In this document: piece after piece, positions 1 to 64,000 of the stretch
How the letters are laid out: the number at the start of each line of letters is the position of its first letter
How positions within the stretch are numbered: position 1 is the stretch's first letter
Source: an uncultured Acidobacteriota bacterium
GTDB lineage: Bacteria > Acidobacteriota > Vicinamibacteria > Vicinamibacterales > UBA8438
Direction: 5' to 3'
DNA length: 64,000 bases
Assembly (NCBI GenBank): GCA_913043225.1
Contig: CAJWLU010000002.1
Location: 128,001 to 192,000, forward strand
Program-made: the position numbers and the translations under genes
The notes under the pieces: generated by a model
The model's input: the letters and a program-made list of their open reading frames with translations, nothing else
The model's database searches: none
What the model was told of the DNA's origin: nothing

Positions 1-708
1 TACGTTCTGGGTCTGGGTGCCGAGCGCTTCGTGCCAGGCCTCGATGACGTAGTCACCCGGAGGCAGCGTGCTGATGTCGAACATCCCGTCGGTTCCCGTC
101 ACTCCGAAGTACGGGTGGTCGAGCACGCCGACGTAGGCGTTCATCCAGCCGTGCACGTCGCATTTGAACGGCACCATCACCTCGGCGGCGTTGAAGGTGC
201 GTTCGAACTCCATGCCCTGGATCGGCTGTCCCATGTTGAACTCTTCGTTCGCCGCAGGAGTGGCGTGGATGTTGTGCAGCGTCGCGTCGCTGTTGATGAT
301 CTTCAGGGTTTGGCCCACCTGCAAGCCCAGGACGTGTGGGGTGTAGCGGCAACCTTCCTGGTTGAGGGTGATTACGTCGCTGGAGGTCGGGAAGCTCTGT
401 CCCTCAAGCCCTTCCTTTACGTAGACGAACACGTTGCCGAGGTGTCCATCGCTGCCCACGAAGGTGTTCGACATGGTTTCGGTCGCTGCCTCGACGCATG
501 CCGGGTCGGAGGCCATCATGAGCTCTTCAGCCGCCGGGAGCTCGCCGTCGATCATCACCATACCCGACACGTTGCCTGCCGTAGTGGGATCGAAGGCGGG
601 GGCTGCCGGTGCCGCAGGTGCCGACGAGGTCGGTGCGTCGCCACCGCCGCCGCAGGCGGCCGCCATCACGAGCACGGAAAGGACCGTCCACAGTTTTCGA
701 TGATGCAT
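1..708 (-). CDS. Lipoprotein with cupredoxin-like and carboxypeptidase-regulatory-like domains (3' end outside window)
   Basis: Not in ORF track. Hand translation from ATG 708 (RBS AGGAG): MHHRKLWTVLSVLVMAAACGGG (lipobox) ... NQEGCRYTPHV ... LHNIH ... FKCDVHGWM ... LPPGDYVIEAWHE. Frame stays open to the edge. Confidence 0.8.
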   Translation of the reverse strand, partial: MHHRKLWTVLSVLVMAAACGGGGDAPTSSAPAAPAAPAFDPTTAGNVSGMVMIDGELPAAEELMMASDPACVEAATETMSNTFVGSDGHLGNVFVYVKEGLEGQSFPTSSDVITLNQEGCRYTPHVLGLQVGQTLKIINSDATLHNIHATPAANEEFNMGQPIQGMEFERTFNAAEVMVPFKCDVHGWMNAYVGVLDHPYFGVTGTDGMFDISTLPPGDYVIEAWHEALGTQTQNV

Positions 709-852
709 TGAGATTCTCCTACACGTGTAAATCTGATTCGGTTGGTGATGTGACGGGTCGCGCCGATCGTCCGTCCGACCCTGAGTGGAACATCGAGGAC
801 CAAACAAGCGTCTAAGTATAGCGTCGCGGTGGGCCGAGGCCAAGCCCAAGTA

Positions 853-2232
853 CTAGTTCACAGCTCTGAGCTTCCGATTGATTCGGTCTTCAATCCAGTT
901 CGGGTCCCACCACTCCATGGGTGTGACCGGTCGTCCGTGCAGAAGCATGGCGAAGTGCAGGTGGTCGCCTCCGGCCAGGCCCGTGGTGCCGCTGCGCCCC
1001 AGTACGGTCTCGGCGGTCACCGCGTCTCCCACCTGCACGTCGAGTGACGACAGATGCGCGTAGAGCGACTGCAAGCCGAGGCCATGGTCGACGATCACGC
1101 AGTTTCCGTAGATCCCGAAGTAGTCGGCGAAGATGACACGTCCCGCATTGGCGGACGCGATTGGCACGTTGGCTGTGGCCGCTAGGTCGAAGCCCAGATG
1201 CACCTGCTGGTCGACGTCGCGCCCGTCATAGACGTAGGTCCGGTAGTCGGCAAAGCCAGATTCGACCTGCGAGTTGCCCAGTTGGCGGAACGGTTCTGAC
1301 CAGAGCTTCGTCTCGGCGGTCTCGGCGGCGAGGCCCAACAGCCGGTCTCGGTTCAGCTGTCGCAGCCCACCATTGATGGCCAGATATTGCTCCAGCAGTC
1401 CCGCGTCTGGTGGCATCGCCACCCTGCGGAGTTCTTCGCTCCGCTCGACGATCTCCGGTACCACCTGGGACAGGAAGCGATCGCTCAGCGGGATCCGTGA
1501 CCGCCGGAAGCGCCTTGGGAAGACACGGTGGTCGAAATCGATCTCGGCCTCGTTACCCGCCTCATCTCGAGCATAGAGCCGCATCGGAGAGTTCAGCTCT
1601 TGGTCGTGGAGCAGGGCAAAGGTCGACACCCGGAGTGATTCGTCGGCGCCCTCGACGCCGGCCGCCGACGCGGGATAGCCGGGAAATCTGAGGTCCGCCA
1701 CCCTGACGCCGGACTCGGCATCGGGTGGGGTGACTCGATACACGATTACCTCGGCCCCGCCGAGATTGACGTAGTGCAGCGACGAGACGACCGAAAGCCG
1801 CGGTGGTTCGAAGCGGGCGACGATGTCGTGCTGGGCCGTGCTCGTGGCTTGGCGCAGACCGAACAGGACTGCCCGAGTCGCCTCCACAACCACAGTGGCT
1901 GGACCCTGAGAGAGCTCAAGGTAATCCTCCCTGGTCAGGGCGCGCGTTACCCGGAAACGGCTCTCGCTTTCCTGGTTCACGGTGGCTTGCTCGGGGGTGG
2001 CGAGCGAGAACAGCGGAATGCTCAGCTCACCCTGCGTCAGGTGCGCGGTCAGAGCGAGCAACTCGCCGTTGCCCGTGTCCACTGAGGCCTCGAACTGGCC
2101 GATCTGGCCGATGAAACGGGTGGGTTGATGAATTTCTACCGTGGGGCCTTCGGCCCGCCCCGCGCCGACCCAGAGCCCGACCCCGAGTGCGAGGCCGGCT
2201 AGGAGCACTAGGGTGCTCAGGAGTCGTAGCAC
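853..2232 (-). CDS. M23 family metallopeptidase with N-terminal membrane anchor
   Basis: HLGFD, YGNCVIVDHG, YAHLS and GDHLHF zinc motifs. Confidence 0.9.
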   Translation of the reverse strand: MLRLLSTLVLLAGLALGVGLWVGAGRAEGPTVEIHQPTRFIGQIGQFEASVDTGNGELLALTAHLTQGELSIPLFSLATPEQATVNQESESRFRVTRALTREDYLELSQGPATVVVEATRAVLFGLRQATSTAQHDIVARFEPPRLSVVSSLHYVNLGGAEVIVYRVTPPDAESGVRVADLRFPGYPASAAGVEGADESLRVSTFALLHDQELNSPMRLYARDEAGNEAEIDFDHRVFPRRFRRSRIPLSDRFLSQVVPEIVERSEELRRVAMPPDAGLLEQYLAINGGLRQLNRDRLLGLAAETAETKLWSEPFRQLGNSQVESGFADYRTYVYDGRDVDQQVHLGFDLAATANVPIASANAGRVIFADYFGIYGNCVIVDHGLGLQSLYAHLSSLDVQVGDAVTAETVLGRSGTTGLAGGDHLHFAMLLHGRPVTPMEWWDPNWIEDRINRKLRAVN

Positions 2233-2258
2233 GAATGCATTGTACAGGACACCTCAGA

Positions 2259-2287
2259 TTGACCCGATAAGAGAGGCGCTCTAAGAT
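2259..2287 (+). promoter_or_regulatory. sigma70 promoter of tRNA-Glu
   Basis: TTGACC-N17-TAAGAT just upstream of the tRNA. Confidence 0.65.
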
Positions 2288-2313
2288 ATGGACAGCGATA
2301 CGGTGGCGAGTGT

Positions 2314-2388
2314 GGCGGTATCGTCTAGGGGTTAGGATACATGGTTCTCAGCCATGGGACCGGGGTTCGAATCCCCGTACCGCTACCA
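2314..2388 (+). tRNA. tRNA-Glu (anticodon CTC)
   Basis: Acceptor stem GGCGGTA/TACCGCT, anticodon arm CATGG-TTCTCAG-CCATG, T arm CGGGG-TTCGAAT-CCCCG, encoded CCA. Confidence 0.95.
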
Positions 2389-2432
2389 ATTCTCCAGCCT
2401 TTAACCTGTCGTCCGTGACGCTACCCGGCGAT

Positions 2433-4439
2433 TCACGCCGACTCGAAGGTCCTCTCCGGCCGAGGGGTCCGTAACAACCGCAGGCCGTTCAACGTGACCA
2501 GAATGGTCGTCCCGACGTCGGCCGCCACCGCCATCCACATTGTCCCAAGGCCAGCAATTACCAGTCCGAGGAAAACGACCTTCAAGCCGATCGCGATCGC
2601 GATATTGGTCTGAACTCGGTTCATCGCCACTCGGCTCAGTTTCAACGCAAACGGCAATCGCCGAAGATCCCCGCCGAGGAGGGTGATATCCGCGCTTTCG
2701 AGTGCCTGATCGGTGCCACCGGCCGTTCCCCCCAGCGCGATGCCGACATCGGCCGTTGCGAGCGCCGGCGCGTCATTGAGGCCATCACCGACCATGGCGA
2801 CTTTGCCTAACTCGTTTCTGAGTGACTGAATGGCCTCAACCTTGTCCTCCGGCAGCAAGTCTGCGACCGTTTCGGCCAGGCCCAGCTCAGAACCTACTTT
2901 CTCCGCGGTCTGTGAACTGTCGCCCGTAAGCATGACCAATTTCAATCGCATCCTTCTGAGCATCTGGAGCGCTTCCTGGCTCGTCCTACGAATTGAGTCA
3001 GAGAGGGTAAGAAGTCCAAGGTAGCTTCCCTCGGCGCTGACGAGAACAGGGGTCAGGCCTTCGGCGGCCGCCTCCCCCGCGTGCCGGCAATGGTCAGCAT
3101 CGTGCGGGATGCTCTCGTCGAAATAGCGATGGCTTCCGACCTCTACGTGGCGGCCGTCGACTTGGCCGACCATGCCTTGTCCGGCAAGTGCCGCGACATT
3201 CGCGGCGACCGGGTAGTAAGTTTCGACCCCTCTGTGGACCGATTCGTCGACGATGGCTCGTGCCAGCGGATGCTCACTTCGACGCCCGACCGCGCTCACG
3301 AGGGCGACCAGGTCGTTGCAGTCGGTGCAGTCGTCGCCACCGCAATCGTGGCAACGGGCTGCACGCACGCTGACCACGGTCGGTGCGCCTTCGGTGAGAG
3401 TACCCGTTTTGTCAAAGGCGACCGCCCGGACTTGGCTCAGCTCTTCCAGCCCGAGACCACCCTTGAAGAGCACTCCGAATCGAGCCCCGTTGGTGATAGC
3501 CGAGATGATGCAGACCGGTGTGCTTAGCACGAGGGCACAGGGGCACGCGACGACTAGGAGGGTTAGGCCGCGGTAGAGCCAGCCGTTGGAGGCGAGCGAC
3601 GTGTCGATGAACGTCTCGCCAAAGAACAGCGGTGGCCCCACGGCTACGACCAATGCGAGGGCGGCGACAATCGGCGTATAGACCTGAGCGAATCGGTCGA
3701 CAAATCTTTGAGCGGGTGCTTTACGCTCGTGCGCATCCTCGATCAGCCGGATCATCCGGCTGATGGTCGTGTCCGATGCCGGTCGGCTCACTACCACCTC
3801 TAGCGCACCAGGTCCGTTCACGGTCCCTGCGTAGACGGTGTCGCCTGCGCTTAGTTCGACCAAACGGCTTTCTCCGGTGATCGGCGCCTGGTTCACCATC
3901 GAGCTACCCAACGCGATTACCCCATCCATTGGGATTCGTTCGCCTGGCCGAATGACGATGCGGTCGCCGACCTCGAGAGCGCCTACCGGAACCCGCTGCG
4001 GTTCTGCTGCGGATCCCCGAAGGCGAGTGGCCTCTTCCGGAGCCACTTGCATGAGGTCCCGTATTGACTGTCTGGCCCGGCGAGAGGCGTGTGATTCGAG
4101 TAGCTCGCCCACAGAAAATAGGACCATCACCATCGCCGCTTCGGTGTAGGCGCCGATGAAGACCGCGCCGATCGCGGCGGTCGTCATGAGGACGTTGATA
4201 TTGAGCTGTCTTCGTCGGACTAGCGACTGAAACGCGCTGATCATCACCGGCCAGCCGGCGACCGCGAGGGCTGCCAATGAGCAGTATTCAACCAGTCCCG
4301 ACTCTCTGGCCAGGACTTCTGTCCAGATGAGGCCAGGAAGAACGAGCACGGCGCCCAGAGCGGCCAATTGTCCCTCCGGGCTGTGGCTAAGGTGGTGGAT
4401 GAATGAGGGATGACTTGGCAAGGGGGCTGCTTTCTTCAT
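2433..4439 (-). CDS. cadA: Heavy-metal (Zn/Cd/Pb) P1B-2-type ATPase
   Basis: TGES, CPC, DKTGT, SEHP and GDGLNDAP motifs; Lys (GLKVV) and Asp (ADVG) in the last two helices; no N-terminal HMA domain. Confidence 0.9.
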   Translation of the reverse strand: MKKAAPLPSHPSFIHHLSHSPEGQLAALGAVLVLPGLIWTEVLARESGLVEYCSLAALAVAGWPVMISAFQSLVRRRQLNINVLMTTAAIGAVFIGAYTEAAMVMVLFSVGELLESHASRRARQSIRDLMQVAPEEATRLRGSAAEPQRVPVGALEVGDRIVIRPGERIPMDGVIALGSSMVNQAPITGESRLVELSAGDTVYAGTVNGPGALEVVVSRPASDTTISRMIRLIEDAHERKAPAQRFVDRFAQVYTPIVAALALVVAVGPPLFFGETFIDTSLASNGWLYRGLTLLVVACPCALVLSTPVCIISAITNGARFGVLFKGGLGLEELSQVRAVAFDKTGTLTEGAPTVVSVRAARCHDCGGDDCTDCNDLVALVSAVGRRSEHPLARAIVDESVHRGVETYYPVAANVAALAGQGMVGQVDGRHVEVGSHRYFDESIPHDADHCRHAGEAAAEGLTPVLVSAEGSYLGLLTLSDSIRRTSQEALQMLRRMRLKLVMLTGDSSQTAEKVGSELGLAETVADLLPEDKVEAIQSLRNELGKVAMVGDGLNDAPALATADVGIALGGTAGGTDQALESADITLLGGDLRRLPFALKLSRVAMNRVQTNIAIAIGLKVVFLGLVIAGLGTMWMAVAADVGTTILVTLNGLRLLRTPRPERTFESA

Positions 4440-4660
4440 CGTTGCAGACCTGCGAGCGGTGACGCGAGGTGGCGTGGCCTAGCCTGTTCGCCAATCGGCG
4501 TGCGCCGCAGTGCTCGCCTGGCAAGGCAGGTACGGCGCGTACCCACAGCTGGGAAGGTGTTGCTTCGGTGGCGGGAGACTAACTGCGGGTGTCTCCCGCC
4601 ACCATCGTCTAGGTCCTGCTGGAAAAGCCGCGTTGCAGGATCGCGGCGTTCAGCTAACCC

Positions 4661-5668
4661 CTACTGGTCACCCGCCACGCTGACGCGGATCCGATACAGC
4701 CCGGTGCGAGCCGTCATGTACAGGGTGCGACGGTCGTCGTCGCCGAAGGCGACGTTGGCCGGCACCTCTGTCGGCTTGATCGTCCCGAGATGGCGTCCGT
4801 CCGGAGCGATGACCCACACGCCACCAGGGCCGGTGGCCCACAGGTTGCCTTGGACGTCCACCTTGAGCCCATCGGGCGCACCTGGCTCATCCACGCCGCT
4901 GGCGTCGAGCAACAGCTCAGCTTCTCCCAGCGTTCCGTCTGCTTCGACGTCGTACGTATTCCACAAGCCAGCTGAGCTGTCGGCAACATACAGCCGTGAC
5001 TCATCAGGTGCGAACGCGATCCCGTTTGGCCCCTCTTGGTCTGTTAGCCGGGTCACTTCGCCATCAGGGGCGAGGCGATAGACGCCGTTGACATCCTGTG
5101 CGCGATCGTCTGGCGTCGGTAGCCCATAAGGAGGATCGGTGAAATACAGTGTGCCGTTCGAGTGATAGTCGAGATCGTTAGGGCTGTTGAACCGCCCACC
5201 CCCATAGGTGTCGGCCACGACGCTGCGGGTGCCGTCGGCTGCGATCCGAGAGACCCTTCCATTGAAGTGTTCGGTGAAGACGATGTTCCCTAAGGGATCT
5301 ACGGTGATGCCGTTCGAACCGACCAGCCGCCCGTCCTCGTGCTCTCCCTCGAAGACCGGAGCCAGGAAGTCGCTGACGGTGCCGTCCTGCTCCCACTTGA
5401 CGATCCTGTTGCCTGGAATGTCGCTGAACAGGAGAAAGCCGTCTTCAGCGTCGACCCACACGGGACCTTCCGTGAAGCCGAACCCGTCCGCGAGATGCTC
5501 GATCACAGCGTCGGTCGGCACCAATTCGTCGAATGCCGGGTCTAGCCGCTCAATCGTCCCGGCGCTTGGCGTGGGCGCAGGCGTGGGTTCGGTCTCTTCA
5601 GTGGGTTCGGCTCCACCGCCACACGATACGGCGACCGCCAGGATCGCCACTAACCACCATTTCTGCAT
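4661..5668 (-). CDS. SMP-30/gluconolactonase family lipoprotein
   Basis: Lipobox AVSC; FTEGPVW, FNSPND, PNGIAF and PDGLKVD motifs; RBS AGGAGG. Confidence 0.88.
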   Translation of the reverse strand: MQKWWLVAILAVAVSCGGGAEPTEETEPTPAPTPSAGTIERLDPAFDELVPTDAVIEHLADGFGFTEGPVWVDAEDGFLLFSDIPGNRIVKWEQDGTVSDFLAPVFEGEHEDGRLVGSNGITVDPLGNIVFTEHFNGRVSRIAADGTRSVVADTYGGGRFNSPNDLDYHSNGTLYFTDPPYGLPTPDDRAQDVNGVYRLAPDGEVTRLTDQEGPNGIAFAPDESRLYVADSSAGLWNTYDVEADGTLGEAELLLDASGVDEPGAPDGLKVDVQGNLWATGPGGVWVIAPDGRHLGTIKPTEVPANVAFGDDDRRTLYMTARTGLYRIRVSVAGDQ

Positions 5669-5689
5669 CACAGTCCTCCTGGGATTGCG

Positions 5690-6619
5690 CTACTGGCTAT
5701 CCAGCGTGACGAACGCGAGCGCGTAGTTGGGGTTCATGGGAATGACAAGTTGGTTCTGCGTCGAGTCGTAGCACATGGACGCGGCGCTGGGGATACCTGA
5801 AGCGATGATCTCCGCATCTCCACCCGGCGGAATCCTGGACACGCTGCCGTAGCGGACGCTGCTCACATACTTGGTCCCATCGGCGGTGACCACGACCCCA
5901 TCACTGCCCCCCTCTCCACTCTGTTCCATCCGCGCGACCGTACCGTCTTGGCTGTAAGTGATGACGGCGCTGTCACCGACGTTGACCACGACGATGTTTC
6001 CGTCCTGGTCGATGGCAACGCCGTTCGGGGCATTGAGGGGAGTACCCTCTGCGAACAATGATGTTTCGCCGTTTGCGGTAACTTTCCACATTTGGCTGAC
6101 GGGTCGCGTGTTTGAGGCGTATATAGTCCCGTCGTCCGCAACGGCGATGCCGTTCAATAACGTCGAGCCGGGGACGGGAACCGCTCGCAAGGGGCGGCCA
6201 GTCTCAAGGTCGAAGAGTCGTACGTGCCCGGAATCAACCGTGTAGAGGACACCATTACTGATGGCGCTGCCCAGCGGATCGTGGAGCTCCAGGCCGTCCC
6301 GGGTGGCGCCGATCCACTTGGGGGTGTGGACACTTCCGTCGGGATGGATGAGGGAGACGTAGCCATCGTTGTCGTTGGGAGCGGTCCGATTACCGGCATT
6401 CATGGCCAAGATCAGGTTCTTTCCGGGATCGAACGTGCAGCTCTCTGTGAAGTGGAAGCTTCCATATACCTTCACGTTGTCTGACATCGGTCGCCACTCT
6501 CCAGCTTCGCTGCGTGCGCCGATGGGTTCGCCGGCCGAGAAATCTTGAGCGGCCGCCGGGACCACGATGGACATGGCGATGGACGCCACGTGTATCAATC
6601 TCAAACCTACTGATCGCAT
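5690..6619 (-). CDS. Secreted SMP-30/NHL-like beta-propeller protein
   Basis: Signal peptide (AAAQ); repeated LNGIAV, PNGVAI and DGVVVT blades; start chosen from AAGGA RBS. Confidence 0.7.
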   Translation of the reverse strand: MRSVGLRLIHVASIAMSIVVPAAAQDFSAGEPIGARSEAGEWRPMSDNVKVYGSFHFTESCTFDPGKNLILAMNAGNRTAPNDNDGYVSLIHPDGSVHTPKWIGATRDGLELHDPLGSAISNGVLYTVDSGHVRLFDLETGRPLRAVPVPGSTLLNGIAVADDGTIYASNTRPVSQMWKVTANGETSLFAEGTPLNAPNGVAIDQDGNIVVVNVGDSAVITYSQDGTVARMEQSGEGGSDGVVVTADGTKYVSSVRYGSVSRIPPGGDAEIIASGIPSAASMCYDSTQNQLVIPMNPNYALAFVTLDSQ

Positions 6620-6645
6620 CGTTTTTCCTTTCATGGTTTCTTCCA

Positions 6646-7035
6646 TTAATGACACTGCTGGTCATAACAGAGCTTGAAGTTCCGGGTATGGGCAAACGCG
6701 ATGATGGTTGCCCCCAACACCGTCGTCACCTTTTCTCCTGTTTCTCCGAGGCCGTCATGGCCGAGGATCACGGCAAGCGACAGCACTAGGAGGCCCAGTA
6801 GGCCGGTCGCGAAGACCGCGACACGTTTGTGCTGGCGACACCCCAGACCGAGAGCCAGCATGCTAGTGGGCAAGACCGCAAATAGTAGCGCATAGTGGAA
6901 CAGCTCGTCCTCAAGCACCGTCGCACCAAAAGCCGGCAAGAGCGTTACCGCGACGGGGGTGAGGAAACAGTGGGCGGTACACACAAGTGAGAAACCGATG
7001 GCGGCTTTGTCGATGGTGGTCTGCGAGGTCTTCAT
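6646..7035 (-). CDS. MerC-domain membrane protein
   Basis: DKAAIGFSLVCTAHC motif, four hydrophobic segments, AHxxN near the C-terminus. Confidence 0.8.
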   Translation of the reverse strand: MKTSQTTIDKAAIGFSLVCTAHCFLTPVAVTLLPAFGATVLEDELFHYALLFAVLPTSMLALGLGCRQHKRVAVFATGLLGLLVLSLAVILGHDGLGETGEKVTTVLGATIIAFAHTRNFKLCYDQQCH

Positions 7036-7313
7036 AGATTGCTTCCTGACTTCAGCTAACAATCTGGTACGAGCGGAGCATTCTGGTTCCTACGCCAAAA
7101 GCGAGCAGCATCGGTAGCACCAGTCACACGACTCCTCCGGATACGCGCTCCAGAATCACAAGCGACGACTTCCCCTGTTCGTAGCTTTCAGCATTGTCTT
7201 CTCGCCGGATTCAATGGACCCCAGATGTCAGATCGCGCCGCGATCGACGCAAGAAACGGCCATCAACGGACGCGACTACCTAACAGTAGTTGAGAGACGT
7301 ACGAACGACGGAC

Positions 7314-7607
7314 TTACAGTGAGAGGAATCGTGGGGGCCCGCGCGAGAAGTACACGCCGTCGAGTACATCGCGCTTGGTGTCGAACTGCTCTGGAGACAG
7401 GGTACGCGCGCTAGCTTGGAGCTCGGCGCCCGTCTGCGGTGTCTCGGTGGTGGAGGTGTAATACGCGTGACAGACGGCGCAATGGTCCTCGACTGAACCG
7501 GCCTCGTGGCCGTGAAGGAACGCACTGGCGGATCCAATCGCTAGCGCGACCAGTATCACCGAGGCGGCCAGGGTCAGCCACCGCCGCTGGGGCATTAAGA
7601 CCATCAC
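7314..7607 (-). CDS. DUF2946-like small exported metal-binding protein with C-terminal RGPP motif
   Basis: Signal/TM segment, HGH...HCAVCH, C-terminal FSRGPP; TTGACA at 7636-7641 upstream. Confidence 0.7.
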   Translation of the reverse strand: MMVLMPQRRWLTLAASVILVALAIGSASAFLHGHEAGSVEDHCAVCHAYYTSTTETPQTGAELQASARTLSPEQFDTKRDVLDGVYFSRGPPRFLSL

Positions 7608-7656
7608 ATCTTTTCTAGGCTTAGACCCAGTGGTTTGTCAAGCAGGCTAGTTCTGA

Positions 7657-7889
7657 CTATTCGGTCCAGAGTAGAACGTGTTCACGGTCGCCGTTCTCGC
7701 GGGTGAAGCTGATCCGGGCTTTTTTGAGAGTAGTCTCGTCGATGTCGACGTTGCTGAGAAACACGCAGGTGCTGAGGCCGATCAGCACCTGCACACCGAT
7801 GAGTCTGAAGACGGCCAGGGTCGTCAGGTCATGATGACGGTGCGCCGGGTAGACCGGCGCCCGGGCCGCGGAGAAGCGGTGGCGGTCAT
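7657..7889 (-). pseudogene. Probable degraded membrane-protein gene (frameshifted)
   Basis: MTATASPRPGRRSTRRTVIMT* continues in another frame as hydrophobic LTTLAVFRLIGVQVLIGLS...EHVLLWTE*. Confidence 0.35.
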
Positions 7890-7952
7890 CTATCCACGGT
7901 GACGACAGTGAGTGTCGAAGTCCCACCTGACGCCAAGCGGAGAGAACCCGTG

Positions 7953-9137
7953 TTAGCGCCGATAGCCGTTCTTGCGCAGCCGCTTTGCGGCATTGACGCC
8001 GCGCCGGTCGCGGCCGTCGTCGCACAGGTCTTCGGCTCGGTTGTAGTAGTCGCGGGCCAAGCTCCGATCGCCCGACAGGTCGGCGAGCTTACCAAGTTCC
8101 AGATGCGTGCGCCCCTGCACCCAGAGCCGAGCGTCGTACTCGAGCGCCATCAGCAGATCGTCCTGGGCTGGACCATCGCGATCTAGCTCCAGCCAGGTGG
8201 CGCCACGCAGGTAGTGCCAGAGCGCCTCTTCACCGAACATGCGCACCCGCTTGTCTGTTTTCATCCGGTCGAAGCCCTCGCTGAGACGAGCGGCCGCCAG
8301 GGCCGGTCGGTCGTCCCGGAGGGCGGTGGCGGCCGTCTCCAGCCAGAGCAGCCGGTTGCGTGGGTATTGCCGGCGGAGGGTTCTGAGCACGCGCTGGGCT
8401 GCGCCGAATCGACCTTCCCGGTTGTAGAGCAGGACCAGACCGAACTGCGCTTCGCTCCCAATCTCACCTCCGGCCTCGGCTGCCTGCCGGATCAGGTCGA
8501 GGCCCTGTTGTCGGTTCGCGCCGAATCCCACCAGCCTCGCCATCATCCGGACCGGGAACGGGAGCGTCGAGACCAGGTAGCGATAGGTGCCGACCACCAG
8601 CATCGCGTCCTTCCGACCAGGTTCTAGCTCCAGCACCTTCTCGTGCGCCGAGTAAGCGGCTTTGGCCGGTCGCAACGCCGCCAACGTTTTGCCCTCGATG
8701 GTAGCTATGTAGGAGGCCGCCAACGCCAGCGACGCCCCGAGCTCGTAGTAGGCGTTCGGATCCCGCGGCGCGGTATCGACCAGCGCCTCAGAGAGTGCGA
8801 TCGCCCTTTCCGAATGGGTCCTGAAGATTTCCGCCAACTCCTCGGGCGGCTTCGGCATGTCACGGTTCTTCGGGGTGACGCTACTCAGGTAGTCGTCGAT
8901 TGTCATCGACCCACGTAGGAACAGGATCCGCATCCAGGTGATGGCGGCCAGGCTTCGGTGGGCCGCAGGGCTACCGGGATTCTCCGCAACCGCCTGCTGC
9001 AGCGTTACGATTGCCTCGTCATGGTCGAGGTTGTACGCCTGTTCGAAGCCGAGGAGCAGTGAGTCATCCGGCTCTGCCGACAGAGAAGCGGCAGCAGCGA
9101 GAGACACGACGAGCGGGAGGAGTAGCGTCCGGTACAT
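7953..9137 (-). CDS. Secreted TPR-repeat protein
   Basis: Signal peptide MYRTLLLPLVVSLAAAASLSA; AYNLDHDEA and repeated TPR-like helices. The track's 66-aa N-terminal extension is unlikely. Confidence 0.8.
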   Translation of the reverse strand: MYRTLLLPLVVSLAAAASLSAEPDDSLLLGFEQAYNLDHDEAIVTLQQAVAENPGSPAAHRSLAAITWMRILFLRGSMTIDDYLSSVTPKNRDMPKPPEELAEIFRTHSERAIALSEALVDTAPRDPNAYYELGASLALAASYIATIEGKTLAALRPAKAAYSAHEKVLELEPGRKDAMLVVGTYRYLVSTLPFPVRMMARLVGFGANRQQGLDLIRQAAEAGGEIGSEAQFGLVLLYNREGRFGAAQRVLRTLRRQYPRNRLLWLETAATALRDDRPALAAARLSEGFDRMKTDKRVRMFGEEALWHYLRGATWLELDRDGPAQDDLLMALEYDARLWVQGRTHLELGKLADLSGDRSLARDYYNRAEDLCDDGRDRRGVNAAKRLRKNGYRR

Positions 9138-9164
9138 GTGGAACCGTGCCCTATGATAGCGGAC

Positions 9165-10166
9165 GTGATTCGGCGTATCGAAACGATAGATGCCCACGTG
9201 GCTGGGCAAGGCGTGCGGATGATTACCGGAGGCTTTCCGGCGCCCGAGGGTTCGACGATGCTCGAGAAGCAGGCGTGGTTGCACGAGCATAACGATGATC
9301 TCCGGCGGGCGCTGATGCGGGAGCCCAGAGGGCACGCAGGGATGTCGGGCGTGATGCTAACCACCCCCTGCGATCCTGAGGCGCTGGCCGGGGTGTTGTT
9401 CATGGATGCCGACGGCTACAGCACGATGTCAGGTCACGGTGTGATCGCGGCCGCTACCATCGCCCTCGATCGGGACCTCATCGGCGTGATGGGTGAACCC
9501 GTGGCCATGACGCTGGAGTCGCCAGCCGGCCTCGTTCGGGTCGACGCGCGTGGCCCCGAATCTGGCGGGCAAGTGTCGTCGGTGAGCTTCGAGAACGTGC
9601 CGTCGTTCGTGCTGCATCCGGCTGTGCCGGTCCCGCTCGACGACCGGGAGGTTCCCGTTGATGTGGCCTTCGGCGGAGCGTTTTACGCGATCGTCGATAG
9701 CGAGACCGTGGGCGTTCCTCTCCGTCGTCAGGGGATTGGCAGATTACGTGAAGTTGGTCTCCGGATCGCGCGCGAGGTCGAGCGTCTCGTCACGGTCGAG
9801 CATCCTGTTCGTCCCGGACTCGCTGGCGTGCATGGGACCATCTTCACGGGACCTCCAGAGCGAGAAGACGCGGCGCTACGAAATCTGACCGTATTCTCAG
9901 ACGGGCAGGTCGAGCGGTCACCGGGTGGCTGCGGCATCGCGGCCGTGATGGCCGTCCTTGACGCCATGCAGCTGATCGAGGTGGGCTTCCGACTGGTGCA
10001 CGAGAGTCTGGCGGATACCCGACTAACCGCCGTCGTTCGTCGGCGGGTCGCCGTGGGAGAACTCGATGGCATCATGCCAGAGATCACCGGCGCCGCCTGG
10101 ATCACCGGCGAGCACACCTTCCTGATCGACGACGAGGATCCGCTTGCCGAGGGGTTTGAGTTCTGA
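9165..10166 (+). CDS. Proline racemase superfamily protein (non-canonical catalytic residues)
   Basis: IDAHVAG, EPRGH, MSGHG, ERSPGGCG and DDEDPLAEGF; GTG start 7 nt after a TATGAT box. Confidence 0.88.
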   Translation: MIRRIETIDAHVAGQGVRMITGGFPAPEGSTMLEKQAWLHEHNDDLRRALMREPRGHAGMSGVMLTTPCDPEALAGVLFMDADGYSTMSGHGVIAAATIALDRDLIGVMGEPVAMTLESPAGLVRVDARGPESGGQVSSVSFENVPSFVLHPAVPVPLDDREVPVDVAFGGAFYAIVDSETVGVPLRRQGIGRLREVGLRIAREVERLVTVEHPVRPGLAGVHGTIFTGPPEREDAALRNLTVFSDGQVERSPGGCGIAAVMAVLDAMQLIEVGFRLVHESLADTRLTAVVRRRVAVGELDGIMPEITGAAWITGEHTFLIDDEDPLAEGFEF

Positions 10167-10176
10167 GGGGCCAGCA

Positions 10177-11799
10177 TTACCATCCCAACGCGACTCCGTC
10201 CTTTCTCGGATCCGATCCTCCCATCAGAACGCCGGAGTCCTGGTCGACGAGCACGCCTTGGAAGCCGCCAAAGCCGAGGTCGGGGCCGGCCCGGTGACCG
10301 CGGTTGACGAGATCGGTCAGCACACGGGCGTCGACGCCTGCTTCGAGCGAGATGCCGGAGGGGTCGTAGCGGGCGCGCGGCGCTTCGCCCGCCTGCTGGA
10401 TATTCATTCCGAAACAGACCAGGTTGAGCAGCACCTGAAGGTGCCCCTGGGGCTGCATGTCTCCGCCCATTACCCCGTAGGCGAGCCAGGGACGCCCGTC
10501 CCGATGGGCCAATGCCGGCGCCAGCGTGTGGAGCGGCCGCTTGGACGGGGCCAGCACGTTCGCGTGGTCAGGGTCGGTGGTGAACATCGCGCCGCGATTG
10601 TGGAGGACGATACCCGTCTCTCCAGCCACGATGCCTGAGCCGAATCCGGCATACAACGACTGGATGAGCGAGACTAGGTTGCCCTGATCGTCGGCGGCCG
10701 CCAGGTAAACGGTGTCTCCGGCTGCCTGACTACCGCCGCTGGCCGGAGTCACTGGGCTGCTGTTGCTCTGTGTGCGGTCCATGCGGATCTGCTGGCGCCG
10801 TTCTCGTGCGTACTCCTTCGAGATCAGCCGGGCCAGCGTCTCGGCCGGTACGGCGTCGGGGTCGGCCAGGTGTGCCGCGCGATCCGCGAACGCGATCGCC
10901 AGCGCCTCGATCACGAGGTGCAGATAGTCGGCGCCGTTGTGCTCCAGCGTTTCCAGCGGTTCGTCGTTTAGGACGTTCAGTGCCTCGAGGGCGACGAAGC
11001 CCTGCGTGTTCGGTGGGAGCTCGATGAGCTCGATGTTTCGAAACGAGGTCCTAATCGGGTCGACCGCGTCTGATCGATGCGCCGCGAGATCTCGTGCGGT
11101 CAGCCATCCACCACGTTGCTCGATATCGCCGCCGATCGCCTCGGCCAGTGCCCCCTGATAGAAGACCCGCGGGCCTTCTTCGGCGATGGCCGACAGACTG
11201 GCGGCCAGTCGCGGATTGGCGAACCGCTCCCCGGGGGCTGGGGGGCGACCGTCTGGGAGGAAGGTGGCGGCGGCGGCCGGATCGGTCGCCAGTAGCGGCG
11301 CCGCGTCCTGCCATTGGCGAGCCACGACCTCGTTCACTGGGAACCCCTCCCGGGCGCAGCCGATCGCCGGTTCGAGCGCGTCGGCCAGCGAGATCGTACC
11401 GTGGGCGGCGAGGAGCTTCGCCCACCCGTCCACGGCTCCCGGGACCGTGATCGGGAGGAGCCCCGAATCGGGCATCTGGTCGTGCCCCTGCTGTCGCAGT
11501 GTGTCCACCGAGGCTGCCGCCGGGGTTCGACCGCTCGCGTTCAGACCATGGGTTCGGCCGTCGTCGCCAGCGTGGACCAGCGCGAATAAGTCGCCTCCGA
11601 TGCCGGTCATGCTCGGTTCGACGACCGTCAGTACCGCGGCGGCCGTGACCGCTGCGTCGATGGCATTGCCGCCCTGTCGGAGCACGTCTAGGCCGGCTAC
11701 CGACGCCTGGGGCTGGCTGGTGGCGACCATACCCTTCTGTCCCAGGGCCACCGAGCGTGAGCCGCGGGTCTCGAGGCTGGGGGCTCCAGGCGTAGTCAC
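10177..11799 (-). CDS. ggt: Gamma-glutamyltransferase family (cytoplasmic)
   Basis: GGNAIDAAV, GIGGDLF, GD-T-VYL autocleavage Thr, GVMGG and SDPRKDG; no signal peptide. Confidence 0.9.
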   Translation of the reverse strand: MTTPGAPSLETRGSRSVALGQKGMVATSQPQASVAGLDVLRQGGNAIDAAVTAAAVLTVVEPSMTGIGGDLFALVHAGDDGRTHGLNASGRTPAAASVDTLRQQGHDQMPDSGLLPITVPGAVDGWAKLLAAHGTISLADALEPAIGCAREGFPVNEVVARQWQDAAPLLATDPAAAATFLPDGRPPAPGERFANPRLAASLSAIAEEGPRVFYQGALAEAIGGDIEQRGGWLTARDLAAHRSDAVDPIRTSFRNIELIELPPNTQGFVALEALNVLNDEPLETLEHNGADYLHLVIEALAIAFADRAAHLADPDAVPAETLARLISKEYARERRQQIRMDRTQSNSSPVTPASGGSQAAGDTVYLAAADDQGNLVSLIQSLYAGFGSGIVAGETGIVLHNRGAMFTTDPDHANVLAPSKRPLHTLAPALAHRDGRPWLAYGVMGGDMQPQGHLQVLLNLVCFGMNIQQAGEAPRARYDPSGISLEAGVDARVLTDLVNRGHRAGPDLGFGGFQGVLVDQDSGVLMGGSDPRKDGVALGW

Positions 11800-12359
11800 A
11801 TGTAGTTCCGGGCGATCTCGACGAAGCGCGTCAGCTCCCGCTCATGCTCGTCGAGAATGTCGTGGCTCCAGCGCTCGGCCAAGGTTTGATGCACCGTCTC
11901 TTGATACCAGACCATGTCGGAGAGTCCGGCCGTGAACACGTCCGCAAAGCTAGGCCCGTACTCTTCCAGCCCGGCAACCATGCTCGAGAGGTTGTGGATC
12001 TTGTCGGCCGACGCCACGGCCCGCGCATCGTCGCGAGGGGTGTCTCGAATCTGGGTGATATAGGAGTCTTTGCGGGTGCGCCAGCTGACTCTGCGTGGCG
12101 GCTCGGTCACGTCCTCCACGGTGGCCAGCACGTCGGGACCGAAGCGTCGCTCGATGATCTTGCGTTCGAGGTCCGTGTCTTCGAGCGTGTCGTGGAGGAT
12201 GCCCGCGATGACGGCGTTCTCGTTGAAGCCGGAGTCTTTGACGATTAGCCCGACCGCCAGAACGTGGGTGGCTTCGAAGCTACGGCCGCTCTTGCGTCGG
12301 CCGAGCCCGTGAGCCTCGAGCATCGTCGTGATCGCGAGCTCGATGCGGGGTGAAAGCAT
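11796..12359 (-). CDS. HD-domain protein, Mesh1/small alarmone hydrolase-like
   Basis: AH..RRKSG, H..AV, LHDTLEDT and ADKIHN motifs of the RSH hydrolase domain; no synthetase domain. Confidence 0.8.
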   Translation of the reverse strand: MLSPRIELAITTMLEAHGLGRRKSGRSFEATHVLAVGLIVKDSGFNENAVIAGILHDTLEDTDLERKIIERRFGPDVLATVEDVTEPPRRVSWRTRKDSYITQIRDTPRDDARAVASADKIHNLSSMVAGLEEYGPSFADVFTAGLSDMVWYQETVHQTLAERWSHDILDEHERELTRFVEIARNYM

Positions 12360-12377
12360 GAAGCGGTCGACGGTAGG

Positions 12378-13274
12378 CTACTGGGTGGGTGCGACGTAGC
12401 TGCGTCGAGCGCGGGCTCGCATGCCAGGATTGTTGACCCGGACTTCGAGGTCGTGGACCTCACCGTCGCGGCGGGTCGGCGTGAACCCGAGCACGTACTG
12501 GCTGTGCAGCTCCTGGGCGACCCTGGTAAAGGTCGATCCCAGCTCATCGGTATCTTTCAGCTCGAAGTAGCCACCGCCGGTCTCTTCGGCAAAGTCTTCG
12601 AGTCGACCATCGGGTCGCGTCTTCGTGAAGCGTAGGCCGTTGTGATACTCCGCTTCCATGCCGATGGAGTAGATCATCACGTCGTTGACACGCGCCTCCT
12701 CGACCACGTCTCGCCAGCCGGTGTCACCCATCGTGTTCTCCCCGTCGGTGAACACCAGCACGACCTTACGCCCCTCGACATCCTTCAGTTCTTGGATGCT
12801 GGCGGCTACTGCGTCGTAGAGTCGCGTCGGGTTGCCGAACTGCAGCCGGTCGAGCGCTTCGATCAGTTCGTCGCGGTCTCCGGTGAACCCGGTCTCGGGC
12901 AGGATCTGGATCTTGGCGTTGAAGGCGCCAACCTTACCCTTATCTTCGGGCAGCATCCTGATTAGAAACTGCTCGGCACCGGCCATCAGAAGATCGAGGT
13001 TTAGTGTCATGCTGGAGCTCGTGTCCAGCATCACGACTACGGTGATCGGGCGTACGTCACTCTCGAAGAGGACGATTTCCTGTTCCTCGCCCTCGTCGAA
13101 GATCGCGAAGTCTTCCTGGAGTAGACCCGGGACCAGGCGGCCGTTATCTTCGGTCACGGTCACGAACAGGTCGACCAGTTCGGTGCCGGACCGGAACAAG
13201 GGCTGCTGAGCGGCGATGGCGGCCACCGAGAGTGCCGTGGCGAGTAGCGCGATAGCGGTCGTGTGTCTGCGCAT
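12378..13274 (-). CDS. Secreted VWA-domain protein (acidobacterial type)
   Basis: Signal peptide; FRSGTELV start; MIDAS DTSSS, TRLYDA, FTDG; YVLGF..RARRSY tail. Confidence 0.88.
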   Translation of the reverse strand: MRRHTTAIALLATALSVAAIAAQQPLFRSGTELVDLFVTVTEDNGRLVPGLLQEDFAIFDEGEEQEIVLFESDVRPITVVVMLDTSSSMTLNLDLLMAGAEQFLIRMLPEDKGKVGAFNAKIQILPETGFTGDRDELIEALDRLQFGNPTRLYDAVAASIQELKDVEGRKVVLVFTDGENTMGDTGWRDVVEEARVNDVMIYSIGMEAEYHNGLRFTKTRPDGRLEDFAEETGGGYFELKDTDELGSTFTRVAQELHSQYVLGFTPTRRDGEVHDLEVRVNNPGMRARARRSYVAPTQ

Positions 13275-13354
13275 GATCCGAGCTTAGCAAGCTTCCGAGA
13301 GAGCGCGCAAATTTGCGTAGGCTGGGGTGGTAGGAGATCTCTCAGATAACGGCA

Positions 13355-13392
13355 TTGACAATATATATCCATAAATAAATATTTATAGATAT
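13355..13392 (+). promoter_or_regulatory. Promoter and palindromic operator of sahR-metH
   Basis: TTGACA at 13355; 28-bp AT-rich imperfect palindrome ATATCCATAAATAAATATTTATAGATAT at 13365-13392 overlaps the ATG. Confidence 0.7.
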
Positions 13393-14347
13393 GAGGGAAG
13401 CGAGTAGCCTATTCCGCCTGCTGGGCGACGAAGCTCGTCTCCGATTGTTGCGTCTGCTGACCAGGGAACGTCTCAACGTCAGCGAGTTGACCGCCGTGCT
13501 GGGCATCGCCCAGTCGGGGGTCTCTCGCCACGTCGGTTTGCTTCGTGACGCCGGGCTGGTGTGCGACGAGCGCGTCGGGGGCTTCACGTTTCTGCGTGCC
13601 GAGCCTGACGAACAGGATCCGACCCTTGGTCCGATCTGGGTGCTGCTTCGCACTCATTTCGAGCGCACCAACGGCGACGACGCTGTCCGCGGCGACGAGG
13701 TTCGGCTTCGTGAGGTGCTCCGACGCCGGCGGCAGAATGCCGAGCTCCATAGCGCTGGGCAAGGGGCTGCAGTGAGCCAGATGGTGCCGGGACGTAGCTG
13801 GGCCGCCTGGGCCCGAGGACTCGGGTTGCTGCTGCCGTCGTGGACGGTGGCGGACCTTGGCTGTGGCGAGGGGCATCTGACGCTGGAACTGGCCGCGTGG
13901 GCGGAGCGGGTGATCGGAGTGGACCGGTCCGAACAGGTGCTGGCGAGGGCTCGCTCGCTCGCGGGTGACCGAGGTATCGAGAACGTGGAATGGCGGCGCG
14001 GCGAGATCGAGGAGTTGCCTCTCGAGTCCGGCATGGCCGATCTGGCCGTGCTGTCGCAGGCGCTGCACCATGCCGACGACCCGAGACGGGCGTTGTCGGA
14101 GGCAGTCCGGATCCTGACGCAGGGAGGGCGACTGCTGCTGCTCGATCTACGGCGCCACGAAGAGACCTGGACGCGTGAGCGGTTCGGCGACCGCTGGCCT
14201 GGCTTCGCGGACGACCAGCTTTACGAGATGATGACCGCCGCCGGTTTCGACACGGTGCGGGTGCGGCCGGTGACGTCGGCCGATGAAAATGCTCCCTTCG
14301 CCGTGGTGGCGGCCGTCGGCGTTCGAACAGGAGCGCCGGCGAGTTAG
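13391..14347 (+). CDS. sahR: ArsR HTH + SAM-binding methyltransferase-fold regulator (SahR/SamR-like)
   Basis: N-terminal ArsR HTH (QSGVSRH), DLGCGEG SAM motif, LSQALHH; directly upstream of metH. Confidence 0.8.
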
Positions 14348-14370
14348 ACGAAGGAAGGACACGCGGGACG

Positions 14371-18093
<3,723 letters not shown>

Positions 18094-18501
18094 CTATTCG
18101 CCGAGGTGCAGCACCAACTGCCGGGTCGAGCCGCGGCGCCGGTGTTCCCACAAGTAGATCCCCTGCCAGGTTCCCAATGCGAGACGTCCCGCGACGATTG
18201 GGACTGAGAGGGTCGTTGAGGTCAGCGCCGACCGGATGTGGGAGGGCATGTCGTCTGGGCCTTCCAGTGTGTGGGTGAAGTTCGGGTCGTTCTCCGGGAC
18301 GTGCCGGTCCAGCCAGTTCTCCAGGTCCCGCCGGGCTGATGGGTCGGCGTTTTCCTGGATACTCAGGCTGGCCGACGTGTGCTGGATTAGGATGGTGCAG
18401 AGCCCCTCGGTGAGCCTGCTGTCGGCGACCGCCTGCGCGATCTCGCGCGTCACGTCGAGGAGCCCCTTGCCAGGGGTCGGGATACTGATCTGTCGGATCA
18501 T
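18094..18501 (-). CDS. yjbQ: YjbQ/UPF0047 protein
   Basis: HTSASL, QENADP, EGPDDMPSH and LGTWQGIYLWEHR; likely start MIRQI at 18501. Confidence 0.9.
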   Translation of the reverse strand: MIRQISIPTPGKGLLDVTREIAQAVADSRLTEGLCTILIQHTSASLSIQENADPSARRDLENWLDRHVPENDPNFTHTLEGPDDMPSHIRSALTSTTLSVPIVAGRLALGTWQGIYLWEHRRRGSTRQLVLHLGE

Positions 18502-18794
18502 GTCGTTGGCCTCTTCCGCGCCGCCGTGAAGGTTTCGAGTTCTTCCAGTGCCTTCAGCCGGTTGCTTTTCAGCAGCCGAGACAGCGACCGGTCGACCGAG
18601 TAGACCTTCTGGCCTTGGTTCTGTCCGACTGGTGGGTTCACTGACCAAAGGACGATCGAATCCCCAAAACGCACCCGCTAGGGCAGTTACCAGGTCGTAC
18701 GAGCTCGTAGCCGCTCCGCGTATACCGTTAAGTCCTGGGATTCTGGCATGCCGACTGACAACCTTCGTCAGTGTAAGATCACCGACTGGCATTG

Positions 18795-19388
18795 ATGGAA
18801 TATCACATTCGCCAGTACGGCCTGCAGCAGGGCGCACTCGAGATTCAGTACATCGAGGAGTACTTCGGCGAGTTTCCGCGTCGGAAGACTTCGTCTGAGG
18901 TTGTGGGCCGCCTCGACAACCGGGATCATCAGATCCTGATGGCCGAGGCCGCGCTCCCCGATGACCCGGGGACCGTTGTGCCGGTAGCCTACAAGGTGTC
19001 GCACGAGCTGAAGGTGGGCGAGACCGACCCGAAGCTTGCTGATCTGGTACACCGCCTCGGCGCGCACGTCGCCTTCCAGAACCGCCGCGTGCTCTACAGC
19101 TGGATTGGGGGCACCCGCCGTGACTGGCGCGGCCAAGGCTTCTTCCGCGCCCTGACCGAGCAGCAGGAGGCGTGGGCACTCGACAACGGCTTCGACGAAG
19201 TGGTGGTTAAGACCAAGAACCGCTTCTATGCGATGCGGAGCACACTCGATCATCTCGAGTTCAACGTCATCAAATTGGAGCCGAGCGAGGAAGACCCACG
19301 CGAGTCGAAGGTCTATCTCAGCAAGTGGCTCGGCCGCGAGGTGCTCGATGGGCACCGAAGCACGCGTGAGGTCATTAACGTCGGCTGA
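18795..19388 (+). CDS. GNAT-family acetyltransferase
   Basis: YSWIGG..RDWRGQG acetyl-CoA motif, VKTKNRFYAM. Confidence 0.75.
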   Translation: MEYHIRQYGLQQGALEIQYIEEYFGEFPRRKTSSEVVGRLDNRDHQILMAEAALPDDPGTVVPVAYKVSHELKVGETDPKLADLVHRLGAHVAFQNRRVLYSWIGGTRRDWRGQGFFRALTEQQEAWALDNGFDEVVVKTKNRFYAMRSTLDHLEFNVIKLEPSEEDPRESKVYLSKWLGREVLDGHRSTREVINVG

Positions 19389-19399
19389 TCTGGTCCCCC

Positions 19400-22354
19400 A
19401 TGCCCACCCCAGCCACCATCAGTCGCTTCGAGGTTAAGAGAGAACTCGGCCACGGCGGAATGGGGCTGTTGTACCTCGCGCTCGACCCGGTGATCGACCG
19501 CCTGGTCGCAGTGAAGTTACTTCGCGTCGATACCGAAGAAATGAGGGCTCGCTTCCTCCGGGAGGCTCGCACCGCAGGTCGCCTTCAGCACAAGAACATC
19601 GTCACTATCTATGACGTCGGTATCCACGACGATCAACCGTTCATTGCTATGGAGTACATCAAGGGCGAAACACTGTCCGAGATCTTCTCCAGGAAAGCTA
19701 CATTCTCTGTCGACCAGAAGCTCGAGTTGCTGGAACAGCTGTGTGACGGTCTTGCCTGTGCGCACGACGCAGGCCTGATTCACCGAGACATCAAGCCTGC
19801 CAACCTGATGGTTGCCGAGGGCTCTAATGAACTCAAGATTCTGGACTTCGGGATCGCGCGTTCAACCGATTTGTCGGGTTTCACTCAGACTGGAGCCATC
19901 ATCGGGACACCGAACTACATGTCCCCGGAACAAGCGCAAGGACGCCCGGTTGATTACAAGAGCGACATTTTCTCTGTAGGCGCTGTCGTATACGAGTTTC
20001 TGACCTATCGACGGGCGTTCCCTGGGCGAGGTCTTCGTGCCGTGATCGACGAGGTGCCTCGTCCAGTCGCCGAGGTTGTCCCTTCTCTTCCATCTGTTCT
20101 GGATGACATCGTTAATAGCGCTTTAACCAAATCGCCAGATGACCGATGCCAGTCGCTCAGAGTCATCGCGTCTCGACTCGCCAGTGTCCGGAAGAATCCG
20201 GGTACTCATGTGGGTTCAGCCGTCACCATACAGAGCGAGGATGCACTGGCGGCCAGTCGTATTGCTGCCGAAGACGCTACAGAATTCGAGAAGCTGTTCT
20301 TGGCCGCCAGCGAAAACTTCCGAGAGGAGAACCTCGAGAAGGCGCTCATTCTCGTCAATGAAGCCCTCGACATCACTCCCAGCAAGAAGTGCGCCTCCCT
20401 GAAGGCGCAGATTCTTGACGTTCTTGATGCTCGCGACAAGGAACGTGGTCGGCGTGGCTCTATTCATCGTGGCCTGCAAGCCGGGCGAGACCATCTCCGC
20501 AAGGGTGCTGTCGAAGCTGCCCTGAGAGCCGCCGATGAGGTTCTGGCTTACGACGAAGACAACCGAGACGCCCTCAAACTTAAAGAGGACGCACAGCGCC
20601 TCTCCAGCGAGAAGGACGCCGCTAAGCAGGACACCACCGTCGTCGCACTTGATGACCTGTCGGGCCGGACAGTCGACGTACGTCAAGCACCGACCGCTCG
20701 CAAGAGACCCATGCGCTCGTGGGTTGCCGCGTCGGCTATTGGAGCGGTCGTTCTTGTAGTGTTTGTGCTTCAGTTCAATGCTTCTCGTACGGAGGAGCAA
20801 CGGATTCAGGAAGCCCTGACTCTGTATTCTTCTGGGCAGCGTGATGAGGCGTTATCTCTGCTGGAGGACTTGCCATCGCCGAGCGAGGCGGAAGCCGAAG
20901 CACTCGACACACTAAGGTCGCGTTTGGTGAGCGAGGCCGCCGATTTCGTTGAGCAAGCTACAGTTCTCGTAGGTCAGGGCTTACCCGAAGCGGCGCTTGA
21001 ACTGCTGCGGTCGTTTTCTCCGCCTGACGAAGGTGTCACGGCGCTGCTCAGAGAGATCGAGGCGGCTGGCTCGGGCGATTCACTCGAATTGATCGGTCAG
21101 GCTCAAGACCTCTACGGGCAGGGTTTGCGACAAGACGCTTTCGATCTGCTCGCCACCGGCGACGCGAGTGCTTCAGCCGTTCAGGAGACCCTGGCGGAAT
21201 TGACGGCGCGGTGGGAAGACGACAGTAGGACGCTAACGCAAGAAGCACGATCTGCGGCAGACGAAGGCAATCTCGAAGAAGCCATTGCTCTGCTCGAGTC
21301 ATTCTCCCCGTCAGACGACACCATTAGAGCTGCTCTCGAGGACTTCCGAGGACGACTTGGAACAATCGAAGCGGCGAGGGCAGCGAGTGAGCGAAGTAAT
21401 CAATTGTTCGTCGCCGGACAACGTGTCGAGGCACTACGAATACTCGACGAGTTTTCTCCTGCGACTGAGCTGATCTCCGAAGAACGACGCCGATTACAGG
21501 ACGCACTCGTTAGCTTAGCGACCGCCAGGATTGACGAGGCGCGTCAACTGGCAGTTCGTGGCAGTTTGGACGAAGCCGTGACCTTACTTGGACGGTTCGA
21601 GCCACGAACCGAGGCAGTTGCAGAGGCCCTGAGCGAGCTCAGCAGTGAACTGAACAGACAGGTCCTTGCCGCGGCCACCGTTGCTGATGCTCAACAGCTG
21701 GCCGCTGAAGGCAATTGGGATCAGGCGTTTGCGCGGTTTGAAGAGGTCGAGAGGAGCCAATCTACAGAGGCCGCTCTCGATTCGCTTCGCCGGGAGTGGA
21801 ACCTGGAAGCGACCGCCGTCGCTGCGGATGCTCAGGCACTGGCCGATTCAGGTGACTTGGCTGGTGCACTCCGGACATTGGCTCAGTTCAGGGGAGGGCA
21901 CCCGGCGATAACTGTAGCCGAGAACCGACTAGCGGCACTGGTGAATGCTCCCGCGCCGGAAGCTGTCGAGGCCGCACCAGCAGCCAGTGATCCGACCTTG
22001 AATCTCGAAGCGCGTCTGTTGGCGCTATCGGACCAATCCGAGGACATCGTCTCTCGTTTCATCGAGCTATATGAAGACCTTGACGCCGAGGGTATGACAA
22101 GCGTCTGGCGGACGGCTACCGAGAGCGACTTGGCGCCCCTGGCTGAGACTTTCAGAAACTTCAGGTCGGCAGAGATCCAGTATCGTGACTGCGATCCTGA
22201 ACTACGCAACGACACGAGTGCGGTTGTCTATTGCTCTGTAGCGGTTGAATACCAGCCGGTTGCCGGAGCTAGGCTACAGGTGCCGGCCGTCGGCTGGCAG
22301 TTTGAGTTGCGGTGGGAGAATGAAGAGTGGCGACTCGTCAACTGGAGCCGTTGA
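19400..22354 (+). CDS. Transmembrane Hanks-type Ser/Thr kinase with TPR-like repeats
   Basis: GHGGMG, VAVK, HRDIKPAN, DFG and GTPNYMSPE; central TM helix; helical repeats. Confidence 0.92.
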   Translation: MPTPATISRFEVKRELGHGGMGLLYLALDPVIDRLVAVKLLRVDTEEMRARFLREARTAGRLQHKNIVTIYDVGIHDDQPFIAMEYIKGETLSEIFSRKATFSVDQKLELLEQLCDGLACAHDAGLIHRDIKPANLMVAEGSNELKILDFGIARSTDLSGFTQTGAIIGTPNYMSPEQAQGRPVDYKSDIFSVGAVVYEFLTYRRAFPGRGLRAVIDEVPRPVAEVVPSLPSVLDDIVNSALTKSPDDRCQSLRVIASRLASVRKNPGTHVGSAVTIQSEDALAASRIAAEDATEFEKLFLAASENFREENLEKALILVNEALDITPSKKCASLKAQILDVLDARDKERGRRGSIHRGLQAGRDHLRKGAVEAALRAADEVLAYDEDNRDALKLKEDAQRLSSEKDAAKQDTTVVALDDLSGRTVDVRQAPTARKRPMRSWVAASAIGAVVLVVFVLQFNASRTEEQRIQEALTLYSSGQRDEALSLLEDLPSPSEAEAEALDTLRSRLVSEAADFVEQATVLVGQGLPEAALELLRSFSPPDEGVTALLREIEAAGSGDSLELIGQAQDLYGQGLRQDAFDLLATGDASASAVQETLAELTARWEDDSRTLTQEARSAADEGNLEEAIALLESFSPSDDTIRAALEDFRGRLGTIEAARAASERSNQLFVAGQRVEALRILDEFSPATELISEERRRLQDALVSLATARIDEARQLAVRGSLDEAVTLLGRFEPRTEAVAEALSELSSELNRQVLAAATVADAQQLAAEGNWDQAFARFEEVERSQSTEAALDSLRREWNLEATAVAADAQALADSGDLAGALRTLAQFRGGHPAITVAENRLAALVNAPAPEAVEAAPAASDPTLNLEARLLALSDQSEDIVSRFIELYEDLDAEGMTSVWRTATESDLAPLAETFRNFRSAEIQYRDCDPELRNDTSAVVYCSVAVEYQPVAGARLQVPAVGWQFELRWENEEWRLVNWSR

Positions 22355-22390
22355 TGCTTGTCAACCCTGCATAGTGAGAGACCGTCTCAC

Positions 22391-23623
22391 TTAGAGGGTC
22401 CAGTTGAAGCCAACGAGAGGCGTCAGCGTGTCCTTCAGACCAGTGTCAGCTTGTGCCATCCTGAGGCCAAACGACACAATCCTGTTACCACCGATGTTCC
22501 ATTTGATGCCAGGCACAAAAACTATCTTTCGCAAGCGCCCAGACGTCACCTGAAGTAGGTTGACGCCATCGATGCCAAGTTCCGGAGACAATTCCGTGTC
22601 AAATGACACCGAATTCAGTCGGCCGGCATTGCGAACATGGCGGCCCATCGTCTCAACCATAACGGTGAACGTTGGGTGAAGCTCAAATTCAACAGCTGCG
22701 CCGTAGTGTACTTGGTCAGACAGACCCCAGATTTGATCTGTGGGGCCGGGCTGATTATTGGAGAGCGCAACGCTCTTGTCCCAAAATTCATAGCCCCCGT
22801 TAGCGTGAATGGCGAGCCTCCCAATTGAGGTGGAAGCAATGGCTCCAACCATTGTCCGCCAAACACCGAGGCCGAGTAGATTGTCTTGATCGCCAGTAGG
22901 AAGGCGGAGGCTGAACATTGCCGCAAGACTCGTTTGCTTACTGGTGCTTGACCAAAATCTGTACTTGCCCAGCACTGCAGTATCGCCAAAGCCTGTTGAT
23001 GAACCGTTCGCTAGCAAGATGGCAGAACCGATGCCAGGTTCAACCTGGGTCATTGCAGCGTCGATGCTAAGGCGAACTAGTGGTACCCCGATGGCCAAGT
23101 CGAGGTTGTCGGTGACGCCCATGCTGGCGAATAAGGCCGCAGTTTGAGAGCGAATCCGCAAGTTGAGGGTAGATGAGGAAATGAAAGGTTGCGGACCCCT
23201 GAATGTTGCGACGCGAAGATTGTTGAGAGGGAGACCAGACAACGTGTCATAAGTCGCATCGAAGACGTTCAGGCCAAAGCTCGTTGTACCGCGACCCGTA
23301 GTTAAGGCTCTTTCGATGAACTGTGGGCCAAAGGTGCCCGAGCGACGTAGAGGAGCCCCCACGCCTTCGTCGTACGCGTAGACAAATCCCCCTGAAGGAG
23401 AACCTAGCGGTGCAGTAGCGACCTCAAGACCAGTCAGGACAGAGATGACGTCACCGATGGCTGGATTTCCAGAGGGAACCGTAACCTCACTTACAACTTG
23501 ACTAAGTGAATCAGTATCAAGAGGTCCGAGCACGGTGTTTTGTTGCCCGTGAACGAGCAAAGGGAAAGCAACTAGTGCTGCAATGAATGACAGCAAAGCA
23601 CGTGCTGAAGGATGTGTCCGCAT
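22391..23623 (-). CDS. Putative outer-membrane beta-barrel (MetA-pathway/transporter-like)
   Basis: Signal peptide; GFGDTAVLGKYRF and LRLPTGDQDNLLGLG; alternating strands; ends GFNWTL. Confidence 0.7.
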   Translation of the reverse strand: MRTHPSARALLSFIAALVAFPLLVHGQQNTVLGPLDTDSLSQVVSEVTVPSGNPAIGDVISVLTGLEVATAPLGSPSGGFVYAYDEGVGAPLRRSGTFGPQFIERALTTGRGTTSFGLNVFDATYDTLSGLPLNNLRVATFRGPQPFISSSTLNLRIRSQTAALFASMGVTDNLDLAIGVPLVRLSIDAAMTQVEPGIGSAILLANGSSTGFGDTAVLGKYRFWSSTSKQTSLAAMFSLRLPTGDQDNLLGLGVWRTMVGAIASTSIGRLAIHANGGYEFWDKSVALSNNQPGPTDQIWGLSDQVHYGAAVEFELHPTFTVMVETMGRHVRNAGRLNSVSFDTELSPELGIDGVNLLQVTSGRLRKIVFVPGIKWNIGGNRIVSFGLRMAQADTGLKDTLTPLVGFNWTL

Positions 23624-23624
23624 C

Positions 23625-25241
23625 TTACTCTCCGGTTGGCCTGAATTCAGCAGTGCAGGAACGAGATGTAGTCATTTCAATGGTAGCTTTGGAGCCCCGT
23701 CCCGCGTTGCTGCAGTCTCCTGTCCACCCGAACAAGAATGAAGCGCTGTCCTCTGGCACCGCCTCCAGTATGACTGTCGTGCCGTCGGCGTATGATTCGC
23801 TGCAATCGGAGGGGCAGTCGATTCCTGAGTCGGTGGTGGAACGTACTGTTCCAGAGCCTGAGCCAGTGATGTCGACAGTCAGCGCAAACTGCGTCAAATC
23901 AAATACCGCGGTGCAGCTACGCGCTTGGCTCATGGTGACAGTGGCTGTGTCCCCGCTAGCAGTGCAGTCTCCGGTCCAGCCAGTAAACGTGGACGCATTC
24001 GCTGGGTCAGCGACAAGGGTTACAGTGGTGCCGGCCGAGTAATCCTGGCTGCAGGTCGAAGAACAGCTGGTCGTATTCTGGCCGTCGGCCAACGTTACGG
24101 TCCCGGATCCAGATCCAGCTATGGTCAGACTGAGCGTAACGTCGGCTTCGTCGAAGGTCGCGGTGCAACTGCGCGCCGCGCTCATGGTGACGGTGGCTGT
24201 GTCCCCGCTAGCAGTGCAGTCCCCGGTCCAGCCAGTAAACGTGGATGCATTCGCTGGGTCAGCGACCAGGGTTACCGTGGTGCCGACCGAGTAATCCTGA
24301 CTGCAGGTCGAAGAACAGCTCGTTGTATTGCTGCCATCATCCAACGTTACCGATCCGGTCCCGGAGCCAGCGATTTCGAGACTGAGCGTAACGTCGGCGT
24401 CGAACCGCGCCGTGCAGCTCCGCGCGGCTCCCAGCGTTACGGTGGTGGTTGACGCGCCACCATCGCAATCACCGCTCCAGCCGGTAAAGACCGAGCCGTT
24501 GGTGGCCGTGGCCGTCAGTGTGACCTCGGTCTCGTCGCGGTAATACTGACCACAGTCGGTCTCAAGTCCAGCAGAGCAGTCAATGCCCTCAGGGCTTGAA
24601 GTGACGACACCGGTTCCTTCACCCGTTACGCTAACAGTGAACTCGAAGAACTCCGCCGCTGGTCCGTCTAGCCGGTCACCCACTGAGGTGCTGGTCAAAG
24701 CAACCGCAGTGAATTCCAGTTGCGTGCCGGGACACCGTGCGCGAAATGCCCCAGCCGTCCAATTCAGGCCTGAAACCGCGATGCGGCCGGAGAACTCCCG
24801 GCTCGCCTCACAGCCACCGCGAGTTTCAGTGATCACGCCATCGAAATATCCGGACCGACCGCCAGTTAGAGTTCCTCTGATCCGACCACTTCTGGGGGGA
24901 CTCGTGCGAAGCTCCCAGCTTCCATCGACCGTACTGGATTCCTGAGCAAAAAGAGTGGCCACGAATTGAGGCCGTTTACTGGACGCCTCCAAGCTCAGGC
25001 CACGGATGACCAGAGTAAGGTCCATCAACACGGGGGGGGGGAGAACAACTTCACCAGAAAATTGACGCTGCAGGTCTTCCGGCAGGGCAGATGTAGGTAC
25101 GTCCGTTGGCCCAAAGGGAGCACCTCCGCAGGCAAACACGCCGAGACCAAGAACCGTTCCCACGACGAGAACGACGGTGGAGATAGTCGAGTGAAGAGAG
25201 CGGCGTTTGCCACGATCGGACCGTCGGCCGATGAGTGTCAT
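23625..25241 (-). CDS. Lipoprotein with four divergent InlB B-type (beta-grasp) repeats
   Basis: Lipobox VFAC; four G.G.V...C...C...Y..GT.VTL.A.....F.GW.GDC...SCTA.F repeats. Confidence 0.8.
   Translation of the reverse strand: MTLIGRRSDRGKRRSLHSTISTVVLVVGTVLGLGVFACGGAPFGPTDVPTSALPEDLQRQFSGEVVLPPPVLMDLTLVIRGLSLEASSKRPQFVATLFAQESSTVDGSWELRTSPPRSGRIRGTLTGGRSGYFDGVITETRGGCEASREFSGRIAVSGLNWTAGAFRARCPGTQLEFTAVALTSTSVGDRLDGPAAEFFEFTVSVTGEGTGVVTSSPEGIDCSAGLETDCGQYYRDETEVTLTATATNGSVFTGWSGDCDGGASTTTVTLGAARSCTARFDADVTLSLEIAGSGTGSVTLDDGSNTTSCSSTCSQDYSVGTTVTLVADPANASTFTGWTGDCTASGDTATVTMSAARSCTATFDEADVTLSLTIAGSGSGTVTLADGQNTTSCSSTCSQDYSAGTTVTLVADPANASTFTGWTGDCTASGDTATVTMSQARSCTAVFDLTQFALTVDITGSGSGTVRSTTDSGIDCPSDCSESYADGTTVILEAVPEDSASFLFGWTGDCSNAGRGSKATIEMTTSRSCTAEFRPTGE
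23905..24410. repeat. Intragenic 252-bp (84-aa) tandem duplication
   Basis: 23931-24068 is near-identical to 24183-24320. Confidence 0.85.
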
Positions 25242-25503
25242 CTAACCAAATACTCCACGTCGCTCTGCCGCATCGCACCGCCACAAGGGTTGGCAGATAC
25301 CGACTGGAAGCACCCCGGTTTGGTTAAATCAATCTTGAGCAACGGGTGGCATTGTATGCTCGATCGCATACGGCAATGGTCGACCCGAGAGCAATCTATC
25401 TAGATCGTGCTTCGAGCCCAGTCCTTCCCAGCACACGCCCCGTCCTAAAGTCTACGGGCTTCCGTCTCTCGCCTCGGCTTCGAACGCCAGAAGGAGCGTC
25501 CAC

Positions 25504-26085
25504 TCAGTGGCTGGCGCGCGCTAAGGGTAAGTGCCGGAAGCAACTGGCGACATGGTCGTTGACCATTCCGGTGGCCTGCATGAACGCGTAGCAGATGGTG
25601 GGGCCAACGAAACGGAAGCCGCGCTGCTTGAGGTCCTTGCTCATCGCCTGTGACTGCACGGTTTCCGTTGGCACCTGCGTCAGGTCCGTCCACTGATTCT
25701 GCTTCGTCCGGCGGTTGACGAACTGCCAGATGTAGTGATCGAAGCTGCCATGCTCTGCCTGCACGTCGAGGAATGCCCTGGCGTTGTCGACGGCGGCGCC
25801 AATTTTGAGGCGGTTCCGGATGATGCTTTCGTCCTGCATCAGGCGTGTCTGATGCGATCTGTCGAAGCGGGCTACCTTGGCCGGATCGAAGCTGGCGAAT
25901 GCCCTGCGGTAGCCTTCGCGCTTGCGCAGGATCGTAATCCAAGCCAGGCCGGCCTGGGCGCCCTCGAGCAGCAGGAACTCGAAGAACCGCTGGTCGTCGT
26001 GGAGCGGAACGCCCCATTCCTCGTCGTGATACGCCTGGTAGAGCGGGTCGTCGCTGGCCCAAGCGCAGCGGGTTGGTGCCTTCAC
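25504..26085 (-). CDS. tag: DNA-3-methyladenine glycosylase I
   Basis: RCAW, YHDEEWG, LEGAQAGLAW, IIRNRLKI, NDHVASC. Confidence 0.95.
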   Translation of the reverse strand: MKAPTRCAWASDDPLYQAYHDEEWGVPLHDDQRFFEFLLLEGAQAGLAWITILRKREGYRRAFASFDPAKVARFDRSHQTRLMQDESIIRNRLKIGAAVDNARAFLDVQAEHGSFDHYIWQFVNRRTKQNQWTDLTQVPTETVQSQAMSKDLKQRGFRFVGPTICYAFMQATGMVNDHVASCFRHLPLARASH

Positions 26086-26876
26086 TGGTTCATCCGCTGC
26101 CTGGCCTGTTCCACCTCGCGATGGAATGAGAACAGCGCGTCGGCGGTGTCCTGGTCGTCGGTGAAGTTGTAGGTCCGCCCATCCCGCTCCTTGATGGTCA
26201 GCGTGTGCTCCAGATAGTCGAGCTCGTGGATCTCGATGGCGTCAAATGACAGCGAGAATGCGTCGTCGTCGTCCGTTTCGTACCGGATGCCGTCGAGGTC
26301 GGCGTGCAGGGTCCCTTTGCAGTCGCCGAACCGATGTTTATGGGTGACCGGCACCGACATGTCGAGACGGACTTCCCGGAACCGGATGTCGAGCGAGACT
26401 AAGTCGTGGCCGATGTCGACCGTTTCGACGAACCCTTCGTATCCCTCGGCCGACACGTTTACACGATGGGGTCCGGGACGGAGGTCGGCCGTTTCGAAGG
26501 GCGTGGTACCTAGATACTTACGGTCGACGAACACCGACGCGCCAGGGATATCACTCACTACCCGGAGCATGGGTGGGAGCGCGACGCCGGGAACCTCGAC
26601 CTCTGTAACAATTTCCTCTGGTTCCGGTTCTGGCTCAGGGGTGGGGTCGGGCTCCGGGATCGCCTCCGCCGGTTCGCCGGCTGGCTCTGGTTCTGGCGTG
26701 GCCGCCGGCGCTGATGGGCTCGCCTGACGGGGTACGGCTGGTTCCTCCTCTGCCGGCATCGTCAGGTAGACAGCGGCCACGCAGCCGATGACGAGCAGGC
26801 CGATGAGAACGTAGCGTCCGGCGTAGGAGTCCTTGTCTTCCGGCTCCGGCTCCGTCTGGTGCTCTAAAAGTGACAT
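26082..26876 (-). CDS. PEGA-domain membrane-anchored protein
   Basis: TM helix, PE-rich linker, SDIPGASVFVD..LGTTP. Confidence 0.8.
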   Translation of the reverse strand: MSLLEHQTEPEPEDKDSYAGRYVLIGLLVIGCVAAVYLTMPAEEEPAVPRQASPSAPAATPEPEPAGEPAEAIPEPDPTPEPEPEPEEIVTEVEVPGVALPPMLRVVSDIPGASVFVDRKYLGTTPFETADLRPGPHRVNVSAEGYEGFVETVDIGHDLVSLDIRFREVRLDMSVPVTHKHRFGDCKGTLHADLDGIRYETDDDDAFSLSFDAIEIHELDYLEHTLTIKERDGRTYNFTDDQDTADALFSFHREVEQARQRMNQ

Positions 26877-26910
26877 CCTTATGATTCTACGGGAGACAGG
26901 AGCACTGGGA

Positions 26911-28023
26911 ATGAAACACCGCTTATGGCGGCTACTGCTTGGATTGCTCTGCGCGACGCCGACGGCAGCGCAGGAGCCCTTTGTCGCCACCTTGCCTGTC
27001 GAGGAGATGCGTGAGAAGCAGCTCGTTGTCGAGACAACAGAGGGCACGGTGGTGATCGATCTGCTGGCCGATGCGGCGCCCAATCATGTGGGCCTGATCA
27101 TGCAGCAGGCGACCGAAGGGGTGTTCGACGGGACGAGCTTCCATCGTATGGTGCTGCGCGGCATCGTCCAGGGAGGCGACCCCAACACCAAGGACGCGTC
27201 GGCTCCAGACCAGTACGGACGCGGGGGACTGGGACTGGTGGCGGCCGAGCCGAGCGGCGAGACGCACAGCGCTGGCACCGTCTCGGCCATTACGGTGGCC
27301 GGGGATCCGGACAGCGGCGGCACGCAGTTCCTGATCTGTGTGGTCGATCAGCCTGGGCTCGACGGCCAGTACACGATCTGGGGTCGGGTGGTCGCAGGGC
27401 TTCCGGTGATCGCGCGCATTTCGGAAACACCGGTCGATGCGAACGGCAATGCGACTGAGCGAGTGGAGATCCTGAGTGCCACCGTCCGTGACTGGGCACC
27501 CGCGCCCCCGCCATCCTTTACGACCGACTCGGTTGAAGAGTTGGCTGGCTATCAGGCGGTACTCGAGACCGACGCCGGGCCGGTCACGATCGAGTTCTTT
27601 CCGGATCGGGCGCCGGAACACGTCCGAAATTTCCTAAGGCTTGCCGATACCGGCTTTTACGACGGCATGGCGTTTCACCGGGTTGTGCCAGGCTTCGTCA
27701 TCCAGACCGGGTTTCCGCCGACGCGTTCGACGCCCCTCAGTGAGGAGCAGCGAATGTTGATCCAGAACATTTCTCTGGAGGTGAGCGACACGCGGCACGT
27801 CAAAGGCATCGTGTCGATGGCGCGTGGCGATGACCCGGATAGCGCGCAGACGTCGTTCTTTATCGTGACCGACACCTCGCCCGAGCTCGACGGCGTGTAC
27901 TCGGCCTTCGGTCGCGTGGTCTCAGGGATTGAGGCGGTCGAACAGATCGAGCAATCGCCCACCAATGGCGAGGAGCCGGTGACCCGGGTCGAGCTGCGGG
28001 CGGTGCGGCTGGTTGCTCCCTGA
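26911..28023 (+). CDS. Secreted tandem cyclophilin-type peptidyl-prolyl isomerase
   Basis: Signal peptide; two domains (FHRMV..QGGD; FHRVVPGFVIQTG..SMAR..FFI); RBS AGGAG. Confidence 0.9.
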   Translation: MKHRLWRLLLGLLCATPTAAQEPFVATLPVEEMREKQLVVETTEGTVVIDLLADAAPNHVGLIMQQATEGVFDGTSFHRMVLRGIVQGGDPNTKDASAPDQYGRGGLGLVAAEPSGETHSAGTVSAITVAGDPDSGGTQFLICVVDQPGLDGQYTIWGRVVAGLPVIARISETPVDANGNATERVEILSATVRDWAPAPPPSFTTDSVEELAGYQAVLETDAGPVTIEFFPDRAPEHVRNFLRLADTGFYDGMAFHRVVPGFVIQTGFPPTRSTPLSEEQRMLIQNISLEVSDTRHVKGIVSMARGDDPDSAQTSFFIVTDTSPELDGVYSAFGRVVSGIEAVEQIEQSPTNGEEPVTRVELRAVRLVAP

Positions 28024-28034
28024 ACCGCCGACCG

Positions 28035-29039
28035 CTACTGCGTTAGCAGATGCTTTGCGATGCTAGCGTAGTGGCCGGGGGCGGCGCGCAGTTCGTCGAT
28101 CGGCACGTGCTCTTCGGAGGTGTGGGCCACCAGGATCGAGCCTGGACCGAAGAGCAGGGGTTGTCCCCAGGCGGTCAGGAATGGGATATCGGTCGTGAAC
28201 GCGCAGACCGTCGTGTCAAAGCCCGGCACGGTGGTCAGCTCGACGGCCGGCACTTCGACGATGTCTTTCAGTTCCACCCACTGACCGAGCGGCTCGATCG
28301 CCGCGCGCACTTCCTCCCGGGGACCGACGATCCGGAAGGTGGCCTCGGCACTGGCGTGAGGAGGCACGACGTTGGGGGCAACGCCGCCGTCGATCAGCGC
28401 AATCGTGCAGGTGGTTGGCCCCAGTGTGGGGTGAGATGGGAGCGGTATCGCTCTGAGCGCCATCAAGGCGTCGACCAGCTTGTCGATCGCCGACTCGCCC
28501 TGCTCAGGATATGCCGAGTGAGCCGCCTTTCCGGCAGCCTGCAACTTAACCCGATAGGCGCCCTTGGTGGCCAGGGCTAGGCGGCTGTCGGTGGGTTCCC
28601 CGTTGACCAGGAAGCGGCTGCCGCGCGAGGTCAGGTTGGCCGCCCGCGCTCCGTGGCTGCCCCGTTCTTCCCCGACAACAAACAGCGCGCCGACGCGGGA
28701 TTCTCCAGCCTCACGTAGCTGTTCAAGTGCGCCCACCTGGGCCGCCGCGATACCCTTGGCGTCACAGGACCCGCGGCCATACAGCCGGTTTGCCTCGATC
28801 CGGCTCGGAAAGTACGGGGGCACACAGTCGAGGTGCGTCGACAAGACTACATCAGGGTCGGTGTCGCCGACCGTAATGTAGAGATTGAGGCGGTTGCCTT
28901 CGACCAGTTGCTCGTCTACCGCGAAGCCACGCTCTCGCAGCCAGCCGGCGAGCCAGCGGGCCACCTGACCTTCGTTGCCGCTGGTCGACTCAATGTCGAC
29001 CAGGGCTTGGGTAAGCTCGACCACATCGATGTTGCTCAC
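28035..29039 (-). CDS. M20 metallohydrolase (DapE/ArgE-like)
   Basis: THLDCV, GRGSCDAKG, GEE, GEPT and AHT; GTGA overlap with dapD. Confidence 0.85.
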   Translation of the reverse strand: MSNIDVVELTQALVDIESTSGNEGQVARWLAGWLRERGFAVDEQLVEGNRLNLYITVGDTDPDVVLSTHLDCVPPYFPSRIEANRLYGRGSCDAKGIAAAQVGALEQLREAGESRVGALFVVGEERGSHGARAANLTSRGSRFLVNGEPTDSRLALATKGAYRVKLQAAGKAAHSAYPEQGESAIDKLVDALMALRAIPLPSHPTLGPTTCTIALIDGGVAPNVVPPHASAEATFRIVGPREEVRAAIEPLGQWVELKDIVEVPAVELTTVPGFDTTVCAFTTDIPFLTAWGQPLLFGPGSILVAHTSEEHVPIDELRAAPGHYASIAKHLLTQ

Positions 29040-29893
29040 CGGAGCCATGCCTCCAACTCGGTGCGGGTGTCCGTCTTGTCGTCCCGATACTTGACGATGA
29101 CCGGGGTTGCCAGGGCCAGCCCCCAGTCGCGGCCGGCTTCGGCTGTAACCTGACGTGTGCCCGGCACGACGACCGCGCCCTCGGGCACGACGAGTGGGTA
29201 GCCGGGTTGGGGACGGATTACCGTCTCGTTCGGCAGATCGTACACGGCGGTCGAACCGGTTAGTACAGTGCCGGCACCGATGACGGCTCCGCGCTTCACG
29301 ATTGCGCCTTCGTAGATCCCGGTACTTCCGCCGACTAGCGCATCGTCTTCGATGATGACCGGCATGGCGCCTACCGGTTCCAGCACCCCGCCGATCTGCG
29401 CGCCGGCGCTCACATGGACCCGTTCGCCCACCTGGGCACACGACCCAACCAGCGCGTGAGAGTCGATCAGGCTGTCTCGACCTACCCATGCGCCGATATT
29501 GATGAACATCGGCGGCATGCAAATCACCCCGGGGCCGACGTAGGCGCCGTCCCGGATCGATGATCCCCCGGGCACGATCCTGACGCCAGAGTCGGTGCCG
29601 AGCGGCTTGAGTGGCAACGTGTCTTTGTCGAGAAACGGCACGTTGGCATCGGGGGCTGCGAATGTGTCGATGTCGCCACAGCGGAAGCCCACCAGGATGC
29701 CCTGTTTGACCCAGGCGTTGACCCGCCAGCCCGAGGGGGTTTCGGAGTCGGGGTGGGCTGCGCGCACGCTGCCACCGGACAGGGCGGCGCGGAATTCGGC
29801 GAACACTTGCCGGGCCTCGGAACGATCGGCGTCGGCGCCCGCCGTGGCCAGGCGTTCGATCGAAGTTTTCAGCGACGTGACGTCAGAGTTCAC
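29036..29893 (-). CDS. dapD: Tetrahydrodipicolinate N-succinyltransferase
   Basis: WRVNAWVKQGIL, VGSCAQVG, IGGVLEP. Confidence 0.93.
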   Translation of the reverse strand: MNSDVTSLKTSIERLATAGADADRSEARQVFAEFRAALSGGSVRAAHPDSETPSGWRVNAWVKQGILVGFRCGDIDTFAAPDANVPFLDKDTLPLKPLGTDSGVRIVPGGSSIRDGAYVGPGVICMPPMFINIGAWVGRDSLIDSHALVGSCAQVGERVHVSAGAQIGGVLEPVGAMPVIIEDDALVGGSTGIYEGAIVKRGAVIGAGTVLTGSTAVYDLPNETVIRPQPGYPLVVPEGAVVVPGTRQVTAEAGRDWGLALATPVIVKYRDDKTDTRTELEAWLR

Positions 29894-29924
29894 AACGTTC
29901 TCCGTGGTGTGGATCCCCTGGGCT

Positions 29925-30812
29925 TCAGCGGGAGAGCCCGAGAGTTTCGAGGATGCCGACGATCTTGGCCAGCGACTCTGGTCGAGGCGGAAGCATCGGC
30001 AACCGGTAGTGAAGGTCGAGTAGGCCGAGGTGGGCCATGGCGGCCTTTACCGGAATCGGATTGCTTTCGACGAAGTTGACCTGCATCAGTGGCAGAAGTC
30101 GATCGTGGATGGACCGGGCGCGGTCGAGTGCGCCATCGCGCGCCGTCTCGACGAGCTGGGCCATCGCGGCCGGCACCTCGTTGGAGGCCACCGAGATCAC
30201 ACCGACTCCGCCCACCGACATGAGAGGCAGCGTGAACAGGTCGTCGCCAGACAGCACGCTGAAACCGTCGGGTGTGGCGTGACATACCTCGCACATCTGG
30301 GTGAGGTTGGCGGAGGCTTCCTTCACGCCAACGATCGTGGGCAATTCGGCCAGTCGACACAGTGTGTCGACGTCAACGTTGCACCCCGTGCGTCCGGGCA
30401 CGTTGTAGACCACGATGGGCAGACCCGTGGCCTCGGTGAGTGCGCGGTAGTGGGCGTAGAGGCCTTCAGGGGTGGGACGGTTGTAGTAGGGCGTGACCGA
30501 CAATAGTCCGTCGGCACCTGCGCGCTCCATCTCGGCGGCCGTCTTGGCCACCGACCTCGTATCGTAGCCTCCCGCGCCTGCGAGGACCGGTACCCGGCCG
30601 CTGGCTGTTTCCACCACTGCTTCCACGACCTGCTGCTGCTCGTGGCGAGACAGCGTTGGTGACTCACCGGTGGTCCCGCAGGGACAGAGGAAGTGCACGC
30701 CTCCGTCAATCTGCCGCGCCGCTAGTCGACGGACCGCTGCCTCGTCCACCGCGCCCTCGGCGGTGAAAGGGGTGACGAGCGCCGTGCCGCATCCTTCGAA
30801 GGTGGCTGGCAT
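29925..30812 (-). CDS. dapA: 4-hydroxy-tetrahydrodipicolinate synthase
   Basis: TALVTPF, GTTGES, YNVPGRT, GVKEAS, SNPIPVK. Confidence 0.95.
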   Translation of the reverse strand: MPATFEGCGTALVTPFTAEGAVDEAAVRRLAARQIDGGVHFLCPCGTTGESPTLSRHEQQQVVEAVVETASGRVPVLAGAGGYDTRSVAKTAAEMERAGADGLLSVTPYYNRPTPEGLYAHYRALTEATGLPIVVYNVPGRTGCNVDVDTLCRLAELPTIVGVKEASANLTQMCEVCHATPDGFSVLSGDDLFTLPLMSVGGVGVISVASNEVPAAMAQLVETARDGALDRARSIHDRLLPLMQVNFVESNPIPVKAAMAHLGLLDLHYRLPMLPPRPESLAKIVGILETLGLSR

Positions 30813-30814
30813 CG

Positions 30815-31507
30815 TCAGCCGAGTCCCAGGACGTCCCGCATGGTGAACCATCCCCGACGGCCATGCACCCAGCGAGCTGCTTCGAGGGCGCCCCGCGCGA
30901 AGGTGGCCCGATCACGCGTGGTGTGGGTCAGTGCGATGGTCTCTTCCGGTCCATCGAACCCGACGGTGTGGGTGCCTGGGGCGGAACCAACGCGGGTCGA
31001 GGCCATGTCGACGTCGCGGTCGAACCTGCCTGCTTCCATCGCGCTCTGCATGGCGAACGCTGTCCCCGAGGGGGCATCGATTTTGGCGCTGTGGTGAACC
31101 TCGTGGATCCAGGCCCCGAAATCCTCGTGTGGCCGGAACAGTTGCGCCGCCCGTTCGGTGAGCGCCAGGAACAGGTTCACCCCAAGCGAGAAGTTTGCCG
31201 CCGCGACGACGCCGATGTTCGCGGCCACCGCGATCTGTTTCAGTGCCTCTTCCTCGTCCTGCCAGCCGGTGGTACCGACTACCAGATTGACCTTGTGCTC
31301 GGCCAGCCGCGGCAGGTTGTCAGATATGGCGGCCGCCGTAGAGAAGTCGATGGCCACATCGACGTCCCGCATCGCCTCGGCGGTGATGCCGGCGCCGCCG
31401 GCGTTATTGTCGATGTCGAGCCGGTTGGCCACTTCGAACCCGTAGGCCTCGGCAAGCTGGTCCACGAGCTTGCCCATCCTACCGTAGCCGATAATTACGA
31501 GTCGCAT
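30815..31507 (-). CDS. dapB: 4-hydroxy-tetrahydrodipicolinate reductase
   Basis: GYGRMG, GTTGW, EVHHSAKIDAPSGTA. Confidence 0.95.
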   Translation of the reverse strand: MRLVIIGYGRMGKLVDQLAEAYGFEVANRLDIDNNAGGAGITAEAMRDVDVAIDFSTAAAISDNLPRLAEHKVNLVVGTTGWQDEEEALKQIAVAANIGVVAAANFSLGVNLFLALTERAAQLFRPHEDFGAWIHEVHHSAKIDAPSGTAFAMQSAMEAGRFDRDVDMASTRVGSAPGTHTVGFDGPEETIALTHTTRDRATFARGALEAARWVHGRRGWFTMRDVLGLG

Positions 31508-31510
31508 GGC

Positions 31511-31960
31511 CTAGCCGTCCGTCGCCTTGTAGGTGCGGATCACCTTGCGGATGACCGCGACCGCCTTCTTCGCGTCGGACTCGCTTGCGAACGTCAGCGT
31601 CGACGAGAACTGGTTGCTCACCACGCCGGCTTCGTGGTCGATTACCTCGATGCCGGCCCAGGCCACCGCATTGGCCACGGCATAAGCGAATCCGGGCCGA
31701 TTTTCGCCCTGGAGCAGGAGGGTGATGGCCTTGGTTAAGCTGAATCCGGCCGCCTGCGCCACGATCGAGGCACGCTGGCCTTCCCCCGCATAGACCTCGA
31801 CGACGTTGCGCCTACCGCGTCCACCTCCAGCCTCGCGCACACGCACTACCTTCAGGTCGGCCCCGTGGTGAGCCAGCGGCTCCAGCGCCTGTGCGAGCGC
31901 GCCCGGCCGACGTAGGACCTCGGTCCGCCAGAGTCGAATCTGCTTGATCCTGATGTTCAT
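31511..31960 (-). CDS. Tandem ACT-domain-like protein
   Basis: RRPGALAQAL and ENRPGFA ACT-type loops; directly upstream of dapB. Confidence 0.55.
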   Translation of the reverse strand: MNIRIKQIRLWRTEVLRRPGALAQALEPLAHHGADLKVVRVREAGGGRGRRNVVEVYAGEGQRASIVAQAAGFSLTKAITLLLQGENRPGFAYAVANAVAWAGIEVIDHEAGVVSNQFSSTLTFASESDAKKAVAVIRKVIRTYKATDG

Positions 31961-32002
31961 GTGTCCGGGACGTCGTCGGAGTGGCTGATTATACTTCGGA
32001 CC

Positions 32003-33001
32003 ATGATGGCGATACCGGACACGATGCGGGTGGTCGAGGTAGAGCAAGACGGGCCTCCCGAGGGGCTGAGGCAGTCGACCAGGCCGGTGCCTGACGTCAA
32101 ACCCTCCGAGGTGCTTGTCAAGGTGGTGGCGGTTGGGATGAACCGCGCCGATTGCATGCAGCGGCGAGGCAAGTATCCGCCGCCGCCCGGTGCATCAGAC
32201 TTGCTGGGACTTGAGGTGTCCGGGACTGTCGCTGCAGTGGGGGCGGCCGTAATTGGATGGAGCGTAGGCGACCCGGTGTGTGCGCTGCTGGCTGGCGGGG
32301 GCTACGCTGAGTACACCGCGGTGCCCGCCAGGCAGTGCCTTCCCGTGCCCACCGGCGTGGACCTGGTTGATGCCGCCGCGTTGCCCGAAGTGGCCCTCAC
32401 CGTCTGGACTAATGTTTTCGACCGCGCTCGGCTGCGGCCGGGCGAGACCTTGCTGGTGCATGGCGGCTCGAGCGGAATCGGTACCATGGCCATCCAACTA
32501 GCGCAAGCGCTGGGGTCGCGGGTGCTGGTGACGGCTGGTTCGGCCGAGAAGTGCGCTGCGTGCGAGGCGCTGGGCGCCTCGATGGCGATCAACTACCGGG
32601 AGGACGATCTGGCCGGGAGGCTTCGGAGCGCGGCTGGTGACCTAGGCATCGACGTGATCCTCGACATGGTCGCGGCGCCCTATCTGGCCATGAACCTGAG
32701 CCTACTGAACCTGGAGGGGCGCTTGGTGTTGATCGCCCTGATGGGCGGGGCCACGACAGAGATCGACCTGAGTGCGCTGATGTTCCGCCGCCTGACGGTG
32801 ACCGGTTCGACGCTCCGGGCTCGGAGCGTCGAAGAGAAGGGCGCGGTCGTAGATGCCGTTCGAGAGCGGGTCTGGCCGTTGATCGAAGCCGGCCGCGTGC
32901 GTCCCGTCGTCCACCGCCGAGTGCCGATGGATCAGGTGATCGATGCCCATCACGAGATGGAAGCCAGCACCCACATCGGGAAGATCCTGCTTACGCCCTA
33001 G
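32003..33001 (+). CDS. NAD(P)H-quinone oxidoreductase (PIG3/MDR family)
   Basis: NRAD..QRRGKYPPPPGAS, HGGSSGIG, GSTLRAR, HIGKI. Confidence 0.92.
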   Translation: MMAIPDTMRVVEVEQDGPPEGLRQSTRPVPDVKPSEVLVKVVAVGMNRADCMQRRGKYPPPPGASDLLGLEVSGTVAAVGAAVIGWSVGDPVCALLAGGGYAEYTAVPARQCLPVPTGVDLVDAAALPEVALTVWTNVFDRARLRPGETLLVHGGSSGIGTMAIQLAQALGSRVLVTAGSAEKCAACEALGASMAINYREDDLAGRLRSAAGDLGIDVILDMVAAPYLAMNLSLLNLEGRLVLIALMGGATTEIDLSALMFRRLTVTGSTLRARSVEEKGAVVDAVRERVWPLIEAGRVRPVVHRRVPMDQVIDAHHEMEASTHIGKILLTP

Positions 33002-33171
33002 GAGCTAGGTCGTCAGAACCGACAGCTCATCACTTGGATGCTCCATATTGGTTCTGCTGGAAGACCGATGAGAGTGGCATGTCGGCCAGCCGGGCGTGCA
33101 GCTCGCTGGGACTCGGAGCCCGGACGCCGGTCAGCGTCACGAGTCGTAGCACGGTGTCGAAGAGGAACGCC

Positions 33172-34080
33172 TTATCGGTCTGGTGTGCCGGCGGGGAAGA
33201 GCCGCTCAAAGTTCCCTGCCATGATGGCCTCTTCGGCGGCCGTCTCGACTCCTAGCGTCTCTAGGATGGTGCGCTGTCGCTCATACACCGTGAGTTGCCA
33301 GCCCCGAGGAAAGAACGACGAATCAGTACCAAACACGATCCGCTCCGGGCCGAGCGTCTCGAGGGCGGCGGCGAATACCGCTTCGAGGGTCAGGCCGGGC
33401 GTGTAACGGATCCAGCCGTTCGAGCTGGATGTGTCCACGTGGATGTTGCCGCACAGGTCCGCCGCCATCAGTGTGCTGCGCAGCTGTCCTCCGCCGAAGT
33501 GCGGAATGATGACCGGCACTTCGGGGTTACGGGTCGCGGTGCCGATCAGCGCCAATGGATCGCCGAGACGCACGTCGACTGGGGTGGGGAGTCCCAGTTT
33601 CTTCCGCACGCCGACGGTGAGCACGCCGCAGTGCACGAAGACCACCGCCCCGGCTGTTGCCGCTGCGGCAAACACACGGTCGACCGCCTCGTCGTCGAGC
33701 GGGTAGCCGTGGAGAGCTGGGAACAGGCAGACGCATCGCAGCCGTTCGTCTTCGAGCGCCGTCCGGATCCGGACATCGGCGTCCGGCGCGACCGGGTTGA
33801 ACATCGTCATCCCCACCAGTCTGCCGGGATGTCGGCGGACGGCGGTCCCGACCGACGCTTCGTCCCCAGGAAGGCTAGCCATAACCGCGGCGCGGCCAAC
33901 CTCGTTGGCATCAAGCGTTTGCACCCACCGGTCGGCCAGTTCCTCGGGTGAACCGGGAGCGTCCCACCTGAGTCGCTCGGGGAGCGTGGTGAAGGTGTCG
34001 TCTTCCGCCGTCGAGAGCTGGCCGCCGAGGATCTCGAAGAAACGGGTAGAGAAGAAGTGACAGTGGACGTCGTTGATCAT
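33172..34080 (-). CDS. Amidohydrolase_2 family metallohydrolase
   Basis: DVHCH, VHCG, PHFG, FGTDS. Confidence 0.85.
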
Positions 34081-34162
34081 GGACGCGTGCGTGGGGTGCT
34101 ACGGGCGGTGCGCCGCTCGTGCAGTATACTGGCTCCTCCCCGAACGCACGGAGCTACAGACC

Positions 34163-34402
34163 ATGTCAGGTGTCAAGGTCGGCCGCAATGATCCCTGCCC
34201 CTGTGGCAGCGGCAAGAAGTACAAGCAGTGTTGCGAGAAGAAGGCCTCGGCGCTGAGCCCCACCGCGTGGCTTACGATCGTGGGCGTCGCGATCGCCGCC
34301 CTGGTCGTTTTGGTCATGAGCTTCACCACCGACACGGCGGTGACCAACGCCGCCTGTCCTCCCGGACAGGTCTGGTCGGTGGACCACGGACATTGTCACT
34401 GA
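34163..34402 (+). CDS. Small SEC-C motif membrane protein
   Basis: [18 protein letters not shown], one TM helix, C-terminal [22 protein letters not shown]. Confidence 0.8.
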
Positions 34403-34523
34403 GGCGGGCGCGGCACATGTCGCCTGCCGGACGACTGCAGGCTCCGAGCTTCAGGCGCTCGGAACATTATCCTGCAGGCGTCGCTCTTTTCGAGCGCTTG
34501 TAGCCTCACAACACAGATCTCCC

Positions 34524-35507
34524 ATGCACTACATCCGCCTCGGCACCACCGGTCTGAAGGTTTCGCCTCTCTGTCTCGGCATGATGACTTATGGGTCGTC
34601 GAGCTGGCGCGAGTGGGTGCTGCCTGAGGAGGACGGACGACGGTTCTTTAAACAGGCGCTCGACCATGGCATCAACTTCTTCGACACCGCCGACATGTAT
34701 TCGATTGGGATGAGCGAGGAGATCCTGGGTCGAGCCGTCAAGGACATGACCCGCCGCGACCAGGTGGTGATCGCGACTAAGGTGCATTTTCCGATGGGCG
34801 ACGGGCCGAACGACCGAGGGCTTTCCCGGAAGCATCTGTTTGACTCCATCGATGCGTCACTGCGTCGACTGGGCACCGACCACGTCGACCTCTATCAGAT
34901 CCACCGGCTCGATCCGGACACCCCGCTCGAGGAGACCCTCGATGCGCTTAACGACATCGTGCGGTCTGGCAAGGTCCGCTATCTCGGTGCGTCGAGCATG
35001 TATGCGTGGCAGTTCGCGCGCGCGCTGTATCTGGCCGACAGGCACGGGTGGGCTCGGTTCGTGACCATGCAAAACCACTACAACCTGATCTATCGCGAGG
35101 AAGAGCGGGAGATGCTTCCCCTGTGCTTGGCGGAAGGGGTAGGGGTGATTCCCTGGAGTCCGCTGGCCCGTGGATTCCTGGCAGGCAGCCGAGCGAGGGG
35201 TGAGGACTCTGGTGGCGCGACCAGCCGGGCCAAGACCGACGACTTCGCCCGTAAGCTGTACTTCGCCGACAGCGATTTCGACGTGCTCGACGCGGTTAAG
35301 GCGCTTGCTGAGAAGCGCGGCGTCACGCTGGCCCAAATCGCGCTCGCGTGGATCGTCCGCCAGCCCTCGGTGACGGCGCCGATCGTGGGAGTCTCCAAGC
35401 CGGAGCAGCTCGATCAGCTGGTTGCCGCACTCGACATCGAACTTGACGATGACGAGTGCGAGGCGCTGGAGTCGCCCTATCAACCGCACCCTGTGCTAGG
35501 GCACTAG
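34524..35507 (+). CDS. Aldo/keto reductase (YajO-like)
   Basis: CLGMM, FDTADMY, ATK, YQIHR, WSPLARG. Confidence 0.93.
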   Translation: MHYIRLGTTGLKVSPLCLGMMTYGSSSWREWVLPEEDGRRFFKQALDHGINFFDTADMYSIGMSEEILGRAVKDMTRRDQVVIATKVHFPMGDGPNDRGLSRKHLFDSIDASLRRLGTDHVDLYQIHRLDPDTPLEETLDALNDIVRSGKVRYLGASSMYAWQFARALYLADRHGWARFVTMQNHYNLIYREEEREMLPLCLAEGVGVIPWSPLARGFLAGSRARGEDSGGATSRAKTDDFARKLYFADSDFDVLDAVKALAEKRGVTLAQIALAWIVRQPSVTAPIVGVSKPEQLDQLVAALDIELDDDECEALESPYQPHPVLGH

Positions 35508-38500
35508 ACCATTCGATGCTGCTTTGAGTCGATTCATTCCGCGGTCAAAGACCTCTCGGATTTCCGCCGTCACCTGTTCATAGCGCCGCTTAAGCGTTTC
35601 TCCCGTCGGGGGCGGTATGCCCATGCGTACGCCAAGGACCGCAAGACGAGCAGGGTCGGTGGACAAAGTAGACGCCCCGGCGTCAGCTTCGATCCGGAGT
35701 CTGGTCTCCAGCGTGCGGAGGAAGGCGTGGCCGTTCCGCAGCCGCGTCGCATCATCGGTATCGAGAAGTGACGTTGGCGGCAGGTCTGCTAGTAGGCGGC
35801 GGGTGCCGGCCACTCGCCACACCGGCGTCCGTTCTCCATGTCTGATCTGCAGCAGCTGCATCAGAAAGTCGATGTCTGAGAGACCGCCGTGACCGACCTT
35901 CAGGTGAAACCGGTTCTTCGCGTGTTCCTGGCCGAGCTCGTTTTCCATCCGGCTGCGAATATGGCAGGCGTATTCGGGCAGAGAGTCGTCCCACCCTTGG
36001 TAGACGAAGTCGCTGACTACCCGAGTGACATCCTTGGCGAGATCCTCTGAGCCGGTCAGCACCCGGTATCGGGTCCACGCCAGACGCTCCCACCGCTCGG
36101 CCCGTTCGGTGAGATAGCTCTCGAACTTGTCCAGAGGCATGGCTAGCGGTCCCTTCTTACCGTCCGGCCGGAGCCTGGTGTCGAGATCGTAGGCGATGCC
36201 GGCCTGAGTGGGTTGTTCGAGGAAGCGATACAGCTTTTTGACCGTCGCCTCCGCGCGAGTGAACAGCTCACCGTCGTTCGGTGCGCCCCGATAGAGGAAG
36301 ACCAGGTCGAGATCCGAGTGCACGGTTAGCTCTAATCCGCCGAGCTTGCCCAGCGCCACCACGAGCCATTCGGTGTCGTCCCGCGTCGCCTCATCGTCCA
36401 GCAGCCAACGCAGGCCGTGGCTGACGCAGCTGTCGGCCAGTCCCGAGAGCTTCTCCTGCAGAGCCGCCAGGTCGCCTCCATCCAGCCACTCGACCATGAT
36501 CTTGAATTCTTCGATGCGCCGGAGTCGGCGAACGCGGTCCGCGCGGACCGCGGGTGCTTCGCCGGCCGACGCCCTGAGCTCCTTCTCCCAGCCTTCCTGC
36601 TGTGTCGCGAAGTCTGGCGCGGCCTGTACGATTGCGTCCAGCATCTCGGGGTGACGGGATAGCCGGTCGGCGAACAGGTCGCCGTTGTCGAGGAGCGTTG
36701 CCAGCTTGTCTCGGAGAGGCGCCGACTCGAGCAGCGTCCGAAAGAGCGCGCCTGACGCGCCTGAGCCAGAGACGATTCGTTCAAGCCTGTTGAGAATGCG
36801 CTCCGGCTCGGCCCGCGTGAGGAGCGCCGGCAGGACGGAGCCCACGAGATTTGATAGCAGGTTCCTGGTGGTAGAGCGCGACTGCACGAGCGACGGCACC
36901 TCGTCGAGTGCCCTGATCTGGGCCAGAATCGCGTCCGGGTCGCGGAACCCCAGTCCGTGGAGATAGCCGGTCGTGTCGTCGTCAGAGATCTCGCCGCTCA
37001 GCCAGCGGAAGAGGAGCCGGCCGGCGTCCTCCTCCTCCGGCTCTGGGGCCAGCAGGTCGGCATAGATGGTGTGCACCTGGTTGCGGTGATGAGCCAGCGT
37101 TTCTTCCAGTTTGCCGGCCGATTCGAACCCCATACGGCGGGCGCTCAGGTCGAGCATCTCGCCGTCCGCGTTCAGGGTGTGCGTCTGGCTTTGGTGGACG
37201 ATCTGCAGTCTATGCTCCACCATCCGGAGGAAGCGGTAGGCCTCGTCCAGCTGTCGGTGCACGTCGGCGTCGATGATGTCCTGTTCGAGCAGGGCGGCGA
37301 GCGCCAGCAGGGTGGTGGGGGATCGCACGGCCTCGTGCTCGGCGCCGTAGGTCACCTGCAGAATTTGTGTGAAGAGCTCTATCTCACGGATGCCGCCCCG
37401 GCCCACCTTCACGTCCCGGTCGCCATCACCGGCCTGCTCGGCGCGCCGCTTGTAGCGCGCAATCTCTTCGAACGCCGCGTGGTCGAGGTAGCGCCGGTAG
37501 ACGAACGGCCTGACCAGATCCATGAAGTCGGCGCCAAGTTCGGTGTTGCCCGCAACCGGTCGAGCTTTGATCAGCGCGAACCGCTCAAAGGTTTCACCCA
37601 TCGAGTCGTAGTAATGGCTGTACTGCTTCAGCGTGCAGGCCACATCGCCGTGCCGTCCCATCGGCCGCAGCCGAAGGTCGACGCGATACAGATAGCTCTC
37701 GTCGGTGTGATCGCCGAGCGTCTTGGTCAGACGACGGGCGAGCTTGTGGAAAAGCGCGTGGTGCGCCGGGACGCTCGGATCGTCTAGCTCGTACACATAG
37801 ATGAGGTCGATATCCGAACTGTAGTTCAGCTCGAGGCCGCCCAGCTTACCCATCGCGATGACGGCGAAGCGACCCGGCATCGCAAGGAGTGACTCAGTTG
37901 ACGAGGGGTCCGTGCTCAAGAGCTCAAGCACTCCGTCGATCACCACATCGGCTAGCAATGACAGTTGCGCAGTGGCCGTGGGCATGTCGCTCACCCCAAG
38001 CAGATCCCGGGCGGCGATGCCGAGATACTCGCGTCGCCTAAAGCGCTTGACCGCCTCGATCCTGGCGTCGGTGCTGAGATTGCTCGATAGCACCTGCTGC
38101 AGGCCGTTCCGCAAATCGATCAGGTCAGGGGCTGGCCGCTTGAGCGAGAGTTGCAGCCAGTGGAAAAACTCGGGGTTCCGGATCAACACTTCTCCGAGCG
38201 ATGGAGAGGCGCCGAAGAGTGCCGCCAGAATCTCGGCGGCTCGCGGGTCGTCCTTGAGGTAGCCGAGAAAGCCGCTGATTGGAGCCCGCGTCACGAGGTA
38301 GCGCGTGACCCCGACCAGCGCTCCGTCTGGGTCGGCAGAATTGGTCAGCGCGTCGATAAGTACATCGGCGACTTCACCCAGCGCCAGCCGCGTCGGTAGG
38401 TCCTGGGCCAGTGCCTGCAGATGCTCGTCGGCCGCCTTCGGATCGGCGAACCCGCGCGAGGCAAGATATGCTTCCGCATCTGCCTCGGTCAGATCTTTGG

Positions 38501-38543
38501 AGAGAAAGAGGTCCCGGGCCGTGGTAGCCGAGTCTGACGTCAT
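35496..38543 (-). CDS. glnE: Glutamine synthetase adenylyltransferase/deadenylylase
   Basis: Two NT domains: MGKLGG.ELNYSSDIDL/DLRLRP and LGKLGG.EL..HSDLDL/DTRLRP. Confidence 0.93.
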   Translation of the reverse strand: MTSDSATTARDLFLSKDLTEADAEAYLASRGFADPKAADEHLQALAQDLPTRLALGEVADVLIDALTNSADPDGALVGVTRYLVTRAPISGFLGYLKDDPRAAEILAALFGASPSLGEVLIRNPEFFHWLQLSLKRPAPDLIDLRNGLQQVLSSNLSTDARIEAVKRFRRREYLGIAARDLLGVSDMPTATAQLSLLADVVIDGVLELLSTDPSSTESLLAMPGRFAVIAMGKLGGLELNYSSDIDLIYVYELDDPSVPAHHALFHKLARRLTKTLGDHTDESYLYRVDLRLRPMGRHGDVACTLKQYSHYYDSMGETFERFALIKARPVAGNTELGADFMDLVRPFVYRRYLDHAAFEEIARYKRRAEQAGDGDRDVKVGRGGIREIELFTQILQVTYGAEHEAVRSPTTLLALAALLEQDIIDADVHRQLDEAYRFLRMVEHRLQIVHQSQTHTLNADGEMLDLSARRMGFESAGKLEETLAHHRNQVHTIYADLLAPEPEEEDAGRLLFRWLSGEISDDDTTGYLHGLGFRDPDAILAQIRALDEVPSLVQSRSTTRNLLSNLVGSVLPALLTRAEPERILNRLERIVSGSGASGALFRTLLESAPLRDKLATLLDNGDLFADRLSRHPEMLDAIVQAAPDFATQQEGWEKELRASAGEAPAVRADRVRRLRRIEEFKIMVEWLDGGDLAALQEKLSGLADSCVSHGLRWLLDDEATRDDTEWLVVALGKLGGLELTVHSDLDLVFLYRGAPNDGELFTRAEATVKKLYRFLEQPTQAGIAYDLDTRLRPDGKKGPLAMPLDKFESYLTERAERWERLAWTRYRVLTGSEDLAKDVTRVVSDFVYQGWDDSLPEYACHIRSRMENELGQEHAKNRFHLKVGHGGLSDIDFLMQLLQIRHGERTPVWRVAGTRRLLADLPPTSLLDTDDATRLRNGHAFLRTLETRLRIEADAGASTLSTDPARLAVLGVRMGIPPPTGETLKRRYEQVTAEIREVFDRGMNRLKAASNGLVP

Positions 38544-38556
38544 CCCGGGTATGCAG

Positions 38557-38592
38557 AAAAGCGAAGGGGTGACCAGATGGCCACCCCTTCGT
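38557..38592 (-). terminator. Intrinsic terminator after glnA
   Basis: CGAAGGGGTG...CACCCCTTCG stem followed by CTTTT on the minus strand. Confidence 0.7.
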
Positions 38593-38643
38593 CAGGCGCC
38601 TAAAACCTAAAGCTAGAGCTAGAGCTGTCGGCGCACAAGCGGC

Positions 38644-40077
38644 CTAGATGTCGAAGTACATCGCGAACTCCCACGGATGCGGCCGCAGGCGGATTGCGTC
38701 GACTTCACCGCGCTTGTAGTCGATCCAGGTATCCACTAGATCCTGGGTGAAGACATCGCCCTTCAGCAGGAACTCGTGGTCGGCTGCCAGCGCGTCGAGG
38801 GACTCCTCGAGGCTGCCAGGGGTACTCTCGATCTTGGCCAGATCCTCGGCCGGCAGATCGTAGAGGTCCTTGTCGAGTGGTCCCGGCGGGGTGATCTTGT
38901 TCTGGATCCCGTCGAGGCCGGCCATCAGCAGCGCGCTGAACGCCAGATACCCGTTGCAGGTCGGATCCGGGAACCGGGTCTCGATCCGCTTCGCCTTCTC
39001 GCTGCCGGAGTAGACCGGAATCCGGACGGCTGCGCTGCGGTTTCGCATCGAGTAGATGAGGTTGATCGGCGCTTCGTAGCCTGGTACCAGACGGCGATAC
39101 GAGTTGGTGGTCGGGTTGCAGAAGGCAAGCAGGGCCGGTGCGTGCTTCAAGATGCCGCCGATGTAGTAGAGGGCGTTCTTGCTGAGCCCGGCATAGGTGC
39201 CCGCCTCGAAAAACGTGTTTGAGCCATCCTTCCAGAGGCTCTGGTGCACGTGCATGCCCGAGCCGTTGTCCTGGAAGATCGGCTTCGGCATCAGAGTGAC
39301 GGCCTTACCGTGACGCCGAGCCACGTTCTTGACCACGTATTTGTACTTGAGCAGCTTGTCGCCCATGCTGACCAGCGAGTCGAACCGCATGTCGATCTCG
39401 GACTGGCCAGCGGTGCCGACCTCGTGGTGGTGTACCTCGATTTCGACACCCACCTTCTCGAGTTCGAGCATCATCTCGGTCCGCAGATCCTGATGGCTGT
39501 CCATCGGTGGAACCGGGAAGTAGCCCTCCTTGTATCTGGGCTTGTAGCCGAGGTTGCGCGAGTTGCCGGCCGAGTCAGGGTTCTCCACGCGTCCGCTGTT
39601 CCAGAAACCCTCGGCCGAGTCGACGTGGTAGAAGCCTTCCTGATGGGTCTGGCCGAAGCGCACGTCGTCAAAGATGAAGAACTCCGGCTCGGGACCGAAA
39701 TAGGCGGTATCGGCGATGCCAGTGCTCTTGAGGTAGGCTTCGGCCTTCTGGGCCACATACCGTGGGTCACGCGAGTACGACTCACCGGTGATGGGGTCCT
39801 TGATGGTGCAGATGATATTCAGCGTGGGCGCTTCCATGAAGGGGTCGACAAAAGCCGTCGACGCATCCGGGAAGAGCAGCATGTCGCTCTCTTGAATTGC
39901 CTTAAATCCTCGAATACTCGAACCGTCAAACCCTGCGCCCTCCTCGAAGACGTCGGCTTCGAACTCTTTAGCTGAGATCGTGAAGTGCTGCCAGAGCCCG
40001 GGCAGGTCGATGAATCGTAGGTCGATCGCCTGGATCCCCTGATCCTTTATCAATGCCATCACGTCGCTAGGTGTCAT
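38644..40077 (-). CDS. glnA: Glutamine synthetase type I
   Basis: [29 protein letters not shown]; adenylylation Tyr in DLYDL. Confidence 0.97.
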
Positions 40078-40174
40078 CGGCGTTCCTCCTTTTCGTCCCT
40101 TCAGTTGGTGACTCGTGTGTCGGCGTCGCGGTCGGGCTAGAGCCGCTTGGCGATGCCGGTGTGTTGGTGCGTTC

Positions 40175-40507
40175 TCACACCACGTCGCGTTCCCCGGTTC
40201 GGATGTTCCGACTCTCTTCCACCGGGAGCACGAAGACCCGTCCGTCGCCGATCTCGCCGGTCCGGGCCGCCTCGGAGATGGCCTCGATGACGTCTTCCAC
40301 CATGTCGTCGGGAACCACCGTCTCGATTCTCATTTTGGGGAGTAGCGAGACCTCATACTCACGTCCCCGATACATCGCCGAATGGCCACGCTGTCGGCCG
40401 TGACCGCGTACCTCGGACACGGTCATGCCGGCCGCGCTGCAGCTCGCCAGCGCATCCTTTACCGCGTCGACCTTGTTGGGTCGCACAATCGCTTTGACCA
40501 GCTTCAT
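40175..40507 (-). CDS. glnB: PII nitrogen regulatory protein
   Basis: GHGRQRG..YRGREY T-loop, [15 protein letters not shown] overlap with glnD. Confidence 0.9.
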
Positions 40508-43068
40508 TCGACCAGCGCCCCTTCGAGGTCGGTGCGCAGGTCCTGTTCCATTCCGGGCGAGAGCTTGGCGCCGTTCCGCGTGAGGTGGAACACGTCGATG
40601 GCTCGGTCGCCTTCGGTCGAGATCAACACCAGGTCGATGTCGCACCCCTGCTCGGAGATGACTCGGCTGATCCGGTGGAGCAGACCCCACTGGTTGGAGC
40701 CGCCGATTTCCAGCACGGTGTAGCGATCCGAGTAGTGATGATCGAAGTGTACCAGCGTGCGCACGGGCGGGCGTCCTCGTCGACCGCGTGAGCCGGCCTC
40801 TCGACCCTTGAGCATCGACGCCAGGTCGGTTTCGCCGGTGACCACGTCCTGCAGCAGTCGGGTCAGCTCAGAGGAACCGGCTTCGTTCAACGCCAGGAAC
40901 CGGTCGGCATCCACGAAGCGGAACAGATCCAGCACGACGTTCTGGCTGTTGCTCATGGCCTGACCACGGAGGATGTCCATGCCGAAGTAGGAGAGTACGC
41001 CGCAGATATTCGAGAAGATGCGTGGTCGGTCCTTGGTGGCCACGCTGAGTTCCCAGACGTCGTTCTGTCGGTCAAGGTGGAGTCGAACCTCTTCGTGTTC
41101 GAGGTCTTGCGACAACCGGACGTGGTCGTAAATGGTCCGGGGGTCGACCAGCCGCAGGTACCGTTGAGGTAGACCTTCGAGGAAGTCGGTGATCTGCTGC
41201 TCCGAGATCTCGGGAGGTCGATGCGTCTTGATGTCAGCCAGATTCGGCTGACCCGTGGCGATCACCTCGTCACCGTAGCCTAGCGTCAAGTGATTGTACG
41301 TGTCGACGTAGAGCCGCCACAGCAGCTCCTCCTTCCAGGGCGTCAGCGTGTCCGGACTTACCGCCTGGATGTCGGCCAGCGTCAGCAGGCAGAGCATCTT
41401 GAGGCGCTCTTCGGTCCCTACCAGTCGGGCGAACTGCCTCGCCACTTCCGGATCTTCGTTGTCACGACGAAACGCCGCTACCGACATCTGGAGGTGGTGG
41501 CGAATGAGGAACTCGACGGTCCGGATCGACTCGGGTGAGATCCGCAGCCTCCGGAGCGGCCCGACGACCATCCGCACGCTCTCCTCGGCGTGGTTCTTGT
41601 TCGTCCACTTACCCACGTCGTGGAACATGAGTGCCAGTACGATCAGTTCTGGCTCCCTCAGCTCAGCGAGCAGGCTGGCGAACCGCTGGCGACGTGTGGA
41701 CTCGGGGTCGGCCAGATCGGAGAGATTCCGGATGGTCAGGAGCGTGTGTTCGTCGACGGTGTATTTGTGGTAAAAATCTCGAATCACGCGACAGTAAATC
41801 TTCCGGAACTCCGGGAACATCCGTCCTAGGAGTCCGTTCTCGTGCATCTCCGAGAGCCGGCCATAGAGCCCGGGCTGCGGTGTCAGAAAATGCAGAAACT
41901 GGTCGCGTTCATCGGTGCCGTGGAAGAACTCCTCTGAGGTGTACCGGTCCCCGTGACGCTCGACGAACGCCAGGGTATCTGGTGCTACCGCGCAGCCTTC
42001 GTCGATGGCGGCCTGAAAGAGACGCAGCCAGCTCTGCGGACGGAGAGATGCCCGTACGGTGTCAATGAAGCTGACGCCATTGGGTCCACGTTGGAGGTTG
42101 TCTCCAACCTCTCTGATTTCGACCTCTTCAGTTGATGGGCGGGTTTCGGCCAGTGCCGCGGACAGGATGCGGGCGATGATCCTGGCATGGTGGAAGTACA
42201 CGCTCATCAGCGCTTCCACCTGGGTGCGTTCCTCGCTGCCGGGTGAGCTGAACCGGTCCGCCACGGTGACTTGATGCTCATGGCTGAGACCGTTCAGGTT
42301 TCGGCGGTTCTCGAGGTGCAGCAGCGAACGGATCCGCAAGAAGAACTCTTCGGCCTCGTCCAGCGCCTCGTCGAGGCGGCCGGCGGTCAGTGGGACCGCG
42401 CGCCCCGTTTCGGGCTGGGTTAGCTCCGCCAGCGTTCGGATGGCGTTGATGTCGCGGAGCGCGCCCGGCGCTTCCTTGATGTCCGGTTCGAGCTGGTAGA
42501 TGGTGGAGTTGAACGTGTGGTGACGGTCCGCGACCAGTTGGCAGAGCGCGTCGACCGTTGGCTGACGCCAGGCCGACGTCGGGCTGAGCACCTCCTGGGT
42601 GAACCCGTCAAATAGGGAAGCCTCGCCTGCAAGGAACCGAGCGTTGGTTACAGCGGTCAGAAACTCCGGGTTGTCAACTTCCGGCCGTTCCAGTTCTGAC
42701 AGCTGCCGGATCTGATGACCCACAGCTAACCCGAGATCCCAGAGTGGGTGGAGCAGGGCTTTAACGATCCGCTCTTCCGATGCCTCAATGGGGCCACCAA
42801 AGAGAATCAGCAGGTCAATGTCCGAGTGCAGACAGAGCTGGCAACGGCCGTAGCCGCCGATCGCGATGAGCGCGACCGGCGTGTCCGTTTCCGCGGTGGC
42901 ATCGGCGTAGATCCGCCCCAGAAGCACGTCCATTTCAGCGGAGAACGTTTCCGATTCCACAGCGCCGCCTCTCGCCTCCCGGCTCGCCGATCTGAATCGG
43001 TCACGGGCTACGGCCAGAGAATCGGCCAGGCTGGGCTGGGCGGCGTCGGTGGCAAGCTCGTTCGTCAT
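40504..43068 (-). CDS. glnD: PII uridylyltransferase/uridylyl-removing enzyme
   Basis: GGYGR..HSDIDL, EPDIKE, H.YTVDEH, HDVGK and two ACT domains. Confidence 0.93.
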   Translation of the reverse strand: MTNELATDAAQPSLADSLAVARDRFRSASREARGGAVESETFSAEMDVLLGRIYADATAETDTPVALIAIGGYGRCQLCLHSDIDLLILFGGPIEASEERIVKALLHPLWDLGLAVGHQIRQLSELERPEVDNPEFLTAVTNARFLAGEASLFDGFTQEVLSPTSAWRQPTVDALCQLVADRHHTFNSTIYQLEPDIKEAPGALRDINAIRTLAELTQPETGRAVPLTAGRLDEALDEAEEFFLRIRSLLHLENRRNLNGLSHEHQVTVADRFSSPGSEERTQVEALMSVYFHHARIIARILSAALAETRPSTEEVEIREVGDNLQRGPNGVSFIDTVRASLRPQSWLRLFQAAIDEGCAVAPDTLAFVERHGDRYTSEEFFHGTDERDQFLHFLTPQPGLYGRLSEMHENGLLGRMFPEFRKIYCRVIRDFYHKYTVDEHTLLTIRNLSDLADPESTRRQRFASLLAELREPELIVLALMFHDVGKWTNKNHAEESVRMVVGPLRRLRISPESIRTVEFLIRHHLQMSVAAFRRDNEDPEVARQFARLVGTEERLKMLCLLTLADIQAVSPDTLTPWKEELLWRLYVDTYNHLTLGYGDEVIATGQPNLADIKTHRPPEISEQQITDFLEGLPQRYLRLVDPRTIYDHVRLSQDLEHEEVRLHLDRQNDVWELSVATKDRPRIFSNICGVLSYFGMDILRGQAMSNSQNVVLDLFRFVDADRFLALNEAGSSELTRLLQDVVTGETDLASMLKGREAGSRGRRGRPPVRTLVHFDHHYSDRYTVLEIGGSNQWGLLHRISRVISEQGCDIDLVLISTEGDRAIDVFHLTRNGAKLSPGMEQDLRTDLEGALVE

Positions 43069-43082
43069 TGCGGGGGCAGGCT

Positions 43083-43955
43083 TCAGTAAGAGATACCGAC
43101 ACCGAGCGTCGCCACCGGCTGTAACTTGTCACCGTTATTCACAGTCGTGAGTCCGTCGCCGAGAGAGAGCAGGTGAATGCCGGCAATCAGATCCCAGCTG
43201 CCGTAGGCATCCCCGACCGGGATCGGGGTGCTGCCGACCACGCCCAGCGAGACGAACCCGAAGGCGCGGTCGTTGCCCGGACTGGCCTCGTAGTAATCGC
43301 TCATGCTCAGACCGAGGGTGACTGGCACGGTCAGCGAAACTGGAACTACGGTCTCGAACGTATAGCCTGGTTCGACACCTATCTCGAAATACACGCCCTC
43401 GCTTCCGCCGCCGTCCGCTTGTCCGTCGAGCTCGATCGCCATCAACACGTGTGGAGACAGAGTGAGACTGCCGAGCAAGGCGCTGTCGTCGACCGTCAGG
43501 CTGAGCGCCAGCTCCTTGACGGTGCCAAACACATCGTTCGGGCTGAGATAGGAGGTGTAGGTGACGCCAAAATCCAAGTTGTCGACCCCGAAACCGACTC
43601 CCGCGTAGAAGTCCGACTCGTACCAGGCGCCCACATTGACGGCCGGGCCGTCGGTGCCGGTTGGACCGGAGTGCAGGCTGTTCCAATGGCCGATGTTCAG
43701 GGAGACGCTGTTGAGCCCCTGCGTGCCGTCGAACAGGTTGATTGAGACGTCGAAGTACGGCTGGGTGACGACACCCTGGCGTTCCTGCAGGATGCCGCGG
43801 AAAAAGTAGGCGTGGCTGAAGTCCGTGCCGGTCGAGAACGACAGCTTGCCGTTGTTAGCCTGGGCGTGCGCGCTGCTCGCCAGGCTCCCCCAGGCCAGTG
43901 TCATCACGGCGATGGTGACCAGGGCGTGTCGCACAGGTCGCCGATCCGCTGTCAT
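43083..43955 (-). CDS. Putative outer-membrane beta-barrel (TorF-like)
   Basis: Signal peptide (AHA-Q), YFFRGILQ, alternating strands, C-terminal aromatic residue (GISY). Confidence 0.65.
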   Translation of the reverse strand: MTADRRPVRHALVTIAVMTLAWGSLASSAHAQANNGKLSFSTGTDFSHAYFFRGILQERQGVVTQPYFDVSINLFDGTQGLNSVSLNIGHWNSLHSGPTGTDGPAVNVGAWYESDFYAGVGFGVDNLDFGVTYTSYLSPNDVFGTVKELALSLTVDDSALLGSLTLSPHVLMAIELDGQADGGGSEGVYFEIGVEPGYTFETVVPVSLTVPVTLGLSMSDYYEASPGNDRAFGFVSLGVVGSTPIPVGDAYGSWDLIAGIHLLSLGDGLTTVNNGDKLQPVATLGVGISY

Positions 43956-44000
43956 GTACGTGCCTCCTGAGGTGTCCGATGCTGTCCGACTGAACGAAAT

Positions 44001-44009
44001 ATCTTACCA
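44001..44009 (-). promoter_or_regulatory. Extended -10 promoter candidate for the barrel-glnD-glnB-glnA unit
   Basis: TGG-TAAGAT on the minus strand just after the hairpin. Confidence 0.45.
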
Positions 44010-44012
44010 GAG

Positions 44013-44067
44013 GAGGGGAAAGTCGGCATCGCCGCACGGCCGGGTGTGCGGCGTGCGGCGATGCCGA
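44013..44067 (-). terminator. Perfect 16-bp hairpin after torF-like gene
   Basis: TCGGCATCGCCGCACG (44023-44038) / CGTGCGGCGATGCCGA (44052-44067), then CTTTCCCC on the minus strand. Confidence 0.65.
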
Positions 44068-44116
44068 GCTGTAGGGCCCGCGAGGGATCGACGTGTCGAG
44101 CGTGTCAGAGGCTGTC

Positions 44117-44794
44117 CTAGTTGAGGTCGAAGGTCTTGCCCACCCCAAAGACCAGGGTGACGCCGGGCGTCGGGGCGAAGGCATTGTCGACCAGGCCGGA
44201 CAACGTTGAGTCGTTCACGATGCCCGAAATGCTCCAGTCCATATCGCCAGCGCTGAACCCGTAGCCCACTTCGCCATAGGTCCCGTCGAAGTCCCCACCG
44301 AAGGTGCCCACCGTGGCGCTGAATCCTTCGTGCCCGGCGGAGATGCCGAGGAACGAGTAGTTCTGTGCGCCCAACCCGAAGTTCTCATACTGGCCAACCG
44401 AAAACTCGACACTCAGGGGACCGGCCCCGGCATTGAAGTTGGCTTCCTGGTAGGTGTCGTCGAATTCCCCAGTGTAGAAGTAGCCGGTGTAGCCGACACT
44501 GATGTTAAAGGTGTCGTTGCCGCCGCCCACGGCGGCGTAGAGGTCGACCTCGGCGCCGTCGCCCACATCGGCTGCCCAGGTTCCGGCCGAGAATAGCCCG
44601 GCGCTGAGGTCTAGCCCGGCACTGGCCGACGAGGTCTTCTGGAGGATTCCCCGGTAGAAGTACTGGCTGACCCAGCCGGCATTGGCCGAGACGCTGACAT
44701 CCTGGGCGGCGGCGGTGCCGCCGAGCAGGCCGAAGGCGAGGGTCGCGGTCAGTGCGACCCGGGTCAAGCGAGAGTGCAGTGTGCGTGACATCAT
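44117..44794 (-). CDS. TorF/Gcw_chp family putative porin
   Basis: Signal peptide, VSQYFYRGILQ, GAEVDLY, GYTGYFY; RBS GAGGAG; next to amtB. Confidence 0.8.
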   Translation of the reverse strand: MMSRTLHSRLTRVALTATLAFGLLGGTAAAQDVSVSANAGWVSQYFYRGILQKTSSASAGLDLSAGLFSAGTWAADVGDGAEVDLYAAVGGGNDTFNISVGYTGYFYTGEFDDTYQEANFNAGAGPLSVEFSVGQYENFGLGAQNYSFLGISAGHEGFSATVGTFGGDFDGTYGEVGYGFSAGDMDWSISGIVNDSTLSGLVDNAFAPTPGVTLVFGVGKTFDLN

Positions 44795-44841
44795 GTGTGG
44801 ACTCCTCCTCGAGTTAAAGATCTGTGCCTTGAGTTCCATTG

Positions 44842-46167
44842 CTATGAATGCGTGATCGAGAAGCCGCCGTAAGACTCCATGCCGTGCTCGGCGACATCCA
44901 GCCCGATCCGTTCTTCTTCGGGGTCGACGCGGATCCCCATCGTGGCCTTCAGCGCCAGGAAGATGATGAATGCCGCGACGAAGCAGAACGCGCCGTAGGC
45001 GGCCACCCCGATGAGCTGGGTGACGAACGAGTGTTCGGGGTTGGTGCTGAAGAGGCCGACCGCCAAGGTGCCCCAGATGCCGCACACGAGGTGAACCGAC
45101 AGAGCACCGACCGGGTCGTCGATCTTGGCGCGGTCGAAGGCCAGCACCGACAGCACCACGATGACGCCGGCGACCAAGCCGATGAGGATCGACGCGTTGA
45201 CCGACACCGTGTCGGCACCGGCGGTGATTCCGACCAGGCCAGCTAGCGACCCGTTCAACACCATGCTAAGGTCCGGCTTTTTCTGGAACGTCCAGGATGC
45301 GCCCATGGCGCCGACGATGCCCCCGGCCGCGGCCAGTGACGTGGTGACGAAGACGAGCGAGACCAACTCGGGGTCCGCGCTTAGCACCGAGCCTCCGTTA
45401 AACCCGTACCAGCCGAGCCACAGCAGGAAGACACCGATCGTAGCGAGCGGCATGCTATGCCCCGCCACTGGTCGGATTTTTCCGTCAGCGAGGTACTTGC
45501 CGACCCGCGATCCCAGCACGATGATGCCGGCCAGGGCGGCCCAGCCGCCGACCGAGTGCACCAAGGTGGAGCCTGCGAAGTCATAAAAGCCCATCTGGTC
45601 CAGCCAACCCGCACCCCACTTCCAGGATCCGGCGATCGGATAGATGAAGGCCACGTAGATGGTGGTGAAGACCATGAACGACCCGAGCTTGATCCGCTCG
45701 GCCACGGCACCGGAGACGATCGTGGCCGCGGTGGCGGCGAACATCCCCTGGAAAATGAAGTCGGTCCAGTAGGTGTAGGCGCCGTCGGCGTAGGCGACGG
45801 TGTTTCCTTCGGGGCCCGGATCCAGGCCCATACCGGCGAATCCGAAGAACTGTCCGATCGAGAAGTCGCCCGGATACATCAGATTGAAACCGACAAACGC
45901 GTAGGTCAGCAGCCCGATGGCGATGATCGACGTGTTCTTAAACAGGATGTTTACCGTGTTCTTGGCGCGCGTCAGCCCAGATTCCAGGCAGGCAAAGCCA
46001 AGATGCATGATGAACACCAGGAAGGTGGCCACGAGCATCCAGGTGTTGTTGACGGTGAACATTTCTTGCGAGACGTCCTGGGCGCTGGCCAAAGCCGGGG
46101 CCAACAGGAGCGCCAGCAGCATCAGCGCAATCCGTCGTCCGGTAGAGTGAAGGCGTATCTTGTTCAT
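44842..46167 (-). CDS. amtB: Ammonium transporter
   Basis: FQGMFA, DFAGSTLVH, WYGFNGG and DDPVGA..VH (twin His). Confidence 0.95.
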   Translation of the reverse strand: MNKIRLHSTGRRIALMLLALLLAPALASAQDVSQEMFTVNNTWMLVATFLVFIMHLGFACLESGLTRAKNTVNILFKNTSIIAIGLLTYAFVGFNLMYPGDFSIGQFFGFAGMGLDPGPEGNTVAYADGAYTYWTDFIFQGMFAATAATIVSGAVAERIKLGSFMVFTTIYVAFIYPIAGSWKWGAGWLDQMGFYDFAGSTLVHSVGGWAALAGIIVLGSRVGKYLADGKIRPVAGHSMPLATIGVFLLWLGWYGFNGGSVLSADPELVSLVFVTTSLAAAGGIVGAMGASWTFQKKPDLSMVLNGSLAGLVGITAGADTVSVNASILIGLVAGVIVVLSVLAFDRAKIDDPVGALSVHLVCGIWGTLAVGLFSTNPEHSFVTQLIGVAAYGAFCFVAAFIIFLALKATMGIRVDPEEERIGLDVAEHGMESYGGFSITHS

Positions 46168-46194
46168 GTGATTTGTCTCCTCGGATGCACGCGG

Positions 46195-48346
<2,152 letters not shown>

Positions 48347-48415
48347 TGGTCGTCAGCGTAATGCGATCTTCATCGAAGGACAGCCACCGCCGTCGTTCGA
48401 CAGGTTCGAGGGGCG

Positions 48416-49864
48416 CTAGGGTAGCGGCATCGGCAGGCGCGTCTCGCCCATCAGATACCGATCGATTCCAGCCGCCGCGCTACGACCCTCGGCGATAGCC
48501 CAGACAATCAGCGACTGCCCGCGCTGCATGTCACCGGCGGTGAAGACGCCATCCGCGCTTGTCATCCAGTTGCGGTCACGCGAGACGTTCCCTCGGTCAG
48601 TAAGGTCCACACCCAGCTGGGTGAGCAGCCCCTCCCGCTTTGGACCGAGGAACCCCATAGCTAGAAATACGAGGTCGACGTCAAGCTCGAACTCACTTCC
48701 TGGCACAGGGTCGAACGACATGCGACCGTCCCGGCGGGTCATCTCGATCTCTACGGCGTGGAGCGTGGTGACCTCGCCGACGTCGTTCCCGGTGAAGCGT
48801 TGCGTTGACACGGAGTAGACCCGCTCGCCACCTTCCTCGTGAGCGCTCGAGACGCGGAAGATCTGCGGCCATTCAGGCCAGGGGTTGGCGTCACTCCGGC
48901 TGTCCGGCGGCCGCGGCATCAGCTCGAACTGGTGGACCGACCGGGCGCCCTGCCGGTGTGCGGTGCCGAGGCAGTCGGCGCCGGTGTCGCCGCCACCGAT
49001 GATGACCACGCGTTTCCCCTCGGCCGAGATGAACTCGTCGTCGCCGATGACATCACCTTCGCACTTGCGGTTCTGCTGGGTCAGATACTCCATCGCGAAG
49101 TACACGCCCTTGAGCTCACGGCCAGGAACCGTGAGGTCGCGCGGTACTCCGGCCCCGCCGGCCAGCAGCGTGGCATCGAACTCGCTCTTGATGTCGCTCG
49201 CCGTGACGGTCTCGCCCACATCGGTGCTGGGCCGGAAGATCACACCCTCGGCTTCCAGGATGTCGAGGCGTCGGTTCAGGAACCGCTTCTCCATCTTGAA
49301 CTCGGGGATACCGTAGCGCAGGAGTCCGCCGATGCGGTCCGAGCGCTCGAACACCGTGACGAGGTGGCCCGCCTTGTTCAGCTGATCTGCGGCGGCCAGT
49401 CCCGCCGGCCCCGAGCCGATCACGGCCACGCGCTTGTCTGAACGTCGGGTGGGTGCTTCGGGCCGGATCCAGCCCTCCTCGAAGGCGCGTTCTACGATGG
49501 CCAGCTCGATCGATTTGATGGTGACGGCGTCCCGATCGATGGCCAGGACGCACGAGCCCTCGCATGGCGCTGGGCAGAGCCGACCCGTCCACTCTGGGAA
49601 GTTATTGGTCTTGTGGAGCCGGTTGATAGCTGGTTGCCACTTGGCGCGGTAGACGAGGTCGTTCCAGTCCGGGATCAAGTTTCCTAGGGGGCAACCTTCA
49701 TGGCAGAACGGGATCCCGCAGTCCATGCACCGGGCGCCCTGTGCTCGGAGGTCCGTGGTGGCATACGGCAGATAGACCTCGTGCCAGTCCTGCCGCCGCT
49801 CGTCGACGGGGCGACTCGGCGCCTTCTGCCGTTCGATTTCGATGAACCCTTTCAGCTTGCCCAT
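48416..49864 (-). CDS. gltD: Glutamate synthase small subunit
   Basis: RCMDCGIPFC, GSGPAG, GGGDTG, GQSLIVWAI. Confidence 0.96.
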   Translation of the reverse strand: MGKLKGFIEIERQKAPSRPVDERRQDWHEVYLPYATTDLRAQGARCMDCGIPFCHEGCPLGNLIPDWNDLVYRAKWQPAINRLHKTNNFPEWTGRLCPAPCEGSCVLAIDRDAVTIKSIELAIVERAFEEGWIRPEAPTRRSDKRVAVIGSGPAGLAAADQLNKAGHLVTVFERSDRIGGLLRYGIPEFKMEKRFLNRRLDILEAEGVIFRPSTDVGETVTASDIKSEFDATLLAGGAGVPRDLTVPGRELKGVYFAMEYLTQQNRKCEGDVIGDDEFISAEGKRVVIIGGGDTGADCLGTAHRQGARSVHQFELMPRPPDSRSDANPWPEWPQIFRVSSAHEEGGERVYSVSTQRFTGNDVGEVTTLHAVEIEMTRRDGRMSFDPVPGSEFELDVDLVFLAMGFLGPKREGLLTQLGVDLTDRGNVSRDRNWMTSADGVFTAGDMQRGQSLIVWAIAEGRSAAAGIDRYLMGETRLPMPLP

Positions 49865-49875
49865 GCTTCCCTTAA

Positions 49876-52800
49876 CTAGTCCGCTCCGCTGCCAACGAGC
49901 TCCGCGAAGCCAGGTTCGCGCGATTCAGCTCGGGCCTTGGCTTTGGCCATCAGTACACGTTTGTAGTCCCGAGGCATGACCTTGACGAATTTCGTCGCCA
50001 GCGTGTTCCACTCGTCAAGCACGGTCCGACCGCGTCGGCTCAAGGTGTGGTCCACGTGGCGGGTTACCAGACGGTGGATCGACGCTGCGTCGTTGTCGTC
50101 GATCTGTTCGAGATCCACCATGCCGAGGTTACACTGGCTGGCGAAGTTACCCCGTTCGTCGAGAACGTAGGCGATACCGCCGCTCATGCCCGCCGCGAAG
50201 TTGCGACCCGTCGAGCCCAGCACCACCACCCGTCCACCGGTCATGTACTCGCACCCATGGTCGCCGATTCCCTCGACCACCGCATGGACTCCACTGTTTC
50301 TGACGCCGAACCGTTCGCCGGCCACGCCGTGCACGAACGCCTCACCTCCGGTGCCGCCATACAGGGCGACGTTCCCGATGATGATGTTCTTCTCGGCCAC
50401 AAAGGTAGAGTCGGCCGGTGGGAACACGGCTAGCCTGCCTCCCGACAGTCCCTTGCCAAAGTAGTCGTTGGCGTCTCCCTCAATGGTCAGGGTGACTCCC
50501 TGAGGCACGAAGGCGCCAAAACTCTGGCCGGCCGAGCCGGTGAAGCGGATGTCGATCGTGCCGTCGGGCAGGCCATCGCGACCCCAGCGGCGGGTGATCT
50601 CCGACCCTAGCATGGTGCCCACCGTGCGATTCACGTTTCGGACCGGAATCGTGAACGACACCGGTGTGCGCTTATCAATCGCCGATCGGCACTTGTCAAT
50701 CAATGTGTTGTCGAGCGCCTTGTCGAGACCGTGGTCCTGTTCCCTGACGCACCGTCGTGCGACCGACTCCGGCATGTCTGGGTTGTGGAGAATCTGCGAG
50801 AGGTCCAGCCCCTTGGCCTTCCAGTGGTCGATGGCCTCGGCCGTGTCGATCCGATCCACCCGGCCGATCATCTCGTCCAGCGTCCGGAAGCCCATCGTGG
50901 CCATTAGCTCGCGCACTTCTTCGGCCACGAACCGGAAGTAGTTTTCAACGAACTCGGGCTTGCCGGTGAAGTGTTCGCGTAGCTCGGGATTCTGGGTGGC
51001 GATGCCCACCGGGCAGGTGTCCAGATGACACACGCGCATCATGATGCAGCCCGACACGACGAGTGGTGCGGTCGAGAAGCCGTACTCCTCGGCGCCGAGC
51101 AGGGCCGCGATCACAACGTCCCGGCCCGTCTTCATCTGACCGTCGGTTTGCACCACGATCCGGTCGCGCAGCTGGTTTGTAACGAGGACCTGCTGCGTCT
51201 CGGCGAGGCCGAGCTCCCACGGCGCACCGGCGTGCTTGAGGCTGGTGAGCGGCGAGGCGCCGGTCCCGCCGTCGTGTCCCGAAATGAGCACTACGTCGGA
51301 ATGCGCCTTGGCTACCCCGGCGGCCACTGTGCCCACGCCGACCTCTGCTACCAGTTTCACGTGGATCCTGGCGTCCTTGTTCGAGTTTTTCAGGTCATGG
51401 ATCAGCTGCGCGAGGTCCTCGATCGAATAGATGTCGTGGTGCGGCGGCGGGGAGATCAGCGGGACGCCGGGCGTGGAATATCGCACCTGGGCGATCCAGG
51501 GATAGACCTTGTAACCGGGGAGCTGCCCCCCTTCTCCAGGCTTGGCGCCCTGCGCCATCTTGATCTGCAGATCGTCGGCGTTGACCAAATATTCGCTGGT
51601 TACTCCGAAACGTCCCGAGGCGACCTGCTTGATGGCACTCCGACGGTGGTCTCCATTAGCGTCCGGGGTGAAGCGGTCCGGATCCTCTCCGCCTTCGCCC
51701 GTATTCGACTTGGCGCCGAGCCGGTTCATCGCGATGGCGAGCGTCTCGTGGGCCTCGGCGCTGATCGAGCCGTAGGACATCGCGCCGGTCGAGAATCTTG
51801 GGAGGATCGCTTCGATCGGCTCCACTTCGTCGAGCGGAATCGGAGTGTCTGCCGATTTGAGCTCGAAGAGTCCTCTGAGTGTCGCCCGCTGTTGGCTCTG
51901 GTCGTTGACCAGTTCAGCGTACTCCCGGTAGATCTCGTACTGACCGGACTGGCTGGCGTGCTGCAGTTTGTAGACGGTTTCTGGATTGAACAGGTGGTAT
52001 TCGCCGTCCCGGCGCCACTGGTACTCGCCACCACTGTCGAGCTCACCGTCGTCGGAGCCCCGGGTCGGAAACGCTCGCGCATGCCGCCGTTCCACTTCCG
52101 CCGAGACGGTCTCGATGCCGATACCCCCGATCCTGGACGCGGTCCAGGTGAAGTAGCGGTCGACAAACGGTTTGTCGAGTCCGATCGCCTCGAAGATCTG
52201 CGCGCCGCGGTAGCTCTGCAGGGTGGAGATTCCCATCTTGGACATCACCTTCAACACGCCCTTGGTCAGCGCCAGGATGTGATGCTGGATGCCCTGCGGG
52301 GGATCGATGTCTGTGACCTCGCCCTCGCAGATCAGGTCTTCGATCGTCTCGAATGCGAGGTAGGGATTGACGGCGCCGGCGCCGTAGCCGAGCAGCAGCG
52401 CCATGTGGTGCGCTTCACGGGCCTCTCCCGATTCCACGATGAGTCCGCAGCGCGTCCGCGTGCCCTCGCGTACCAGGTGATGATGCACCCCGGCGGTGGC
52501 GAGCAGGCTCGGGATCGGGGCATGGTCGGCGTCGACCCCTCGGTCCGAGAGTACAAGCAGCGTCTTGCTTGCTTCGACCGCCGCGCTCGCCGAGCGACAG
52601 AGCTCGTCCATCGCCCGCTTGAGGCCTTCGGCTCCTTCACGGGGGTCGAACAGGATCGGCAGTGTGGTCGTCTGTAGCGCAGGGTCAGGATTGTGGCGGA
52701 TCCTCGCCAGTTCGTCGTTGTCCAGAATCGGGTACTCAGCCCGAATCTGGTGACAGGAGTCCGGGGTCGGCTTGAGTAGGTTCAGCTCCGGTCCGAGGGT

Positions 52801-54468
52801 GGAGCTCATGTCCGTGACCAGCTCTTCCCGAATGGCGTCCAGGGGCGGGTTGGTGACCTGCGCGAACAACTGCTTGAAGTAGTCGTAGAGCAGACGTGGC
52901 CGGTCCGAGAGCACCGCCAGCGCGGTGTCGGTGCCCATCGACCCGATCGGTTCAATGCCCTTGGCTGCCATCGGTCCGAGCAGGATCCGCAGGTCCTCCT
53001 CTGTGTAGCCGAATGCCCGTTGTCGTCTGAGGATCGACTCATGGGCCTCGGGCGGTGTGTAGGGCGCGTCCGGCAGATCACCGAGTTGCACCACGTGCGT
53101 GTCGAGCCACTCCTGATACGGGAACTCGGCGGCCAGACCCGACTTGATCTCCTCGTCGTCGATGATGCGGCCCTGAGCGGTGTCGACTAGGAAGATCCGA
53201 CCCGGGTGCAGACGTTCCTTGACGAGGACGTTCTCGGGCGGAATGTCGAGTACTCCGACCTCTGACGCCATGACCACCAGGTCGTCCTTGGTGACGTAGT
53301 AGCGGGATGGACGTAGACCGTTTCGGTCGAGAACCGCACCCACCACCGTCCCATCGGTAAACGCGATCGAGGCAGGTCCGTCCCAGGGCTCCATCAGCGA
53401 GGCGTGGTACTCGTAGAACGCGCGCCGGTCCGGGGACATCGACTCGTGCTTGCGCCACGGTTCCGGAATCATCATGAGCACCGCGTGTGGCAACGAGCGG
53501 CCGGTCATGACCAGGAACTCGAGCACGTTGTCGAACGTGGCGGTGTCGCTCTGGCCCTCCCGGGCGACCGGGAACAGCTTCTGGAGGTCGTCTCCGAATA
53601 GGTCCGATTCGCAGAGTGCTTCGCGCGCGCGCATCCAGTTGATGTTTCCGCGCAGGGTATTGATCTCACCGTTGTGAGCGATGTAGCGATACGGGTGCGC
53701 CAGGGGCCAGGACGGGAACGTATTGGTACTGAACCTGGAGTGAACGAGCGCCAGCGCCGATTCGAACTCCGGATCCATCAGGTCCGGGAACATGCCGGTC
53801 ACCTGATCGGCGATCAGCATCCCCTTGTAGACCACGGTCTGGGAGGAGAGGCTGGCTGCGTAGAACAGTCCTGCCTCGCTCAGGCCGAGGGTCTGTACGT
53901 CGCGGGCGAGGCGCTTACGGACGACGTAGAGCTTCCGCTCGAATCGCGCCTGGTCGGTGGGAGCGTCTGAGGCTGTCTCGCCGCGACCGATGAAGATCTG
54001 CCGGATGGTTGGTTCGCCCTGCCGAGCGGTGGCACCGAGCGCGCTGTCGTCGGTGGGGACGTCGCGCCACCCGAGCACAAAGAGTCCTTCCTCCAGCGCA
54101 ATCCGAGTGAGGCGATCCTCGATCGCGAGCCGTTCGTCCGACTTGCGGGGGAGGAACAGCATGCCCACTCCGTAGGCGCCCGGTTCAGGCAGTTCAAAGC
54201 CCAGCGCTGAGGTCTCGCGACGCAGGAAACGGTCCGGGATCTGCAGCAGGATGCCGGCGCCGTCTCCCGTGTTCTCCTCGCACCCGCAGGCGCCCCGATG
54301 CAGCAGGTTGACGCCTACCTCGAGCGCCTGCTCGACTAGTCGTCTGGATTTGATCCCCTTGATGTTCACGACGAACCCGACGCCGCAGGCGTCGTGCTCG
54401 TGACCGGGGTCGTACAAACCGTACGGGCCAGGGGGCGCGACCGATCGTGTCTGGTTGGATCGACTCAT
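49876..54468 (-). CDS. gltB: Glutamate synthase large subunit
   Basis: [45 protein letters not shown] domain. Confidence 0.97.
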
Positions 54469-55493
54469 TGCGTCGCTCCTCGGCCGGCCGACGCATGCGC
54501 GTCGCTACGGGGGGTGGCCTGTCGCTCGCTGGCATGGTGCCGGACGTTCGCTTGCGGTCGATGCAGCTCGGGCTTGACCGTTGGGGCGTCTGCATCCGCC
54601 TGTAACAGCTTGATGAACTCGGTGACGGCCGGGTTCAGCCGCCGATTCCGCCGATGCACGATGCTCAGCGGTCGCACTAGCGGAGGCTCGCCCGCTTTTA
54701 GCTCGAACGCCACCCTAAGCAGGGTGCCTCGCTCGACCTCTCGACGTAGCGTCGGTTCCGGCAGCACCGCGATCCCGGCGCCCTCGTCCACCGCTTGCTT
54801 GATGGTCTCGATGTTGTCGAACTCAGCCGTGATCTCCACTTCGACATCGTGGCTTCGGAGGAACCGGTCGATCGCCCGTCGGGCCGGGAGCTCACGGTCG
54901 AACGCCACGAAGCGCTCGCCCTGCAGGTCTTCTGGGCGGAGCGCACCCTTAGTGGTGATCCGACGCGCCAGTGAGTGGCCCGGCGAACAGGCGACCACCA
55001 TTAATTGCCGTTGCCAGGGAATCGCGGTCAGATCCCGACCGGGGGAGATGAACGACATCAGCCCGAGGTCGGACTGGTCGTTGAGCACCCGTTCACAGAT
55101 CTCGTCCGGGTGCATGTAGTCCAGGTCGACCCCGGCGCCGGGGACCAGCGTCCGGAACTGATCTACGTACTGACTGAGATGGTGTAGCCCGACCGAGTAG
55201 ATGGCGGCCACGCGGACCGTGTGCCCTGAAGGCTTCTGCTGTCGGCGCACAGCGTCCTCGAGTTCGTGATAGCGCTCCACGATCTCCTGGCAGCCTTTGA
55301 AGAAGATCTTGCCTTCGGCGGTCAATTTCCAGGGCCGTTGCGATCGGTCGATCAACTCGGCCCCAAGGTGACGCTCGAGCTGCCGAACCGCCTGGCTGGC
55401 TGCGGACTGGCTCACGGAGTTGGCCATCGCACCGCGCGAGAAGCTCTGATGACGCACGACGTCACAGAAAATGTTCAGCGTTTGGACGTGCAT
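54465..55493 (-). CDS. LysR-family transcriptional regulator
   Basis: [26 protein letters not shown] overlap with gltB. Confidence 0.9.
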
Positions 55494-55541
55494 GGGACCG
55501 ACCAATGTATCACACGAAGTCTAATATCCTGAAGACGCAGC

Positions 55542-55556
55542 ATAAGGAATACTGAT
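55542..55556. promoter_or_regulatory. LysR-type T-N11-A box
   Basis: ATAAG-N5-CTGAT imperfect dyad ~50 nt upstream of the LysR gene. Confidence 0.5.
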
Positions 55557-55638
55557 TCGGGCGGGAAGTCGACGGCACCAAGTGGACCCCGGTGAGCGAT
55601 CCGCACCCACCCCGCCGCGGCCACGATGACTAGTCGAC

Positions 55639-57480
55639 TCAGGTGCTCGGGCGGAGCCGTGTTTCGGCGCGCATGAGCCCGTCGGTGGCCGTGTCGAAGA
55701 ACGTCTCGAATTGACTGCGGATACGGTCGAGCTTGGCCACCTCGGCGGCATCCGCCTCGGTATCCGGACTGACGATGTAGATGAAGGCCTGGCGGTGCAC
55801 TTTCTCCGACGTGTCGACCGACGGGAACCGCGGTCCTTCGATGTCGATCACGTCCTGGATCACGATGTCCCGTCTGGTGCCGTTGAAGGTGACCCCGACC
55901 TGCGGGGCCGACGTGTTTATCTCGACGGGAATAACGTTGGTCGGTGACTCGACATAGAAGAATGCCGGGACCTCGGTGTCCCGGCGGAGGCCCATCGCGT
56001 ACTGGTCCAGCGCACTGTAGCGCTCAACCGCCGCCACGGTTTCGAACATGCCGCCCCCCTTGTCCTCGATGTCGTTGCCTTCCATCACCGAAGCGTCCGA
56101 GTCGAAGAAGAAGCTCCAGTGGGCGTTAGCACGGCCGAGCAGGGCGGTCGACCGCTGTCGGTCCACGTCACTGAACTCGAAGAATGCAAGCCACCGGTGG
56201 CCGACCTCGTGTGCTAGTACGCCCATGGTGGTGTTCTCGCCCACAATCTTTTCGGCGAGGTCTTCAGAGTATTTGTCCAGCCAGCCCATGACCACGATGC
56301 TGCTGAGCTCCTGGCTGCGAAATTCTGGCGAGACCGGGAACGTCGGCTGGCCGAGTCCCTGGATGCTGTTGGCGACGGTGGTCTCGTAGGCGAACGCGCC
56401 ACCGAAGACGAGAGGCTGGTTCCCAAAGATGATGATCTGGTCGTAGGCGTCAGGGTGTGTCTGGAAGAACTTCTGCGCCACGGCCACGATGTCAAGCTCC
56501 GACTCCCGAGAGAATCGCTCGCCGATCGCGCCGGTCGAGCCGGTGTTCGCCTCTGCCTGACTGAGATCGACCGCATGGAATGTTCCGGTTCGTCCCGGAG
56601 ACACGCCGACGATCGCGTCGAACAGCTCGATGCCTTTGTCGAACGCCATCTCGACCACGCCGTCGGTCAGCAGGCTCGCCTGTACCGTGGTCGTGGCGCT
56701 CATCCCGAAACCGGGGACACGGCACCAGGTAACCGTGGTCCGGTCGGCCAAGGTGGCTGCGAAGACCCCTCCGCTGACGCTCGGGTCGAGGTCGGCCAGG
56801 AAGGGGGAGAGCCGGGGTGGCCCCGAAAGTAGTCGGGAAACGTTCCGAGGCGTGCTGGCGTTGTCACCTTCCTCAAAGGTGAGGTTGCCATCCGAGTTGA
56901 TGAAGAGTGACGAGTGGCTTTCGCCGAAGAATGGGAAGGTGAAGCCCATGGCGAGCGAACTGGTGTCGTCGTCGCCAAGCGTCACCCGGTCGCCAAGGGG
57001 CGAGCGAAACGCGGCCGAGCTCGTTCGGGCCACGTCGTAGCCGCCGCTGTCGTTGGGTGTGAAACGAAGGCCGAGATCGAGCAGGTCGTAGGGGTTGAGG
57101 GCCCGGAACAGGTCACCTTCGTCCTGGAGCACGGCGATGTCGCCGATATCCTCGGTCATCGCGTTGGGGCTCACCGGCGAGAGCTGTCCGTGGGCCAGGG
57201 CAGACCGGTGATTCCAGAGGCTGTCCAGCACGCCCCAAGGCGCATCCTGGTCTATGACGCCGGCCCACTTGTCGGGTCCTCCGGCTGATCGTGCCGCGGT
57301 GCGCAGCTCCACCGCGTCGCACGGGTTCGTATTCGCCGTTGGGGTGCTGGTTGGCGTCTGTGGCGCCCGGGTATCGGAGCCGGAATCACACGCGTGTTGG
57401 ACGCCGCTGGCCAGTACACCCGCCGCCACAATGGCCGTTTTCGTCCAATAGATCACATCGCCGAATATGTCGACGCTCAC
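55639..57480 (-). CDS. Exported protein with nidogen-like region and HExxH metallopeptidase motif
   Basis: GFTFPFFG...INSDGNLTF..PFLADLDP; AHEVGHRW; hydrophobic N-terminus with a possible lipobox. Confidence 0.65.
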   Translation of the reverse strand: MSVDIFGDVIYWTKTAIVAAGVLASGVQHACDSGSDTRAPQTPTSTPTANTNPCDAVELRTAARSAGGPDKWAGVIDQDAPWGVLDSLWNHRSALAHGQLSPVSPNAMTEDIGDIAVLQDEGDLFRALNPYDLLDLGLRFTPNDSGGYDVARTSSAAFRSPLGDRVTLGDDDTSSLAMGFTFPFFGESHSSLFINSDGNLTFEEGDNASTPRNVSRLLSGPPRLSPFLADLDPSVSGGVFAATLADRTTVTWCRVPGFGMSATTTVQASLLTDGVVEMAFDKGIELFDAIVGVSPGRTGTFHAVDLSQAEANTGSTGAIGERFSRESELDIVAVAQKFFQTHPDAYDQIIIFGNQPLVFGGAFAYETTVANSIQGLGQPTFPVSPEFRSQELSSIVVMGWLDKYSEDLAEKIVGENTTMGVLAHEVGHRWLAFFEFSDVDRQRSTALLGRANAHWSFFFDSDASVMEGNDIEDKGGGMFETVAAVERYSALDQYAMGLRRDTEVPAFFYVESPTNVIPVEINTSAPQVGVTFNGTRRDIVIQDVIDIEGPRFPSVDTSEKVHRQAFIYIVSPDTEADAAEVAKLDRIRSQFETFFDTATDGLMRAETRLRPST

Positions 57481-58076
57481 CGTAGCCGTGCTTCCAGCAG
57501 GTCAAGGGCGGCACCCGAGTCGCTTGTGGCCAGTACGCTGAAGCGTTCCCGCTCATCGATTTCCTGGGTGAGAGACCAATCATCGTCTGGTCCCATGGTG
57601 CTGAGCAGACGTTCGAACGTCGGCCTGAACGCCTCCATCGTCTCGCCACGGTTGGGTGCCCGCAGCCGGTCGTTGGCTAGGCATTCGAGTTGGTCTCCGC
57701 GGAAGCGGACGCGCCCGTCGAGAGTATCGTTCGTCTCGAGCAGTCGGCCAGCCTTCACGAGGGTCCGGGCCGCGGCATGAAGGCGGTCCGCCAACTCTCC
57801 CTCCTGATCGGCGCGCCTCGCGTACTGGAGGCCGAGACGCCCGCCTGACTGTTCGATCGCGTAGTAACCCTCGTGGGTTGCCAGCAGGACACTGGGCCCG
57901 CTCGTCATGTGGGAGTAGTCGGCCACGTCAATGAGCAGTCCGTCCACGGCCGATGTCTGGATCCAACGATGGAATACGGGGATTACGTCTCGCGGATCGA
58001 GCACCGTTTCCTCGTCGAGAAAGATCTTGAGTGCGATGCGTTGCAAGGTCCCAATCCTCGCGGCTGCGTCTGTCAC
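57477..58076 (-). CDS. Hypothetical protein coupled to sir
   Basis: GTGA overlap with the sir stop; IPVFHRWIQ, LLIDVADYSH, NDRL.APN. Confidence 0.7.
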   Translation of the reverse strand: MTDAAARIGTLQRIALKIFLDEETVLDPRDVIPVFHRWIQTSAVDGLLIDVADYSHMTSGPSVLLATHEGYYAIEQSGGRLGLQYARRADQEGELADRLHAAARTLVKAGRLLETNDTLDGRVRFRGDQLECLANDRLRAPNRGETMEAFRPTFERLLSTMGPDDDWSLTQEIDERERFSVLATSDSGAALDLLEARLR

Positions 58077-60355
58077 TGCACCCCCCCGGGTGAGGGCGCC
58101 GAACCGGCCTTGGGTGGGGAAGGCATAGACGCTAGGCGCGCCTGACAGGCGTGGGTCGCTTCGAGGAAGAGCTGCGCCTCTTCGATCAGCCGCCGCGCCG
58201 TATCGCGTTCGGTGGCAGGGCCCGGCTGTTCGTGTCTTCTGAACAAGTAGTTGGCGAACTTGCCCCTCGCGTACTTGTCGAAGAACACCTCGGTGTCGTA
58301 GAACCGGGTCCGGAACTCCATGACGATCTGTGTTGGTTCGTCGGAGATGTCGATGAACTCGGTCTTGATCAGCCCCTTGGCCGCCTGCAGCATCGCGCCG
58401 TACGCCAGCTGGTCGGCGCGCGTTGGGTCGTTCTCCTCGAGTGCGAGTTGCGCCTCGAAGACCTGGCTTTCGGCACCAGCCAGATCGAACTCGGTGAGCG
58501 AGACCACCTCTCCGGCGCATTCACCCACGCCCATGTCGCCGATGCCGAATTCGCGTGGGTCGCCCCAGTCGCGGAAGAAGTCTGGCCTCTCTTCCCGACC
58601 AGGAATCGCCATCAGATCCTTCAGGATCTCCTTTAGCGTTCGCTTGCCGATCCGGCTGGCAAAGTCGTAGAAGGTCTCGTTCTCCAGACGTTCCTCCACG
58701 AAACGGCTGGTAACCCGCCGAACCACTTCTGGAATGTTCTTGGATGGGACCGCCCCGATGGCCAGGCCATAGCTTCCGCCGTTTTCGACCCACTTACCTC
58801 CCAGGAGTACCTGGAAGTGGGGCACCACGTGACCACTGGCGTGTCGACTGACCCCGTAAAACCCGAGGTCGCTGATGTGGTGCTGTCCGCAGGAGTTGAA
58901 GCAGCCGCTGACTTTGATCCGCAGGTTTCGTGCGGACTCGTCAAGGGAGCTCATCTGATCGACGAGCTGCCGCTCGAGTTCCGCGGCTAGTCCGCGCGAC
59001 GACGCAATACCGAGCTTGCACGTATCGGTGCCTGGGCACGCCGTGATATCGGCAACGGTGCCAGCGCCCGGTTGCGCGAGGCCAATGGAGTCCAGCTCGC
59101 GGTGGAGCTCCGGCAGGTCCGCCTCCCGCACCCAACGCAGCACGATGTTCTGCTCGACCGTCGTTCGGATCGCGTCACCCACGAAGCGCCTGGCGAGGTC
59201 AGCCAGGCGTCGAAGCTGCCAACCAGACAGGTCGCCAAGTGAGAGCGTGATCGTGGCGACGACATAGCCGGCTTGCCGCTGGCGATAGACGTTGGTGCCT
59301 ACCCAGGTCTGGAAGGCACCGGAGTTCGGCGCGGTTTCGAGCGGAGCGCCCGCATGGAGCGGCCGTTCGCCCTGGGCAGGCACGTCGTCCAGATAGGCGG
59401 ACCACCGCTCGTCAGGCGCAAGCGCGTCGCGCTCTTCCTTCACGAGGCGACGAAACTCGTCGATGCCCAGTTGGGCGACCAGGAACTTGATGCGCGCCCG
59501 GGCACGGTTGCGCTTCTCGCCCAGCCTGGCGAAGACGCGTGAGATGGCTTGCAGCGTCGGCAGCACTTCTTCCTCGGTCAGGAAGGGGTCGAACAGCTTC
59601 GCTTCGTGCGGTACTGCGCCCAGGCCGCCGCCCACGTAAACCTCGAAGCCACGTTCGATGGTCCCGTTGACCTCCCGCGTCACCGCAATGCCGCCAAAGT
59701 CGTGCATGTTGACGAGGCCGCAGGCGTGCTCTCGGCAGCCGGAGAAGGCGACCTTGAACTTTCTCCCGAAGTCCTGGGTATCGGGGTGTCCGAGGAGGAA
59801 ATGCATGGACGCTTCGGCGTAGGGCGTGACGTCGAAGGTCTCGTCCCGGCAGACGCCGGATAACGGACAGGCCGTGACGTTGCGCACGGTGTTACCGCAC
59901 GCTTCACGCGTGGTGATACCGACGGCGGCCAGTCGGCGCATCAGCTCCGGGGTGTCGTCGATATGGACGAAGTGCAGCTGGATGTCCTGGCGGGTCGTTA
60001 TGTGGCAGACGCCGTCTGAGTACTCCTCGGACAGATTGGCCAGGGTGTCCATCTGGTCCGCCGTGAGGCCGCCAAACGGGATCTTGATCCGCTGCATACC
60101 TGGAGCGTCCCAGACCGTGTCCGGCCCCTTGGTTTGCCCATCCGAAGGAAAGGGGAGCAGCTTCACGCCGGTCCCGTCGTTGCGCTGGCCGTTGTCGTAG
60201 CGTTGCCCGTACGCTCCCCGCCGAAGTCTGGTTTCAGCGAACACCTTGTCGTCGATCTTGCCCTGGCGCTTCAGTGCAATCTGGTTCTCGTAGGTATCGA
60301 TCTCTCTCCCGAGGTCGTCCGGGATCCGAGCGCCTAATGTGTCTTTCCAGCTCAT
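58073..60355 (-). CDS. sir: Ferredoxin-type sulfite (nitrite/sulfite) reductase hemoprotein with C-terminal helical extension
   Basis: TTRQDIQ, ACPGTDTC and SGCFNSCG siroheme/4Fe-4S ligands; cys operon context. Confidence 0.88.
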   Translation of the reverse strand: MSWKDTLGARIPDDLGREIDTYENQIALKRQGKIDDKVFAETRLRRGAYGQRYDNGQRNDGTGVKLLPFPSDGQTKGPDTVWDAPGMQRIKIPFGGLTADQMDTLANLSEEYSDGVCHITTRQDIQLHFVHIDDTPELMRRLAAVGITTREACGNTVRNVTACPLSGVCRDETFDVTPYAEASMHFLLGHPDTQDFGRKFKVAFSGCREHACGLVNMHDFGGIAVTREVNGTIERGFEVYVGGGLGAVPHEAKLFDPFLTEEEVLPTLQAISRVFARLGEKRNRARARIKFLVAQLGIDEFRRLVKEERDALAPDERWSAYLDDVPAQGERPLHAGAPLETAPNSGAFQTWVGTNVYRQRQAGYVVATITLSLGDLSGWQLRRLADLARRFVGDAIRTTVEQNIVLRWVREADLPELHRELDSIGLAQPGAGTVADITACPGTDTCKLGIASSRGLAAELERQLVDQMSSLDESARNLRIKVSGCFNSCGQHHISDLGFYGVSRHASGHVVPHFQVLLGGKWVENGGSYGLAIGAVPSKNIPEVVRRVTSRFVEERLENETFYDFASRIGKRTLKEILKDLMAIPGREERPDFFRDWGDPREFGIGDMGVGECAGEVVSLTEFDLAGAESQVFEAQLALEENDPTRADQLAYGAMLQAAKGLIKTEFIDISDEPTQIVMEFRTRFYDTEVFFDKYARGKFANYLFRRHEQPGPATERDTARRLIEEAQLFLEATHACQARLASMPSPPKAGSAPSPGGVQ

Positions 60356-60356
60356 G

Positions 60357-61175
60357 TCAGCCCTTTCCCTCGGCGGTCTGTGCCGCGTCGGTCGCCGGTG
60401 GACTGGCAAGTACCGTCGCCAGGTCGACCACCGCCCCGATAATGATCGTCCCGGTGGCGTCTTGCGGATGTGGACTGGCTGTGCGCCCTAGTTGCTCCAG
60501 GCTGCCCGTCCAGGTATGCGCCGCCGGGGTGGCGGCGTCAGAGGCGATGGCCACGCTCGTATCCGGAGGCCAGCCCCGGTCGAGCAGGCATCGCGCGATG
60601 GTCCGCCGCTGCGTCAGGCCCATTAGCACCACCACGGTGGCGCTGTCTGGCGCTAGTGATTCGAGTATCGGTGCGTAGCTGCTCTCATCGTGCCCGGAGA
60701 CGACGACGAAGCCGGAGGCGAGTCCGCGATGGGTCACCGGGATGCCGGCCAGCGCCGGCGCGGCGATCGCTGCGCTCACTCCCTGCAAGACCTCGAACGG
60801 GATTCCCGCGGCGCGTAGCGCAAGGCCCTCTTCGCCACCGCGTCCTAGTACAAACGGGTCTCCTCCCTTGAGACGCACCACGTGGCGTCCCCGTCGCGAG
60901 GCACGGATCATCACCCGGATGATCGTGTTCTGGGGGACCGAGCGCCGTCCCGCGCGCTTGCCGACCGAGAAGCACTGGGCCCGGGAGGCGAGTTCGATCA
61001 CCTCTGGCGAGACCAGGGCATCGTAGAGTACCAACTCCGCGGCTCGCAGGCGCTCGGCGGCGCCGAGCGTCAGCAGCGCGCGGTCGCCCGGTCCAGCGCC
61101 GACAAGCGAGACGAGTCCTCTGGAGCCGTTGGGTGTCATGGTCGTCGTTTGGCGCTGACGTATCGTTCGGGACAC
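60357..61175 (-). CDS. cobA: Uroporphyrinogen-III C-methyltransferase
   Basis: VGAGPGD, RLKGGDPF..GRGGEE, GIPVTHR; start may instead be 61139. Confidence 0.92.
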   Translation of the reverse strand: MSRTIRQRQTTTMTPNGSRGLVSLVGAGPGDRALLTLGAAERLRAAELVLYDALVSPEVIELASRAQCFSVGKRAGRRSVPQNTIIRVMIRASRRGRHVVRLKGGDPFVLGRGGEEGLALRAAGIPFEVLQGVSAAIAAPALAGIPVTHRGLASGFVVVSGHDESSYAPILESLAPDSATVVVLMGLTQRRTIARCLLDRGWPPDTSVAIASDAATPAAHTWTGSLEQLGRTASPHPQDATGTIIIGAVVDLATVLASPPATDAAQTAEGKG

Positions 61176-61178
61176 GTG

Positions 61179-61754
61179 TCAGTGCTGTCGATCTTCGTAG
61201 AGACCGGCCAGCGCGCGCAAGAGCAGGGGCCGGCGTTCGTCCATGGGGACCTCGTTCGCCATCCACTGTCTGCGCTGTTCCTTGGCCGTGGACAGCCACC
61301 GCGCCACTTCTTTTTCCGGGAGCAGCGCCTCGAGTGCCTGTCGAATCAGACCGGCCAGCGCCGGCGCCTGCCCATCGGTCGAGATGGCCACCGTTACGCC
61401 TCCCCGCCGGACGACGCCTCCCAGGTAGACCGTGGCATTAGGGGGGTCGTCGACGGCGTTCACGAAGAGCTGGCGTGCCTCGGCCTCTCGTGCCACGTCT
61501 CGGTTGACTTCCGGAGGCGCCGCGGCCACGACCATCCACGCGTCATCGAGGTCGGTCGGCTGAAAGCGACGCTTGATGAGCTCGGCTTCTGCCGTTCGGA
61601 TTTCAGGCACCATCTCGGGGGCGACCACAACTATATCCGCGCCGGCGGCCGTCAGTGCGACCAGCTTGGAGGCGGCGACGGGTCCCCCACCGACGACGAG
61701 TACCCGTCGCCCGGTCAGTTTCAGGAATGCCGGGAAGAGCGTGGTCGCACTCAT
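61179..61754 (-). CDS. cysG: Precorrin-2 dehydrogenase/sirohydrochlorin ferrochelatase (CysG N-terminal module)
   Basis: VVGGGPVA, VNAVDDP, AISTDG.AP. Confidence 0.88.
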   Translation of the reverse strand: MSATTLFPAFLKLTGRRVLVVGGGPVAASKLVALTAAGADIVVVAPEMVPEIRTAEAELIKRRFQPTDLDDAWMVVAAAPPEVNRDVAREAEARQLFVNAVDDPPNATVYLGGVVRRGGVTVAISTDGQAPALAGLIRQALEALLPEKEVARWLSTAKEQRRQWMANEVPMDERRPLLLRALAGLYEDRQH

Positions 61755-61802
61755 GGCCGGTGCCCGAGGGCCGGGAGTGGGGCAGCGGAGAGAAAAACGG
61801 GA

Positions 61803-62567
61803 TCAGACGGTCGAGCGAGCCTCCTGTGCTTCGCTCGACGTCGACGGCGGTTCGTGGAGGCCACACTCGGTCTTCGACGTCCCACGCCACCGGCCAGCCC
61901 GGTCGTCTTCTCCGGCGGCCACCCGGCCGGTGCAAGGAAGACAACCGATGCTCGGGTAGCCCTGATCATGCAGCGGATTGTAGGGCACGTCGTGCCGCAG
62001 CAGGTGTTGCCAGGTGTCCTTCTTGGTCCACCGCACGAGCGGGTTGACCTTCTCGAGGCCGAACTTAGCATCCATTTCCACGACGAGAGTATTGGCGCGA
62101 GCCGCGGTCTGGTCCCGGCGAATGGCGGTGATCCAGGCGTCGACTCCCGCCAGTTGACTTTCCAGCGGGCTCACCTTCCGCTTGGCGCAGCACAGATCCG
62201 GCTCGCGCGTCCAAAGCTCCGGGCCATGCGCGGCCGCCTGCACCTCGACGGTCTGTTCCGGTGACACGCGCCGGATCGTCACCCCGTAGCGCGACTCGAG
62301 ACGCTGCCAGAGGTCGTAGGTCTCCGGGAAGAGCAGTCCCGTGTCGAGTGTGAACATGTCGATCGGCAGTTGGTGACGACCGATCAGGTCGATCAGGACG
62401 CAGCCCTCCGCGCCGAAACCGGTGGCGAAGGTTAGCCGCGAGCCGTAGCGGTCAGCCGCCCACTTCAGGATCTCGAGCGGAGCGGCTTCTTCGAGTTCCC
62501 GCGCCGGGTCGATCAACTCGGCGGGGTCGAAGGTGGCCGTGTCCGGGCGAGTCAGCGTGTCAGTCAT
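61803..62567 (-). CDS. cysH: APS reductase (4Fe-4S-type CysH)
   Basis: LDTG, CC..RK, SIGCLPCT, RAGRW, ECGLH. Confidence 0.93.
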   Translation of the reverse strand: MTDTLTRPDTATFDPAELIDPARELEEAAPLEILKWAADRYGSRLTFATGFGAEGCVLIDLIGRHQLPIDMFTLDTGLLFPETYDLWQRLESRYGVTIRRVSPEQTVEVQAAAHGPELWTREPDLCCAKRKVSPLESQLAGVDAWITAIRRDQTAARANTLVVEMDAKFGLEKVNPLVRWTKKDTWQHLLRHDVPYNPLHDQGYPSIGCLPCTGRVAAGEDDRAGRWRGTSKTECGLHEPPSTSSEAQEARSTV

Positions 62568-62602
62568 TACTGTTCCAGTCGGTCGTTTCGAGAACGCGGT
62601 CG

Positions 62603-62641
62603 AAGAAAAAAAGCCCGGGAGCCGTTGGGCCCCCGAGCTTT
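62603..62641 (-). terminator. Attenuator intrinsic terminator upstream of cysH
   Basis: RNA AAAGCUCGGGGGCC-CAAC-GGCUCCCGGGCUUU-UUUUCUU. Confidence 0.88.
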
Positions 62642-62681
62642 GGTCTTTCGCGTTGATGCTTTCGTTCTTATGAGTGATGCC

Positions 62682-62771
62682 TCAGCGCGACACGACCGTC
62701 AGCTCGGGGGCCCAGGAGGCCTCCGGACAACAGCAACAACAAGTGATAGTCGTGTATGCGCGGGCGCTCAA
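62682..62771 (-). CDS. Poly-Cys leader peptide (29 aa)
   Basis: TTG start; MSARAYTTITCCCCCPEASWAPELTVVSR*; Cys codons at 62727-62741. Confidence 0.8.
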   Translation of the reverse strand: MSARAYTTITCCCCCPEASWAPELTVVSR

Positions 62772-62780
62772 AACGCCAAT

Positions 62781-62809
62781 GTTGTACCCCTTCGCTCCTG
62801 ATTCGTCAA
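62781..62809 (-). promoter_or_regulatory. sigma70 promoter of the cys leader/operon
   Basis: TTGACG-N17-TACAAC; the -10 box ends 9 nt before the leader TTG. Confidence 0.7.
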
Positions 62810-62835
62810 GCATGGTTGTGACCTGTCTGGTTGAG

Positions 62836-63999
62836 CTACCTCAAATACCCCAGGCTGCGGAGCCGTTCTAGCTCCTCAGATGACAGCGTGCCGGTCGACT
62901 CGTCGTCGGTGGGGAGTTGTCCGGCTCTAGTGCGCCGGCGCCACCGTTCAAGCTCGGCCCGCAGCTGCTCGACGACACCGGGGTGTATCGCTGCCAGGTC
63001 GGTCTGGTTCATTGGGTCAGCTTGGTGGTCGTAGAGCTCGTACTCTGGTTCGTCGGCCGACCGCTGCTCGTTGTGGATCAGGCGCCACCCGTCCAGCACA
63101 AGCGCCACCGACGCATGCCGGTCTTCGATGCCAGCCGCCTCGCGGGTGTGTTCCTCAGCGACTGCGGGGACCTCTAGCCATTGAGACGCGTCGGTCGCTC
63201 CTCCCGTTCCGGTCGTGGTCAGCAGCGGCAACAGGCTCTGGCCTTGCGCTTCCTCAGGCACCGGTAGACCGCTCAGCTCGAGAAGTGTCGGCATGAGGTC
63301 GATACTCCGCACTGTCTCTGACACCACCTGGCCGCCAGGAATCTTCCCCGGACCCCACAGCAGCAGCGGTATCTTGGTCTGCTCTCCGTAGACCGTGTGT
63401 CCATGCCAGGATTCTCCGTGCTCAAGGAATTCCTCACCGTGGTCGCTCAGCACCGCCACGACCACGCGGTCTGCCAGGCCGCTGGACTCGAGTCGCTCGA
63501 CCAGACGCCCGATTTCCGCGTCCATGCCACGGATGGAACCGTCGTACCAAGCCCGGCGATAGTCCATGAACGGGCCGACGTCGACGCTGGCCGCGCGGAT
63601 TTGGGCCCGCGTTGGCATGACCTGACCCCGGAGTAGCGGGCTCTCGATCTCACTCCGAATGTCAGCCATGCGAGCCTGGTGAGCTGCCCGTGCCTTCGGG
63701 TCGGCCCACCAGGTGTCGTACGGAGGTCGAGGTTCGAACGGACTATGGGGATCGAACACGTGCAGGAAGGCGAAGAACGGCGCGCCTTTACGACGATCGA
63801 GCCAGTCCAGCAGTCGGTCTACGTACTCGCGCGCCGACTTACTCCGCTTTGTTCCGGTGCGTGACGTGGCTTCGTGAAGCTCTTCGAAGCCCTGGTGCAG
63901 ATTGGTGTCGGCGCCGGTGAAGTTGACCGACGAGAACGACACCGTCGCGTAGCCGGCCGTGCGGTAGGCTTCCGCCAGCGTGACCGCGGCGCTGGGCAG
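62836..63999 (-). CDS. Sulfatase-family protein (5' end outside window)
   Basis: TLAE..RTAGYAT, HVFDPHSPF, SDHGEEF.EH, IDLMPT, ERLRSLGY; frame stays open to the edge. Confidence 0.88.
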   Translation of the reverse strand: MPSAAVTLAEAYRTAGYATVSFSSVNFTGADTNLHQGFEELHEATSRTGTKRSKSAREYVDRLLDWLDRRKGAPFFAFLHVFDPHSPFEPRPPYDTWWADPKARAAHQARMADIRSEIESPLLRGQVMPTRAQIRAASVDVGPFMDYRRAWYDGSIRGMDAEIGRLVERLESSGLADRVVVAVLSDHGEEFLEHGESWHGHTVYGEQTKIPLLLWGPGKIPGGQVVSETVRSIDLMPTLLELSGLPVPEEAQGQSLLPLLTTTGTGGATDASQWLEVPAVAEEHTREAAGIEDRHASVALVLDGWRLIHNEQRSADEPEYELYDHQADPMNQTDLAAIHPGVVEQLRAELERWRRRTRAGQLPTDDESTGTLSSEELERLRSLGYLR

Positions 64000-64000
64000 C

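Follow-up and report, generated by a model that had tools for sequence, protein, structure and literature searches.

At the head of a sulfate-assimilation operon in an uncultured acidobacterium, we found an element that we read, with a probability of about 0.88, as a classical ribosome-mediated transcription attenuator predicted to sense charged tRNA-Cys. It lies in a 64,000-nucleotide stretch of one contig, which we call the window. Its promoter-like motif, its near-leaderless ORF with a run of Cys codons, its capacity for alternative 1:2, 2:3 and 3:4 pairings and its fixed link to sulfate assimilation emerge from sequence, comparison and folding. A preliminary description of the locus had proposed that stalling on the Cys codons favors an antiterminator and allows read-through into cysH-cysG-cobA-sir, and conservation, gene association and folding with a masked ribosome support this core reading as a sequence-based prediction. 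Most likely, the operon would be transcribed only when cysteine runs short.

Leader-peptide transcription attenuation is established for Trp, His, Leu, Thr, Ile/Val and Phe, and the mechanism itself is textbook. As far as the accessible parts of the literature go, the only tested cysteine case we found acts on translation, the terminator-type cases are predictions for cysS, and neither this target operon nor this lineage nor the complete four-segment layout seems to have been described before. A terminator-type attenuator conserved at the sulfate-reduction operon in an acidobacterial order that is widespread and mostly uncultured would close this gap, and its read-through ratio could report cysteine limitation in metatranscriptomes.

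All features of the leader lie on the minus strand. The putative sigma-70-like promoter (62781..62809) consists of a -35 hexamer, TTGACG (62809-62804), a 17-nt spacer and a -10 hexamer, TACAAC (62786-62781), and it scores below the threshold of a consensus promoter scanner. Spacing (+7 after the -10 hexamer) places the probable transcription start at 62774, 3 nt before a TTG codon, which would yield a near-leaderless mRNA. The leader ORF (62682..62771) has 29 codons, from TTG at 62771 to TGA at 62684-62682, with no Shine-Dalgarno (SD) sequence, and it is predicted to be translated. Its five Cys control codons (62727..62741) read TGT TGT TGC TGT TGT; the sequence thus agrees with the earlier count of four TGT in five, and TGT makes up 32% of Cys codons in the genome's long ORFs. 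The peptide belongs to no NCBIfam or Pfam family, the one match (E 0.72) being a chance one. Just two runs of five Cys codons, in any frame, occur in the whole genome, the leader's being one, and among the 23 runs of at least four Cys codons (any frame, genome-wide), the leader's alone has a T6 tract within 200 nt. As for leaderless use genome-wide, 14 starts of long ORFs lie 6-15 nt after 279 promoter-like motifs vs. 1 after 282 control motifs; at 21-40 nt, the figures are 22 vs. 7, and there is no sharp peak.

Beyond the control codons, folding models give the locus the full trp-type 1:2 / 2:3 / 3:4 layout. The region is far more stable than expected from its composition (z = -5.46; 0/200 shuffles equally stable). 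A protector hairpin, segment 1:2 (62705..62725; 62725-62717 with 62713-62705, -13.1 kcal/mol), begins 2 nt past the last Cys codon, where a ribosome stalled on the control codons could reach it. Segment 2, the 5' strand of the antiterminator (62686..62714), has an outer arm (62714-62701), which starts 12 nt after the last Cys codon, and inner arms at 62697-62694 and 62690-62686. These inner arms pair with 62645-62642 and 62652-62648 of segment 3 (62626..62652), respectively, forming two helices stacked inside the outer one, and the remainder of segment 3 (62639-62626) is shared with the terminator. The 2:3 fold reaches -52.3 kcal/mol. The predicted intrinsic terminator, 3:4 (62606..62641), comprises a 14-bp stem (62641-62610) with two G-U pairs (-25.5 to -25.8 kcal/mol) and a U7 tract (62612-62606) ending 38 nt before the cysH ATG. 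The positions first given for the promoter, ORF, Cys codons, arms and terminator proved correct base for base, as did the exact 14-nt complementarity of 62714-62701 and 62639-62626, in which the partner takes in 2 nt of the terminator loop. Antiterminator and terminator were also rightly called mutually exclusive, since 2:3 uses the terminator's 5' arm. That account described the terminator and the 14-bp outer arm of the antiterminator and overlooked the two inner helices, which make the whole longer than 14 bp, as well as the protector hairpin at 62725-62705.

The first gene downstream, cysH (61803..62567, -), encodes (P)APS reductase (NCBIfam PRK02090, 255 bits; cut-off 154) and is the only PF01507 match in the genome, with no second, CysD-like match found. 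Three genes follow on the same strand: a siroheme synthase N-terminal domain of the CysG-N type (61179..61754; TIGR01470 above cut-off), cobA for uroporphyrinogen-III C-methyltransferase (60357..61175; PRK06136 and TIGR01469 above cut-off) and a nitrite/sulfite reductase family hemoprotein (58073..60355, probable start; Pfam NIR_SIR and NIR_SIR_ferr). The last product falls under the cut-offs of all NCBIfam NirA, Sir and CysI models, and gene context suggests that it is a sulfite reductase. Together, cysH, cysG-N, cobA and the NIR/SIR gene serve cysteine synthesis, as the target genes of an attenuator with Cys control codons should. On the other side of the leader, a sulfatase-family gene (62836..64000, -; Pfam Sulfatase, its ORF running off the window) ends 27 nt before the -35 hexamer and lies outside the switch.

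Several features of the surroundings are recorded here in their own right. Beyond the reductase gene are two ORFs without a Pfam match on the same strand (57477-about 58000 and 55639-57480, -), and farther on a LysR regulator (54465-55505) and then a large glutamate-synthase-like ORF. The genome's ATP sulfurylase, which is Sat-type, is located apart from the operon, about 9 kb past the window end (G000:C2:199987-201819, +). The 1500 nt ahead of the sat domain match contain neither a Cys run nor a T6 tract, and the same holds for 8 of the 11 PALP matches in this genome. The RNA model described below found no second copy of the element in the genome; its next match there (L151, E 0.0015) was rejected as a hairpin between converging genes with no Cys run.

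To follow the element through relatives, we searched 61 genomes for CysH, which matched in 44, and examined the best 30 of these 44 loci, the window being one of them. The promoter, short Cys-run ORF and terminator were present in 29 of these best 30 loci; the sole locus without the element (L019) starts at a contig edge with a T-run. We refer to the 29 element-bearing loci, window included, as the 29 homologues. In each, the element heads the operon, either directly before cysH or with one or two extra genes ahead of cysH. A TTGAC hexamer lies 30-50 nt before the leader start in 29/29, with a TANNNT-like hexamer 17-20 nt on, although this promoter count arises partly by construction because the script looked for TTGAC. 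All 29 carry a Cys-codon ORF, so the Cys run whose conservation upstream of related cysH genes had been proposed as a check is indeed conserved. An in-frame ATG, GTG or TTG occurs 7-15 nt after the -10 hexamer in 28/29, and out-of-frame starts occur there in 4/29. An ATG or GTG start is available in 27/29; the window and L016 alone have only TTG, and a same-genus genome has GTG at that position.

The leaders contain 2-8 Cys codons each. TGT accounts for 91 of the 135 Cys codons across the 29 homologues (67%, vs. 32% in the genome's long ORFs), and the run varies by synonymous TGT/TGC change and by whole codons in length. Beyond the run, the peptide is not conserved: a 1-nt loop indel turns APELTV into GPRADGR while the RNA sequence is kept. 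Because the frame past the run shifts while the RNA stays, we infer that the Cys codons and the RNA matter and the peptide does not.

These patterns also bear on whether a ribosome throws the switch at all. The last Cys codon is UGU in 28/29, possibly through a constraint at the RNA level, conservation of segments 2 and 3 extends from pairing to sequence, and the window's leader ORF starts at a TTG without an SD sequence; each would fit a real switch operated instead by a metabolite (riboswitch), by uncharged tRNA (T-box-like) or by a protein binding the UGUUGU repeat. Yet the repeat varies solely in the third base of its codons and by multiples of three nucleotides, it is in frame with the start codon in 28/29, and an Rfam search of the locus returned no family at E up to 10 except two chance matches far below gathering score. 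Matches at gathering score were likewise absent from 20 related loci (0/20), and identity as a T-box, SAM or other Rfam cis-regulatory RNA was rejected on these grounds. We therefore consider a non-ribosomal trigger improbable.

We examined the three pairings across the 29 homologues. The two helices of the terminator are 93-96% paired, with two-sided changes at 6 of 13 pairs. When 1:2 and 3:4 were scored as one structure, none of 500 shuffles reached the observed covariation score. The antiterminator pairs in 79.9% of alignment cells vs. 32-51% when the strands are slid, its 2:3 duplex beats shuffles (at most 5/100 as good) in 25/29, and a leader's own segment 2 pairs better with its own than with others' segment 3 in 18/29. 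Covariation of 2:3 did not exceed chance in the family MAFFT alignment, some rows of which are one base out of register (463/500 shuffles as high). The covarying arms that the preliminary description suggested looking for were thus found in the joint structure of protector and terminator and, above shuffles, not in the antiterminator. For the protector, the 26-nt segment that follows the last Cys codon is more stable than the mean of its shuffles in 29/29, with stem sequences that vary from lineage to lineage; in duplex shuffling, 1:2 reached significance in only 1/29.

We propose the following sequence of events. Transcription would start near 62774 and a ribosome would load at the TTG. With Cys-tRNA scarce, the ribosome would wait on the last Cys codons and cover segment 1 (about 9 nt beyond the A site), and segment 2 would then pair with segment 3 through the two inner helices and the outer arm, ahead of segment 4. 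Because 2:3 would zip before segment 4 is made, no terminator would form and cysH-cysG-cobA-sir would be transcribed. With cysteine plentiful, the ribosome would cross segment 2 and rest at the stop codon on the inner arms, 1:2 would close behind it, 3:4 would form and transcription would end near 62606-62602. The choice between 2:3 and 3:4 would be kinetic. One step differs from the earlier account, in which translation to the stop masks the 14-nt arm: by the time a ribosome reaches the stop codon, most of that arm lies behind it and only the inner arms are covered.

Folding with the ribosome modelled as a 30-nt mask at equilibrium reproduces this switch in the window. At full length, the probability of the terminator was 0.00 with the ribosome on the Cys codons, 0.97 four to twelve codons on and 0.70 at the stop. 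Without a ribosome, the probability was 0.00 in the window, whereas the other 28 homologues are predicted to terminate. In most homologues, the terminator wins at full-length equilibrium at every ribosome position, and its probability falls below 0.5 with the ribosome at the last Cys codon in only 2/29. Full-length equilibrium folding, which fits the window and fails most homologues, was therefore dropped as a general test of the switch, the choice being co-transcriptional; because the terminator wins in every state in most relatives, control must be kinetic.

When the transcript was cut before segment 4, segment 2 held segment 3 in 27/29 with the ribosome on the last Cys codon and in 0/29 with the ribosome eight codons farther on. 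In the same static nascent model, 2:3 formed in 18/29 without a ribosome and in 14/29 with the ribosome at the stop. It also beat 1:2 in 28/29, over a barrier that was low in a static model (median 1.9 kcal/mol), so 1:2 is not shown to be a strong lock. For both reasons, the OFF state would rest on timing.

The window's copy is unusual in its balance. Its exact 14-nt complement is specific to this lineage, a same-genus genome having two mismatches there, and most relatives have one or two outer-arm mismatches and a stronger terminator. The perfect outer arm is not an assembly error, because RNA contigs carry the window's letters at those places. The OFF-minus-ON gap is the smallest of the 29 (4.1 kcal/mol vs. 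a median of 19.3), and because its antiterminator is the strongest relative to the terminator, this copy is predicted to be leakier, with higher basal read-through.

To gauge the wider distribution, we built a covariance model from the 29 elements, whose training sequences match by construction. Counting weak matches, it hit 35 of 36 same-family genomes and 13 of 24 genomes from other families of the order; these tallies include false matches, because the weak matches L163, L165 and L172 have no Cys leader. Among 20 further matches that were fetched, 16 have a Cys-run ORF, mostly before cysG-N or cobA. One, set apart here (L166; G029:C10:77213-77337, +), has a Trp-Trp-Cys-Cys short ORF and a terminator before a fused dehydroquinase/shikimate dehydrogenase gene, and is possibly an aromatic-amino-acid attenuator. 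Of 121 genomes sampled across the phylum, the model matched only 8, which suggests that the element's sequence family is largely order-specific. Of the three matches outside the order, two are plain terminators and one, from another family of the phylum (L190; G165:C1:2320925-2321059, +), has seven consecutive Cys codons, a terminator and an ORF that reads as cysteine-synthase-like.

A pattern scan of named genomes gave at least 119 matches, of which 86 passed a filter for a short ORF with at least three Cys codons; the grouping used for folding and pairing tests left out 8 of these 86. Among the matches listed, the filter was passed by 55 of 56 records labelled Acidobacteriota or Vicinamibacterales, some of which overlap the relative set; in these the element mostly precedes cysH, cysD, cysG, tauE or cysK-like genes. 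The labels suggest that the window, too, belongs to Vicinamibacterales. The 26 nt after the Cys run folded better than the shuffled mean in 54/55 Acidobacteriota-labelled elements vs. 15/33 controls among the matches listed, and the 2:3 duplex beat shuffles in 43 of these 55 listed elements. Own segments paired better than others' in 48/55 wider elements and 21/33 controls, again among the matches listed and with kin that are not independent.

The genes that follow the element are mostly linked to sulfur. Of 83 downstream ORFs scanned among the matches listed, 41 match the CysH/CysD, CysG-N, TauE, DUF2061, PALP or Sat families and another 16 have matches elsewhere, chiefly to transport, Cys/Met or redox families. 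The other 26 have no match, many being short or probably in the wrong frame; no tRNA-synthetase family appeared among these listed matches. The element stands at the operon head whichever gene comes first: cysH, DUF2061, cysG-N, cysD-like, tauE, cysK-like or sat. It could serve as a marker for finding sulfur genes of unknown function, such as DUF2061 and PF03601. One relative (G014) has two copies, one ahead of cysH and the other ahead of cysG-N (L010, L162). In another (L161, in G004), the element precedes a PF03601 membrane protein, a placement that suggests a sulfur role for that family. Redoxin/AhpC-TSA genes, one of them a 1-Cys peroxiredoxin, follow the element at L035, L100 and L169, so the regulon may extend to thiol redox proteins.

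The same thioredoxin/peroxiredoxin-like genes at those three homologues, together with the rarity of UGU among Cys codons here (the 32% given above), would suit a ribosome-mediated attenuator that senses general translation slowdown or nascent-peptide arrest rather than tRNA-Cys charging. This is very unlikely, as only the Cys codons are conserved while the flanking peptide differs even in reading frame, and most downstream genes make or import reduced sulfur.

Leaders of related design occur under other labels. Cys-run leaders with the same type of terminator were seen at L034, L051, L061, L071, L086, L104, L057, L059 and L054, whose records carry the labels Deltaproteobacteria, Binatia, Thermodesulfobacteriota, Polyangiaceae, Gemmataceae and Margulisiibacteriota; several stand ahead of genes for ABC solute-binding proteins or permeases, which likely serve sulfate uptake. 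A second leader type combines Cys and Met codons (often "CCRM") with a close antiterminator arm (L032, L044, L045, L077, L099, L102, L111, L123, L136, L148, L066 and L083), and those from L032 to L148 in this order are mostly Clostridia-labelled. This type precedes Cys/Met PLP enzymes, amino-acid ABC transporters and an NlpA lipoprotein; its 2:3 duplex beats shuffles in 10/12, it shows no 1:2 signal, and the six scanned have no Rfam match. At L039 and L133, Vicinamibacterales-like elements sit in Bifidobacteriaceae- and Betaproteobacteria-labelled records, reflecting mislabelled bins or transfer.

Comparison with known systems draws on the accessible parts of the papers cited. Like E. coli trpL and leuL and Salmonella hisL (10.1101/834739, PMC5314783, PMC4007540), the element combines a short ORF holding a run of cognate codons with a 1:2 protector, a 2:3 antiterminator, a 3:4 intrinsic terminator and a cognate biosynthetic operon. 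Unlike them, it targets cysteine and sulfate assimilation, lacks an SD sequence and starts about 3 nt from the probable 5' end, has a long three-helix antiterminator spanning the stop codon and a 30-45 nt A/C-rich spacer, and has an ORF that runs 12-22 codons past the control codons. In those parts, the closest precedent is uORFC-8-2 of Rhodobacterales, upstream of cysS, predicted to have a two-Cys uORF and a U-tailed intrinsic terminator with the same proposed stalling logic (PMC8632094). In that case, the two tandem Cys codons (UGC dominant) fall inside the first stem, the start is AUG, and the uORF occurs only before cysS in Alphaproteobacteria, with no antiterminator described in the section seen; here, comparing descriptions only, cysH lies downstream and five Cys codons precede stem 1:2.

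Leaderless cysteine leaders also have parallels, again within the accessible portions of these sources. Mycobacterial Ms5788A is a leaderless consecutive-Cys sORF before cysteine/sulfur genes and senses tRNA-Cys, as is predicted here (10.1101/834739, PMC1262725, PMC13096801). Leaders of that kind start at a 5' AUG or GUG; the window has TTG about 3 nt from the probable 5' end, and 27/29 homologues have an ATG or GTG available. In E. coli, UUG works poorly as a leaderless start (PMC9031893). A leaderless two-Cys leader precedes cysS in Deinococcus deserti, which also has a trp leader (PMC4007540), and leaderless attenuators in Streptomyces lividans include trpL, ilvL, leuL2 and metL (PMC8079986). 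All of these have AUG/GUG starts, and for the D. deserti cysS leader, which does not precede a sulfate-assimilation operon, the part seen describes no terminator or antiterminator.

The output of the mycobacterial leaders raises a further alternative, in which the Cys tract or leader would sequester the cysH ribosome-binding site and the hairpin would be secondary. Translational control is the only mode experimentally shown for poly-Cys leaders in the literature found: in Ms5788A, the Cys tract pairs with a downstream SD sequence, and the authors, who knew of no uORF attenuation for cysteine, exclude transcription termination (10.1101/834739). In the window's 211-nt minimum-energy fold, the 5' end is paired with bases close to the start of cysH. 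We regard this alternative as highly improbable, because a covarying U-tract hairpin is present in 29/29 and because elements differ in which gene comes first and in how far it lies from the U-tract, leaving no fixed SD partner apparent. Actinobacterial cys leaders, by contrast, have no conserved terminators in the part of the source seen (PMC1262725), and here the intrinsic terminator would be the output of transcription attenuation.

The preliminary description knew of no intrinsic-terminator Cys attenuator in Acidobacteriota; we found none either, but such elements have been predicted elsewhere, for cysS (PMC8632094). Our full-text search returned no terminator-type Cys attenuator before sulfate-assimilation genes and none in Acidobacteriota, and the parts examined of PMC2965389, PMC5314783, PMC11109978, PMC13236596 and PMC13096801 contain no such element; a prior prediction could be held in supplements (PMC2965389, PMC8632094, the list of 14 leaders of PMC4007540) or in attenuation surveys.

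A broader joint reading goes further, and we hold it only tentatively, at slightly less than even odds. The window would be one copy of the classical Cys attenuator that the mycobacterial paper called undescribed, acting as the main RNA-level control of sulfur assimilation across Vicinamibacterales, with a regulon of several genes (cysH, cysD, cysG, sat, cysK, sulfate transport and thiol peroxidases). Binatia and other delta-type lineages, Planctomycetota and Clostridia (the Cys/Met "CCRM" type) would have analogous counterparts that may have evolved independently. The long three-helix antiterminator would switch by kinetics alone, adjusted by two conserved mismatches that this lineage has closed.

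Contigs from four RNA-library runs, marine metagenome by record and from two studies, are about 95-99% alike to the window. One contig from run X2 spans exactly 62774-62602, which takes it from the predicted start to slightly beyond the U-tract; its depth is 30.8, and that run's two contigs just downstream have depths of 5.9 and 15. An X4 contig likewise stops at 62774, and contigs from X3 and X4 cross the terminator. This fit to the predicted start and terminator is a weak hint, given that X2 and X4 belong to a single study, that contigs reveal neither ends nor levels and that the libraries may contain DNA.

That the leader is no more than a chance ORF next to an ordinary, leaky terminator, such as one belonging to the upstream sulfatase gene, is scarcely credible: no other terminator was found between the sulfatase stop and the leader, as this idea would have it, but across an order the promoter, start, Cys run and three helices recur as a set with sulfur genes, and RNA contigs cover the leader with none upstream of 62774 or over the sulfatase end, itself a weak hint. 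Because the frame is conserved, the peptide variable and the terminator covarying, the rival explanations fit less well than attenuation by a ribosome reading Cys codons. Strain variants in the RNA contigs at 62617 and 62687 fall inside the helices, and in both the pairing is kept as G-U.
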